Positions 1 to 64,000 of a stretch of 64,000 bases of DNA are shown in pieces (position 1 is the first letter of the stretch; each line of letters starts with the position of its first letter). A model generated the notes under the pieces. It worked only from the letters and a program-made list of their open reading frames with translations, ran no database searches and had not been told where the DNA came from. The translations under genes were made by a program, and so were the position numbers. The stretch is from Pseudovirgaria hyperparasitica (Eukaryota). The DNA lies in the NCBI GenBank assembly GCA_010093815.1, contig ML996576.1; one strand, 5' to 3'.

Positions 1-163
1 GGGCTAGAATGGCGTTTGTGAAGATGGTTCATGGATGGGCTTATGGTATTGGGCAAAAATGAAACAATCGTTGATGTGGAGAGGAGGAGGAGGGGCGGGT
101 ATGGTATGGTATGGTATTGTATTGTATGGTATCATTTGGCACGATACGATACGCCATCTCCCG

Positions 164-1124
<961 letters not shown>

Positions 1125-1914
1125 GGTGGGGGTTTTGGGACTGTTTTGTAATTCAGATGAGAGGGGCTTGTCACGGCAGCAAAGAAGAGTGGTGAATGAA
1201 CGTTCGGGAGAGCGCCACGTGGGAGACGATTCAGAAGACGGGTGAGGGCAACACTGTGTTGATATATACACAATAGTATCGTGAACGGAGCTCGCCGTGG
1301 TGGTGGAAGGTCTCTGTATGGAAGCTCGCACGCGACAGAGCGCTGTGCGGCGCAAGCATCCACAATGTGAGACCAATGAGAGTGGATGAATTGTGTGGAA
1401 GTCGGTACCTTATTTGGCAGGCGGTGAATGTCTCCAGATGAAGTTGAGCGGCAGAATCGATTAGACCAATAGGACACCGACGTCACTGCAGGGACCAGCA
1501 GACCCTTCTCCTGTCGTCACTAACTACCTCTATTATTGCCTGTGCCACAAACTCACAAGCCACACTTGCTCGGCTTGTTTTCAATATACTGATCCGTCCG
1601 TCATTGTCGCATTGACTTTCTTTAGCAACTCAAACTTCACTTCACTTCCTCTCTTCATATAACTACCCCGAATCCTGCACACTACTATCACCCGGACACA
1701 CTCTCTCCCACTTGACATATCTGCAAACAATTCTCACCCTCTCAACGCCCTTCCAGCATAATCTGCGCTTTCTCCACCCCCCCCGCCTCAGTCCGCACAC
1801 CGCATCCCGACGCGCCACGTCCACGTCCACAAACCGACTCAACAGCAGAAGAACAAATGTCGCCGACAGACAATCCCGGGACAATCACACTATAAAGAGT
1901 CTCCCTGAACTCAT

Positions 1915-4900
1915 ATGGCATATTCCGTCATGCCTACTACCGGGGGCTTGCCACAACCACGCCGAAAGGTCGTCACCTACGGCCGAGCGAAGCGCGCACC
2001 TTTCAACCCTCTCGGATTCGAGTCTCCGTCGCCTCAGAAGTTCAGACCACGGGGCTCGGCGACTGAGCGTGCTCGCTCGCCTTCTCCTGCTCGTTCGAGT
2101 CATGTTGGCCACAATGGGGCATCTACGCAGGCCGCACCCGAGGACGATGTCTTTGACGCACCACTCGCCGATGACGAGGGAGGACAACCGGCTTCAAAGG
2201 CTGTGCGCATGACGACGGTGACATCGCCGCGGCCACAGAAGAAGATTTCCCTGCCGGAACCTGCCGTCGTTGTTGTGTCGCGGCCAAAGCCTCAACAACA
2301 TGCCACCCAGCAAGCCCGCCCTCCTCCACCCGATGTTTTCGATGTCCCTGGCTCGGACGATGAAGAGCGTGGAGTCGTTCCCAGGTCAAAGGTAGCGAAG
2401 ATTGACAAGTCAAGAGACGAGGTGGTGTCGCGGCCCAAGATCGCGGCCTCCAAGCCCATTGCATCAGCCAAGGTATCAGGGGCAAATGGCAGAAAAGCAA
2501 ACGCGCCGATGGATTCGAGCGAAACACATACAAAGGAAGGAGGACATCAGACTGTACCGTCCAAGCCACGCTCTCAGCTCAACACAGCGGTCGTTGAGAT
2601 ACCCTCCAGGGTCACCGAGGGAGAGAGCAAGAAGCGGAATGTGGATGCGCTGTCTGTATCAGGGCCTGGCAGAGTCAAGCAAAACCCGGACGCGCAGAAG
2701 GCGGATGGTAGCGTGTATGCTCGTTCCATCTCAACCGTTCAACCAAAGTCATCACATGAGAAAGGGTCTACGATGGACCGGTCCTCCACGCGGATGCAGC
2801 AGGAATCTGCAACCACCAGTGAAAGCCGTGCGTTGTCAACGAAACTAGGTCGCGCAAACGCAAAGGAATCGACGGCGCACAAGCCATCACAAAAGACGAA
2901 GAGTCTTGCATCAACAATTTCAAAATCGACTTCGGCAGTCCCGGACGCATCGGTCTTTGATGTGCCAACGACAGATACGGAGGATGAGACGGCCAAGCAG
3001 GACTCGGATGCTAAATACACTACGACACCAAAGGTGAAGAAAACAATACCGAGGGCTCGTTCACAGCAACCGGAAAAAGGTGCCCAGGAGTCTCGCAACA
3101 AAAGGCGAAAACCATCTCCCAACGACGAACAGGAGACTTCAAGACGGCAACAAGTTCAGCAATCGCAATCAAACGGCGTTGTGGCAGAATCACACTCTCA
3201 GAAGAATTCGCGCATTGCACAGCATCCCCGTAGGGCTGGTTTGACTGGTGCTGCACGCAGGAAACCGCCTGTTAAGGCTTCATCATCACCAGCTAAACTT
3301 CAGATACCGGTTGCACCGAATCCGGGCTTGACCAACATGCACGAACCCGAGGCATCTGGGCCATACGATGTTGAATTCGAGACCGAAATCAATCCGTACG
3401 CGGCTGCATATCAGGACAGCGGGTCGCCTATGCATCTTGACGGCGCTGGATCAGCCACGCCAAAACAGAAAAGGTTGTGGAGTAACCTCCTCGGCGACAA
3501 CGTGGCGACACCCAGTCCAAGTCAGCTGAAGTTGCAAAAGCTTCAGCTAACCGAACGGCCCGAGAAGAGGAAATCGCCAGAAACCTTGAGTGGCGCGACC
3601 AATCTCGACACTCGGCAAGGTAAACGGCGGCTCATAGACCGCCTCATCCAGTCCGAAGAGGAAGCAAGCGAGGACTCCAGTAGCGGTGACGAAAGCTTTC
3701 ACTCCGTCCCAACAGAACCGATATCGTCTCAGTACGACTCGAGCCAAATCAGTGATCCGCCCGCTTTGATGCGACAAACGTCTTCCTTCAGAACAAAGCG
3801 CAGCGGGCCTACGGGAGCCAGGATAACGTACGCTAAACAGCGATCGCATCTGGAAGAGTCGATGGTCGAGGATGGCGACATATTAGGCGCCATCACTATG
3901 GGCAGTCCTACTGACATGAAGCCCTCCGCCAAATCTTGGTCTCAGCCTCTCATATCTCGCTCTGGAGACACCTCCCACTTCGACATGGATGACGACGACC
4001 TCAGCGATTCCGGGGCTGGGATGAAGAGTATCCATGAGCTTCGTATCGCGGGCGCCAACAGGCAGTTCAGCAACGAAGTCGACGCTCTATTCGAGGATCT
4101 AGACCAGCCAAAGAAAGCATCGCTATCGAGTCGTAGAAGTGCCCTCATCAATCTGGGAGCTAAGCTGACTGACAAGAGGTTTGTCTCGAAGCTGCTCGAC
4201 AAGGGCTTGAGCAGACGGATCTTCAATGCTCACGTGGCCGATTATAGCCAGGATCCAATCCTCGGATTCGCCTTTTCGGCCTGCGTGGCCTTTATCCTGA
4301 CTGCAGACAAATCCACCGCTGTCTTGGCGGATATTCGCGAGTCTGGCACACTCGAATGCCTCGCGAGCCTCCTTGATCGAACGGACGATATCGCTCACCT
4401 GGTAAAGGCCCGCCGCACGAACATGTCTCGCATCGCGCAGAAGGCTGTGATGGATCTCCACGAGATTGTCAGATCCTCCACACACTTATGGGCCGTGGCG
4501 TCATCCACGTCGATTTCTCCCCGACTCCTGGCTCTGCGCGGGCTGGAGCTTTCCACGCGGTCACTACGCAAAGCCGGCGACCGCGACGAGCTATTAACAC
4601 AAGACCACCTAGCAAAGGTACTAGCCATCGCCGAGACATCCTCATCCGGCTCAGCAACAGGCTCAGTATCCCCCCTCGACCAACGCTGCGTATACTACTC
4701 CCTCTCAGTCGCCCTCGACACCACCCTCGGCGACACCGCCTCCGAAGTCTGGAGCACGGCAAACCAGCACCGCTTCCGCGACATCGCCGCCTCCTTCCTC
4801 GACACCCCACCCCGCTTCGGCCCCAAAGTCGAGCAACTCGCCACAAAGCTCTGCCTCAACCTCACAAACAACAACGCCCACACCTCCGCCCTCTTCGCCT

Positions 4901-5432
4901 CCCCCGTCATCATCCAATCCTTCCTCTGCTCCATCGACTCCCGCTTCAACCTCCTCTCCAGCCCGCTCTCCCCCGCCGACCGCTCCATCGCAATCGACCA
5001 CCTCGTCCTCGGCCTCGGCGCCATGATCAACCTCGCCGAATTCAGCGACGCCGCTCGCCTCGCTGTCCTCGCCCCCGGCGACGTCCTGCTCAACGCCCTG
5101 CTCCGCATTCATCTCGAGGGCGCCGAAAAGGTTGCCGAGGCAGACTCGCTCGAGGAATCGAATGCGAATGTCGCGTTTGGGTATTTGTCTGTCTTGCTGG
5201 CGAATCTGTGCTTGAATGAGACGGTGCGGGGGAAGGTGAGGGGGAAGATGCCGCAGGGTGGGTTGGAGGGGTTGGTGGGTGCGTTGGCGCAGTTTGTGGG
5301 GTTGCAGGTTATGGCTTGTCGGTTGGAGGGTGGGGGTGCTGGTGCGGGTGGTGGTGAGGACGAGGGGAGGGAGGTGTGGGCGAGGTATACGGATCGGTTG
5401 GTGGGGGTTTTTGAGAGGTTGAAGGCGTTTGA
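1915..5432 (+). CDS. wpl1: Wings apart-like (WAPL/Wpl1/Rad61) cohesin release factor; 3' end lost in the assembly gap
   Basis: Single ORF of more than 1170 aa. It has a long disordered N-terminus (VVTYGR, ITYAKQRS) and a helical C-terminal domain starting KSIHELRIAGANRQF, with LCLNLTNNN and LGLGAMINLAE, typical of fungal WAPL proteins. Confidence 0.8.
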
Positions 5433-5517
5433 NNNNNNNNNNNNNNNNNNNNNNNNNNNNNNNNNNNNNNNNNNNNNNNNNNNNNNNNNNNNNNNNNNNN
5501 NNNNNNNNNNNNNNNNN
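5433..5517. other. Assembly gap (85 N)
   Basis: Run of N characters. Confidence 1.
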
Positions 5518-5760
5518 TGGTGTGTATAGCAGGGAGTAGGTAGTAGGTTGTAGGGAGTAGGTAGTACACAGCAGGTAGCAGTCAGCACGCAGCAGTCAGC
5601 AGTCAACAAGCAAGCAAGAAGGAAAGCCATTTGTCAAACGAGAAACTTTCGTCCTGGTGCTCGGGTCTTTTTGTATATCTCGCGAGTCTTGTCTCTTTGC
5701 GGTGAATTGCGGCACTAAGAAACACCGTGGGCGGAGGAGGGTTGGTTTACTGCGTGCGTA

Positions 5761-5808
5761 TATGCATGTATGTATACATGTATGTATGTATGTATGTACG
5801 TATGTATG
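5761..5808. repeat. (TATG)n microsatellite
   Basis: Directly visible imperfect tandem TATG. Confidence 0.9.
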
Positions 5809-5837
5809 TTTTGTATATTTTGTATGTCTTGGAGAAT

Positions 5838-6022
5838 GGGCACTGGGTAGGGACGCTGGATATGGGAGACTGGAGACTGGATAGTGGAGACTGGAGACTG
5901 GATAGGGACGCTGGATATGGGACACTGGATAGTGGGCACTGGATAGTGGGCACTGGATAGTGGGCACTGGATAGGGGACACTAGAGACTGGACAGTGGAT
6001 ATGGGACGCTGGACACTAGAGA
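5838..6022. repeat. Degenerate 7/14-bp minisatellite (GGGCACTGGATAGT and GGAGACT variants)
   Basis: About three near-perfect 14-mer copies near 5933-5974, flanked by diverged copies. Confidence 0.85.
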
Positions 6023-6244
6023 CAGGAAATAGGATACATACCACACGAAACGAGACGAGACGGGACTGGCCTGGCATAGGCATGGGCATAGGCATGAGCA
6101 TGAGCACTGGCATAGCCTGGCATCCGTATCAAACACAAAACACAAACATCCACCCAATTCACCGACCAGGAGTTTCGGACTGGATTCAAGGACAGGCAGA
6201 CAGGCAGGCAGGCAGGTAGGCAGGTAGTTTCGATACCCCTAATC

Positions 6245-6730
6245 TGCACATATACATTCACAGACATACTCATACTATACTCATACACATACTCGCATAC
6301 TCATACTCATACTCATACTCGCATACACATACTCGCATACACATACTCGCATACACATACTCGCATACACATACTCGCATACACTTACATACTCACATAC
6401 ACGTACTCGCATACTCATACTCATACATACTCGCATACATACTCGCCTACCATACTCATGCTCGCCTACTCATGCACACATACTCATACTCATACTCACA
6501 TACTCATGCTCGCCTACACATACACATACACACTTACATACTTGCCTACCATACTCACATACTCATGCTCGCCTACACATACACATACACACTTACATAC
6601 TTGCCTACCATACTCACCTACTCATGCTCGCATACTCATACTCACATACTCACATACACATACTCATACTCATACTCACATACTCATACTCATACTCATA
6701 CATACCCGCCTACACATACTCGCCTACACC
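6245..6730. repeat. (CATACT)n-derived satellite with higher-order 14-bp (ACTCGCATACACAT) and about 58-bp duplications
   Basis: Visible tandem structure. It produces spurious THTH/YSYS ORFs. Confidence 0.9.
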
Positions 6731-6767
6731 CTCTCAAACTGTATCGAAAACTCTCATGCTACCATTC

Positions 6768-6808
6768 TATCCTACCCCATCCTACCCCATCCTACCCCAT
6801 CCTACCCT
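6768..6808. repeat. (CCTACCCCAT)n tandem repeat
   Basis: Three to four tandem copies. Confidence 0.9.
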
Positions 6809-7126
6809 ACTGCTTGCTATTCCAAGCCCAACCCGGAAGCTAAACACCAACTACCAACTATTCACCCATTCTATCCAGCATCTTATCGTTCTCGTTGATA
6901 CGTGTATTTAAAGAGAAGGTTAGGGGTAGGGGGGGGGTTTAGGTGTAGTATGTTCACATGTATGTATATTCCTCGCACTGTCATCATATAGGATGTGTGG
7001 ATGTGTGGATGTGTGGATGGATGGATGGACATACCACATGAACAGATCACACCGGTAGATTATAGAATGTAGAGATAGAATAATTACACATCATCGTCAG
7101 GTCAGTATTGCCCATCATGCATGCAC

Positions 7127-7133
7127 GAGAGAG

Positions 7134-7172
<39 letters not shown>
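7127..7172. repeat. (GA)n microsatellite
   Basis: About 20 GA units with one interruption. Confidence 0.95.
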
Positions 7173-7180
<8 letters not shown>

Positions 7181-7686
7181 GTTGACCATCATCAATCACT
7201 ACAACACATGTACACTACACTATATACTCTCAACAATCTACTGCTGCTGGTGCTACGTGCGCCCTCATCTAAGCAGGAGCCGCTCTTTAAAAAGTGAGAA
7301 GGACATGACTCCCTGTCCGCCTAGGTGCCTGAAAGCTCGTGGAAGAAAGATCAAAGAGAATAAAAGGTCGAGCCGAAGAAAATCTAACTGCAGTTCCTGC
7401 TTTGGAAGTTTGCAAGATGTATGTGTGAAAAGGTCGTTTGATTGACATTCAGGGAACAAAAACTCCCGTCAACAGTAAAGTGTATCGTAAGTATCGCAAG
7501 CCATAGAACGGTATGGGGCGCCACTGAATGAGTTCCTTCCTATACACACACACAGTGTGGTCGACGACCAAGCTAATAATGTTACTACCCAAACCCCCTC
7601 CCTCCTTTCCCCCGAGATTTCTTTGCTATTACAGTAGAATGGAAGTCACAAAAGCGTGTTTTCTTTTTTAAATATATTGCCTTTGC

Positions 7687-10600
7687 TTACACACTAACGC
7701 GGTCCACTTCGATCTCAGGTCCCTCTTCGTCAATCATTTCGTGAACATCATGACCATTGACATTGTTCTGCTCGAACTCGAGTCGTTCTTGTTGAGCGAT
7801 GGCTTGGGTAGAGACAATCTCTGCCAGTCGCTTTAAGCGTGGAGTTTGAAGCCCTGTTAAGACGTTAGCGTACAGCTGGAACAATTGAAGCAATAGACTT
7901 ACACGACGGCGTATAAGTCTCGAGTGCAGATATCACTCGAGGCTCGGCAATCTCATAAGGACCGCTGTCATCCATGTCAACGGCAGTGAGTAGTAAGACA
8001 TCGCTCTTTTCTGTGACGCGTGACGCGACTGCCTTCATGATTTCGCCATTGATTGGCTGCTCGTAATCGGCAACGAGGTATTGATTGAGAAGTTTTTGTA
8101 TCTGGTTAGGCGACAACATCCAGCAGATGTCCTGAATGATCTCAATGTCATTGAGGGTCGCCTTCTTCAACTGCAGAAGCTTCGTCGCCTGCATCAAATG
8201 CTCTAATTGGAGTGTGCCTTCAGGCATGTCGTGACTCTTGCACCACTCTTCTATCCTGGTGATATTATAATTAATCTGTAGACCTCGTTTCCACGACAGG
8301 AAATTTCGGCGCATGAGGAGGTCATTGAATGCTGTTACTCCTACCAATCGCAGAAGCTCCGTCACCGCCTGGACGATGATTGTGTTTTCGAGGTAGTAGG
8401 CCTTCATAGCCTTGTAGACGCCATTCAGCAGACTCAGAAGGTTGTCCATACTGTACGCTGGAGCATTATTGGACTGCAAAAGCTTTCCAAGGAACCTGTT
8501 GCCCTCATTCGTGACGAATCCGGGTAATGACTGAGATTCAATGATGGCAGGTACGATCATCTTCTGCAATTTCTTCTTCAGGACCTTCATCCAAGTATGG
8601 TAGATGTTGAATTCAAGACTCTCAAGATCATGCTTGACAATCTCCAAAAGGCGATCGTATTCGTAATTGTCAGTCTTCTGCTGCTCATACCAATCCTCTG
8701 CAAGGAAAACAAAAGACAGCATCTCATGGACGTTTGACAGCCAGAAAGCTCCGGGGTTGACGGCTTCCTCGCCATCATGCTGCATTACTTCTTGCTGCAC
8801 AGATTGCATGACGTTGGCCAAGAATCTTTCAGACTCCTTGACAAAACCATTGTTCCACATCTCGGATGTGACGAGGTTGATGAGGTAGGCAGGGAACAGA
8901 ACTTCTTTGTCTGTAGGAGCCGGAGTTGTGGTAGGAGCGGGGATCTTCAGGTTCCTGATCAAGCCGAGAGTAACTTCGTCGTTGAGCCCATCTTCATCCG
9001 ACAGCAAATTCTCAAGCTCAAGCTCGACATTGTCAAACTGGTTGAACGTCGAGCCAGACAGTTGCTGGCGATGAACAGTAGCACCCACGGCCATAGATAC
9101 TGGCCTTGGATTGAACGCAGCACTGAAGCGGTCTATCTCTAGACGCTCCGCACCTGCGCTTCTCCGCTTTGGCTTTTTGGATGAAACCAGATTGATCAGG
9201 CCTGAGGCAGGAGTATGGCTGACGCCATTGGTGATCTCGCCGTTGAGAGGCACTGAGCGCTTCGCAATCTCTAGTTGATCTTGTAGTTCTGCCAACTGTT
9301 GCCTCAGCGAAGACTTCTCCCCTTCAACATGACTACCACGGCGTTTCGCTTGGTCGAGCTCACTCGTGGTGGCCTCGAGAGACGATCGGAGTTGCTTCTC
9401 TTCTTCCTGGAGTCGTCGAAGGTTCGCTGTGCTTTCGTTATAATCTTGCTTGAGTTTGGCAAAGTCCGCCTCCAAGGCACTCAAGCGGGCCGTAACAATG
9501 CCAGCCTGATTGGCCTCGGCCTGAAGCTCTTTCGCTCGCGCCTCCAGGGTATTCCCACGCGTTTTCCATGAAGTAAGCTGTCCTTCGTAGTTGCGAATCT
9601 GGCTTTGCAGGTCCTTGTTCTCACGCTTCATAGTGCCCAGGGACTGCGTAAGCTCTACAACCTTGTTCTCCAGCTTGTAGGATATCTGCTTGAGATCTCG
9701 TGCCTCCTCGCGCAGGCCCTTGTAGGCCTTGCGGGCTTCCCGTCCTCTCCATAAACTTTGAATAAACACAATCTTTTTCCTGTATTGTCTCCAAGCTCTG
9801 AGCTGTGATGCCGAGCGCCAGTTGCGCTGAATCACACGAGCAGCATCGCCCAGCCTCTTGTCAAGAAGGTGTTTTCTGCATAAGAAGCCTTTGGCGATCG
9901 ACTCGAACATAATAATCTGATTGCGTACACGGTGAAATTCCTCGCGGGCATTGGAACCTTTCCAGACCCTTTGAATGGTCGTGGCGGCCTTGGTGCGTCG
10001 TTCCTCCTCAGTTCGCTCCCTCGCCAAAAAGCCGCGAGTGAAAGCTTGAAAGGCAACGATGGCCTCCCGAGCCTCCAGATACCGGCGTCGGTAATATTTG
10101 GCTCTGAGGTTCTTCTGGATCATAATTGCCGCTTCGTTCAGCCTGGCGGTGCGCAAACCCTCCAGGAAGGCCAGCATACCGGCACGGAAAAAGATCTTGG
10201 TGTTTCCCATCTGATACTTGTCGCGACCGTCGTTTTTTCCTGCTCCAAGAGCTTTCCGGAGGATGTTGTTTCCCATTTCTCGTATATCGTTGGTCCACGA
10301 AATCGATGGTACGAGCATGTAGTACCGGTAGGCAAACTCTTCATACGTCCATCTGGTCGGATATCCAGCACAGCTTATTCTGACGGTTTCCAGGACACCA
10401 CAGGCACGCAACTGGCTCAAGACCATCGGACCCTCAAACTTCCACGCCTCTTTCGATTCGTTGGGCTTGATACAACGAATATAGTGCACATCTGTTCCGT
10501 TGATTGTTTGCATCAGCTCAATCAGCGAAGATTTGAAGATGCCTCCTAGAGTCGGCTTCCTGTTAACAGCGATCCTCCTACCAGCTGAGACAGCTGCACC

Positions 10601-12659
10601 CGGTTTCGTGGTGGTCGAAGCGGATTCCCGATCGCGAATGGTCGCGGCTACATCGAGAACATTGCCTAAGAATTCGTTCGAAGAGCTCTTCAGTACTTCC
10701 ATCTGCTCATCAGGAACTGTGTCCCTATTCTTTTCGATGAATCCATCTGATTCATAGGTAACATCGATGGCATAATGGCAGACTGTAAAGGCGGATTTGC
10801 CGAACCTGGGTTTCTTGTAGAAATTGTGCTTGTCTCCAGAGAAATTGTGATGTAGTTTCGTGACAAATTGCTCGTCTGAGCCCATCGGAAGTCTCGATTC
10901 TTCATCGAGCAGGGACAAGACTCCAAGCTTTCCTTCGATCAAGTCGATACATGGCTGATTATCTGAGAAGTCGATAAATTTCCAGTCGATCTGTTCACGG
11001 ACGTATTCCTCCTGCTCAAGTTTGAATACATGCTGGTTAAATTCTTGTTGCAGTTTCTCGTTCGCGTAGTTGATGCAGAATTGCTCGAAGGAATTCTTTG
11101 CGAAATGCTCAAACCCGTATATATCAAGAACCCCGATAAATGTCTTCGCCCGGGCTAATACCTCTTCCGTAGCCAGGCTAGCGTTTATAGTCTCTACAAG
11201 CCAATCGAATAGACTGGAGTAGATGAACTTTGCCACGGAGTCTCGAACGACCACAGCTTGCTGCTGGGTCAAGTTCGACATAATCTTCTCTCCACGGGTA
11301 ATCAACTGTTTCTTGACCGTCCATTTCGCGAAATTGGCCGGGTCTATCCCAAGTAGAGCGCAGGCTTTGATCAGAGACGGCTCATCTGCAGCCAGAGAAG
11401 AGTCTGTACGTGTAGCCTTGATCTGAACGTTTCCGATATGTAACAGGGCAGCCAGCAACCGGAATATCTGGGCTTGTTGGTCTTCGGGAACTCCAATGGT
11501 GGCCAGCGACTTTCTCGTGGCGTCGAATTCGGCCTTGTCATCCACACCGTCAATGACCGGTGCGCTGCCTTGATTCATGTACTCGAACTGCTCCACAGGC
11601 AGCAGTCCGAATTGTTCACGCTCCGCATCAGTCGCACCAGCAATCAACTGGTAGAAGATGTGGTAATTGCGCTCTTTCAGTGGCTGAAATACCAACCTCG
11701 AACGTTCAAGAAGGTATACCCGAATCTTTGCGCCTATGATATCTGTCTTTTTGTCGAACAGAATCTCGATATATTTGCCGAAACGAGAAGAGTTGTCATT
11801 TCTGGTGGTCTTGGCGTTTCCGAAAGCTTCCATGATAGGATTCGTTGCAAGGATAGCCTCTTCTGTCTCACTCATTGTGTCCATCCGTCCCTTGGACCTC
11901 GAACCGGGCTGGTCTGGTGATTCACGGGTTGCGAAATATCTCATGATGTACTTGGCGCTGACCGTTTTACCTGCTCCAGACTCACCCGATACCACAATCG
12001 TTTGATTCTTGTTGTCCCGAAGCATGTCGCTTTAGCTTTTTGTTAGCCACTACAATACGTTTGCCAACTGTGCAACGACTCACGCGAAAGCTTCTTCCGC
12101 GATGGCGAATAAGTGCGGTGCTTGTGATGATCTATTCTTTCCTGCATAGACTTGCACCATGCCAGGCACGTATAACGAGTCGACTCTTGCGAACGGATTC
12201 GTTGCAATAAGGACAATACCAGAGTATGTGTAGATCTCTTTTTGTGCATAGCGAAGCTTGATGGCCTGTAATACTGCATCGACGTCAGCAAGCCAATGTT
12301 AAGATTCGACGGGAAGCATACCAGCTGGCTCGTTAAGATGTGACAGGTTCGTGAGGTCGTCGCTGGCCTCCAACATAGATGGATTCATGAGGGGAGGTAG
12401 CGTGGAGTTGTTGCCATCCTGAAGAGCCTCCAGGGTAGTCTCGACTGACTTTGTCTGCAAGCAAAGTATCATCAGCTACTGCAAGCCGGATTTTTCTTGA
12501 TAGTATTCGTAGAGTGTAGCTCACCTCCCCGTTCTCTAACTTGAAGACAAGCTTCACTTTATCACCGTCCACTTGTCTCGATTCCACTTCGGATGCCACC
12601 CATCCTTCCGTAGCATCTGGCTGCCATGCCTTCGTCCCCACATCGTACAGCGTCGTCAT
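7687..12659 (-). CDS. MYO2: Class V myosin (5 exons)
   Basis: P-loop GESGAGKT, switch motifs NDNSSRFGK and LDIYGFE, IQ repeats, coiled coil and a DIL cargo-binding tail ending ...WLQTPRLKRLAEIV...VSV*. Introns near 12.5 kb, 12.3 kb, 12.05 kb and 7.88 kb keep frame. Confidence 0.97.
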
Positions 12660-13369
12660 GTTCTCAACTGTGTCGTAGTTGGATGGTTGTTGGGGGACCG
12701 CCTGGAGTCTGAAGGAAACGCCGCGAAGGATACGGGACTAAGACCGAGAAACCGTGGCGCCCACGCTACAAGAAGCGGAGATTAAAGAACGACGAAGGAG
12801 ACATGCGCAAAGATGAGGATAATTAGAGCTTGTGAATATAGGTCGTAGATGTCCTAGGAGAGCGGTGAAGGGGAGGTTGGTCTTAGGGATTAAAGAAAGG
12901 GCTCTGAGAATTGATCGCTAGGTGGAACGAACGCGCTTACAGGGATGAGTGCGGTTGGTCGGTGCTCAAAGCCCCTGAACCTGCGACTCTCTAAAAATGC
13001 AGCACCAACCAGTAGTAACAGCTCTCTCTGTCTCTTCTCGCGTTTCACGATAAATGCCATTAAAAACACCTCGAGCCGTTGACAGGCGGGCCGATCTCTG
13101 ATGCATGTGGTCTCAACATCCTCGGACGTTAACTGATTCTTTTTATTTGGCCGGATACGTCTAGCCTATTCCTGCCTACAGGTATTGTTTCTTGAAAAGA
13201 TATATGCAACTACTATATGCTGGCTGAACTCTACTTTGCGCCCATGAACGCCATCAGATCCAACGCCATGTTGAAGACTATTCGGGGCTGCTGTGCTTTA
13301 CAAAATACTTTTTTCAATCCCAGAGTTGAACTTTTATAACATCCTCTTCTCCAAGCATATATGGCTATC

Positions 13370-14905
13370 TCAATAGAGCACCCGAGTGCGAATACACGCT
13401 GATTTATACATTAGCATTAGGCACAAGCTGAACAGAACTTCGAAAGTACTCACAAGAAAGACCTTCTAGTTCCGCCCATAGATCTCTAATCTGATCCTCC
13501 TTCACGTCTCGGATATCTGCCATGAGATACGCGACTTCTCCTCTGCTGTCGGTCATTTGCTTGTCGACGTTATGGTCTCCAAGAATGGCATTGACTTTCC
13601 GCAGCACACCGGGAACATTATGATGGATGTAGATCACGCGCACGTGGTTCGGCTCATCCAAGGTCAAAGACCGCAAGTTTACCTCCGGCATGTTGACAGC
13701 GCCCAGCGTTGTGCCTTGGTTGATAAAGTGAGTCAGAGCGCTGCTGACTTCGATACCGATCGCGCTTTGCGCCTCCTCTGTGCTACCACCGATATGCGGT
13801 GTTAGTATAATGTTTTTCAAACTCCGAAGGTCCTCCGCCCACGCATTGAGCTCGTTGTTGAAATAGTCGCCATTGCCACCGGGCTCATTCGGGAATACAT
13901 CAAGCGCTGCTCCAGCAATCTTGTTGCTCCGCATAGCTTCAATGAGAGCGGGGATATCAACAACACTGCCACGCGCATTGTTGATGAGATAGCTCCCTGT
14001 CTTCATCTGCGCCAGCTGCTCGGCACCGATCAAATTCTTGGTTTCTGGGAGCTCCGGGACATGGAGCGTGACGAAGTCGGCTTGTCTTAGAAGCTCCTCC
14101 AGACTGCCAACTTGACGAGCCGTTCCCAAGGCCATTAGATTCTGCACATCGTAGTAGATTACGGACATGCCAAATGCTTCCGACAGCACTGAGAGCTGGC
14201 TACCAATATGCCCGTATCCGACTATTCCCAGGGTTTTGCCTCTTATTTCCCAGCAACCAGCACTGACTTTGTTCCATGTGCCCTGGTGAAGCTCGTTAGA
14301 GCGATCACCAAGCTGTCGAGCAAGAGCGATAATCTCCGCAATGACAAGCTCTGCGACACTGCGTGAGTTGCTGAAGGGAGAGTTGAAGACGGCGATTCCT
14401 GCTTGGGCAGCAAACTTCAAGTCGACTTGGTTGGTGCCGATACAGAAGCAACCAATGACGTATAGATTCTTTGCTTCTCTGAGGACGCGTTCGGTGAGTT
14501 TTGTCTTGGAGCGGATACCAATGACATGAACGTCACTAGAGATAGCTATGTCAGCAACTTATCAGACCTTCAACCTGATGGACGCAGTATATACCGAATC
14601 TTCTCGATCAATTGGTCCTCCGGTAGCGAGCTTTTCAATGCTTCAACCTGGTAACCCTCCTTCTCCAGGATCTCCCGTCCAGAAACGTTCACATTTTCGA
14701 GCAACAGAATCTTAATCTCCTTTGAGTTGAACGGCTTGAGCTGTTTCAACGCGGTCGACATCCTCCTAAGCTGAGAAAAGGTGGCAGCAGGAGAGTGCAT
14801 AGACAGGGAGGGCGACGTCGACAGTCCGCCCCTGTTGCTCGACATGCTCCGTGATACGCGGTCTCGGCCATTTGGCGGGACGATATCCCTTGCTTGTGAT
14901 CTCAT
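13370..14905 (-). CDS. SER3: D-3-phosphoglycerate dehydrogenase (3 exons)
   Basis: KILLLENVN, GIRSKT, FCIGTNQVDL, Rossmann GIVGYGHIG, TPHIGGSTEEAQ and a C-terminal ACT domain ending CIRTRVLY*. Confidence 0.96.
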
Positions 14906-15065
14906 AGTTTCGGAGGTGGATGCAGGGACCGTAACACGAGTTGGTCAAGGTGTACTGTGTGCGGCAAGGCAAGATTGGAGGGTACTGTGAAGACTGTCTG
15001 GAGGAGGCGTTCTTAAAGATGCAGGAAATCATGCATATAATAACAAGCCTCCACTACGGTCGGTC

Positions 15066-15230
15066 GAGTCATCATGGCCGGCAAAAAATTTGACTCCCGC
15101 TCGCTCGCGCCCGCCTGGTCGCCGGTTTACCCCTCCAAGCAGTGGATGACGATCGCCGGCGTCGGGCTTCCGTGTTCCGTACTACTGTAGCCCTGCCGCC
15201 TTCTAGGCCCAAAGGCCCCGCCTTGACTCA
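15066..15230. promoter_or_regulatory. Three Gcn4/CpcA-type TGACTC(A) motifs in the SER3/SDR divergent promoter
   Basis: GAGTCA at 15066-15071, TGACTC at 15091-15096 and TGACTCA at 15224-15230. Amino-acid biosynthesis genes are established cross-pathway control targets. Confidence 0.65.
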
Positions 15231-15497
15231 ACTTTCCAGGAAAGTCGTCATATCAACAGTATCGCTGATATCGTAAACACCCGTGACAGCTGCCTCTCGA
15301 ATGACGTCGACTATCGTAGCTTCGAGGCTGATACCATGAGGCCTGCTTCCACAAATCCAATTGATTTCCTAACCCTCTCCTAGACCAACTACTATAACTC
15401 AACTCAACTCACACACAGATCCATTCCCAGGACAGACACATACACCGATCGAGACCTCCTTTACACCCCAAAACACCATCCAAACAACCATCTCACC

Positions 15498-16325
15498 ATG
15501 CCAAACATCCTCATCATCGGCGCAACACGCGGCCTCGGCGCCTCTCTCGCAAAACAATACTCCTCCATCCCCTCAAACACAGTCTACGCAACCGCCCGCT
15601 CGACTCCTGGACCCTCCTCCCCCTCCCCACACGCCTCCAACATCCACTGGCTCAACAACATCGACCTCACAGACCCCACCCACGCAACAACCCTCACAAC
15701 CACCCTCCAAAACCTCCAAGCGCCCCAAATCGACACCCTCATCATAACAGCCGGCTACTTCGGCCTCGAATCCTTCGACGACCCCTCCTGGCCCGCCCAA
15801 CTCACAATGTACACAACCTCCGCCATCGCCATCGCCCCCGTCTTCCTCGTCCAAGCCCTCGTCAAATCCTCCCTACTCAAGTCCAGCGACAGCAGCAGCA
15901 CCAGCACCAGCGGCGCCAAAATCATCCTCGTCTCCTCAGAAGCAGGCTCCATCACCCTGCGCCACCCACGCGAAGGCGGTGGCAACTACGGCCACCACGC
16001 CTCCAAAGCAGCCCTGAACATGGTCGGCAGACTGCTCGCGCTGGATCTGCAGGACCGCGGCATTGCCGTCGCCATCCTGCACCCGGGCTTCATGCGCACC
16101 GAGATGACGAAAGGGGTTGGGTTCGACAGGTTCTGGGATGAGGGCGGCGCCGTGTCGCCGGATGTGGCGGCGGAGAGCCTGCGGAGCTGGGTGGATGAGG
16201 AGTTTGACCTCGAGAAGTCGGGCCAGTTTTGGGCGCCTAGGGGCTCGGTTGATATTGGGACTGCGGAGCCGGTGTTGGGCACGGAGGTGGCTGGGCAGAA
16301 AGGGCCGTTGCGTCTGCCGTGGTAA
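15498..16325 (+). CDS. Short-chain dehydrogenase/reductase (CsgA/C-factor-like)
   Basis: IIGATRGLG NAD(P)-binding motif, ILVSS, ASKAALNM and LHPGFMRTEMT. Intronless, 275 aa. Confidence 0.88.
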   Translation: MPNILIIGATRGLGASLAKQYSSIPSNTVYATARSTPGPSSPSPHASNIHWLNNIDLTDPTHATTLTTTLQNLQAPQIDTLIITAGYFGLESFDDPSWPAQLTMYTTSAIAIAPVFLVQALVKSSLLKSSDSSSTSTSGAKIILVSSEAGSITLRHPREGGGNYGHHASKAALNMVGRLLALDLQDRGIAVAILHPGFMRTEMTKGVGFDRFWDEGGAVSPDVAAESLRSWVDEEFDLEKSGQFWAPRGSVDIGTAEPVLGTEVAGQKGPLRLPW

Positions 16326-17194
16326 GAGGACGCTTGCTCTGGTGGTTTGGATTGGAGAGGCTACCTTTTGCGAGGATCCGGAACGGGCTACACAAATGAC
16401 TAAAAATATCCAAACACTTCTCAGATCGTCGCTGCTAGTATGGTGAAATAAGTCAAGTACAAACACAGACGCAAGCATAAGAAAAAGCATACGTCTCGAT
16501 TTCAACAACGATTCACAACATTCACAAAAGAACGCAAGTAACTTTCTTCGATCTAGTCCACAGCATCAGCACAGCACGAATGACCCAAGCACGAAGCCTG
16601 ACTCTGACAGAGTCCCAATCACTCATCACCCACAAAAACATCAACAAAATCACGACATACAAAGACTTTGTTTACATTCCAGAATGTTCTATGGATCAAG
16701 ATATACTTCATGTAACCCATACTTTTCCACCTGAAAAAAGCAACAACAGTAACAGTACCAACGACAACACACTATGCCACTCTCCCAGTCTTCCCCCCGT
16801 CACAACCTCATCCCCCGGCCTGCATTAATCAGGAGGCGTATTGAGTGAACCGAGCGCCGACAATGAGTGTAGAGTATAAAAATTCTCGCAACATAAGCTA
16901 GGAAAGGTCTGGTTTTGGGGGGAGGGAGGCGGGGCGGTTGAGTTATGAATCATGATAAAAGGGGGTGGAGTAGGTAAGGGCCGAGATGCCGGAAATAGAG
17001 AGAGAGAGAAAGGTTGATCGAACTCGAATTACATTGTACAATCAGCACCAGAATCCGTGGGCAAAGTGCAATTACTTGAGAAGTGGTGGATAGCCCAATC
17101 CGTACGTCTGTCCGGACCTCTCTTGTGTCCTCGTTCCGAGCCATTCCGCAGCGTGCCGATGAGCCAATTAACCTCCATGCGCGACAGGGTCGAT

Positions 17195-18747
17195 TTAGCT
17201 TTGCTTACACTCAGCTGCCTCCTGCTTCGGTTTCGAATTACCGTCCTATAAAAATGTGTGAACACGTACTCCATGGCAATTTGCGAGCGAGAGGACGAAC
17301 TAGAATCGAAGGGGGGCAATTGTTCTAGCGCCGACTCTGCGCCGTCTTCGGTGCTGCACTCACGTCATCATCAGACTCTTCGTCATCGTCTCGGTCGTCG
17401 GAGAGATCGTCGTCTTCCTCATCATCTTCGTCTTCAAAGTCACCCTCGTCAAAGTCTTCGCCCATCGACTCGAATTGGAGTGCCTCGCCAGTAAACCAGT
17501 CGATAGCACGTGGGATCAGCTTCTCCTTGATGTCCTCACCGAGCTGGTAGTCAAGCTCTAGTCGCTCCTCAATGTCGCTAGACGTCTCTTCGTCATCGGC
17601 TGGGGGCTTGGGTGGCGCGAAGAAGTTGAAGAAAGACTCAGTCGGTACAGTCTTCTTGACAACGCGGGTTTGCTTAGTGTCTAGGCGGTGTTAACAATCA
17701 GGAGGGTGAAAGAATAGGCTGGTACATACTCTTGTTACGTTGCTTTTTACTCTCAACCTTGACCGTCAGGTCCTTGCCCGCCTTCCACTCAATCTTGTCG
17801 CCCTCAGCATGGTCGTAGATGAAGTCACCACCATAGCCATTCTCTTCTTGGTAGAAATACGTCTTTGTGATGAGCTTGTTGGTGAAGAACTCGTTCTCGC
17901 CAAATTCGAAGATGAGACGGAAGCCCGGGCGGTCAAGATACTCCATGCGGATATCTGTCAAGCTCTTCAGAGCTTCCTCATCCCTGTCCGTGATCATCTC
18001 TGCAAGCGACACCTGGTTCTTCATAGCCGACAGCCAGAACTCCGGAATGCCCTTGACATCCTCACCGGCATCCTCGTTCTTCTCGATAGGCTCGTCGTCC
18101 TCGTCCTCCTCTTCATCATCCTCTTCCTTCTTCTCACCAAGCTCGACCTCAGCCTCGGTGGGCTCAACGGCACCGTTGACAATCTTAGCACGCTTCTCGT
18201 ACAAGGGTGTAAAGAGCGCAAAGAACTTCTTCTCTAGCTGGAGGACTTCCTCTTGAAACTGTGCCTCAAGCTTGGAGTGATCTTTCTGAACACCCTTCAG
18301 GCCGGACACGCGACGACGTACAGATACAGGCAGGGACTCGATGTATCCAGATGTGCGGCCGACGAGGCTACCAAGCTTGCCTTGGATCATGGACACAAGC
18401 TGCGGATTCTGGGCAAAGATTGAGGCGGCGGCCATGCGATCGATGTCCTCTGTTCGAGCGAGTGAGTCAGTGGCAATGCCGCGTAACACAGTTCTCTTTA
18501 CGTACCCTCCTTGATACTCGACACACCAGGCTGCTGAGCTCTTGATGAGATTGGAGCAGCATTGGCGGGCGTATTTTGAGGGGTTCTGGGCGTCGTCATG
18601 TTAGTTGACTGAACAAACTACAGAGCTTTCATTCTGCTTAGACCCAAAGGTGGATCTCTTGAGAATGTTGTTGAGAGGAGACTTGGAGCGAGCGACTTAC
18701 GGGGCAGACATAGACTCTGTCTTCTTGTTGCGGATAGGCTCCGACAT
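17195..18747 (-). CDS. NAP1: Nucleosome assembly protein 1 (5 exons), C-terminal CKQS CaaX-type motif
   Basis: MSEPIRNK start, [40 protein letters not shown] and an acidic tail. The last exon (17245-17195) encodes [16 protein letters not shown]. Confidence 0.95.
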
Positions 18748-19325
18748 CTTGAGCGGGTTGTGGATATGTATGTGTATGGTAGTAGAGAAGCAGGAAAGTT
18801 GGAGATGAGGGAAAGAGAGGTGGTTGAAGATGTTGAGTCCCACACAGGCGCTGGCGGGCACTTGCAAATCTATCGCGCTAGACGCTTTCACACCGCCTGG
18901 GAAATGCCCCTCCAGCTGCACGTGTTGCCCTGCGCTCGTTGCGGGGCAGAATCGAACTGACACTTACGTACCAAATAAGATTTCTACACGATTTGATGAG
19001 GTGGAAGGGTTTTGATTTGGCCAACTAAATATTCTTCTATCCTCCGCCCGTCAGTTGATGCGTGCAGTGAAACCGTGTGTGCAATCCTACGTGGCACCGC
19101 AAGGAACAGATGGAAGATGTCTTCTATACACTACTCGCTCTTTCCATTCCTCTAGCAATGCTGTAAACCACCCTCGCTCTATTGGTATTGTGTGTTTGTG
19201 AAGCCGCGCGCGATCAAGAAATTTCGAACGCCACAGAACCACCACATGACGCAGCCCATCGGAAGCTGCGGAAGATTCTACCTCTCCAGAAAATCTTTCT
19301 TTCTCTCCGATCTTTTTTCTTTCCT

Positions 19326-21143
19326 TCACATCCCCATCCGTCTAAAGCGTCTGGTCATCAGGGATGCGCCTGTCATAGAGACCGCCCCAATGAACAGACA
19401 GATCGAGATCCCATTATACCCACCAGTCGGCGCGTGCTCGTCTGGATGAGCTTCCTTGGCCAATTCCGGGCTTTTGCCCGGCTCGAATATCGAAAATACT
19501 ATCCACGAGATAAGCGTCGCAATGAACTGTGGCAGCGTCGTGTACAGATTCAGGATGCCCAGATATACTCCGGAGAGCTCTGCAGCTCCGCTTTGTGTAT
19601 CGTCATCTAGCAGGTTTGCGCCCTTTGGACTGAGCGGAGTGTTCATTTCTAATGAATCTCGACGGCCCCTTTCATCGGCATACTCAGTGTGGCTGTGCTG
19701 CCCAAGCCGATTGATTTCAACACCGATAAATGTCCACGGTGACCAAGCTTGGATGGCCCATGGTCTGTTTACAGTGTCAGCAGGTGTATATCAGACTGGT
19801 GCGTGAAAACGTACATTCCGCATATAGCCACCAACAGCGTCGCCGCACGTACTGACGTTACGCCGGGCGCCCAAAACATAGCCCCGGCGAATATGAGATG
19901 ACCACACATCCAAGCCGTCTGCAGGGTCGGCTTATACTTCTCGATTGAGGTTATGTAGGACTCAAGACCTTCCGGTGGTCTTGGTGTAAAGCGACTAGAC
20001 GACTGCTGTGGCGATTTTATGAAGAACGGGTATATGACGGTACCAACGAAAGTGACAATGGAGAACACAATCATGGATCTACTGCCTATTCGGCCAACCT
20101 CCCCGAGTGTATCTGTTGATTCATGTTTGACGTGGGGCGCTTCGTATCGCAAGTAGATCTCGCCGACCCACGTTGTGCTGTAGAATAGAAACGGGAACCA
20201 GCCTATCCACGCATACAGATTTATCTTACAAATCGCTGCAATCCTGGGCGGCAGGTTCAGGGCGGTTCTGAGTAGGAATTTGAGCATGTTGATGGGTCCA
20301 GACGTCTCATCTGCCTCGCCTTCGATGACCAAGACGCGCTCATTGACAGCGAAGGACGTGACGCCCACAGCTAAGCAGAGAGCAAAACATGCTACCGCTG
20401 TGAGACGTTTGAACTGCGTGTCACCAATGCTGTCACCGAAGAATCTCTCCAGGTCGACCGCACCGGCAGCATAGCTTAGGAGGGAGCCCGTAGCAACCAT
20501 CCGACTGGCCCACGATGACCCAAGCTGTTGCTTTGGAATCGGAAGCGTGTCAACAACCAAGCCTCTACAAGAAGCCTGCACTGTTCACCCCACGTCAGCC
20601 TCATTTCCCGCTCCTCTCCCACATTTCAACATACCAGCATTGATAGCAAAGTCAATAGCATAGATACTCATGACCGCCACAAAAATCGTCGCATCCCTAT
20701 GCATCTCCTTGTCCCCAACAAACAAGCCCACAACCTCCCTCGTCCAGCCCAGCACATACAAGCAACACACCACGACAACAGTCCCATACACCATAAACGG
20801 CCGCCTCCGACCCCATCTCGACGTACTCTTATCCGCAATCACGCCCACCACAGGCTGCATTATCAGCCCGCTCAGCGGGCCCGCCACCCACACAAGCGAG
20901 ATCTTCGACTTCGTGAGCCCGAGCTCGAGCAGGTACGGCGTGCAATACGACATCTCCAAACCCCACGTAAACCTGTTCTTCGCTATCAGCTTATGTAGAC
21001 AATAAAAGACAGCTCCGGCCTGGGTGCTTTGCTGGCAAGACTCACTGCAACCCAACCAAGCTCGCAGTCAGCAGCGCCATGCGCACACTCTCACTCGAGC
21101 CCTTGATCGCCGGCGTGCCAATCCATCGTGACGTCTGAGGCAT
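19326..21143 (-). CDS. MFS/GPH-family sucrose/alpha-glucoside transporter-like protein (Sut1-like, 4 exons)
   Basis: Spliced GLQFTWGLEMSYCTPYLL, WVAGPLSGLIMQPVVG, DKSTSRWGRRRPF, WIGWFPFLFYSTTWVGE and GVYLGILNLYTTLPQF, with multiple hydrophobic segments. Confidence 0.9.
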
Positions 21144-22047
21144 GTCGCAGCGCCTCTCTACCTCGCCGCCGTTCTCGCAATTGTCTACGCACTATGTAGC
21201 TCGGAAGAAGAGGTCGTCGGCGTGCATCACGCGATTGGAGAAGGTGTTCGGTACGCTACCCTCGCATGCGCAAAGTAATTAGAGTAGAGAGAGAAAGTGG
21301 GTGAGTTGAGAAAGAGAGATGTCACAGGTGTTTCAGGGTCAATGGATCCGGATGGAGGCACGTACGTGGCGCGATCTCCGAATATTATCAGGTCAGGCAT
21401 AGATTGTGGCACGAGCAGCGCATAGTACAGCACGATCCACCAATGGACCCCCTTGGAGTTCTGCGGCGGCACTTATCGGCACTTGTAAATAAGCAAACTG
21501 CAGCATCTGCTACGGCGACCCCGAGCGATGCCCTGAGAATCAGGCACTAATGATCTCGACTCAATAAGATTTCAGCGTGTCGATATGAAGCATCATAGGG
21601 CCCTAAATTTCTGTGCATGCATATGGGGAGGGGGGTGCATCGCTCTAGTCCCTAGTTCCCTCTCCCGCCGAACCGGTCGCGCGACGGTCGCGTAGTAAAA
21701 AACGGACCGGTTCCCAACCAGGCGCTCGGGAGGGGGCGCCTTTGACGTCTGGCCATGAAACCCTTGATCTATTGAACCTCATTGTCAGATATTAAAACGT
21801 GCCAGGCAAGATGATGACATCAATTCCGATAGCTGATTGGCAAGAAGTCTTCTCAAGCCTTTTCCAACATATTGAATGGCACAATAAGTCGCTACCATCG
21901 GATAAACTCCGTCAAGAAGCTGTCTCCAAATGCCATATGCACCACCACCACAGCAATAAGCCGGAAACCACAAGCCTTTCGTGTCGAGAGACACCATTCC
22001 CTAAACAGTCTTGCATCGCATATGTGTCAGTACCTAGCACCAATCAT

Positions 22048-23843
22048 CTACCCCCGAAGCCCCGTAATCCTAATCTTCACCCCACGACTGTCCAGACTCG
22101 CATGTGCCAGAAACGGCTCGCGCGAGATCTTCACGTCTCGCTCATACGTCGTATCCACCAACTCGAACTCATACCGGCGGCAGAGCGTCGCAAGCACCAT
22201 CTGCATCTGGCCTTGTGCATAGCTAAAGGAGATTGCGTCAGCGAATGTGATAAGAGGAATGCAATGTGGGAACTGACTCCTTTCCGAGACAGGAGCGTCC
22301 GCCGCGGCCCCAGGGGATGTAGTGGCGGTCTTCAATGGCGAGGAGGTCGTTGTCGAACCAGCGCTCGGGTTTGAATAGAGTGGGTTCGGGAAAGACGGCG
22401 GGATCTAGCATGAGGTTGCGATGGTTGACGGATAGGGGTGTCTGTGAATGGTGAGTGAGAGTTTGATTTGTGTCTGGGGGACTTTTGTTGCTCTTACACC
22501 TGGCGGAATGATCCAGTTGCCGAATGTCATTGGCTCGCGGCAGAGTAGGGGCAGACGACCTCCAACGGGGAAGGCAACTCGTAATGCTTCTTTAACAACA
22601 TTGATCTGAGAAAAGTGAGCTCGCTAGCTATCTTATATAGACCTCGTGTAAAGGGCACTCACCAGATATGGAAGACTTTCCATGCTTTTCAAAGTAGGAA
22701 TCGTCATACGATCTGGATACGCAGCGTCCAGCTCCTCACGCAGCTTTGCCAGCGTCTCAGGACGATCCAGAAGATAGAACATGACGGCAGTGAGCACACG
22801 AACGGGTGTGGCGGCAGCTGCAAAGAGTTCAGTTCCCTCTTGTGTCAGACGTTCCAGCTCATCTTCGGTGTCGTGCAGTTTACGGCGCTGGAGTACTTCA
22901 AAGAGTGTCTCGGGACGGCCAACGATCGCAGGACGGATCGAGCCCTTGTATTCGCTCTTCTCCGTCTCGTCTAGATATCGCAGCGTTCGGGCTCTGATGC
23001 GCTTCAGACACGGGTCAGCATGAATGTGACATGAACGATTGTCAACAGGCACTACACATAACATACATGAGACACCTGCAGAATACGCGCCACTTTATGC
23101 GAGAGCTTCTTGACCATATTCATCGGGAGCAACAGGAACGGTTTGATCGACCAGGGAAAGGACTTGAGCCAAGGTGCGAATGTCGATATCGCGTCCGTCG
23201 TAAGATCCCACTGATTCGCAATGTCCAGATCTGTAAGCGAATTGAGCTGATCGTTGAAAGCCATATCGTACATCGAGTCGAACATCAACGCAGCAAACGG
23301 CACTCGCAGTTCCACCGGCTTGTCCTTCTGCGACCACAACAACGCACAGCATCTCTCGATATGTTTGTGCAGCACTGGCTCCGCAGCCGCAATATTCGCC
23401 AGTGAGAAGAAAGAACTAGCGGCGACTCTGCGTTTCCGATGGAGATGATGCTCAACAGTGCTAAAGGTGCCCTCGGTAGTCCCAAGAATCTGCGTTATAG
23501 GAGCCCATTTGTCCCGCACCGCCGGCTGTGGAGCGTAGAGTTTGATGTGGAAGTCTACATCGTCGACGGCGAGTTCTTCCGGTGTGATCCGTACGATGGG
23601 GCCGTACTGTTGGTGCAATGCCCTCACCTTGGCCGGGAACTGACCACCTGGGCCGTCGAAGAGGTCGTAGTAGGTCTCGTATAGCTTCGATGCAGCTGCG
23701 AGTTTCGGTCCGGGGAATTTGGCGAGTGGGTGCCACCAGATCCTGTATGCAACCAGCCCGCCTAGATAGCCGGCCAGAAGACCAACTAGAAGGCAAACCA
23801 GCACACCACGTGGGAAATCCGAAGCCCAAGTATAGAGAGCCAT
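22048..23843 (-). CDS. Cytochrome P450 monooxygenase, secondary-metabolism type (resembles trichodiene oxygenase-like P450s), 5 exons, about 520 aa
   Basis: N-terminal TM anchor plus HPLAKFPGPKLAA, LHQQYGPIVRITP, ExxR (KEALR), PERW and heme motif WGRGGRSCLG. All four introns keep frame. Confidence 0.93.
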
Positions 23844-24508
23844 GGGGAGATCAATGCTACAAGGTAGACGCTTGTGGCCTTGTTGGCGACTTGGTAGGTT
23901 GGGTCAAGTCTTATATATATACGTCTAGGACGGAATATAACAGCCCACACGGTGAATACGATAGATGAACATGATAGAGTTTTTAGTGTTGTCTGATCCC
24001 CCAGTGTTGGGCCTATTCACTTTCTTGTCAACAGGCGCAGACGCCACTAAAATTCAACGAAGCAAGGGCCAAGAAGGTATCGTGGGGTCGAAAGTATGTC
24101 TAGACTCTTTGGCCAGCTGCGAACGTATAGAAGCAGACAGATTGATCGGCGCTCTGCCCAATTCGAGAGCATCGCCGGGACCCTGTTGACCTCTTGAATT
24201 GTTCTGTCTAGGGTTGAGGTCGCACTGACTGTATGGGACCCGCTGTAGCGATCCTTAGTCCACTGGGTGTGCTTACGTGCTTCGCCCAGTATGGATGATA
24301 GTGATCGTACATCATATATACCCGGCCAGGCGGAGCTGAGACGTGCCTTGTGAACAAGCGGTGGAGTTCGCCGACTTTTATCACTTTGCTAGCGTTAAAT
24401 ACCCGGGCGTCACGGCATAGAAATGCGTCGTCTATGGTGTGGCCGTTTGTCAGATACTCGTCTTTCTTGCTCCGCTGTCACAAAAGTACTCTGTAGAAGA
24501 GTTATACC

Positions 24509-25732
24509 ATGCCGTCAATCAACTTGTCTCGCGAGCAGGTCCTAGAAGACTTGAGAGGTCAAACGATACACATCCCCAATCTTCTCCCCATTTTCGCTGA
24601 CTGGAGAGGGGCTTCGACAGTACACGTCAGCACTTTCGTTGACGAGTTGAGAGTAATAGTCACAGAAAGACTTAGAAGGTGAGACCCCAATGGACAATGC
24701 AAAAGCAGGTTTGTCTCTAACGGTTGCAGGCTCTATACCAATGGCAAACAACTGAAAACGCTTGAGAGTGCAGACTTTGCGTTATTCACTGCATTATGGT
24801 GGCCAGATGCTCCACTAAATAGATTGCGGACGCTCGCTTTCCTTATAATCTGGCTTTTCACGTGGGACGACGAGATTGATACGCCGACAGGTTTCTGCAG
24901 CGATGACTTTGGAGCAGCACAGAGATATCGCGAGAAGACTCTGGAGTTCGTAGCGGCAACGTTAGGCCTCTCAGCAAGCAAGATTACTCCCGCGCCACGC
25001 AATGCAATCATTCAGAGTTTCGATGTGGTAGGAGATGCACTCCGAACGTCGTACTCCTTGGACCAGCGTCGACGCTTCTATCGAGAAATTTTCCGGTTCA
25101 TGATTGCCTCAGAGGACGAGCAGAGACTGAGACTGGACGGGACTGTACCGACTTTGGAGCAATATTGGCAGTTCCGTTTAGGCACGAGCGCTGTCTATAT
25201 CGGAGTCGCAGTAGGAGAATTTTCTCTGCCAATTCAGCTGCCCCAATATATTCTGGAAAATCATCACATGCAGGGTATCTGGGACGAGACGAACGTGATT
25301 ATATCGATTATCAATGATCTACTTTCGCTTCGAAAAGAGATCAAACAAGGATGCATTGATAGCATCGTGCCATTGACGTTTGCTAGGTGTGGAGACCTGC
25401 AGATAGCGGTGTCGAAATCAGTTGCAGCCTTGCGCATGTCCAAGGATCGTTTTGACTTGGCAGCACAATCCTTGGTAATGGCTACGGCCAAGGAGGACGT
25501 GCGTGGAGTACGTGACTTTATCGATGTCTGTAAGAGCAACTCGATAGGAAACCTAGTCTGGAGGTCAGTCTCACTGCTATCACCACATTCTAATTCTTCT
25601 AGAGCTATCAAGTCAACTTCGGTATTCGAGAACAAAGACTGATCAAGCTGACACTTCTTTAGCCTTGAAACATCCAGATATAACGTCATGGACACGAAGA
25701 TAGGGAACGGAAGCCTGACGTATGTGTTGTGA
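24509..25732 (+). CDS. Class I terpene cyclase, probable sesquiterpene synthase (exons about 24509-24678, 24730-25563, 25663-25732)
   Basis: DDxxD (WDDEID), pyrophosphate-sensor Arg (QFRLGTSAV), NSE/DTE triad NDLLSLRKE and a spliced WxxxxxRY motif (WSLETSRY). Confidence 0.93.
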
Positions 25733-26485
25733 GCTATGGTGGATTGTTTTGGTAAGCATAGCCGGTCGTGGCTTTCTTTATCGGGAATTGGGCCACGAAT
25801 GAAAACGATTCTTTGGATGAGTGGGGCCCCAAGAAGATGAGTGGCGTTCAGGTATATCTATCATGGTGAACAGGCAGCTATTCGACTCCAGCTTTGTGGG
25901 CCTTGCCGGTTGTGACCATGAGCTCTGGTCGTAGTGTAGCTCACCACTCAGCAGGGTTGCATGAATCGCTGACTCGAAGGATTCGAAGCTCAAAACACTC
26001 CAGAGTCTAGCCATAGAGATGTGCGACTCCGATTCGCGAGCCTACAAGAGACGTTAATAGTACTTGAATTGCATAAGAGTTCTCATGATTATGCTGTCAC
26101 ACGTGTCCACGTTGTAGTATATGCATTTATGCGCCTCATGTTTAGCTGGTGTCAGAGACACGTTGAGCCCGATGAACATTTATGCTACTTCTCGATGATA
26201 GACAGCGCGAGCTACCGCACCATGTTAGTTGGTTGGCTTGGAGCGCTGGCAAAATTCAGATGACAATGGCAGTAGCTGTTTGCACCCTGCAAGAGGAGAT
26301 GGCGTAGGTATCATGTCTTGTTGCTTCAGCGCTGTATGGGGTCTAAATTTGCCACATCAAGACATCTCTCCAACACAGTTCGTGTCATCTAAGTGGCGAT
26401 TTCTTCCGCGTATTCGTGTATGATTAGGCTCGCTATCGCTCACGCAGTTACAGCAGTAGCTGCTTTATTCCTCGTACTGTTCGAC

Positions 26486-27392
26486 TTACGACTTAGATGT
26501 GAATTGGAGCGGTCTAGGCTTGCCCCAGAAATCACAGGGATTGAAGCGCCAGACACTGTTGCCAGCTGCAAACCAGTAGTGTACAATGTATGGCATGATG
26601 AAGGGCACTGGCGGAAATGGTGTTCCTCCTTCATAGGTCTTGTCTGCGGTGCCGAGAACCATCGGAAAGGTCGTGTACTGTTTCATGGAGGATTAGCATA
26701 TGTTTACTGTCAGAACTAGCTTCGGTACTTACTAGCATGTCGACGAAACCTTCAGATTGGGAGAACTTCTCGCCTATTTCCCAGCACTTCTTCAGTCCGG
26801 CACTTTCCAAGGTCTTCAGACTCAGGAAAATGTCGATTTCTGCGTACAAATGAGTGATGAGCGCATCACTGAAGTCGTTGATCAGCTCCTCCATCCCGCC
26901 TTGACCTGACCAGCGGTAATTCTCCGGTGATGACTCTTTGCAGTATTTCAACAGCTTCTCCAGGCCTGGTGTGAAGGTTTCATGCTGATGTTTCGGACTG
27001 TCCATGAGCCCTGGCTTGCCGGCAAACTTTTCAATTTCTGGAAAGATGCAAACCTCCTCAACGTGATGATGCTTCTCCATGCCCTCAATCCAGATCTGGA
27101 CGTATTTCATCAGGTCTTTTACATCCTGCTCATTGTAATTGGGGTCGGAAATGGTGGGTATGTGAGGAGCTTGCTGGATGATAGCATTGAGACCGCGTAT
27201 CATGAAGTTGTGGACTTGGGCCATCTGCGTGGCGCAATAGACAGCGGAGTGTTCCTTCTTGAAGAATTGTCAGTGGTAGCTTCAGGGGCCAATGAGAGCA
27301 CATACATTGGTAATGTCAGCACGTCCATCAGGAAGCGTGATGAGCTTGAAGGGTTCGTCCGCCCAGGGAGCAGCAGAGGGTTTGGTTGTCAT
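26486..27392 (-). CDS. Hemerythrin-like (HHE cation-binding) protein, 3 exons
   Basis: Spliced MTTKPSAAPWADEPFKLI...AQVHNFMIRGLNAI...EKHHHVEEVCIFP...QHETF...HLYAEI...WRFNPCDFWGKPRPLQF*. The H, HxxxE, H, HxxxE ligand pattern matches hemerythrin-like folds. Confidence 0.82.
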
Positions 27393-29050
27393 GATGGTCT
27401 TGGTGGTTGTAGATTCGTGGTTAGGTATTAAAAGTTTCAGGCTTGGAGGAAGAATTTGCATAGGTAGTAGAAGGAGATTAAGGAGCTGAGCTCTTGGCAG
27501 GTGGCACAATCATTTGCGATGGGCTTCGGGATGCTCGAGCTCCAAGAGTCAAGAGTCCTGCATGGCCAGCTTAGGTATGAGTAGAGAATCGGGGCATCGG
27601 CCGTCCGACGAATGGACGGAAGGAATTAATCAGCCGCATCGAAGGGAGACGTTGCTGATCACGACGGCAATGGCAACGTCAGACATCAGCCAGGTAAGGT
27701 ATTCAGACGGCGCGCGGGAACTGGTGGCCGTATCTGCGACGCGGTGTGTCGTGATAGTCCCTAACGTCTGTACTATGTAAGCGGACGATGGATCATGACC
27801 AATTGATTCTGGTTCGTCAAGGTGAGTTCCCTGGGATGACAAGTCAGAGACCCTTAGGACTACTAACCTTGATAGCCACGCACCACCCACAGGCACAAGT
27901 ACAGGCACAGGCAGAGTGTAAAGTGCTCTACTGACTTGGTGAACAAGCAGGGTGAAGTTCAGCAGGGCGGGGAGAAGTCAGCAGTTAGAGTGGGAGTGGG
28001 GTAATACGGTGCGTGCAGAATCTATGGATCTGATCCTTTTCATCCTTAGAACCCCCCCTTAAGCGCCAGCTGGTGCCACTTTTCCGGCGTCTTCAGCCCC
28101 GAGTTCGCGCTATTCTGTGCATGTTCTACCGCAAAAAGACACTAAATTCCGCCACCCGGTCTCCGCTGCACCCTTCTTCGGACACCCCTCCCCTCCTACT
28201 CCAATTCTCCTCTATTCTCCAGTTCTAGTCTTCTTTCATCCTTTTTCATTCATTCAAGCTTAGACCACCTCAATCAACACACACACGTTTTGCCATCTCG
28301 TCTTCCTCAATCCTCTTCACTTTGCATCCAAATTCGAACTGCAATATCATTCTATTAGGTCCCTTGTATCGCTCGTCTAGACTTGAAGCAAAACCGGCAT
28401 CCAGCGCATGATTCTGGATCCATGCTGTCAGCTCATCGGCAAGCTTATATCATCTCTGATAACCCCTACACCAGCCAAGGATGTTGATGTCTTGCTCCTA
28501 TGCCGCCATCACTATTCGCGTTACTATCCCGAAAAGACTTACGACTCCCACCACTCAGCACTTGCTACACAGCTACACAGAGAAGAGCTCGTGCATGCAC
28601 TGTCGCTTCCACCCACTTGACATGTATGCCATCTTTGCCATCTTCGCCATCTATGCAATCTGCTGGCTTGCACCCTCGCCTTGTCCGGACAGGCCGTGAT
28701 ACTTTGCCAGCTGCAAGCTACTTCATCCAGCGTAGCAGAAGTAGTGAGATCGCTTGCTGTTCTGCCATGGATCCATGTGCAGTGAGCCCATTTTACGTCC
28801 ATTCTCCTTTCTCTGCACTTCATCCTCCACCCTCTCACTCACTCTCCATCCACCTCGGCCAAGGGCAAGGGTCGGAGTGATTAAGGTAGTAATAGAGACA
28901 GACCCCTGTCAAAATCCTCATCCTCATCAGTACTTCTCCCGTGAGACCGCCAGCTATTGTCCATCATCTGTTCATCTCCCCTCTTGGTTGTCTGTGTGCG
29001 TTGTATATTGTCTGGCATCGCTGCCAATCGCTTCAACCAAATCAGCAATA

Positions 29051-30363
29051 ATGGTCGCTACTCTCACTCCCGACCAGTTGGCTACGATGAACGATAACAG
29101 GAACACTCTCATCGTCGCCGTTTCCGTCGTGCTCATAGTTCTCACCACCATCGCAATTGTTCTGAGGTTCATCGCGCGCCGCAGCCGATCTCTTCACATC
29201 GGTGTCGATGACTGGTTTGCGCTTGTAGCTTGGGTGCGTGAATTCTTGCAATTTCCTATATGAATGCAGAAGCAGCCAAGTTAACAGATTCAGGTTATTG
29301 CGATACCCATGTGCTCGCTGAACATCACAAGTGAGTCATGCTGGTTGCTACCGCACCATATAATATCATATGCGTGCACGCCATTGATGCGATAGACTGA
29401 CCTTGGTCTACAGTGATAAAATGGGGTTTGGGGCGCCACGTTTGGGGTGCTGATGTGCAAGTCCTTTGGAAGGTCGTTCAGGTCAGTCCCGAACACGAGC
29501 CTGTATCATCACATGAGATCTCACATTGACACAACTGACAGACCACTTGGGCGTTCACACTGCTCTACGCATGGGTTCATTTCTTCATCAAATTCTCCAT
29601 CCTCTTCTTCTACCACCGCGTCTTCAGCTTCAGAATTGCCTGGTTCAAATTGGCCTGCTACGCCTGTGGAGTGTACGCAGTCTCATGGACACTGGCTGCA
29701 TTCTTTGCTGCCGGCTTCCAGTGGTATGTGGCAATCTTCGTCATCTCAGATCAATCTCTGACTTGAAGACAGCTCACCAGTATCATTCTTGTGGACATCT
29801 GTACAACTCAATCCTCCAGCGAATGGAAAGTGCCACCTTCAGAATGGGCGAGCTGCTCTTGCCTTTGCTGCTCTGAACTCTCTGCTCGACATCCTCATCT
29901 TCATTCTGCCAATGGCTATGCTCTGGAACCTGCACATGAAAAGAGCACGAAAATTGTCCTTGATTGCCGTCTTTGCCACCGGCGCCTTGTAAGCTGCTCT
30001 CACACGCGTTGACGGACCTCCTACTAACATTTGCATAGCGCAATCACGGCTGGTCTCCTCCGATTGTCTAATAGCTACCTCAGTATCGATCCCAATGCTG
30101 ACGTGACATGGGTACTAGCCGACATCAACCTCTGGACAATCGCTGAAGCCTGCGTGGGAATCATTTGTGCATCTATGCCAGTCATAGGTCCACTTTTCGG
30201 ACTCGTAAAGGACAATGTTCGATCCTACCTCTCCAAACAGAGTCTGGAGAGTGGGACTCATGGGATCCCACTCTCTGGCAGGTCGGGTGAGTCTGGATCA
30301 ACAACACGGCTGGCTTCCTCACGAGGGTCGCACAACGATAGCATATATGCATTGAAGCCGTAG
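29051..30363 (+). CDS. PTH11-like (fungal rhodopsin-domain) 7-TM integral membrane protein, without CFEM domain (6 exons)
   Basis: LRFIARR...GVDDW, GLGRHVW, IKFSILFFYHRVF, QCSP, LDILIFILPM, LWNLHM and WTIAEACVGIICASMP are characteristic family motifs. Confidence 0.88.
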
Positions 30364-31221
30364 TAGTAGCATTTTTCACGATTGTATATGACTGCAGATA
30401 TCATGACGACGGTTATTGTACATGATTCGGAACCAATTAGGTATATGGAGGTCTGTTGTACTGGGGCTGTCTTTCTAGGAGCGTGCATTTGGAGATACCA
30501 TTTAAGAGTTTTGGCCATTCGATAAGATTTTACTTTGATCCTGCTGCCTATACCATGACATATTTTCGTGAAAGATGATAGGGGCTGATTGAATTCGAAT
30601 GGCATCATCGCACGGCGAAGATCCCTTCGTCTGAATGGATGGTATTTATCCACGTCTGAGATTGACCCTGACTCGTATCCAATCGAGGGCTGAGACTGAA
30701 CCAGGTAGGTGTTCATCGAGCATCTCAGTCAGCATCTAAGAACAGCAATCTACCAATTCCATGAGCATGTCCCACAGTCGTCACCGCCATGATGACGATG
30801 TTGAGTCAGATCGATATTGGGGTGGGCAAGGTAGATACAGAACACAGCAATGCTGAATCCGACCCAGTCCGGAGTGTTTGATCCCATCCATATCGACCAA
30901 GCCGATCATAGGCTCTCGTTCTATGCTAGTGCTCAGCCATCTCAGCCTCAGGTCTCGTCACATGCAGCCTCTGTACGCTGCAGCCTATCCGATGTGAGGA
31001 TGGGAATCCGGATCCACGTCCGCTTCCATTGCCTAGTCATCACCTTCTAGCCACGCATCGCCGCGAACTGTATTCCTTACATCCTGCCTGCATCAGGCCC
31101 ATCATTCACTATTTCTTGTTTCCACTATTCACACAAACTCAAGGCTCACGATGTACAACAACGGCTTGTTGAGGAAGGCATATTTTCGAACACGGCATTT
31201 CGTTGCCACTTGCAAACCACC

Positions 31222-32599
31222 ATGAACACTGATCCCGCAGTCGATGAGTTCATCGCCAGAATTGAAAATTTCCCAAAGCCTCAAAATCCTGGTCAACGGA
31301 GACGTCTGTGGGAGGCAGCAAGAGCTTTACAGACAAGAATTGAAGACGAAAATACCACTCAACACCGGATCCTAGGTTCAGTGAGTGCTACCGTTCGTAT
31401 TGATTTGGAAGTAAATGGCTTAACAGTACGACATGCAGCCTCTCCTCCTGATTGTGTCTCGGCTTGCTTCTGATCTCGGGATATTCAACGCCCTCATCGA
31501 TAATGTCACCCCCTCCTCTGTTCCAGATCTTGCTGTGAGGTGCAAGGTAGATGAGCGACTGCTAGGTAGGCTTTTTCTCTCTGTCCGGACTCAACTCTAC
31601 CTAAAATACAATGCGTGGAAATACCTCTCCATCAACAACAATACTACGTCTCGAAGCGTAACCAGGCAGATCTAACGTCACACAGCTCGTATCCTGCGAT
31701 ACCTCTCGTCACAGCACCTAGTAACCGAGTCCTCCCCCTCACACTTCACTACCTCCGTCCTCACCAGAACCCTCGCCAAACCAGCCTACGCAGCCGGTCT
31801 TCGGTTCGCCCATGAATGCATTCTCCCTGCAACATCCGCCGCCCCAGCATTCTTCGAGTCCACACACTATGCCCATCCAACCTCACCCACCAACACCCCC
31901 TTTCAGCTGGGCCAGGGCGTGTCCGACCACATGTTCACCTGGCTGAAGCAGCGCCCAGCCCTAGAAGCAGACTTCAACGCCATGATGGCCGAAACCCACC
32001 GCTGGCAACGCAGCGTCTGGGAACAACTCCCCCTCCCCGCCGTGCTCGCCGACCGGGCCGCCGCCTTTCCAGACCGCACCACCGTCGAAACCACGCCCTC
32101 CCGCCCCCTCTTCGTCGACATCGGCGGCGGCACAGGCCGCACCTGCAAGGAACTCAAAGAAGCCTTCCCCCACCTCCCCGGCCGCATCATCAACCAAGAC
32201 CGCGCCCCGGCCCTCGCCGCCGGCCTCACCGTCGACGGCCTAGAACACATGGAACACGACTTCTTCACCCCGCAACCCATCACCGGCGCCCGCGTCTACT
32301 ACCTCCGCCGCGTCCTGCACAACTGGCCTCGCGCCAAATGCGTCGAGATCCTCACGCACTGCGTCGCGGCTATGGCGGCCGACTCGCTGCTCATGATTGA
32401 CGAGATTGTGCTGCCGGAGCGGGGCGCGCATTGGCATTTGGCGTATGCGGATTTCACGATGATGGCGCTGTTTGGGGGTGGGTGTCGCTCGCGTGCGGAG
32501 TTTGAGGGGATTTGTAAGGAGGTGGGTCTCAGGGTTGTGCGGGAGTTTGTGTATATGGTGGAGTCGGGGGAGACGGCGTTGGTGGCGGAGAAGGTGTGA
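31222..32599 (+). CDS. SAM-dependent O-methyltransferase (methyltransf_2 type), 3 exons
   Basis: Winged-helix dimerisation N-terminus, FVDIGGGTG SAM motif, IINQD, EHDFFTPQPI and YYLRRVLHNWP with the catalytic His. The spliced frame is continuous. Confidence 0.92.
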
Positions 32600-33534
32600 G
32601 TCTGGCTACGGCTTGAGGTGTGTACTGGTCTTGAGGAGTAATCAACTGCCGGCTACGTAGAGCATACAGACATACATACACATACTGAAGACTCTTCCCG
32701 CCCCTATACCAGCCATATACGTGAACATCCCCCAGCATGTATCCCGAAATCGAGTATACCAATGCTTTACACAAAGCTCCTCGAAAATAGTCCTCAACAA
32801 CCCAGAAGTCCCTCCTTAATCTGCGTATCAAGATCTCCCCTATAATCTCTCTCTCTCTTTCTACATCACCCCAGCGCCAACCCCTTCCCCCGTCCCGTGC
32901 CTCACTCCCTCCCTCCCGGACCCGTCTTACCTCGTTCGCTTGCCCCCTTACCAGACACAACACACAACAGAAACCAAACCCAATCAAACCAAACTAAATC
33001 GAAATAAACCAAAACAACTAAAAACTCAGAGAACCACTAAAACCCTTAAAAAAAACTCCATAAAAAACTCCTTCGCTCCATTTCGTCACAGCTCCACGAA
33101 CCCTGAGCATAGTACGATACGGCACAGCACGACATAGCACATCCTACCACATCCCACCCAATCACAGCACACCCAATCCTACAAAAACTATATATCCTGC
33201 AACACCGAATCACAATAACAACAATATTCCGCCTCCCAACGGAGAGATTTCTATCTCTACCGATTTACAGGGGTATGGGTTGGGGTGTATGAGGTATAAG
33301 GGGCTCAGGGGTGTGTACGAGGGGATATAAAGGGAGGCAGGGAGGCGTCTGAGATTTCTATTCCTATCTGCACGTATAGCTAGCTCTATCTGTATGTCTA
33401 TATCGGTTTATATCGGTTATCGGTTATCGACTTGCATGCAGTGATAAGGGGTTTGAAGAGTTGGAGGGTAAGAGGGATAATCAGAGGCAAGGGGGATGTG
33501 ATCAAGGGTTCGGATCTGGTGCAGTCTGGTTGGG

Positions 33535-33650
33535 TATGGATCTGGATCATGTACAGGTTCTGGGTCTTGTACAGGTCCAGATCATGTACAGGCTCTGGGT
33601 CTTTGTACAGGTCTGGGTTTTGGTTCTGGTCATGTACGGATCTTGCGTAC
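33535..33650. repeat. Degenerate tandem duplication (about 35 bp, GATCATGTACAGG..TGGGTCTT..GTACAGGTC) within a GT-rich low-complexity tract
   Basis: Two near-identical units at about 33545-33615 plus partial copies. Confidence 0.75.
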
Positions 33651-34205
33651 GTCTTGCACGGGTTTGGGGTTTGTTGGGTTTGACAGGGGAGGCCTTGGAT
33701 TTCGCCGCTGGTAAGGAGGTAAAGTAGGGGAATCAAGTAGGCTGTGAGTTGGGCAAAGAAGTGGCATGCATGAACGTGCTGGCTGGGAAACGAAGCATTG
33801 GTGTTTGTTTGTTCGTATATGTGTGTATGTGTGTGTGTGTGTGTCTTGCATGGATTGCTTGCCTAGAGGGGCAGGCAGGCAGGCAGGCGGGCAGGGAGTG
33901 TGTGATTGATCTAGATCGGCGATCGATGGCCGTAGCCGAGCCTTGGAGCCAGGTATGGGGTGGGATAGGGGGTGCTGCTTACGTCGCCGTGGCCGTGGGA
34001 TTGCAAGGACATGGACCAGGGTTTGGGTATATGTTTTCGATTGGAATGAACCCCTCGTAGTGTGGCTTGTTCTATCCATTAGGCTAAAAGTCTGCACTGC
34101 TATCCATTGTCGGGGGACGCCGACAAGCGAGGACCACTTCGCCGGACATACATCCTCCGTATGTAGGTTCGTGGTACCACACACTCTGCAACCCAGTTCG
34201 TATAT

Positions 34206-35917
34206 TCACTGTTTGATGTTCAGGTCCTTCAGCTTGTCGACGGCCTCAGCTGGTTTTGCGACCTTCTGCTTCGGAGCACCTGCTTCGCCTTTCGCTTTTG
34301 CCGACGTCGTTGCTGCTGGCAGATCCTTGACGTAGGGCAGGAACTCGGGCTGACCGGGGATGTATTTGCGAAGCACTTCTGGGACAACGAGACCCTGGTT
34401 GCAAAAGTCAGCCACACACAGGAACGGCCTGGGCACACCACTTACATCCTCTGTCTGATAGTTCTCCAACACGCAACATAGTGCTCGCTCTGTGGCGCAG
34501 AGGGTCGAGTTGAGCGCGTGTACGTATTCCTTCTTCGTGCTGACCTCCTTCTGCTTCTTTGTCCCGAAGCGCACTTCAAGTTCGCGTGTCTGGTAGTCTG
34601 TACAGTTTGAGCATGATACCAGCTCCTTGTATTCACCCTGGAAAGGAAACCATGCTTCTAGATCGTACTTCTTCGCTGCAGCGTTGTTGAGCGCACCGGA
34701 AACGATGGCCACTACTTGGTAGGGTATCTTGAGAGATTGATAGAACTCCTTCGACACAGAAATCATGCGATCGAACTCGTCCCAAGAATCGTCAGGTTTG
34801 CAGAAAACGAATTGCTCAATCTGATTCTGGTCAGTACATCGCCTGTACTCCAGATTAGTATGTCAACAGGTGCTTACCTTTTCAAACTGGTGGACCCTGA
34901 AGATACCCCAAGCGTCTCTCCCGTGTGATCCAGCTTCCTTGCGGAAACATGTGCTGTAGCCTGCATACCGGATGGGTAACTCTTTCTCTACGATCCACTC
35001 GCCCTCATGCAGCGCTGAGAGAGGTTGTTCTGATGTCGCGATCAAGTACTTGTCCGTTGCCGGATCGTCGCCCTCAGTGACCTTATATAACTCTTCATCA
35101 AATTGCTCCAACTGCGCCGTTTTCGCCATAGCCTCTCGCAGCATGAAGAATGGTGGTTGGTTCGGCTTGTATCCCTTGTTGAACAGAAACTCGAGCCCGT
35201 AGTTGATAAGCGCCAGGTTCAAGAACAATCCGTACCCAGTGAGACAATACCCTCGGTGGCCTACGATCTTCACTCCACGTTCCGGATCATAGCCGTCCAA
35301 CCGAGTCAGCACTTCGTGGTGGGAGAGGCAGTCCTTCTTTTCAACTTTAGTACCTTCAGGGGCCCATTCGTCGACTTTCTCATTGTTATCCTTTGCACAT
35401 CAGCCATCGGCATTCGCGATCTTGAACAAGACGGTCCTCACCTCATTGTTGCTAACGGGGACTGATGCATGCACATAATTGCCTATGCTCTTTGCCTTCT
35501 TATTCAGCGCAATAAGCTTTTCTGCTGCAACGTCCTCTTGTGCCTTCTTCGCCTTCGTGAGCTCTTCCTTCTTTTTCAGGAGATCATCGGCATTCTCCTT
35601 GTTCTATATAACACCAGTGTAAGTTCGTGTCCTATGTGGTGCGCTGATTGAATGCATGCCTTCTTCTTCTGCCCGATTTCTTTCTGGGTCGCATTTATTT
35701 GAGTGCCGATTTGGGTTGCCTCATACTGCGCTGAAAGGCTGGAGTATTATTATACATGAAAAACTGAGCGATGGAGCTACTCACTCTTCCTGTGGTCCTC
35801 AAACATAGCAATCACCTCGTCCACAGCTTCCACGGGCGCATGGCGGCGCTTCTGGCTGTCTCGAATCAACTCTGGATTGCCCCCGCGTTCGACGATGAAG
35901 TCGTTGACGTCAATCAT
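34206..35917 (-). CDS. SES1: Cytosolic seryl-tRNA synthetase (6 exons, one GC-AG intron)
   Basis: MIDVNDFIVERGGNPE, YLIATSEQP, motif 2 FRKEAGSHGRDAWGIFRVHQFEK, ELVSCSNCTDYQ and motif 3 LNSTLCATER. Confidence 0.97.
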
Positions 35918-36091
35918 CCTGGCGGTGCGATAGAATCAAGGGAGTATAATGTAGTTTTACGCGTTATGACGCGCTTCGTTATTGTGCTTGCCTTGGACGG
36001 TTACAATGTCGTGGGTGGTATTTGATGGTGGGGAAAATTGTCGGCGGGGGGATGGATGCGTGTCGTTAGTGGGGTCATCAACCTGTAGCTT

Positions 36092-36098
36092 TGAGTCA
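36092..36098. promoter_or_regulatory. Perfect Gcn4/CpcA site TGAGTCA about 175 bp upstream of the SES1 ATG
   Basis: Sequence ttTGAGTCAtg. Aminoacyl-tRNA synthetase genes are known cross-pathway control targets in fungi. Confidence 0.6.
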
Positions 36099-36380
36099 TG
36101 AACGCCTGCAGACGATTTACAACTCATCCTAAGCAGCAATACCTTATAGAGTCTTCAACTGAAGATTGAGGCCCTAGCAGTAGTAACTTGCAGAAGAATC
36201 TGAAACTAACCGCATATGTAGATTTGCACACGACCTGTTGAAGTAAGATCTGGCATGCCTTGCCAAATATACATGGCATTATTTCAAATACAAACTTGTC
36301 TGAGACGATATCAGATAAAGCCAAAAGTACGCCACTACTCCTTCGATGGTTGATGCCCGGTAACGTCTATGCTCTTATTC

Positions 36381-37169
36381 TCACATCATATTGCACCCAT
36401 TCTTCCCCGTTGGCTCACTTGGGTTCTGAGACTTCTCTACCTCTGCAATTAGTAGCTCGAATGCCTTTGAGACATTCTCATTATAACGAGCACTGGCCTC
36501 GGTCCATGCACACTTGAATTCCTCTGCAAGTGCCTTGCCATCGTCCGGCTGTACTTGTCTTTGTTCTGGTCGCAGATCGCTCTTGTTACCGACGATAATC
36601 AGAGGAACCCATTCGGTACCCTACGCACCCAGACGCGTCAGTGATGCGTCGAATCATAGTATTCTCAGCTACACTCACCAGGTGGTTTAGTATTTTGTCT
36701 CGTATTATCCGAGCCATCTCGAAAGACTGCTTGCTCGCGACGGAGTAGACTATCATGTACCCGTGGATGCCAATGAAGTGTTTCGAGTTGAGTATGCTGT
36801 ATTCATCCTAATTTGAAGAGTCGAGGTCGTCAGCAGCCTCCCGATTTTCAGCTCAGCACGAGGCAACGAATGGACAAGGCGAGCTGAATCGAGCGCCTAC
36901 CTGTCCCGCGGTGTCTATGATCTCTGTGGCGAACTCTTGCGATTTCAGCTTGATGGATTTACTGAAAGTGTTCTCGATTGTTGGGTAGTAGCTTTCAACG
37001 AAGTGCCCATCGACGAATTGCACGGTCAGTGAGGATTTCCCTTAAGACATATGATGGTTAGCATGAGATTACAAGCTGGCGAAGCCGTGAGAAGACGAGA
37101 GCAGGTAACTGTACCGACGGAGCGACTCCCAACAATGGCGACCTTGCGCTGTTTTGGTGCTGCAGGCAT
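36381..37169 (-). CDS. RHB1: Rheb small GTPase (4 coding exons; absent from the ORF track)
   Basis: Spliced MPAAPKQRKVAIVGSRSVGKSS...YYPTIENTF...DTAGQDEYS...GNKSDL...EASA...CNMM*. Rheb-specific Arg in G1 and a CaaX box. Confidence 0.96.
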
Positions 37170-37956
37170 ACTGAAATAAATATATGGATATGCCGTCAAC
37201 GATGATCAATTGCGAAAGGATAGTATAGAATGCTAAAGTTAAAGAGCATTGATGAGGCGTATTACTGAGCTGAAGGCTAGTGCCGGGGAAAGAGCGTTAG
37301 ACGCCGATGTATTAGTTATGAGCGGAACCTCATTGTTATTATCGCTTCTCTAGTATGAATCTGCGAGCTGCTACGACGATTGACAGTATATTTTTGACGT
37401 GCAGATGACATGGAACATTTTCTTTCGTTGCAATCGGGTCATGATGGGGTAGAAATCGTCTGGTCGCGCTCTTACATATCAGGCAGGGGTTCTGCAGGAC
37501 CCCGCTATCCATTACAGAGCTTTCGCAGCTGGAGAGCTGCTCGCTGCCCTGCGCCCCTCCATAGATGTGTTGGCAAGTTGGTTTCCTGTATCGTGTTGAC
37601 AGTACGAAGTCCCCGCAAGGCTGCAAGTATAATTCACTGCTAGTGCGGCTGTCTGGTGGTTGTGAACTTAAAAGCGAAGGTACTATGCGTGCATTGATGC
37701 GAAGTCCTAATACAAGCCATCATGATCGCAGGTATGAGATGGTATCTAGCAGACGCAAACAAGAAAGCCAATCAATCGATCAAAGCAACATTAAATATAG
37801 TGTAAAGAATCAGAGTGCAATTATCGAACCCGTGCGTTCGCCAACATTAACCTCTAGTCCTCCTTGCAAGTTCGTCATTGTCCTCAGTCTCCATGAGACA
37901 TCTTTCTGCTGTGCGTGAGCATTGCGGCGTCACTACATAATTGGTGTTATCGTGTC

Positions 37957-40900
37957 TCATTTCTTCTTTCCCTTGCTCTTCTTCTTGTTCTTTTTGGCAT
38001 TGCCATTTGTCTTCGGTGCTGGCGTCGAAGGATCGCTGTTCTCCTTACCGCCCGGGGTGGGAGGCGCGGAGTCTTCGTCTTCTTCTTCCTCTCCACCCTC
38101 CTCTTCCTCATCGCCAGTAGCTTTAGTTGCAGTCGCGGTGCCAGTAGGCTCATCAGCCTCGGAGGACTCTATATTTACTGCCTGGGGAGGCTCTTCAACA
38201 CTGTCTGCCTGGACCGCCATGGGCGCAGAGTCTGCTGGCGCAGTCTCGCTATCGACTGTGTCTTGTCCAGGAGTATCGTCCTTGAAAGAGACGCTTTTAC
38301 GTGGCGAAGGTCGCGGAGAGTCTTTCTCATCATCACTACTCGTCTTACTCGTAGAAGTTTCGCCTGTGGAAACGACTTTGTCGGTGTCTGCGGCAGCATT
38401 CGATGTCTCCTCATCCGTGGCACTGACTGCATGGTTTGCCGTATCGACGGTCGCCTTTATCGCAGACTCCACCGCGCCCTCGAGCTTCTGCAATGTTGAT
38501 GGACCTTCAGATGTCTTCGACTTATCTGTTTCCTCGGTGACAGCATCTTCATTAGTGGGAGCTACGGTGCTTGGGGAAACTTCATCGGACGACGGTGTAT
38601 CTCCCGTGTGGTCAATTTTAGGCTCGTCTACCACTTTTTCAGTTTCAGTAGTCACGTCGACCGGGCCAGGCACGACTGAGTCGTGGCGTTTCTCATCAAA
38701 AGTTAGAAGCTTGGCTTGCAGTGCGTCTTTCTCGCTCTTGTGCTGATCAATTTCGGTAAGGAGCTCAGTCTCACGCTTCTTCGTCTTCTCCACATCTGCG
38801 GCGACCTTCTCCCAGCTTGCTGTGTGCGCAGCCTCAAGAGCAGTAAGCTGCTCCTGGGTAGCTGAATGACTAACTCTAGCATCTTGAAGAGATTGTTTTA
38901 GTTGAGTGGCATGCTCGTGAGAATTCTCCAGCTCCAAGATTTTAGCTTTCAAATCTGTGCGCGCATCGTCGTGAGCCTTCTCTAGATCTTTGAGTGTCTG
39001 GCCATTTGATTCTGAGAGTGCCTTCTGCGAAGCAAGTTCAGTCTCCAATTCTGCAGTGCGAGCTTCAGCAGACTTCAGCTTTTCTGCCGTATCACGAGCT
39101 TCCTGTTGACTCTGCTCGGCTAGCTCCAATGATTTTTTGTGACTCTGTGACTCTTCCTCGGAGGCAGACAGAGCTTTTACAAGTTCGGCATTCTTGGCCT
39201 CAGTTTCAAGGAGCTTTGCCTCAGCTGCTTTAGCACTGGCAGATGCTTCCTCGGACATTTTCATTGCATTCTCGGCCTCAGTTGACTTCTCTTGCAAGGA
39301 AATGAGAGTTGCGTTAAGCTCAGCATTCTTAGCTTTTAGGTCCTTAATCTGCAATACGGCCGATTCGGCCTCTTTCGACGCTTCCGTAGCTTGCTGTAGC
39401 TTGGAGCTGAGGACTTCTAGCTCAGCCTTCAAGTCTGCAACCTCAGCTTCCCGGGAGACAAGACCTTCTGCAGCAATCTTCTCTTGGTCTTGAGCCTTCG
39501 TGACAGCTGTTTGAAGCTCATCATGCTTTTCTTTCAAGCTGGCTTGCTCTTGCTGGAGCTCGGCATATTTGCTTTCGATGACCTTTGCATTGGCAAGTTC
39601 GTTCTCAAGGTCTGTCGTCCTGGTAGCTTTCTCTTCAACCTGTAGCTTGGACACTTCCACGATCTTCGAAAGCTCTTCGACTTGGACCTTGGACGCAGTA
39701 ATCTCAGTCTGCGCAGCCTCGAGCTCTTTTTTTGTTGCTTCGAGGTTTGTTGTGAGAGTAGCAGCAGCAGCCTTCTGGTCTTCTAGCTCCTTCGCAACAT
39801 CTTCGACGTCGGAAGTCCTTTTTAAAGCTTCCTTCAGCTCTTCGTCCTTCGTAGAAAGTGATGCAACACTTTTGGCTATTTCATTCTCCATCTCGGCGAG
39901 CCTCTGTTCGAGAGACTCCACCTTTGCTGTTTTTGTGTCTAATTCAGACCTAATGCCATCGACCTTCTCCATACTGGCATCTCGAGAAGCTGTTAAATCC
40001 GCCAGCTGAACCTTGGTAGCGTCGTGAGCTTTGACATGGGCATCGCGTTCGATGGTAAGTTTGTCGAGCTCTGACTTGACAGACTCAAGAGACTCCGCAT
40101 GTCCATCTCGCTCTACCGTCACGCCAGCAAGCTTCTGCTCGCTAGCTTCTGCAGCACTTTTGTGTTCTGAAAGGGAAGCTTCGGCCTCAGCAAGCATAGC
40201 AGTGATCTCCGTCAGCTTAGCTTCAGTCGACGCATGAGTTTCCAATAATCCGTCACGTTCTTTGACCACCTCTGCAAGCTGTGCTTTCGTTGCGTCGTGA
40301 CCTTGTACAAGGGAGTCCCGCTCAGCAACGACGGCATCAGACTCTGAGAGCTTCGATTCAAGTTGAGCAATCTTCGACTTCGCATCCTCGTGTGCCTTAG
40401 CTTGCTCATCCCGATCGGTGGTAAGGCTGGAAATAGCGGCTGCTTTCTCTTCAGAGGATGAAAGGAGTTGGTCGCGATGATCTTTATGGGTTGCAAGATC
40501 AGCCTCAAGCACTGCTAGAGCCTTGCCGTGGGCATCATCCTTTTCAGCGAGCTGTGATTTTACTAGCTCATGTTGCTCTTGGGCATCTTTCAAAGCGGCC
40601 TTTGTTTCTTCGAGGGATGCCTTTATGTTCGCTAAATCTGCTGTAGCAGCTTGAGATGATTGCAGGGCAACATCTAACGCTTTCTGGCTCTCTAACTTGT
40701 GTGACTCGAAAGCTTCAAGTTGATCCTTGGAACTGGTACCAGCTGTCTCCAGACTAGCTTGGAGCTCTTCAAGCTGGCCCTTGAGCTGGAGATTTGATTC
40801 CTCTGCGGTGGCAAGTGCGGCTTTGAGAGTTTCTTCCTGAGACGTATGCTCGGTTGTAAGAGACTCAGCAGCAGCCTTGGCGGCAGCAAGCTCTTCACTC

Positions 40901-42468
40901 AACGTGGATCTTTCTGCGCGCAAGATGTTCAGCTGCTCTGAGAGATCTTCCTTGAGGCCAGCCATCTGGGCCTTGATTTGCTCATTGGAGGCTTCTGCAT
41001 TGGCAAGAGCAGCTTTAGAGTTTTCGTGCTGCGTCGTGAGTTGTGATACCACGACACCATGGTTCGCCTTTGTGGACTCGAGAGCCTTTGTAAATGTAGA
41101 CCGCTCCCGTTTTAGTTCGTCGAGTTGACTGCGGAGTTCTTCCACTTCGGCTTTGACATTGTTGGTCTCGGAAAGATCAGCTTCGAGATCGGCGATCTTG
41201 GCTGAGGCATCGTTCAGTTGCACGTGAAGGTCTGCCCGCTGTTTAGAAATCTCGTCGTGAGCAGCTTGCTTGTCGATGAGTCCTCGTTCTAGGTCACCAA
41301 TACGTGACTTGTGAGCGGTAAGCTCGCCATTGCTGGCCATCTCAAGGTCAACGTTGCGAGCCTTGAGAGACTTTAGCTCCTCACGCGCTGCATCCCGGTC
41401 TCGAATCATGGCCATCGATTCGCTCATCTGTGCTTTGCGCATATCCTCCTGGTCAACACTTAGCGGCTAGTTCCATAGACGTCGGTCTGTGAATACTTAC
41501 AAGTTGTGACGAGTAATCCTGCTGGCATTCTGCCATGACAGCTTTGCGTTCGGACTCTCTGGCCTCCTTTACCTGCTGCACAACAACGGAGACCATGTGG
41601 TCCTCGATAGCCTTTTTTTGTTGGTGAAGCGTGGCGTTCTTCTCTTCGAACTCTTTCTGAAGCTCGTCTGTCTTCTTGTGAGAATTTTCAATAGCTTCAT
41701 GCTGAGACTTGATGAGGGTGGCAGCCTCTTCCAACTCTTTTTTGTACCAAGCTAGGTCCTCCTTGAGCTTCTCAGGAGACTGTTCTGCCTTCTTCGAACT
41801 TTCCGAGGGAATTTCCGAGACTTCGTGAAAGACGTCATGCTCTCCATTCTCAGCTGAAGCTGAAGTTGGCGGAGGGCCCCGCGTGATTGAAGCGTTCTCA
41901 GGTTTCACATTCTCCTTGTTAGTCTGTGCATCCGAATCGTCGGCCTGCTCTTTCTGGTTGCCGTGGCTGCCGCCAAACATGTAATTGTATGCACGGCGCA
42001 TACTGCCTGAACGCCTTGGTTTGCTGTTCGTACGCTGAAGATCGGAGGACCTTCTCGAATGCCGAATACGATCAAAAGACTTGCGTCCCGTGGTGTGTGG
42101 ACGTGAATCTGTAGATTTGCGGCCAGTCGGTGCTTCGAGAGGCTCGCTCTCAGGGATTGGAGGTGGTGGTGGCAGAGGGATTGTACGCCCGCTTAAGTCT
42201 TGGTGCGTTTCTTGCGTTGTTTGCTCGCCGGTGGTCGGTCCGTCGACCGGGGAAGTCGCGACGGGAGAATCTGGCTCCTTGGGACTTCGCCCACTTGCAC
42301 TTCCCAATCTACCCAGCTTCTGTGAGCCGTACTGTATATCAGACAGAACGCTCTTGTCCTGCTTGGGAATACTGCAATAGCTGTGTCAGACACTTCGGAG
42401 TACTGTACAGTGGATATGATTTACTCGTTGCTTCCGCTGAGCGACCAACGGTTCCAGAAACTCGGCAT
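37957..42468 (-). CDS. Uncharacterised long coiled-coil protein (about 1450 aa, 3 exons)
   Basis: ORFs 37957-41442 and 41453-42307 are joined in frame by a GTAAGT..CAG intron. A short upstream exon (MPSFWNRWSLSGSN) splices in frame. The body is heptad-rich in E/K/A/L, with an acidic tail and a terminal KKNKKKSKGKKK. Start codon is tentative. Confidence 0.8.
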
Positions 42469-43718
42469 GCTTAGGTGTTCAAGGTTGAAGGTAGAAAAGT
42501 ACCAACACTGTTTACAAGACAGTGAAGGAAGTAAACAACTCAGCAGAGATTTCTTTCAACGGACCAAGACAAGTCAGTTGCACGACACAGTGACTATTAA
42601 GAGAACCAGCCAACTAGAGGCACATGCTTCAGTAGAGCAGGGTCAAGGTACCAATCATAGTGGAACACGCGTGGGAATTGTGAATTGTGAATTCAAAGCA
42701 GGCAGTCCCGCATCATGCATGCTGCCAGTATCATGAAGACTTCGCGGCGGCCAGGCCCGCACGAGTAAAGCTGCGGGGCCTGCATGCTGCAGTGTGATGC
42801 GCTGGCCTGACCTCCTTCAGTATAGAGTAGAAAACGATAGTTTGACCATTAGAAGAGAATCATCTTCAACAGAGAACACGAATGAACATAATTCTGGAAG
42901 GAAACGCCGGTCGATAATGCAAAGCCGGCGCCAGATGATGAAGTTGAGGTTGTGGTGCAACAAGGTTCAAGTTGAGAAAAGGCGTTAGTGTTGACAACTC
43001 CGCACGACCCTGACAGTTAACTTTTAGCTGTGCATGGGTACCGAATCTGATCTAGAGCGCCCCTGAGTCAGCGGTCCATCATCTCCGGTGCGAACCTCTC
43101 ACCGCCAGGCGGCCGCGACTATCAATTATTGATCGTCGTGTTTGTCGTCAACGACTCATGTTTTCCTTTCTATGCACCTCCATGGTTTTAAGAGCCGATA
43201 TGTGTTTATGGGAACGTTATCGGCACAACTCTACTCTAAGCACTCTTCAACAAAGACAGCCGAGCTCCGGTTCGAGCCTTACACCGCTGGCATACCCTGA
43301 TTAGCCAGATTTATACTGCAGGGACAGCCAAGCCTTTTAGCTTTGCTGCCATCATAGTACTGTAGAACTGTTTCATGCCAGCGCATCCATGCAAGCAAAT
43401 GCTGAGCAGTGGTTGATTAGGGCAAGGCTCAAGCTGCGTCATGTTGTGCCAGCTGTCAGCTACCCCTGTGCGTTCCGGGCAGCATCCTCGAGCTGGGTTG
43501 AGAACCGCTAACCGGCAGACATCATGTAAACGATCTTGTAACTGCACACTGCTACAAAGAAATAAGGCTGAGGTCTAGTTCTATCAGCATGAGCGCAACC
43601 AATTATGGTCTGTCCACCTTATATGGATGTAGCTTCTGGACGCGTGTTAGTCGCGAAACTTCTGTTGATGTACATTGTAAATGTGTCTTGTATACATTTA
43701 TATATTACACCATTCTCC

Positions 43719-45149
<1,431 letters not shown>

Positions 45150-45529
45150 AAAGAGCGGACCTTAGTTAACAAAGGATTATGACAACCATTGATGAGAGTA
45201 AGCAATTTAAGATTTAAGATCGTGAAAGCTTCGTAGAAGTTCGCAATCACGTGCGATATCTTGAACGTGAGCCTTGGCAGACTGCGCCACTGCCTCGCGG
45301 CAATGACGATGCTTTGTACAGCCACGCAATACCCTCAAAGACAAGAAGTTCAAGATAATATTGGTACCTGCCCTTGTTCACCTGACTAACGACCGTCTCC
45401 CTGGTATAAACATACAGAAGTCTTTGTCCAACTTCACACGTCTAAAGGAGTTTACTCGCGCGTACCAGAATCGCTAAAGCCCTTCGTGCTTCGTATAATC
45501 ATAGTTGCATTTCTTAAGACATCGCGAGC

Positions 45530-46525
45530 ATGTCGTGGCAAGGTACGATCGTCTATCTTTGGCAAAGTACAATTCCTGACATTCGCTTTACTGGTAGGAT
45601 TCAAGAAAGGCGTCAATCGCGCTACCACCCAGGTGCTTATGAAGACTGGGCAAGTTGAGAGGACAAATGACCGCGACTTCGAAACGGAATTGAGGTGAGG
45701 AGTCTAACTTACCAGACACAGTCAACCTCTTACACTGTAACAGGCGATTTCGAGTCATGGAAACAGCGGCGAACAAGTTACAGAAAGAGTCAAAAGGATA
45801 TCTAGACTCCTTGAGAGGTGGGGCATCAGTATACACGGCCTCGATATGCTCCCCGATCTGACTATATTGATAGCAATGACCGCTTCGCAGATGCGCATAG
45901 CAGAGACTATCGACGCATTCTATGGCGACGCTGGTGCCACAGACGGTGTTTCGCGAAGCTACAAGGAAGCGGTTTCAGACCTCGACGCAGAAACGATAAA
46001 GGCACTTGACGGCCCGTTCCGGTATACTGCCAGCAGACCCTCAGCAGGGTAACAGAACTGACAGTCTCCAGTACCACCGTTCTCGACCCTATATCCCGCT
46101 TCTGCTCCTACTTTCCCGACATCAACGCTGCCATTACCAAGCGCGAACACAAACAGATGGATTACGACCGTATGCGCGCACAGGTCCGGAAACTGACTGA
46201 GAAGCCAGACAAGGATGTAACAAAGCTCCCTCGGGCTGAGAAGGATGAACAACTTGCGAGAGTGCAATATGACCAGCTCAATGAAACCCTTACCACCGAA
46301 CTACCACAACTTATCGACTTGCGCGTGCCATATCTGGATCCCAGTTTCGAGGCACTCGTTAAGATCCAATTGCGATTCTGTGCGGAGGCATATAGCCGTA
46401 TGGCACAGGTGCAGCAGTATCTGGACGCGGACACGAGAGACCAATATGCACAAGGGAATCTAGACGCACGGGTGGAAGAGGTTTTGCAAGAAATCCGGGA
46501 CTTGAGTATTGCGGGAACTGTCTAA
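45530..46525 (+). CDS. RVS161: BAR-domain amphiphysin-like protein (Rvs161/Hob3), 5 exons
   Basis: MSWQGFKKGVNRATTQV, KGYLDSLRAMT, ELPQLIDLRVPYLDPSFEALVKIQLRFC. BAR domain only, no SH3. Confidence 0.95.
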
Positions 46526-46892
46526 ACCACAGAAACATGGACAAGGCATGGACAATTGTACTACGCGGAGTTACATGGATGTTATAGTGTCACATTGGGT
46601 ATTCGCTACGGCATACTGCGCATTATTGCCTAATATTACATACTTGACCGAGGGTAGTCACAGATCAAAAACCTTGGATGCGCGCATGATCTCTGTTGTA
46701 CACTTCCAACACTGTTGTAGCCTTCCAAAAGCTCCTTATACGCTTGCTGGCTACATTAGCCTTTCTATGATGAAGCATGATGAGGCACTCCTAACGCCAT
46801 GAATGCAAATCGAATCAAACGCTTTTCCAGCACATAAGAAGGATCCTGCGTGAAAAATATATCCCTCATGCCTCCGGAGCTTGTGTGGTCGG

Positions 46893-48317
46893 TTATTTGC
46901 TCGGGGCAGTAGTGCCATTATGATCCGAAGCCTGGCCTCGGTTGCTCTGATCGGGGGATGTAGTAAGATCAGTGGTGCCCATTGGGGGAGCACTGCTCAA
47001 GTCCATGGTAGCATGGTTATCATTCATACTACGGGAATTGCTACTGGACGCTATGGTAGATGCGTCATGGAAGTTCGTACTCATACCCATGGATATAGCC
47101 GGGTTGACGGAGTTCATGATTGGAATCGTGGTATCCGGGATCGGTGCAAATATGGGGTGCAAGGCATAAACTGGCGCCTTACAGTCATCCCCGTTGAAGA
47201 GCATGAGGTTTTGAATTGGTTGCTCTCGTTGGCCTAGAACATTTATAACGTCTTGCGCGAGCTGGCCGCCCAAAAACGCGGCAACAGGAGAGAGTTCGGA
47301 ACCGAGGTTTTGCAAAAAACTCCGCAGGAACTCGGACTTAAGGGTCTCTACGGGTAATTGCAATTCTTTATGTGTCTCTGTAGCTTGCCTGGTGAAAGCT
47401 TGGAGGTCTTCTTTTGAATGTGTCGGTAGACGTTGAAATAGCTTCTCAAACTCCCAGAGAGCGCGGACACAAGTCAGCAAAGGGGAAACTTGTTTCATCC
47501 GTCGGCGGTTATTTAGTACCTCTGGTGGTAAAGGTGAACTTGTTGCAAGAATGAGCGGCGAATATATTTCTCTTTTCGAAACCAATTCGACGGGTAAGCG
47601 CTTTCCATTCTCTCGCTTAACATTCACAGCGATTATAGATCTTGTAGAGCTTTCAGCTTGTATCTTCGTCTCAATATTCGATTTTTCTCGCTCTATGACA
47701 AAGTCATGCTGTATAAGGTCGGCGAAGATGAAGCCGTAGAGCCCATGAACTCCGGCTGCGTAGAACGGGCGATTCGAAAGTCGAGCTGCGGCGCTGAGTT
47801 GGGAGAACGTATTGAAGTTCAAGTCCGTCGCAATCGTTACATCGAAGGGGGCGAAGTATTCAGGCCCTTTGAGTGTTACGTCCTCAATGTCTGTATATAT
47901 CGCTACCCTTGGATTCAGTTTCTGCAGTTGGGGTTGCGCAGCTAGGGCGCGATTTTTGCCAACGTCCGCCGTAGATATCGAGAAATGTGAGCCTAGATCT
48001 TCTTCGGTGACGATAGCGCCGTCTATGATGGTGAGGGACGCAATGCCTGCGAGGACAAGATTCTTGGCGACTTCGTTCCCAAGAGCTCTGATGTTTACGA
48101 GTAACACATTCGCATTGCGAATCCTAGGATAACTTTAGTACAGAGCACTACAAGCTGGATTCATTCTGAGTATCCGCACTTTTCTTGCGCTTGAACGCCC
48201 CAAAGTCTGATTTGGCGGTCATACAGCGCAATTTCATCTAGGTTTGTTAGAAAAGGCTCTTGCTACAGTGTTGAGACTCTGTGACGAACCTGCGCTTATT
48301 GCCTGAGCGGTCATCAT
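46893..48317 (-). CDS. AOS1: SUMO-activating enzyme E1 subunit 1 (Aos1/Rad31), 3 exons
   Basis: DEIALYDRQIRLWGVQAQEKIR, EVAKNLVLAGI, LQKLNPRV and PVAAFLGGQLAQDVIN. Confidence 0.92.
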
Positions 48318-48791
48318 ATTATCATGGTCTTTTGTACCTGTCGGTATAGCGTTGCGATTGATCGTACGTCGTAGTTCGAAGGAGTAAAGCTATTCTCTAA
48401 AACAGGGATCTTGCGCTAAGCAGATAAGCCTTAGATCCGGCTGGGGATTACGGCGGACCATTATTGACGTTGTGCAGCTAAAATTAATTCTGCTCACCCC
48501 TCATTTTTAATAGGCACGCAGCCCTTAGATGAATACGTTATTAATGTCACCTACGTCCTACGGTGCTCAGGCTTGCGGCATAGCCATTCTTCTACACAAC
48601 GACACCACCACCACCTCTAACCCTCGTCAAATCCTCAACCGTTCAAGTCACTTGCACAATCACTTTCACGCCCATTCACCTTTTTTCAAGCACTGAGCTC
48701 GGGCTGACCGCTACTACCGGGGCGTCAGACGTACAAGCTTCACCCAGGCCCTTGTACATTACCACCAGCTTCGCTTCACACATGGGCCCAG

Positions 48792-50593
48792 ATGAGTCGA
48801 CACGGGGCCAGCACACCCTTTGCGAACTCGGGTATATCTAGAAACTTTGACTTTCCACCTGCAACGAACGCCTCTGCTGCACCTGCATCATTCACGTCGA
48901 ATCTGACATCCAACACTACCGATCCTACGATTACCTCACCATTTCAGCGAGATCTTCTGCAGCGGAATAGGAGAGAACGGTCCAACATCTTTGACAACAT
49001 ACGCCGGAGAGATCATTGGAGTCCGGCTGCTCCGATGCCCCCACGTCGCCGTCGATCTGATAGACGGACAACAGACCAGTCATCTCATGATGATTCCGCA
49101 AGTCTTCCGGAGCACCCGCCGCCTTCACGACTTACACCGACAGACAGAGTTCGAGAAAATCATGTCGCACAAATGCGCCGCCGCAGGCGCGAGCGCGATG
49201 CTGAAAATGCCGCTCTATTCAGATCATTGCAGGAGGCAAGTCACACATTAGATGGTATTGCAAGTATGGTCGAGCTTGCCAACTCCAATCATCAACACCA
49301 ACCTTCCACGCGAACTCTTGGTCGGTCCGTGGGGAATACATTTCCTATGTCAGATGTGGAAGATGCTTCTTCCACAAGACTAAAGCGCCGCAAGCTCGAC
49401 CACTCTCACGACGAACCAGCTGCCTTTAATGGTTTCTCGTATGGCCATTTTGGCCAAGTCGTTCCCGGTAGGCTGAGAATGGAAATTGTCAGTTGTGACG
49501 GCGGCGAATATGCCGATGCAGATTCCAGATCGGTCTTATATCGCCCAGAGAATATATTGCGAAACGATCGGAGTGTCTATTGTACCAAGAGCTCTGAGTG
49601 TAACATACTACTCCAGCACCAAGGCGGCACAACTTTCTGCGTAGAGCAAATTGTCATCCGGGCCCCTAGAAAAGGCTTTACTGCACCGTAGGTATCCTCG
49701 AAAAGCTGTCTATGCGCTGCTAACATGGATCAGAGTACAAGAAGGATTGATATTTGTCGGAATGTCTGCAGATGAGCTCACAGAGCAGAGTTCACGTTAT
49801 GAAATTACACAACATGAGAGTAGGCATTGTGATCCGTGGTCGCCAGAATTGACACCAGACGATGAACCGATATCTTTGCTTCAGAGTTTACAAGATCCTG
49901 AAGTATGGGAGGGCTCTCGCCAACGTCAGTCAGAGCGAGCTCAAGCAGACTTTGATCGTGCAGAGCGTGACCAAGCTTGGACTCGGCGGCGGATGGAGCA
50001 AATGTATGTTTCGAGACATGATGAACCCTCACAATCCCTGTCACGTTCAGAAGAAAATTGCGATTGGCTTCTCCAGGACCACACTGCTCATGCGAGTGAT
50101 GCCAACCCTGATGATTCATATGCTATCGACCCGGTGACAGATGATGATTCAAGCGATGTCGACGAAGAGTCCAGCACAGCTGTCATTGCCGACCGCATGA
50201 GACGTGATGCAAGGGCCCAGGATGACACCGACTTCGATGTTGACTACACACGGCAATGGAGGGAGACCCGAGATAGGTACGGATATGCTCGTTCTATCAG
50301 GAGGTCGGAACCCAGACAAATCGAACCGCGAGCAGACTCAGGAAAAACTGTGACATTGCCGCCGAGTGCCAAGTTTTTCATGGAGAAGAACAAGATCACG
50401 GTCAAGTTTCCGACACCGCTGTAAGCCTTGTTCCTCCTGCTACACGTACAGTATTGACGCGACATGTAGTTCAGCGAAATACATACTGCTCAAGTTCTAC
50501 AGCTCTCGCCCGCAAGGGAATATCGACGTTCAGAGTGTTGTCACGTATGGATTTGCTGGTCCACGATACTTCCCTGCGTGTGAAATGAGATGA
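48792..50593 (+). CDS. Uncharacterised fungal protein (3 exons) with a putative split beta-sandwich domain
   Basis: ORFs 48792-49691, 49651-50424 and the last exon (AKYILLKF...FAGPRYFPACEMR*) are linked by short GT-AG introns. It contains an NLS-like LKRRKL. Confidence 0.75.
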
Positions 50594-51096
50594 GTGTCTG
50601 GTATCCTGCGATTCTCACAGGCGCTTCGAATATTGTTAGAATGACGAAGTTGCATGACTACTGCACGACTGCGGAGTTTCTGGACATATTAAGGGTGTAA
50701 AACAGGTCAACAGACAGGCGCACATAGCGCAAGCCCTTCATTGAACCTGTTCGACATGATCTCATCAACTGGTCCTGGATGTCTCCTAGCAACCTATTAG
50801 TCGTTGTCTAAAGAGTTTGCTTTGACAATCACTGCTTATATACATACCTTTTAGAAAGGTGCCGATGGACTATCTCTTCAACGCGTACTACTCAATGGTG
50901 TGCATTGGTCACACAAACTGTATTCCAATGAGAGCAATATATTTCGTAAATACCTGCCTATGCAGGAGACTTGGATGAAGTGCGGGCGCCTGACAAGGGG
51001 AGACTATACTATCTTCTCTCGCACATGCAGAGTCTAAAGGTCGAGGCCAATATCATACTCTAGAACTTGATCCTACACTGTAATCGTCGCGCGACT

Positions 51097-52745
51097 TCAT
51101 TGCGTCTTCTTAGACACGTTTTCATGGTACCCTCCAGTCCACACTCTCAGCAACTTCCACAATACCCATAGCGACCCTAACGCAATCGCAAATACTGTTC
51201 CAATCTCCACATACTGTGCGTCATCAAGGTTCAGAATCGGGACCCGCACATGTTGAACCAGGATCTTTGTCGGTGCTGTAGGTACATGGTAGAACATTGT
51301 CCTAGGCCCAAACAATCCGTCGTATCCCAGATTTACCCTATCGAACGGGTTCACATTCATCTTTGTTCCCTCATCTGCCACACATGCCCAGAACACAATC
51401 GGCCACGGAACTGGAACTTGAATTTGACCCAAGGTAGCATTGCTCGGAGATAGATACCTCAGATGTAGCGGTATGGACACTGTCAGCTCTTCATCAGCCG
51501 AAGCACTAGTACTGATTGAGGTTGAGAGCTCTAAAAGGGCGGCTGAACCCCACGTCTTGATAATCCAGTCAGGCGCCTCTAGATCTGTCTCACCTGCAAT
51601 CGAGTGCAGGGCTACTAGGTTTTGCGAAGCTAGAAATAGCGGGTCGGAGAGTTGGTACTTATCAATGAAAAGGTATGACGGCAGCGTGAGGTATGTATGC
51701 AGAGCACAGGATTCACCTGGGCTTTCCAGTTGAGAGGAAGGAAAGATTAGCTGTAGTACAGGATGGAGCCCGGTTGGGTCACGGAAAGCTGTTCGGTAGT
51801 CGAGCTCCGATGATTGAGGGAGTGGCTGATGCCGGGACGGAAAGGCAAACAGCGTTGGACTCGGGTGATCGTCCTCGCCAATGACGGTGAGAAAACCACC
51901 TAGTTTAAGCTCTTCAGGCTCTGTTGGAGTTTCTGAGTTCAGGATGCCAACTTCGGTTTGATGTGTTGGGCCAAGCTGAGAATGCTTGTCTGTCCAACCG
52001 TGAGAGGAAGGGGCGGAGTCCCAGAATGCTGTGAATGTTAGGGCGTGAGAGATCGTGTCATAGTCAATGTCGAGATAGGCGGCACTGGAAAGTGACTGCA
52101 TTTGTTTAATGCAGGCATAATCGCGGCCTTTACAGACTTTGTGCGATAGATATGTGATAAGCTCAGCGAGGCTGGAAAGCATTGTATGATACTGTTGAGA
52201 TGCACCTGTGGCAAAGCGTTCGGAGAGGATTGAGACATTAGTGAACGTTGTCTAATAGACTTAGTATTTTGGTTGCCGAGAATGGGGACACGCACTGCTG
52301 GATTGATACACTTCAGGTCATCCCCGAATATCTGCTTGAAGGCTGAGCAGAAGAAGTTCCTAGACCTAAGTCAGCAGACAAAATGAATCCTTGCAAAACG
52401 ACATACTGAGAGCTCCCTAGTTGTGGAGTGTAAAAGAGATGCATTCCTGAAGATGACCGTGACAGTAAAGGAGACACATGGTAGTAGGGCGTGGGCCGCG
52501 TCCACCGAAGGTGAAGCTCATAACATTCTGATAAAGCTCTCCGAAGCTAATATGCCATTTAGTAGGGTCACTTTACTGTTCATACAAATACTTACTTCGG
52601 GGGGAAGTTCACTCAAACCGAGTGTTATCCGATGCTCCTTCGCGGCATCCAATGAGTCTACAGAAAGTGCATCGGACTTTACTTCAATTTGAGATATATC
52701 AAACTCAGACGGATCATGCAGAAAGTATGTAATTCTGTGTTTCAT
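51097..52745 (-). CDS. PBN1: PIG-X/Pbn1, GPI mannosyltransferase I subunit (4 exons)
   Basis: MKHRITY, ELHLRW, PTGLHPVL, FIDKYQL, GETDLEAPDW, IPLHLRY, NPFDR, a C-terminal TM and a KKTQ ER-retrieval-like end. Confidence 0.92.
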
Positions 52746-53080
52746 TTTCGGTTCCGAAAACCAAGCTTGAACTCTAGCTAAGATGCGTAGTTGGTCTTAA
52801 TAACAAGAAACCCGTCTTGCAAGCTCCTAGCATCAGACATGACCTGAAACCAACCACTGAGCTAAACTATTTGCTGACAATGTCCACCAATGTGGGTCTC
52901 CCCCGGAGAGCGGACTAAAACTTCACGTGATGATTCGGCGCCATATGCCCGACGATACTCCGGCAAGCGAGCTGCGCACAGTTTTCGATCTCTTAGCCCA
53001 CTTGGAACTTTACGACCGGATTCACGATACCACGACCTCGACAACCCCTTGCGACACCACCCAGAACATCTGTCGCAATC

Positions 53081-53957
53081 ATGGCTGTCGGCAAGAACAA
53101 GCGTCTTTCAAAGGGAAAGAAGGGTCTCAAGAAGAAGACCGACGCCTTTGCGAAGAAAGACTGGTACTCAGTCAAGGCCCCTTCGACATTCCAGATCCGA
53201 GAGTACGCTATCGCGACGCTTCAATACGCTCGACCAATACTAACATGATGATTGTAGTGTTGGAAAGACCCTCGTCAATCGCACCACCGGTCTCAAGAAC
53301 GCCAACGACTCTCTGAAAGGAAGGATATTCGAGGTTTCATTGGCCGACCTTCAAAAGGATGAGGATCACGCCTTCCGCAAGGTCAAGCTACGGGTCGACG
53401 AAGTCCAAGGAAAGAACTGCCTCGCCAACTTCCACGGTCTCGACTTCACATCCGACAAGCTCCGATCTCTTGTTCGTAAATGGCAAACCCTGATCGATGC
53501 CAACGTAGTTGTCAAAACTACGGACGACTACCTCCTCCGTCTCTTCACTATTGGCTTCACGAAACGCCGCCCAAACCAGATCAAGAAGACCACATATGCT
53601 GCCTCATCGCAGATTCGTGCTATCCGAAAGAAGATGGTTGAGATCATGCAACGAGAGGCCTCAAGCTGCACACTGTCGCAGCTGACCACCAAGCTGATCC
53701 CGGAGGTTATTGGACGTGAGATCGAGAAGGCAACCCAGGGTATCTACCCTCTCCAGAATGTAAGCGGAACGAACAATCATTGGTTGTGCAGAAAGTGTCT
53801 AACATATTTGTAGGTATACGTCTGCAAGGTGAAGCTATTGAAGCAACCCAAGTTCGACCTCGGTGCTCTTTTGTCCCTCCACGGCGAGTCCTCGGCAGAT
53901 GATTCTGGCAAGGCTGTTGAGCGCGAGTTCAAGGAGACAGTACTTGAGGAGGTGTAA
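53081..53957 (+). CDS. RPS1: 40S ribosomal protein eS1 (S1/S3a), 3 exons
   Basis: [15 protein letters not shown]...[13 protein letters not shown]...IYPLQN...[14 protein letters not shown]...VLEEV*. Confidence 0.98.
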
Positions 53958-54371
53958 AGGGATATGGATATATGGATGCTTCTTTGGTCATTCGTCCCTG
54001 TTAGCATGGGATTGGTGTTTGAGTGTTTCTAAGAGAAAAATGGGACCATCAAAACGCCTTAGACAATGCGCTCTTGATATGTGATCACGATGTCCGCAGG
54101 CAATGCCTACGTTCTCCCTGTCTCGCATTCCTATCAATGGAACGCTGCTGTATGTGTCCGTCGCCATTCGCAATAATCACCAATATCGACCTTATCTATC
54201 CTAATGAGAGAATACTCAGCTCTTCGAACGACCAGCGTTCCCGACTGGCCTGTGACAGTTTACTTGTGGACCCGGCTTACATAATTTAGCTTATGCAGGC
54301 GCATATGGATGACATAGCCCGGCCGAACATCGAGAGTTTGATCTTCCCCTTGAATTTTTGCAACACTGCTC

Positions 54372-55407
54372 ATGAGGCCAGTCACGCTCTACCCTCGATT
54401 GAGGTGTGGTATATGTCAATTGAAAGCACAGCCTCGGAGGAGCTTTACAACCTCGCCGCTACTCCGTGAGCTCGACCTCGCATATGACTACTACTCCCCA
54501 CCGACCGAGGAGGAGGCCAATCGCAATGCTCCAATTCTCTTCTTACACGGCTTGTTTGGCTCTAAGAAGAACAACAGGAGCATGAGTAAGTAAGGCAGAA
54601 AGCACTAAAGCGTTCATGCAGTGTATTGACGCGAATAGAGTGCTTGCGCGAGACTTGAAGAGACCTGTATATGCACTCGTATGTCGAGAGACTGCCCACA
54701 TTACCGTGTTCACCAGTACAACAATGATTGACGCCGTTCAGGACCTCAGAAACCATGGTGACTCGCCTCACCACCCGCTGCACACCTACTCTGCCCTCGC
54801 CTCCGATGTCGAACATTTCATTCGCACGCACTCTCTCACCAACAGCACCTTAATCGGGCATTCCATGGGCGCAAAAACCGCCATGGCCGTCGCCCTTCGC
54901 TCGTCTGATCTTGTTGCAAATCTGATTTCTGTCGATAACGCACCCGTGGATGCAACACTAAAATCTTACTTCCATCAGTACGTGCGCGGCATGCAACGCA
55001 TCGAGGCCATTGGCGTGACGTCGCAGAAAGAGGCCGACGCGATACTGGCCGAGTACGAGAAAAATGAGGCTATAAGGTTGTTCCTCTTGACAAATCTAGT
55101 GCGCACGAAAGGGGAGAGAGAGATGCGATTTCGTGTACCTCTTAAGATCCTCGCTGGAGCACTGGACGAGCTTGGCAGCTTTCCGTTTGTAGATCCGGAT
55201 AAGGTGCGGTATGAGAAACCTGCGCTGTTTGTGCGGGGAACAAAGAGTCACTATATTCCGGACGACGTAATTCCCATTGTCGGCCGATTCTTTCCTAAAT
55301 TCAGCCTGGCGGATGTTGAGGCTGGTCATTGGGTAATTTCAGAAAACCCAGAGCCGTTCAAGGAGGCTGTAGAAGAGTTCTTGCTGGACGCGGATGAGAA
55401 AGATTGA
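54372..55407 (+). CDS. Mitochondrial alpha/beta-hydrolase, ABHD11-like (3 exons)
   Basis: Presequence-like N-terminus, FLHGLFGSKKN, DLRNHGDSPH, nucleophile GHSMG and AGHWVISENP. Confidence 0.9.
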
Positions 55408-55945
55408 AGATCGGAATAATCTGAGCCGTCATTTCAGCGCAATATCTCAATACCTGTGTGAATGTAAAGATGTGTAATGAATGCATATACTTTTCCATCG
55501 ATTTCCAATGAGATTTGGGCCAATCTAGAGACTAGGCCGCAAGGACAAGTACAAGCAGCATTTGGCGCTTTCTATCTATTTAGAACTATGCCCATCTGCA
55601 AATGAGTAAAACGTCGCGATCATAACAATATTAGTTTGCGCATATACACCAGCAATCCAAAGTCTTCAGAGCCAGACATAGCACTACGGAAAAGTCTCTG
55701 CGAATGCACTATTCGCCTACGAGAACCATATTCGCCGTGTCCAGAACTTGGACCAAACTCCCTACCGCATGTCCAAGAGGAAAAAAACCCTTATGACGCC
55801 TGAAGATCAATGTCTAAGGATATCAAGAGCTATACACAAAGCCAACCCATCCCTCTGTCCTGTGCAGAATAGTGTCGTCTCTTTCGTAATTTGCATGGAT
55901 AATATGCGTCGTGAAGCCCTAGCGGACCGTGTCGGCGAGGTCGGG

Positions 55946-58568
55946 TCAACTCAAGCCTACAGTCTGAGCCGTGAAATGATGATCGGTGCGCGAATGAGGT
56001 ATAGACGCAATTTTGAGAGCTAGATCGGAGTCGTCGATGAAGGACATGCCGATGCCACTATCGTCAAGGTCGTTATCGAATTTCTGATGTTGAGTGAGAT
56101 CGTGTTGGTAGTTTTCATTGTGAACTAAACCAATATTAGTCTATGTCACTTCACATGATTAGGCACGATAGATCATACGCTCGTTCGTTGGCCCAGCTGC
56201 TTGTTGATAGCCCCCTTGGGCATTTCCAGGCAAGTTAGTCGCACCAAAGTTTTCAACAAGACTGCTATACCGACTGCCATTGTTTGTATCGCCGCCCGTG
56301 GTGGACACAACCCCTTCCAGCCCAAGACCTAATGGAGATAGGCCCTGAAGATCACGCGGCAGGGTTGTTCGATGCTCCAGAAATCCTCCAAGAGAGGCGA
56401 ACCAAAGACACATCTCATCGATGAACATTTTGATGGCCCACCATGCCTGGAAACTGGATCCACCATTTGCGGTGATCTCTCTCAGAGCAGCTGTGCCAAT
56501 CGTGCTGACACAGGCGAGTAACGTCCTTGCGCTGGCTTGTGGAAACAGTGCCGGTATGTTATCAACGAACTTGATTATACGATCGATCCAGCCTTCATCG
56601 GAGGTGGCACAAGGTTTCGTAGCCGCGTAGAGTTCATTCAGACCTTGAGAAAACGAATCGCCCTCGGTAGGTTGAGGAACATTCTCATTTACAAGCAAGT
56701 CACGAATACCATTGGTCAGGATCTTTTCAGCATTTTCGTAGCCACATCCTGGGAGTTCACTCTCCATTATTCGCTTGACATTGACCCTTTGCGTCCAATC
56801 GCCCCACATGAGATTAACTTGTTCTGCATGTTGCAAAAATGCCGTGGCGGTATGTGCAGACTCGTTCGTTATCAGCGAGCGGTGAAGAAGATGTGCGAAC
56901 AGAGATGCGGGCTCAAGTTTGGCTTCCAGAACGTGGTTCGGGCTTTTCTGGAATGTGTGGGTGATCTGAGTATGGAGTGTAGCCGCAATGGACTTCAAAA
57001 ACGTGGTAACCGTATGAGGTAGTGTTTGAAAAGTAATTCCTGCAATGAAGCGAATCATTTTTTGATACATGCGCCAGTCGCACTCCTTGATCCACGGTAC
57101 TGTGTCTGGATGATGGAAGACTTTCTCCAGCGGAACAGTCATATTGCCCATGAAAGTTTTGAACACTTTGTTGAACATTTTGGGTTTGCAGTACCGGAAG
57201 CTGTCCATAAGATTAGTACAGTGCGTACGGTAGTTAGCAGCAAGACCATAGGCGGCATCTTTGTCTGTTTTGCTTGGGACGTATTCAAATATATCCGGGA
57301 GTTCCAGCTCAACGTTGTCGTCTATTCGCTGCTGCGGCAGTAAGAATTTGAGTTTCTGGGCGTACATGACACTTGTTCTGGGCCTCTCAGAACCCCAGGA
57401 GGAGAGAGGATCAGCATATATTCGGGAATGAGTGTCTTGACCTTCTGTAATTAATTGTGGTAACTGGAGATTTGAGGTATGCGCCTCCTGAATTGGAAAA
57501 ACTGCGGCGTCAACGGGCAGGTTTCTTTGTTGACTTCTCATGTCAGCTTGGCCATGGGACAGGTCAGGTAAGCATACCTTGGTTGAGCTTGCGTAGCGAA
57601 CTGCATACTACTTGGTGCCATGGAGTTACTTCTGCTATGTGCACCAACGGCACGGTCAACCTCGGGTGTGTTGTGGTGGCCGTTATCATCAATGAGGGCT
57701 AGATCCACGTAATGATACTTTGACTCGCCGCGCACTCCTAGGCGTCTTGTTGTGATGTCTGGAAACATTACACGCACCAATTTACCGAATGATGCAGGAT
57801 TGAGAGGTATCACACGTTCGAGACCGCAACGTGTGGCATAGTACGAATATACCCTATTTCGTGGCACCGACGTTTTGGCTTTCTTGCAGCTTGCCCTGAT
57901 CCTATGTCATGGTCAGTACGGTGGTAACAGTGTCCTATGTGTAGCATTGTTTACCAGAGCATTGCGAATAATTGTTTTGTTCTCTCGGATCGAGGGGTTC
58001 GCTCAGTCTTGACAACCTCTATAGCGACGTCTTTCAGTGGGCGATCCATATTCGATGCTAGAAGGTCCCTCAACTCGCGATCATTGGTAGCTGTTGCTTG
58101 TGAACCCCTCTTCTTCTTCTGCTGGGGCTCTTGACTCTTCTCAGGCAGATTCTGAATATGCTGCGATTGGTCGTATATGTCTCCAAGACCACCGAACTCG
58201 CCTCCATTTTGCATCCCTACAAATTGACCATGGTGGCTATTCATATGAGCTATTTCTCCGAGACCATGTAGGGATGCGTCCAGAAGTGCATCGTTCCCGT
58301 GTTGCCCATTGGAGTCCGCGTATTTCATGTTGAGAAGGGCGCGTTCAATCTTGAGGTCACCCGAATTGTTCGCCGCGTCGAAGTTTGCGAATTGCTCATG
58401 GCTAAATTGTGATTGCCGACGACTGTCCGTTGGTGCGCTGTGGTGATCGAATGATTGTATACTTGTAGTTGATGCTCGAGAAACAGGCCGCTGTCCATTG
58501 CTTTCGATTGAGTTGTACGTTGTGGCAGAGTGCGGACGTTTGCCCAGATGAGAATGTATATGTGACAT
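55946..58568 (-). CDS. RFX1: RFX-family winged-helix transcription factor (Rfx1/Crt1/CPCR1-like), 4 coding exons
   Basis: RFX DNA-binding domain: QLFAMLW...VPRNRVYSYY...LNPASFGKLVRVMFP...RRLGVRGESKYHY. The last exon contains DDSGIGM. Start codon is tentative because an upstream intron is likely. Confidence 0.88.
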
Positions 58569-59396
58569 TGTTTGAACTGCTGCAAAGCTCGAACCTCTAG
58601 TGCTCAAATATTAGACGTGTTTACAAGTGACTAGAACGATCATGTTGTATATCACAGAGCACGAAATGGTGCGATAGCGAGGAAACTTACATACCGTGGT
58701 TCTGTCTCAAGAAAGTCTTAGGGAAAGGCCTAATCTATATTCTCTTTGGCATAGGAAGCACGAATAGTCGGCTTGCAAAGCTCTGGGAAGTCTCTAGCCA
58801 GCGTGTTTTGATCCAAGAATGCGCGGCGACCGCAGGAGATGAGCCGCTTTAGTCCTCTAGTCGATCGATAAATTGCTAGATGTTAGTATCGTAAGCTAGC
58901 GAAAGTAGTCCGACAGGTGCGCCCGAGATGTTGCGTCGTTAATGTTGTGTCGTCAATTGAAGTTGTGATGTTTCTGTTTACCCAAACAAGAGCTGGACGG
59001 ACAACGCTTGTGCCAAGCCAAGGCCGCTAGCTCATCTTTCAGTCACGTGGACCTACATTCTCATCTCAACAACATTTCTTCATTCGGAAATTGCCTTAGA
59101 ACGGACATTAATAGGTCTTAAGATATTATCTTGCGTTATGAAAACTTGATGTCGTACAAGGGAGCCTCATCATTAAATGGAGAATGCTCCGGCGCTTGCA
59201 GATCGAAAGTCAGGTGACCCTGCCACACTTCACCCGCTGATTACGTCGTTTCGCTCCTTCACCCACAAACCACACCATATTGTCCCCGACATTACTCTTA
59301 CATCATTTCCGGACTCTCGTACTTCACGTTTCAACGCCAGTAAAACTCGTCGAACACCTTTATTTGCTCATCTAGTTCCTCAGACATTCCGACAAA

Positions 59397-60352
59397 ATGT
59401 CTATTCAAGATCGCGCACAGCATCAAATCTCGCAGCTCGATAAGGAGGTACGCTATCTTCAGATGAATCCACACCAATATACCCCTCATTCCCAGCAACC
59501 CAACAACACAGCAACAGTTGATGTGTCATGTCTCGGCCTTCTGATCGATCTTCTCTTGCATTTTACTGACATGAACCGTTCTTCCACAGCTATCGAAATA
59601 CAGCATTCTCAATGACTTTGAGAAGCAGACCTCCGTTCCGAAAGTCTACGTAGTTCTCGGACTTGGAGCCCTCTATTTTTTCCTCATATTCTTCAACATC
59701 GCTGGCGAATTCCTCGTCAACACCGCTGGGTTCGCACTTCCTGCCTACTACTCTTTAGATGCTTTGTTCAGCACCGGAAAGGCAGATGATACACAAGTCA
59801 GTCGTACAGTCGTGCGATGCCACATTCGAACAATGCTAATCAGCTTCACAGTGGTTGACTGTAAGCCAATACTAGCAAGCATGAGCTGCATTTATCATTC
59901 ATACCGTTTGTCTAATACTCCTACACGTGACTAACAACATTGTCATTCTAGTACTGGGTAGTCTACGCATTCTTGACGTAAGTAGAGACTCCGTGTATGT
60001 TGCACTTCCTGACTAACGAACAACAGTGTGTTCGAGAGCGCTGTGAACGCTGTGTACTGGTTCCGTATGTTCTCGACAGGCACTCCGTTGAAATACATAT
60101 ATCTAACTGAATTGCTAGCGTTTTACTATACGTTCAAGTTCGTTGCCATCCTCTGGATGTCGCTTCCACAGACCGCGTAAGCATCCCCTCCATCCTAAAG
60201 TAAACGAGCTTCTAGAGCTGACACCTGGCGAAAGTGGTGCCCAGATTGTCTTCCGATCAGCTCTACAGCCCCTATTCGCCCGTTTCTTCACCGGCGGATC
60301 CACTTCTGCCAACCTTCGTACTCAAGCCGAGTCTGCCGCCAAGACCCAGTAA
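59397..60352 (+). CDS. YOP1: ER membrane-shaping protein Yop1 (REEP/DP1), 7 exons including micro-exons
   Basis: Spliced MSIQDRAQHQISQLDKELSKY...PAYYSLDAL...DDTQWLTYWVVYAFLTVFES...WFPFYYTFKF...GAQIVF...AAKTQ*. Confidence 0.93.
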
Positions 60353-61110
60353 ATTGCTCCAGATAGCGGTCGTGGATGATATCCGCACGCCGGTTTGTGC
60401 ACTTTGAATATCTCGTTGCGCGATCGATATTGCAGGTGTCCCGGCGCAGTAATGAAAAAGCACTTGGATCATAAAGGATGAGAACGAAAGTGGTGCATAG
60501 GATTGAAACCTCCGTCTTTTCTAGGCTCACAGAGGTGCTGGAATGGAGGAATGGTGACGGGTGATTTTCTTGAGAGAATTGCTATAGAATGAATGGGGAG
60601 AGAATGGGAGTATGTTTCTTCATTGTTTGACGGCAGTTCCCCGAACTGGCGTTGTAGTGAGCACGTCGTGCTGGGCGTAACGACCGAGTTATTCTTCAAC
60701 GCTAGCAAGTGATGGGGTATGAGTCAACTTCTTCAATACGTTAGCTTGCGTAGAATATCATTCTCTCATCACTTTTATAACGACACATGCGACCATCACC
60801 CTCTGCGTTGCGTGTCTTATTCATCCATGTTTTAGCTATGTATGCGCCAAGCATTTTGACTACCAGGTTGCCATCCACAGACCAGGGAAGGTCCCGTGCG
60901 CTAGTACATCAATGCGTCCGTACTGGCTAACAAGTTGAATAACTCGGGAGGCTGCATGCACTTCAAGCCGAGAGACCTCAAGCCGAGAGACCTCGAATGC
61001 GATTGCTGCACGACTGATGAGATACTCTCCATGTGTCTCTCTTGATAATCAGAGCCAGATGTTCTATACATACGTCTCCACCGTTCGAATCTGAATCGAC
61101 AGTAAACGAC

Positions 61111-64000
61111 ATGTCTCGTCTCCCCCCTTCGCGCGCCGGTATGAACGGAGGTGGAGGGGGCTATAGCAATGGTTACTACAGCGAGCGCTCTCCAAGAGGC
61201 CACGATCAGGATGGGATCGGAGGCGCATCTTCAAGAGCCCCGATACCCGAACGCCGCGGACAAGGTCGACGTCCTGGAGGCTACGGAGGATTTGACGACA
61301 GCCAAAGTCTCGAGGAAGAGCCAAAAGTGGGGAGACCGTCCAGTATAGAGCGTAGACAAGCGCAGCGTAGAAGTGGCGACTTCAACGGGAGAAGAGATCG
61401 CAGTGGAGGAAAAGGCTACGGGGAAGGTGATGGGGGCAAGCAGATCGAAAAAGTACTGCAATATATTAAACAGGACTGGGACTACATGGCCGAGGACGAA
61501 TGCGTGCCGGTGCAAATAGCATTGAAGCTCCTGGATCCAAGCTCACTAGGGCTAGCAAATCGATATCGTGATTTTCAAAACACGCACCAGCGACTTCAAG
61601 ACGCCCTCAAAGCTATCGTAAACGAACACCATCAGGGGTTTAATAGCTCTATTGGAACTTTCCACAAGATTCAGAGCAGTCTCCAATTCTCCCAGAATCG
61701 AGTGAGGACTCTGAAAGACTCTCTCGTTGTGTCTAAGACAAACTTAGCGACTACGAAGCCTGAGCTCAAGGGCCTCGCGACCGCCTCCCAAAACTACGAT
61801 GACATGTTACAAGTGTTGGCCACCATTGAAGAGCTGCAACTGGTCCCAGAGAAGTTAGAAGCACGAATATCAGAGAAGCGATTCCTGACTGCAGTGGAGA
61901 TATTACAAGATGCGCTGGTGCTCATCAGGAAGTCCGAGATGGAAAGCATCGGGGCATTAAGTGACTTGAAAGTATACCTTAGCAACCAGGAGCACTCTCT
62001 GACAGACATTCTGATCGAAGAGTTACACAGTCATCTATACCTGAAGTCGCCGTACTGTGAAGACAGATGGAAAGTATACGCACAGAATCAACCAAAGGCC
62101 GCCAGTGCAGATGGATCTACAACGATAGATTCTCGTAGTAGAGCTCTGTATTACTTCCTCGAACGCCTGGATACATCCGAGGCCATGATTGACGATGCAT
62201 CTCGCAATCCTGAAGCGGACACGTTCCATTATATACACCTCCTCATCGAGTCTCTGAATAAGCTCGGTCGGCTCGACATCGCTATCGACACTATCGAGCA
62301 ACGGCTGCCGATAGAGCTGTCTAGAGTCGGGGAGAAGTCCAATAATGAGGTAGCGCAACGCCATCCAAGCACTCTGCGTGCATATGCGAACAAGGGCTAC
62401 AGCAAGTACGATTTCGCGCTGGACACAGATGACGCTCGATCAGCACTTCTCAATGACCTCCTGTGGACTTTGTATGCACGTTTTGAAGCCATTGCCGAGG
62501 GCCACCGTGTGGTTCACGACGTAGTTGTAGGAATTCTGAGAAGGGAGAGGCAAGCTGAAGATCAAACCTTGACCCGTGGATTCAAGGAACTATGGAAGCT
62601 GTTTCAGAGTGAGATACGCTCGCTACTTCATGACTACCTGGCGACAGATGATAATCCGTCATATCGACCTGGGCAGGCGACAAACGCATCCGGCAATCCG
62701 TTCCAGAAGGCACCGCGTGACAAGAACAAGCGCATGTTCAAGCTCTCCGAAATGGACCTTAAGTCGACCGAACTTGCAACAGACAAGGACGATTTGGAAT
62801 TCATCCTCAAATCATCCGTACCTGGGCTGGTCTCTGCAGCAAAACAACCAGACGGCTCCATTGTCAGTAACAGCGCCGCCATGCATGATGGCAGTGCAAC
62901 AGGCCATAAACTCCTCGTCGAACCCAGCGTCTTTAACATGGGTCTCCTCCTTCCGCCATCCCTCGACTTTCTTAGCCGCCTCAAAGAAGTCGTCCCGCCA
63001 AACTCCGATATCATCCTCAGCACCCTCACCTCCTTCCTTGACGACTTCCTCGTCAATGTATTCCACCCCCAGCTAGACGAGACGCTTGTGGAGCTCTGCG
63101 CCCAGACTTTCATCGAAGTGGACGCTTTCCAGCAAGACTCGCAATGGGCACAGGTATCTCAAAAGCCTGTTTTCAAGGGCACGACACGGTTCTTCGGTCT
63201 CATCATCGCCTTCTGCAGAATGCTGGATAACCTGCCGCATGACCAGAGCATCAGCCAGCTGATCATAACACAGATGGTCACGTACTACGACAAGTGCTTT
63301 GGATGGTACAAAGCGCTGGTGTCACGCACACAGCCGAAGGCAAAGACGGGCAGTCGGCTCAAGAAGAGCGCTGCGTTTGTGGAGATGGATGAGTTCACTG
63401 GTGTGCTGAAGACGCTTCTACAGCCGCCTATCGAAGACGTAGACCAAGTCCTCACACAGGAAATCAATGTCCTCATCAACCTCTGCGATGAAGATCCTCT
63501 CGAAGAAGCAGACCTCATACTGCAGCGGAAGAGCATCACAGGCCTCTGCATGCTCTACACTAGCATGGTTAGTCGATCATATCCCCTTTTCACTCACCAC
63601 AACTAATCAAAATTCCATCAGAAATGGCTCGCGGCCAAAGTCAACGCCCTCCGCTACATCTCCGACCGTGCAACGAACTCGTCCGCGCCCCGCCACTCCG
63701 GCCCCGGTCAACCTAAACGCAATCGCTGGACCCTCGTTGCCACATCCTCCAACTCGCGTCCCGACAACCAAGCCGTGTACCTGCCCCTCGCGCCCGAAAC
63801 CGCCATAGCCTTCGACGGCGTCGTGGCCTCCTTCTCCGAGCTCGCGTCCAGCGTGCTGCAGACTCTGCACTTCGAGATGCGCTGCCACGTGCTGCATGCC
63901 GTCACCGCCTCCATGCGTGGCAGTTTCGCGCTTGAGCAGGAAGTCAGCGAGCCAGACGCCAGCATCGCAGCCTTGAACAGCGACCTAGTCGGCTTCGACG
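61111..64000 (+). CDS. SEC8: Exocyst component Sec8 (3' end outside the window; intron about 63568-63621)
   Basis: VNEHHQGFNSSIGTF, VPEKLEARISEKRFLTAV, LIEELHSHLYLKSPY, NPEADTFHYI and GHKLLVEPSVFNM. The frame continues after the intron to the window end. Confidence 0.92.

What the first reader, a model, noticed from the sequence alone, without database searches (positions are those of the whole stretch)
22048..32599. Candidate terpenoid biosynthetic island: P450 + terpene cyclase + hemerythrin-like protein + PTH11-like receptor + O-methyltransferase
Seen in sequence: five consecutive genes with intact spliced frames, none housekeeping, wedged between conserved genes (MFS transporter and SES1) with wider intergenic spacing than most of the window. 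The cyclase has all catalytic motifs (DDEID, NDLLSLRKE, WSLETSRY) and is head-to-head with the P450. Established: TPS-P450 pairs are the core of fungal sesquiterpenoid clusters. Inference: the full set would give cyclisation, oxidation (heme and possibly di-iron) and O-methylation, plus a membrane sensor. I do not recognise this combination from any characterised fungal terpene cluster.
Basis: partly seen in the sequence, partly recalled or inferred. Interest (0 to 1): 0.78.

Follow-up and report, generated by a model that had tools for sequence, protein, structure and literature searches.

The report
Fungal terpene cluster with hemerythrin-like gene
A rust-parasitising fungus carries five transcribed neighbouring genes that probably make one oxidised terpene; partial sets of the same genes lie together in distant fungi, and one of them is an iron-binding protein type whose role in terpene chemistry I found described in no paper.

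Summary
All five genes are intact; spliced contigs from one sample match the intron models. The cyclase exon is 100% identical to a Pseudovirgaria hyperparasitica record. Relatives: in 8 of 23 named Sordariomycete genomes with a close cyclase, the P450 and/or hemerythrin-like (HHE) orthologue lies within 1-3 gene numbers. One metagenome contig holds cyclase, P450, HHE and receptor-like gene with both head-to-head pairs kept. The methyltransferase's closest relative sits two genes from the HHE orthologue in Daldinia, but was seen beside the cyclase nowhere else. New points: the linked P450s share a shortened I-helix with no acid residue (7 of 7 linked; 0 of 115 other hits have the deletion). 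Long-type HHE genes also lie beside a distant sesquiterpene cyclase and inside this genome's own diterpene cluster. The product is unknown. It is not the heptelidic acid cluster. HHE catalysis, receptor role and co-regulation are inferred, not shown; a stress or protection role for HHE plus receptor remains a serious rival. No earlier scan note describes this combination.

The parts
22048..23843 (-). Cytochrome P450, 520 aa; exons 23067-23843, 22663-23001, 22498-22605, 22278-22441, 22048-22222. Heme Cys459 and ExxR kept; I-helix shortened by one residue, no acid before the Thr, Pro after it
23844..24508 (.). 665-bp divergent intergenic region shared by P450 and cyclase; same head-to-head layout in L007 and L008
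   Evidence: no shared motif above shuffles
24509..25732 (+). Class I terpene cyclase, 357 aa, probably a sesquiterpene synthase; exons 24509-24678, 24730-25563, 25663-25732; DDEID 103-107, R206, NSE motif 252-260, WxxxxxRY
26486..27392 (-). Hemerythrin-like (HHE) protein, 267 aa; exons 27306-27392, 26733-27257, 26486-26677; candidate di-metal ligands H45, H93, E97, H121, H165, E169; conserved C-terminal extension of about 65 residues with no family
27768..27867 (-). Extra 100-nt GT-AG intron on the minus strand upstream of HHE, seen in one of two runs; possibly in an HHE leader
29051..30363 (+). Rhodopsin-domain (PTH11-like) membrane protein, 336 aa, no CFEM domain; head-to-head with HHE, as in L008
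31222..32599 (+). Methyltransf_2 O-methyltransferase, 399 aa; VDIGGGTG SAM motif and RxxLHNW; nearest solved structures LepI and MpaG'

Best explanation
An uncharacterised, transcribed terpenoid gene cluster built from two conserved divergent pairs, P450<->cyclase and HHE<->receptor-like, plus an O-methyltransferase. Most likely working: the cyclase turns FPP into a sesquiterpene (motifs shown, substrate inferred); the dedicated P450 oxidises it (pairing shown, chemistry inferred); the HHE protein is a pathway member, most likely a second di-iron oxidation step or an oxygen/peroxide-handling helper for terpene oxidation (linkage and ligands shown, role inferred); the methyltransferase caps a phenolic or enolic hydroxyl of the oxidised product in this lineage (weakest link); the membrane protein is an accessory of unknown role.
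For: Cladobotryum KAK5988014/013/011 = cyclase/P450/HHE; Xylariaceae FL0016 KAI1337117/119, Xylaria palmicola KAI0400193/191, Monosporascus CRB-8-3 DL769_000926/928 and Cytospora VSDG_06727/06726 = cyclase/HHE; Microdochium KAH7031685/686, Astrocystis KAI0190865/866 and X. longipes g8203/g8202 = cyclase/P450. The four best non-self P450 hits are all cyclase neighbours. L008 holds receptor-like, HHE, DUF924, P450, cyclase and SDR genes; its P450 and receptor exon find the window's genes as best match in this genome (208 vs 61 bits; 70 vs 37 bits). The OMT's top relative among 1.84 billion representatives (240 vs next 193 bits) is Daldinia Daesc_000184, two numbers from the HHE orthologue Daesc_000186, and finds the window OMT as best match here (240 vs 127 bits). 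Both long-type HHE genes of this genome lie within about 10 kb of a terpene cyclase. All five genes give spliced contigs in one sample.
Against: No other locus with all five genes. OMT in 0 of 19 metagenome loci (positive control). Of 23 named close-cyclase genomes, 3 have HHE relatives only on other contigs and 12 show no linked partner in my incomplete lists. HHE orthologues occur in Daldinia, Hypoxylon, Whalleya, Cephalotrichum and Aspergillus section Flavi, where no close cyclase was listed. No transcription factor or exporter lies in the island; no shared promoter word. The receptor family is large here (106 exon matches). No product is known.
Confidence: 0.6

Rival explanations
1. Only cyclase + P450 make the compound. 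HHE and the receptor-like gene are a co-travelling stress or self-protection module (oxygen, peroxide or NO buffering, or sensing) with no catalytic step on the terpene.
For: In Fusarium verticillioides an HHE gene (FVEG_09220) and a PTH11-related gene (FVEG_10905) are both induced by three xenobiotics (PMC10512309, table passage; not shown to be orthologues of these genes). Nearest folds are non-biosynthetic: NMB1532, the Rv2633c homologue and FBXL5 (Z 10.0-10.6), and YtfE by profile (E 0.02). A hemerythrin-like gene, dmxR11, also sits in a xanthone cluster, so such genes are not confined to terpene clusters.
Against: L017-L020 carry an HHE gene tail-to-tail with a distant cyclase and no P450 within 10 kb, which fits a direct tie to the terpene. 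The subfamily keeps a conserved hydrophobic C-terminal extension that a pure gas buffer would not obviously need (inference).
Confidence: 0.25
2. Two separate modules side by side: cyclase-P450 makes a terpenoid, while HHE-receptor-OMT belongs to another pathway whose core lies elsewhere, as possibly in Daldinia.
For: OMT is linked only to HHE elsewhere (Daesc_000184/186), in a genus with no close cyclase. Methyltransf_2 enzymes usually act on phenols (established knowledge; nearest structures LepI and MpaG').
Against: Daldinia's neighbouring genes could not be read.
Confidence: 0.12
3. Chance gathering of accessory genes at a variable site.
For: P450, OMT and receptor families are large in this genome (31, 22 and 106 matches).
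Against: Reciprocal best matches, kept orientation and shared intron positions with L008 across two fungal classes.
Confidence: 0.03

Closest known systems
Heptelidic acid (hep) cluster, Aspergillus oryzae / Trichoderma virens (PMC8162069; passages and section 6 read)
   Same: Class I sesquiterpene cyclase plus P450. The Cladobotryum orthologues of this cyclase and P450 carry the depositor's labels 'hepA' and 'hepH'. In that paper no P450 oxidised the cyclase product and unidentified enzymes were proposed.
   Different: hep has four P450s, HepB, regulators and the GAPDH resistance gene HepG; 'hemerythrin' and 'methyltransferase' occur 0 times in its main text. This island has one P450 and no GAPDH. 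No T. virens or A. oryzae cyclase is among the 120 listed hits. I did not have the HepA or HepH sequences, so identity was not measured.
Pb_bis cluster, Penicillium brasilianum (PMC11393291; passages)
   Same: Small sesquiterpene cluster with cyclase, P450 and a GPCR-like gene (BisC): a precedent for the receptor-like member.
   Different: UbiA-type cyclase, a decarboxylase, no hemerythrin or OMT named in the passage; BisC has no tested role there.
Cryptosporioptide (dmx) cluster, dmxR11 (PMC9890505 table passage; PMC6428139 passage)
   Same: A fungal biosynthetic cluster with a hemerythrin-like gene.
   Different: Polyketide xanthone pathway; the passage names dmxR11 only as a unique gene. 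Its sequence was not compared; supplements were not read.
Brasilane (bra) cluster of Hypoxylaceae (PMC8403587; passages and a term search of 3 supplements); trichobrasilenol synthase and BcBOT2 structures
   Same: Compact cyclase + P450 + one tailoring gene; 8h6q and 7w5f are the nearest solved cyclases (E 8e-20 and 3e-18).
   Different: Distant cyclases; bra has a glycosyltransferase. 'Hemerythrin' occurs 0 times in that survey's text and in the supplements as held (one file was cut).
HHE-type hemerythrin-like proteins (YtfE/RIC, Rv2633c homologue 6q09, FBXL5 domain)
   Same: Four-helix bundle with an H...HxxxE...H...HxxxE ligand pattern.
   Different: 12-17% identity; fungal-specific C-terminal extension; none of these is a terpene-tailoring enzyme (recalled).

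Membership tests
Class I terpene cyclase | DDxxD, NSE/DTE triad, pyrophosphate-sensor Arg, C-terminal WxxxxxRY | tested here: met
   PF19086 94.6 bits
Sesquiterpene synthase | FPP is the substrate | not testable with these tools
   Named PDB and NCBIfam matches are sesquiterpene synthases or generic terpene cyclases, all below curated cut-offs
Cytochrome P450 | Heme-binding Cys motif and ExxR | tested here: met
   C459, E378, R381 invariant in 14 rows; P450 fold
Canonical O2-activating P450 | I-helix acid-alcohol pair (AGxD/ET) | tested here: not met
   Acid absent, one residue deleted, Pro follows Thr in P0121-P0125, L007, L008; 100 of 120 hits keep the pair, 15 others lack the acid without the deletion
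Hemerythrin-like HHE domain | Four-helix bundle with 4 His/2 Glu pattern | tested here: met
   PF01814 43.4 bits; H45, E97, H121, H165, E169 invariant and H93 at least 90% in 30 rows; Z 10 to 6q09 and 3v5x, under the tool's bar of about 13 for helical bundles
Hemerythrin-like HHE domain | Binds di-iron and reacts with O2, peroxide or NO | not testable with these tools
   ligands only
PTH11 proper (CFEM receptor) | N-terminal cysteine-rich CFEM domain (feature recalled) | tested here: not met
   1 Cys in the first 100 residues; PF20684 is met, so PTH11-like without CFEM
Methyltransf_2 O-methyltransferase | SAM motif DxGGGxG and catalytic His | tested here: met
   VDIGGGTG and RRVLHNW
LepI-type pericyclase | His133/Arg295 dyad (residues recalled) | tested here: not met
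   Alignment to LepI puts Phe and His at these places
Heptelidic acid cluster | Four P450s, HepB and GAPDH resistance gene | tested here: not met
   One P450 and no GAPDH-like frame between the flanking genes against PMC8162069
Any MIBiG cluster | High-identity match of core and tailoring genes | not testable with these tools
   no MIBiG or antiSMASH tool
Co-regulated gene cluster | Co-expression across conditions | tested here: inconclusive
   All five spliced in one sample; contig depth cannot rank genes

The most novel reading that the evidence does not exclude
The long-type fungal hemerythrin-like proteins are an unrecognised class of di-iron terpenoid-tailoring enzymes. They recur beside three kinds of cyclase (this clade, a distant class I cyclase with no P450, a bifunctional diterpene synthase). 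Here the HHE protein makes a (hydro)peroxide or oxidised terpene that the acid-less P450 takes on by a non-standard route, giving a phenolic or enolic product that is then O-methylated.
Probability: 0.3. Interest if true: 0.82.

Novelty: new variant of a known kind. Interest (0 to 1): 0.64.

Why it matters
Cyclase-P450 pairs are routine. The added value is a conserved, undescribed gene set shared by a rust hyperparasite and many wood- and plant-dwelling Sordariomycetes, with two testable oddities: a P450 lineage without the usual proton-relay acid, and a hemerythrin-like protein that keeps turning up beside terpene cyclases. If that protein is catalytic, it adds an oxidase class to fungal natural-product chemistry and a new marker for genome mining. 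The cluster is small and transcribed, so a stepwise expression test is cheap. A role in attack on rust fungi is possible but has no evidence here.

Tried and rejected
Complex prediction P450 + HHE gave no answer (score 0.00, alignments not used); it counts neither way. Foldseek on the HHE model gave no match at E<=0.001. Promoter word search over 7 intergenic regions: 2, 2 and 0 shared words at k=8, 9, 10 against shuffled means 0.6, 1.3, 0.2 and maxima 2, 6, 1, so nothing. Recent horizontal transfer is not shown: the cyclase is sister to, not inside, a 25-row clade of Sordariomycete and unnamed records (quick tree, 53 of 120 listed hits used, support 97), HHE behaves alike, GC3 0.53-0.70 against 0.49-0.61 for neighbours (the NAP1 row was out of frame and is ignored); no clade test was run. 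Ancient transfer or patchy loss both stay open. SerRS as a resistance copy: only one close copy, the other 33% identical. DUF924 is not in the island; its matches lie on C10 and C7. The run finder listed no holder on record as RNA; the contigs proved spliced. The HHE tail matched no named family. Literature: ten searches. Five paired hemerythrin with terpene, sesquiterpen(e/oid), Xylariales or cluster terms and returned 1, 0, 1, 0 and 3 papers; none describes such a cluster by listing and abstract start, one was opened. One search listed 40 of 1,650 papers, one with hemerythrin. A Daldinia genome paper was not found. PMC11745945 passages held no receptor gene. The library lacks most subscription journals, where fungal terpene pathways are often published. 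Adjacency of the MFS gene and SerRS in relatives could not be tested. My idea that the product is a caryophyllene (punctaporonin-type) or a cadinane phenol rests on recall of producer genera and was not tested. The other two class I cyclase loci read (C4, C2) show no HHE gene within about 10 kb.
Full report
Observation. The stretch 22048-32599 holds five genes with open spliced frames: P450 (520 aa), class I terpene cyclase (357 aa), hemerythrin-like protein (HHE, 267 aa), rhodopsin-domain/PTH11-like protein (336 aa) and O-methyltransferase (OMT, 399 aa). Contigs of two runs from one sample skip 14 of the 15 modelled introns in the joints shown and imply the last, so all five are transcribed and spliced there; depth cannot rank them.

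Linkage in other fungi. No tool gives fungal genomes, so I used accession order, locus tags and contig length as a proxy for adjacency. Among 23 named Sordariomycete cyclase records in P0002-P0044 (46-60% identical), 5 have the HHE orthologue within 1-3 numbers (Xylariaceae FL0016, Monosporascus CRB-8-3, Cladobotryum, Xylaria palmicola, Cytospora chrysosperma) and 4 have the P450 adjacent (Cladobotryum, X. longipes, Astrocystis, Microdochium): 8 of 23 in all. Three have HHE relatives only on other contigs, and 12 show no partner in my lists. Those lists are word-seeded, show cluster representatives and, for the P450, only proteins of 455 residues or more, so the blanks are weak. The eight-row Poronia/Xylaria/Stachybotrys branch of the tree showed no linked partner at all.

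DNA evidence. A metagenome scan gave 19 loci. L008 carries receptor-like, HHE, DUF924, P450, cyclase and a short-chain reductase gene. Both head-to-head pairs of the window are kept there, and the HHE introns and cyclase intron 2 fall at matching places (read by eye). Its P450 and last receptor exon find the window's genes as best match in this genome. Records P0012/P0277 look like the same organism as L008 and are not counted twice. L007 repeats the P450-cyclase pair. L017-L020 (98-100% identical, one source) hold a distant cyclase (35%) tail-to-tail with an HHE gene and no P450 within 10 kb. L012, L013 and L015 pair a 43-45% cyclase with another P450. No locus of the 19 has an OMT; many are short.

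The OMT. Its best relative among 1.84 billion representatives is Daldinia eschscholtzii Daesc_000184 (43%, 240 bits, next 193; I named 10 of the 150 listed hits). The Daldinia HHE orthologue is Daesc_000186 on the same contig. The gene between them is unread; a receptor-like gene would repeat the window's order, but that is a guess. No Daldinia cyclase is among the 120 listed hits, so this link ties the OMT to HHE, not to the cyclase. The nearest structure is LepI (E 2e-57), but the window protein keeps the methyltransferase His and lacks LepI's dyad (dyad recalled).

The P450. The heme motif is intact, but the I-helix reads AAAA-TP here and MASF-TP in the four linked orthologues, L007 and L008: one residue shorter, no acid, Pro after Thr. 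None of the other 115 hits has the deletion; 15 lack the acid in another way. Conserved loss of the proton-relay acid suggests substrate-assisted proton delivery or use of a peroxide (inference from general P450 mechanism). These seven are kin, so this is one event, not seven.

The HHE protein. Six candidate ligands (H45, H93, E97, H121, H165, E169) are conserved and align with those of YtfE; the model (pLDDT 76.6) matches hemerythrin-like folds at Z about 10. A conserved tail of about 65 residues has no family. The genome has three PF01814 matches. The second long-type copy (41% identical, contig C5) lies about 10 kb from a bifunctional copalyl-type diterpene synthase, among three P450s, a rhodopsin-domain gene, a transporter-like frame and a GMC oxidoreductase. 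With about 8 cyclase loci in 35.4 Mb the chance of that by position alone is roughly 0.5%, though secondary-metabolism genes cluster anyway. The third, short-type copy has no terpene gene nearby.

Mechanism. Shown: intact transcribed genes, catalytic motifs, conserved pairing. Inferred: FPP cyclisation, P450 oxidation, a further HHE-dependent oxidation or oxygen-handling step, then O-methylation of a phenolic or enolic group. I put 0.6 on one pathway unit with HHE as a member, 0.25 on HHE plus receptor as a protective or sensing passenger (both gene types respond to xenobiotics in Fusarium verticillioides, PMC10512309 table), 0.12 on two unrelated modules, 0.03 on chance. The product cannot be named.

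Comparison. Depositor labels 'hepA' and 'hepH' point to the heptelidic acid cluster, but its gene set differs (PMC8162069). A GPCR-like gene in a sesquiterpene cluster has a precedent (BisC, PMC11393291; lead from note e1-7586115). A hemerythrin-like gene in a fungal cluster has one too (dmxR11), with no role stated in the passages seen. The searches showed no paper on a hemerythrin-like gene in a fungal terpene cluster; the library is limited to open papers and MIBiG was not available.

Origin. Closest relatives of cyclase, P450, HHE and OMT are mostly Sordariomycete, but the window's cyclase and HHE branch as sisters to those clades and base composition is like the neighbours'. Transfer is not shown.

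Verdict. A real, conserved, uncharacterised terpenoid cluster: a new variant of a known kind. Interest 0.64, carried by the HHE-terpene link and the acid-less P450.

Noticed in passing
G000:C5:1257139-1272882 (L028:2139 to L029:7882; GMC gene in L030:2462-3604): Diterpene cluster: bifunctional copalyl-type synthase (E 5e-67 to 8v0f), transporter-like frame, three P450s, rhodopsin-domain gene, long-type HHE gene, GMC oxidoreductase. Same accessory pair (HHE + receptor-like) as the finding; worth its own look.
   Followed up: partly
L008:6006-6719 (-); P0125: A DUF924 gene lies between HHE and P450 in L008 and is fused to the P450 in the Xylaria longipes model (probably a merged gene call). It is absent from the window's island.
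   Followed up: partly
L017:2-12285: Distant cyclase + HHE pair lies downstream of a dehydroquinate-synthase-like gene, a COMT-type methyltransferase, a GFO oxidoreductase and an AMP-binding enzyme (mycosporine-like start, recalled).
   Followed up: partly
L013:6570-8368, L012, L015: The P450 beside the 43-45% cyclase also has an odd I-helix (GGGDPA: acid kept, Thr replaced by Pro); the locus has GMC oxidoreductases, a rhodopsin-domain gene and a second P450.
   Followed up: no
window:25564-25662: The public protein model P0001 misses this intron and so loses the C-terminal RY motif; several homologue models end the same way.
   Followed up: yes
window:27768-27867: Extra minus-strand intron in one run, upstream of HHE; the spliced leader would hold eight ATGs.
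   Followed up: partly
G000:C12:1032932-1033669: A second copalyl-type diterpene synthase on the same contig as the window (44% to the C5 gene).
   Followed up: no
G000:C4:619427-634000 (L033, L034): Another class I cyclase near a P450, an FAD-binding monooxygenase-like and an acetoacetate-decarboxylase-like gene.
   Followed up: no
P0457: A fragment in the Daldinia HHE cluster (90% level) is deposited as Phytophthora cactorum on a 1.5-kb contig; probably contamination.
   Followed up: no
window:6100-6900 and 33500-33910: Low-complexity short-repeat tracts in intergenic DNA; a run of N lies near 5440-5520.
   Followed up: no
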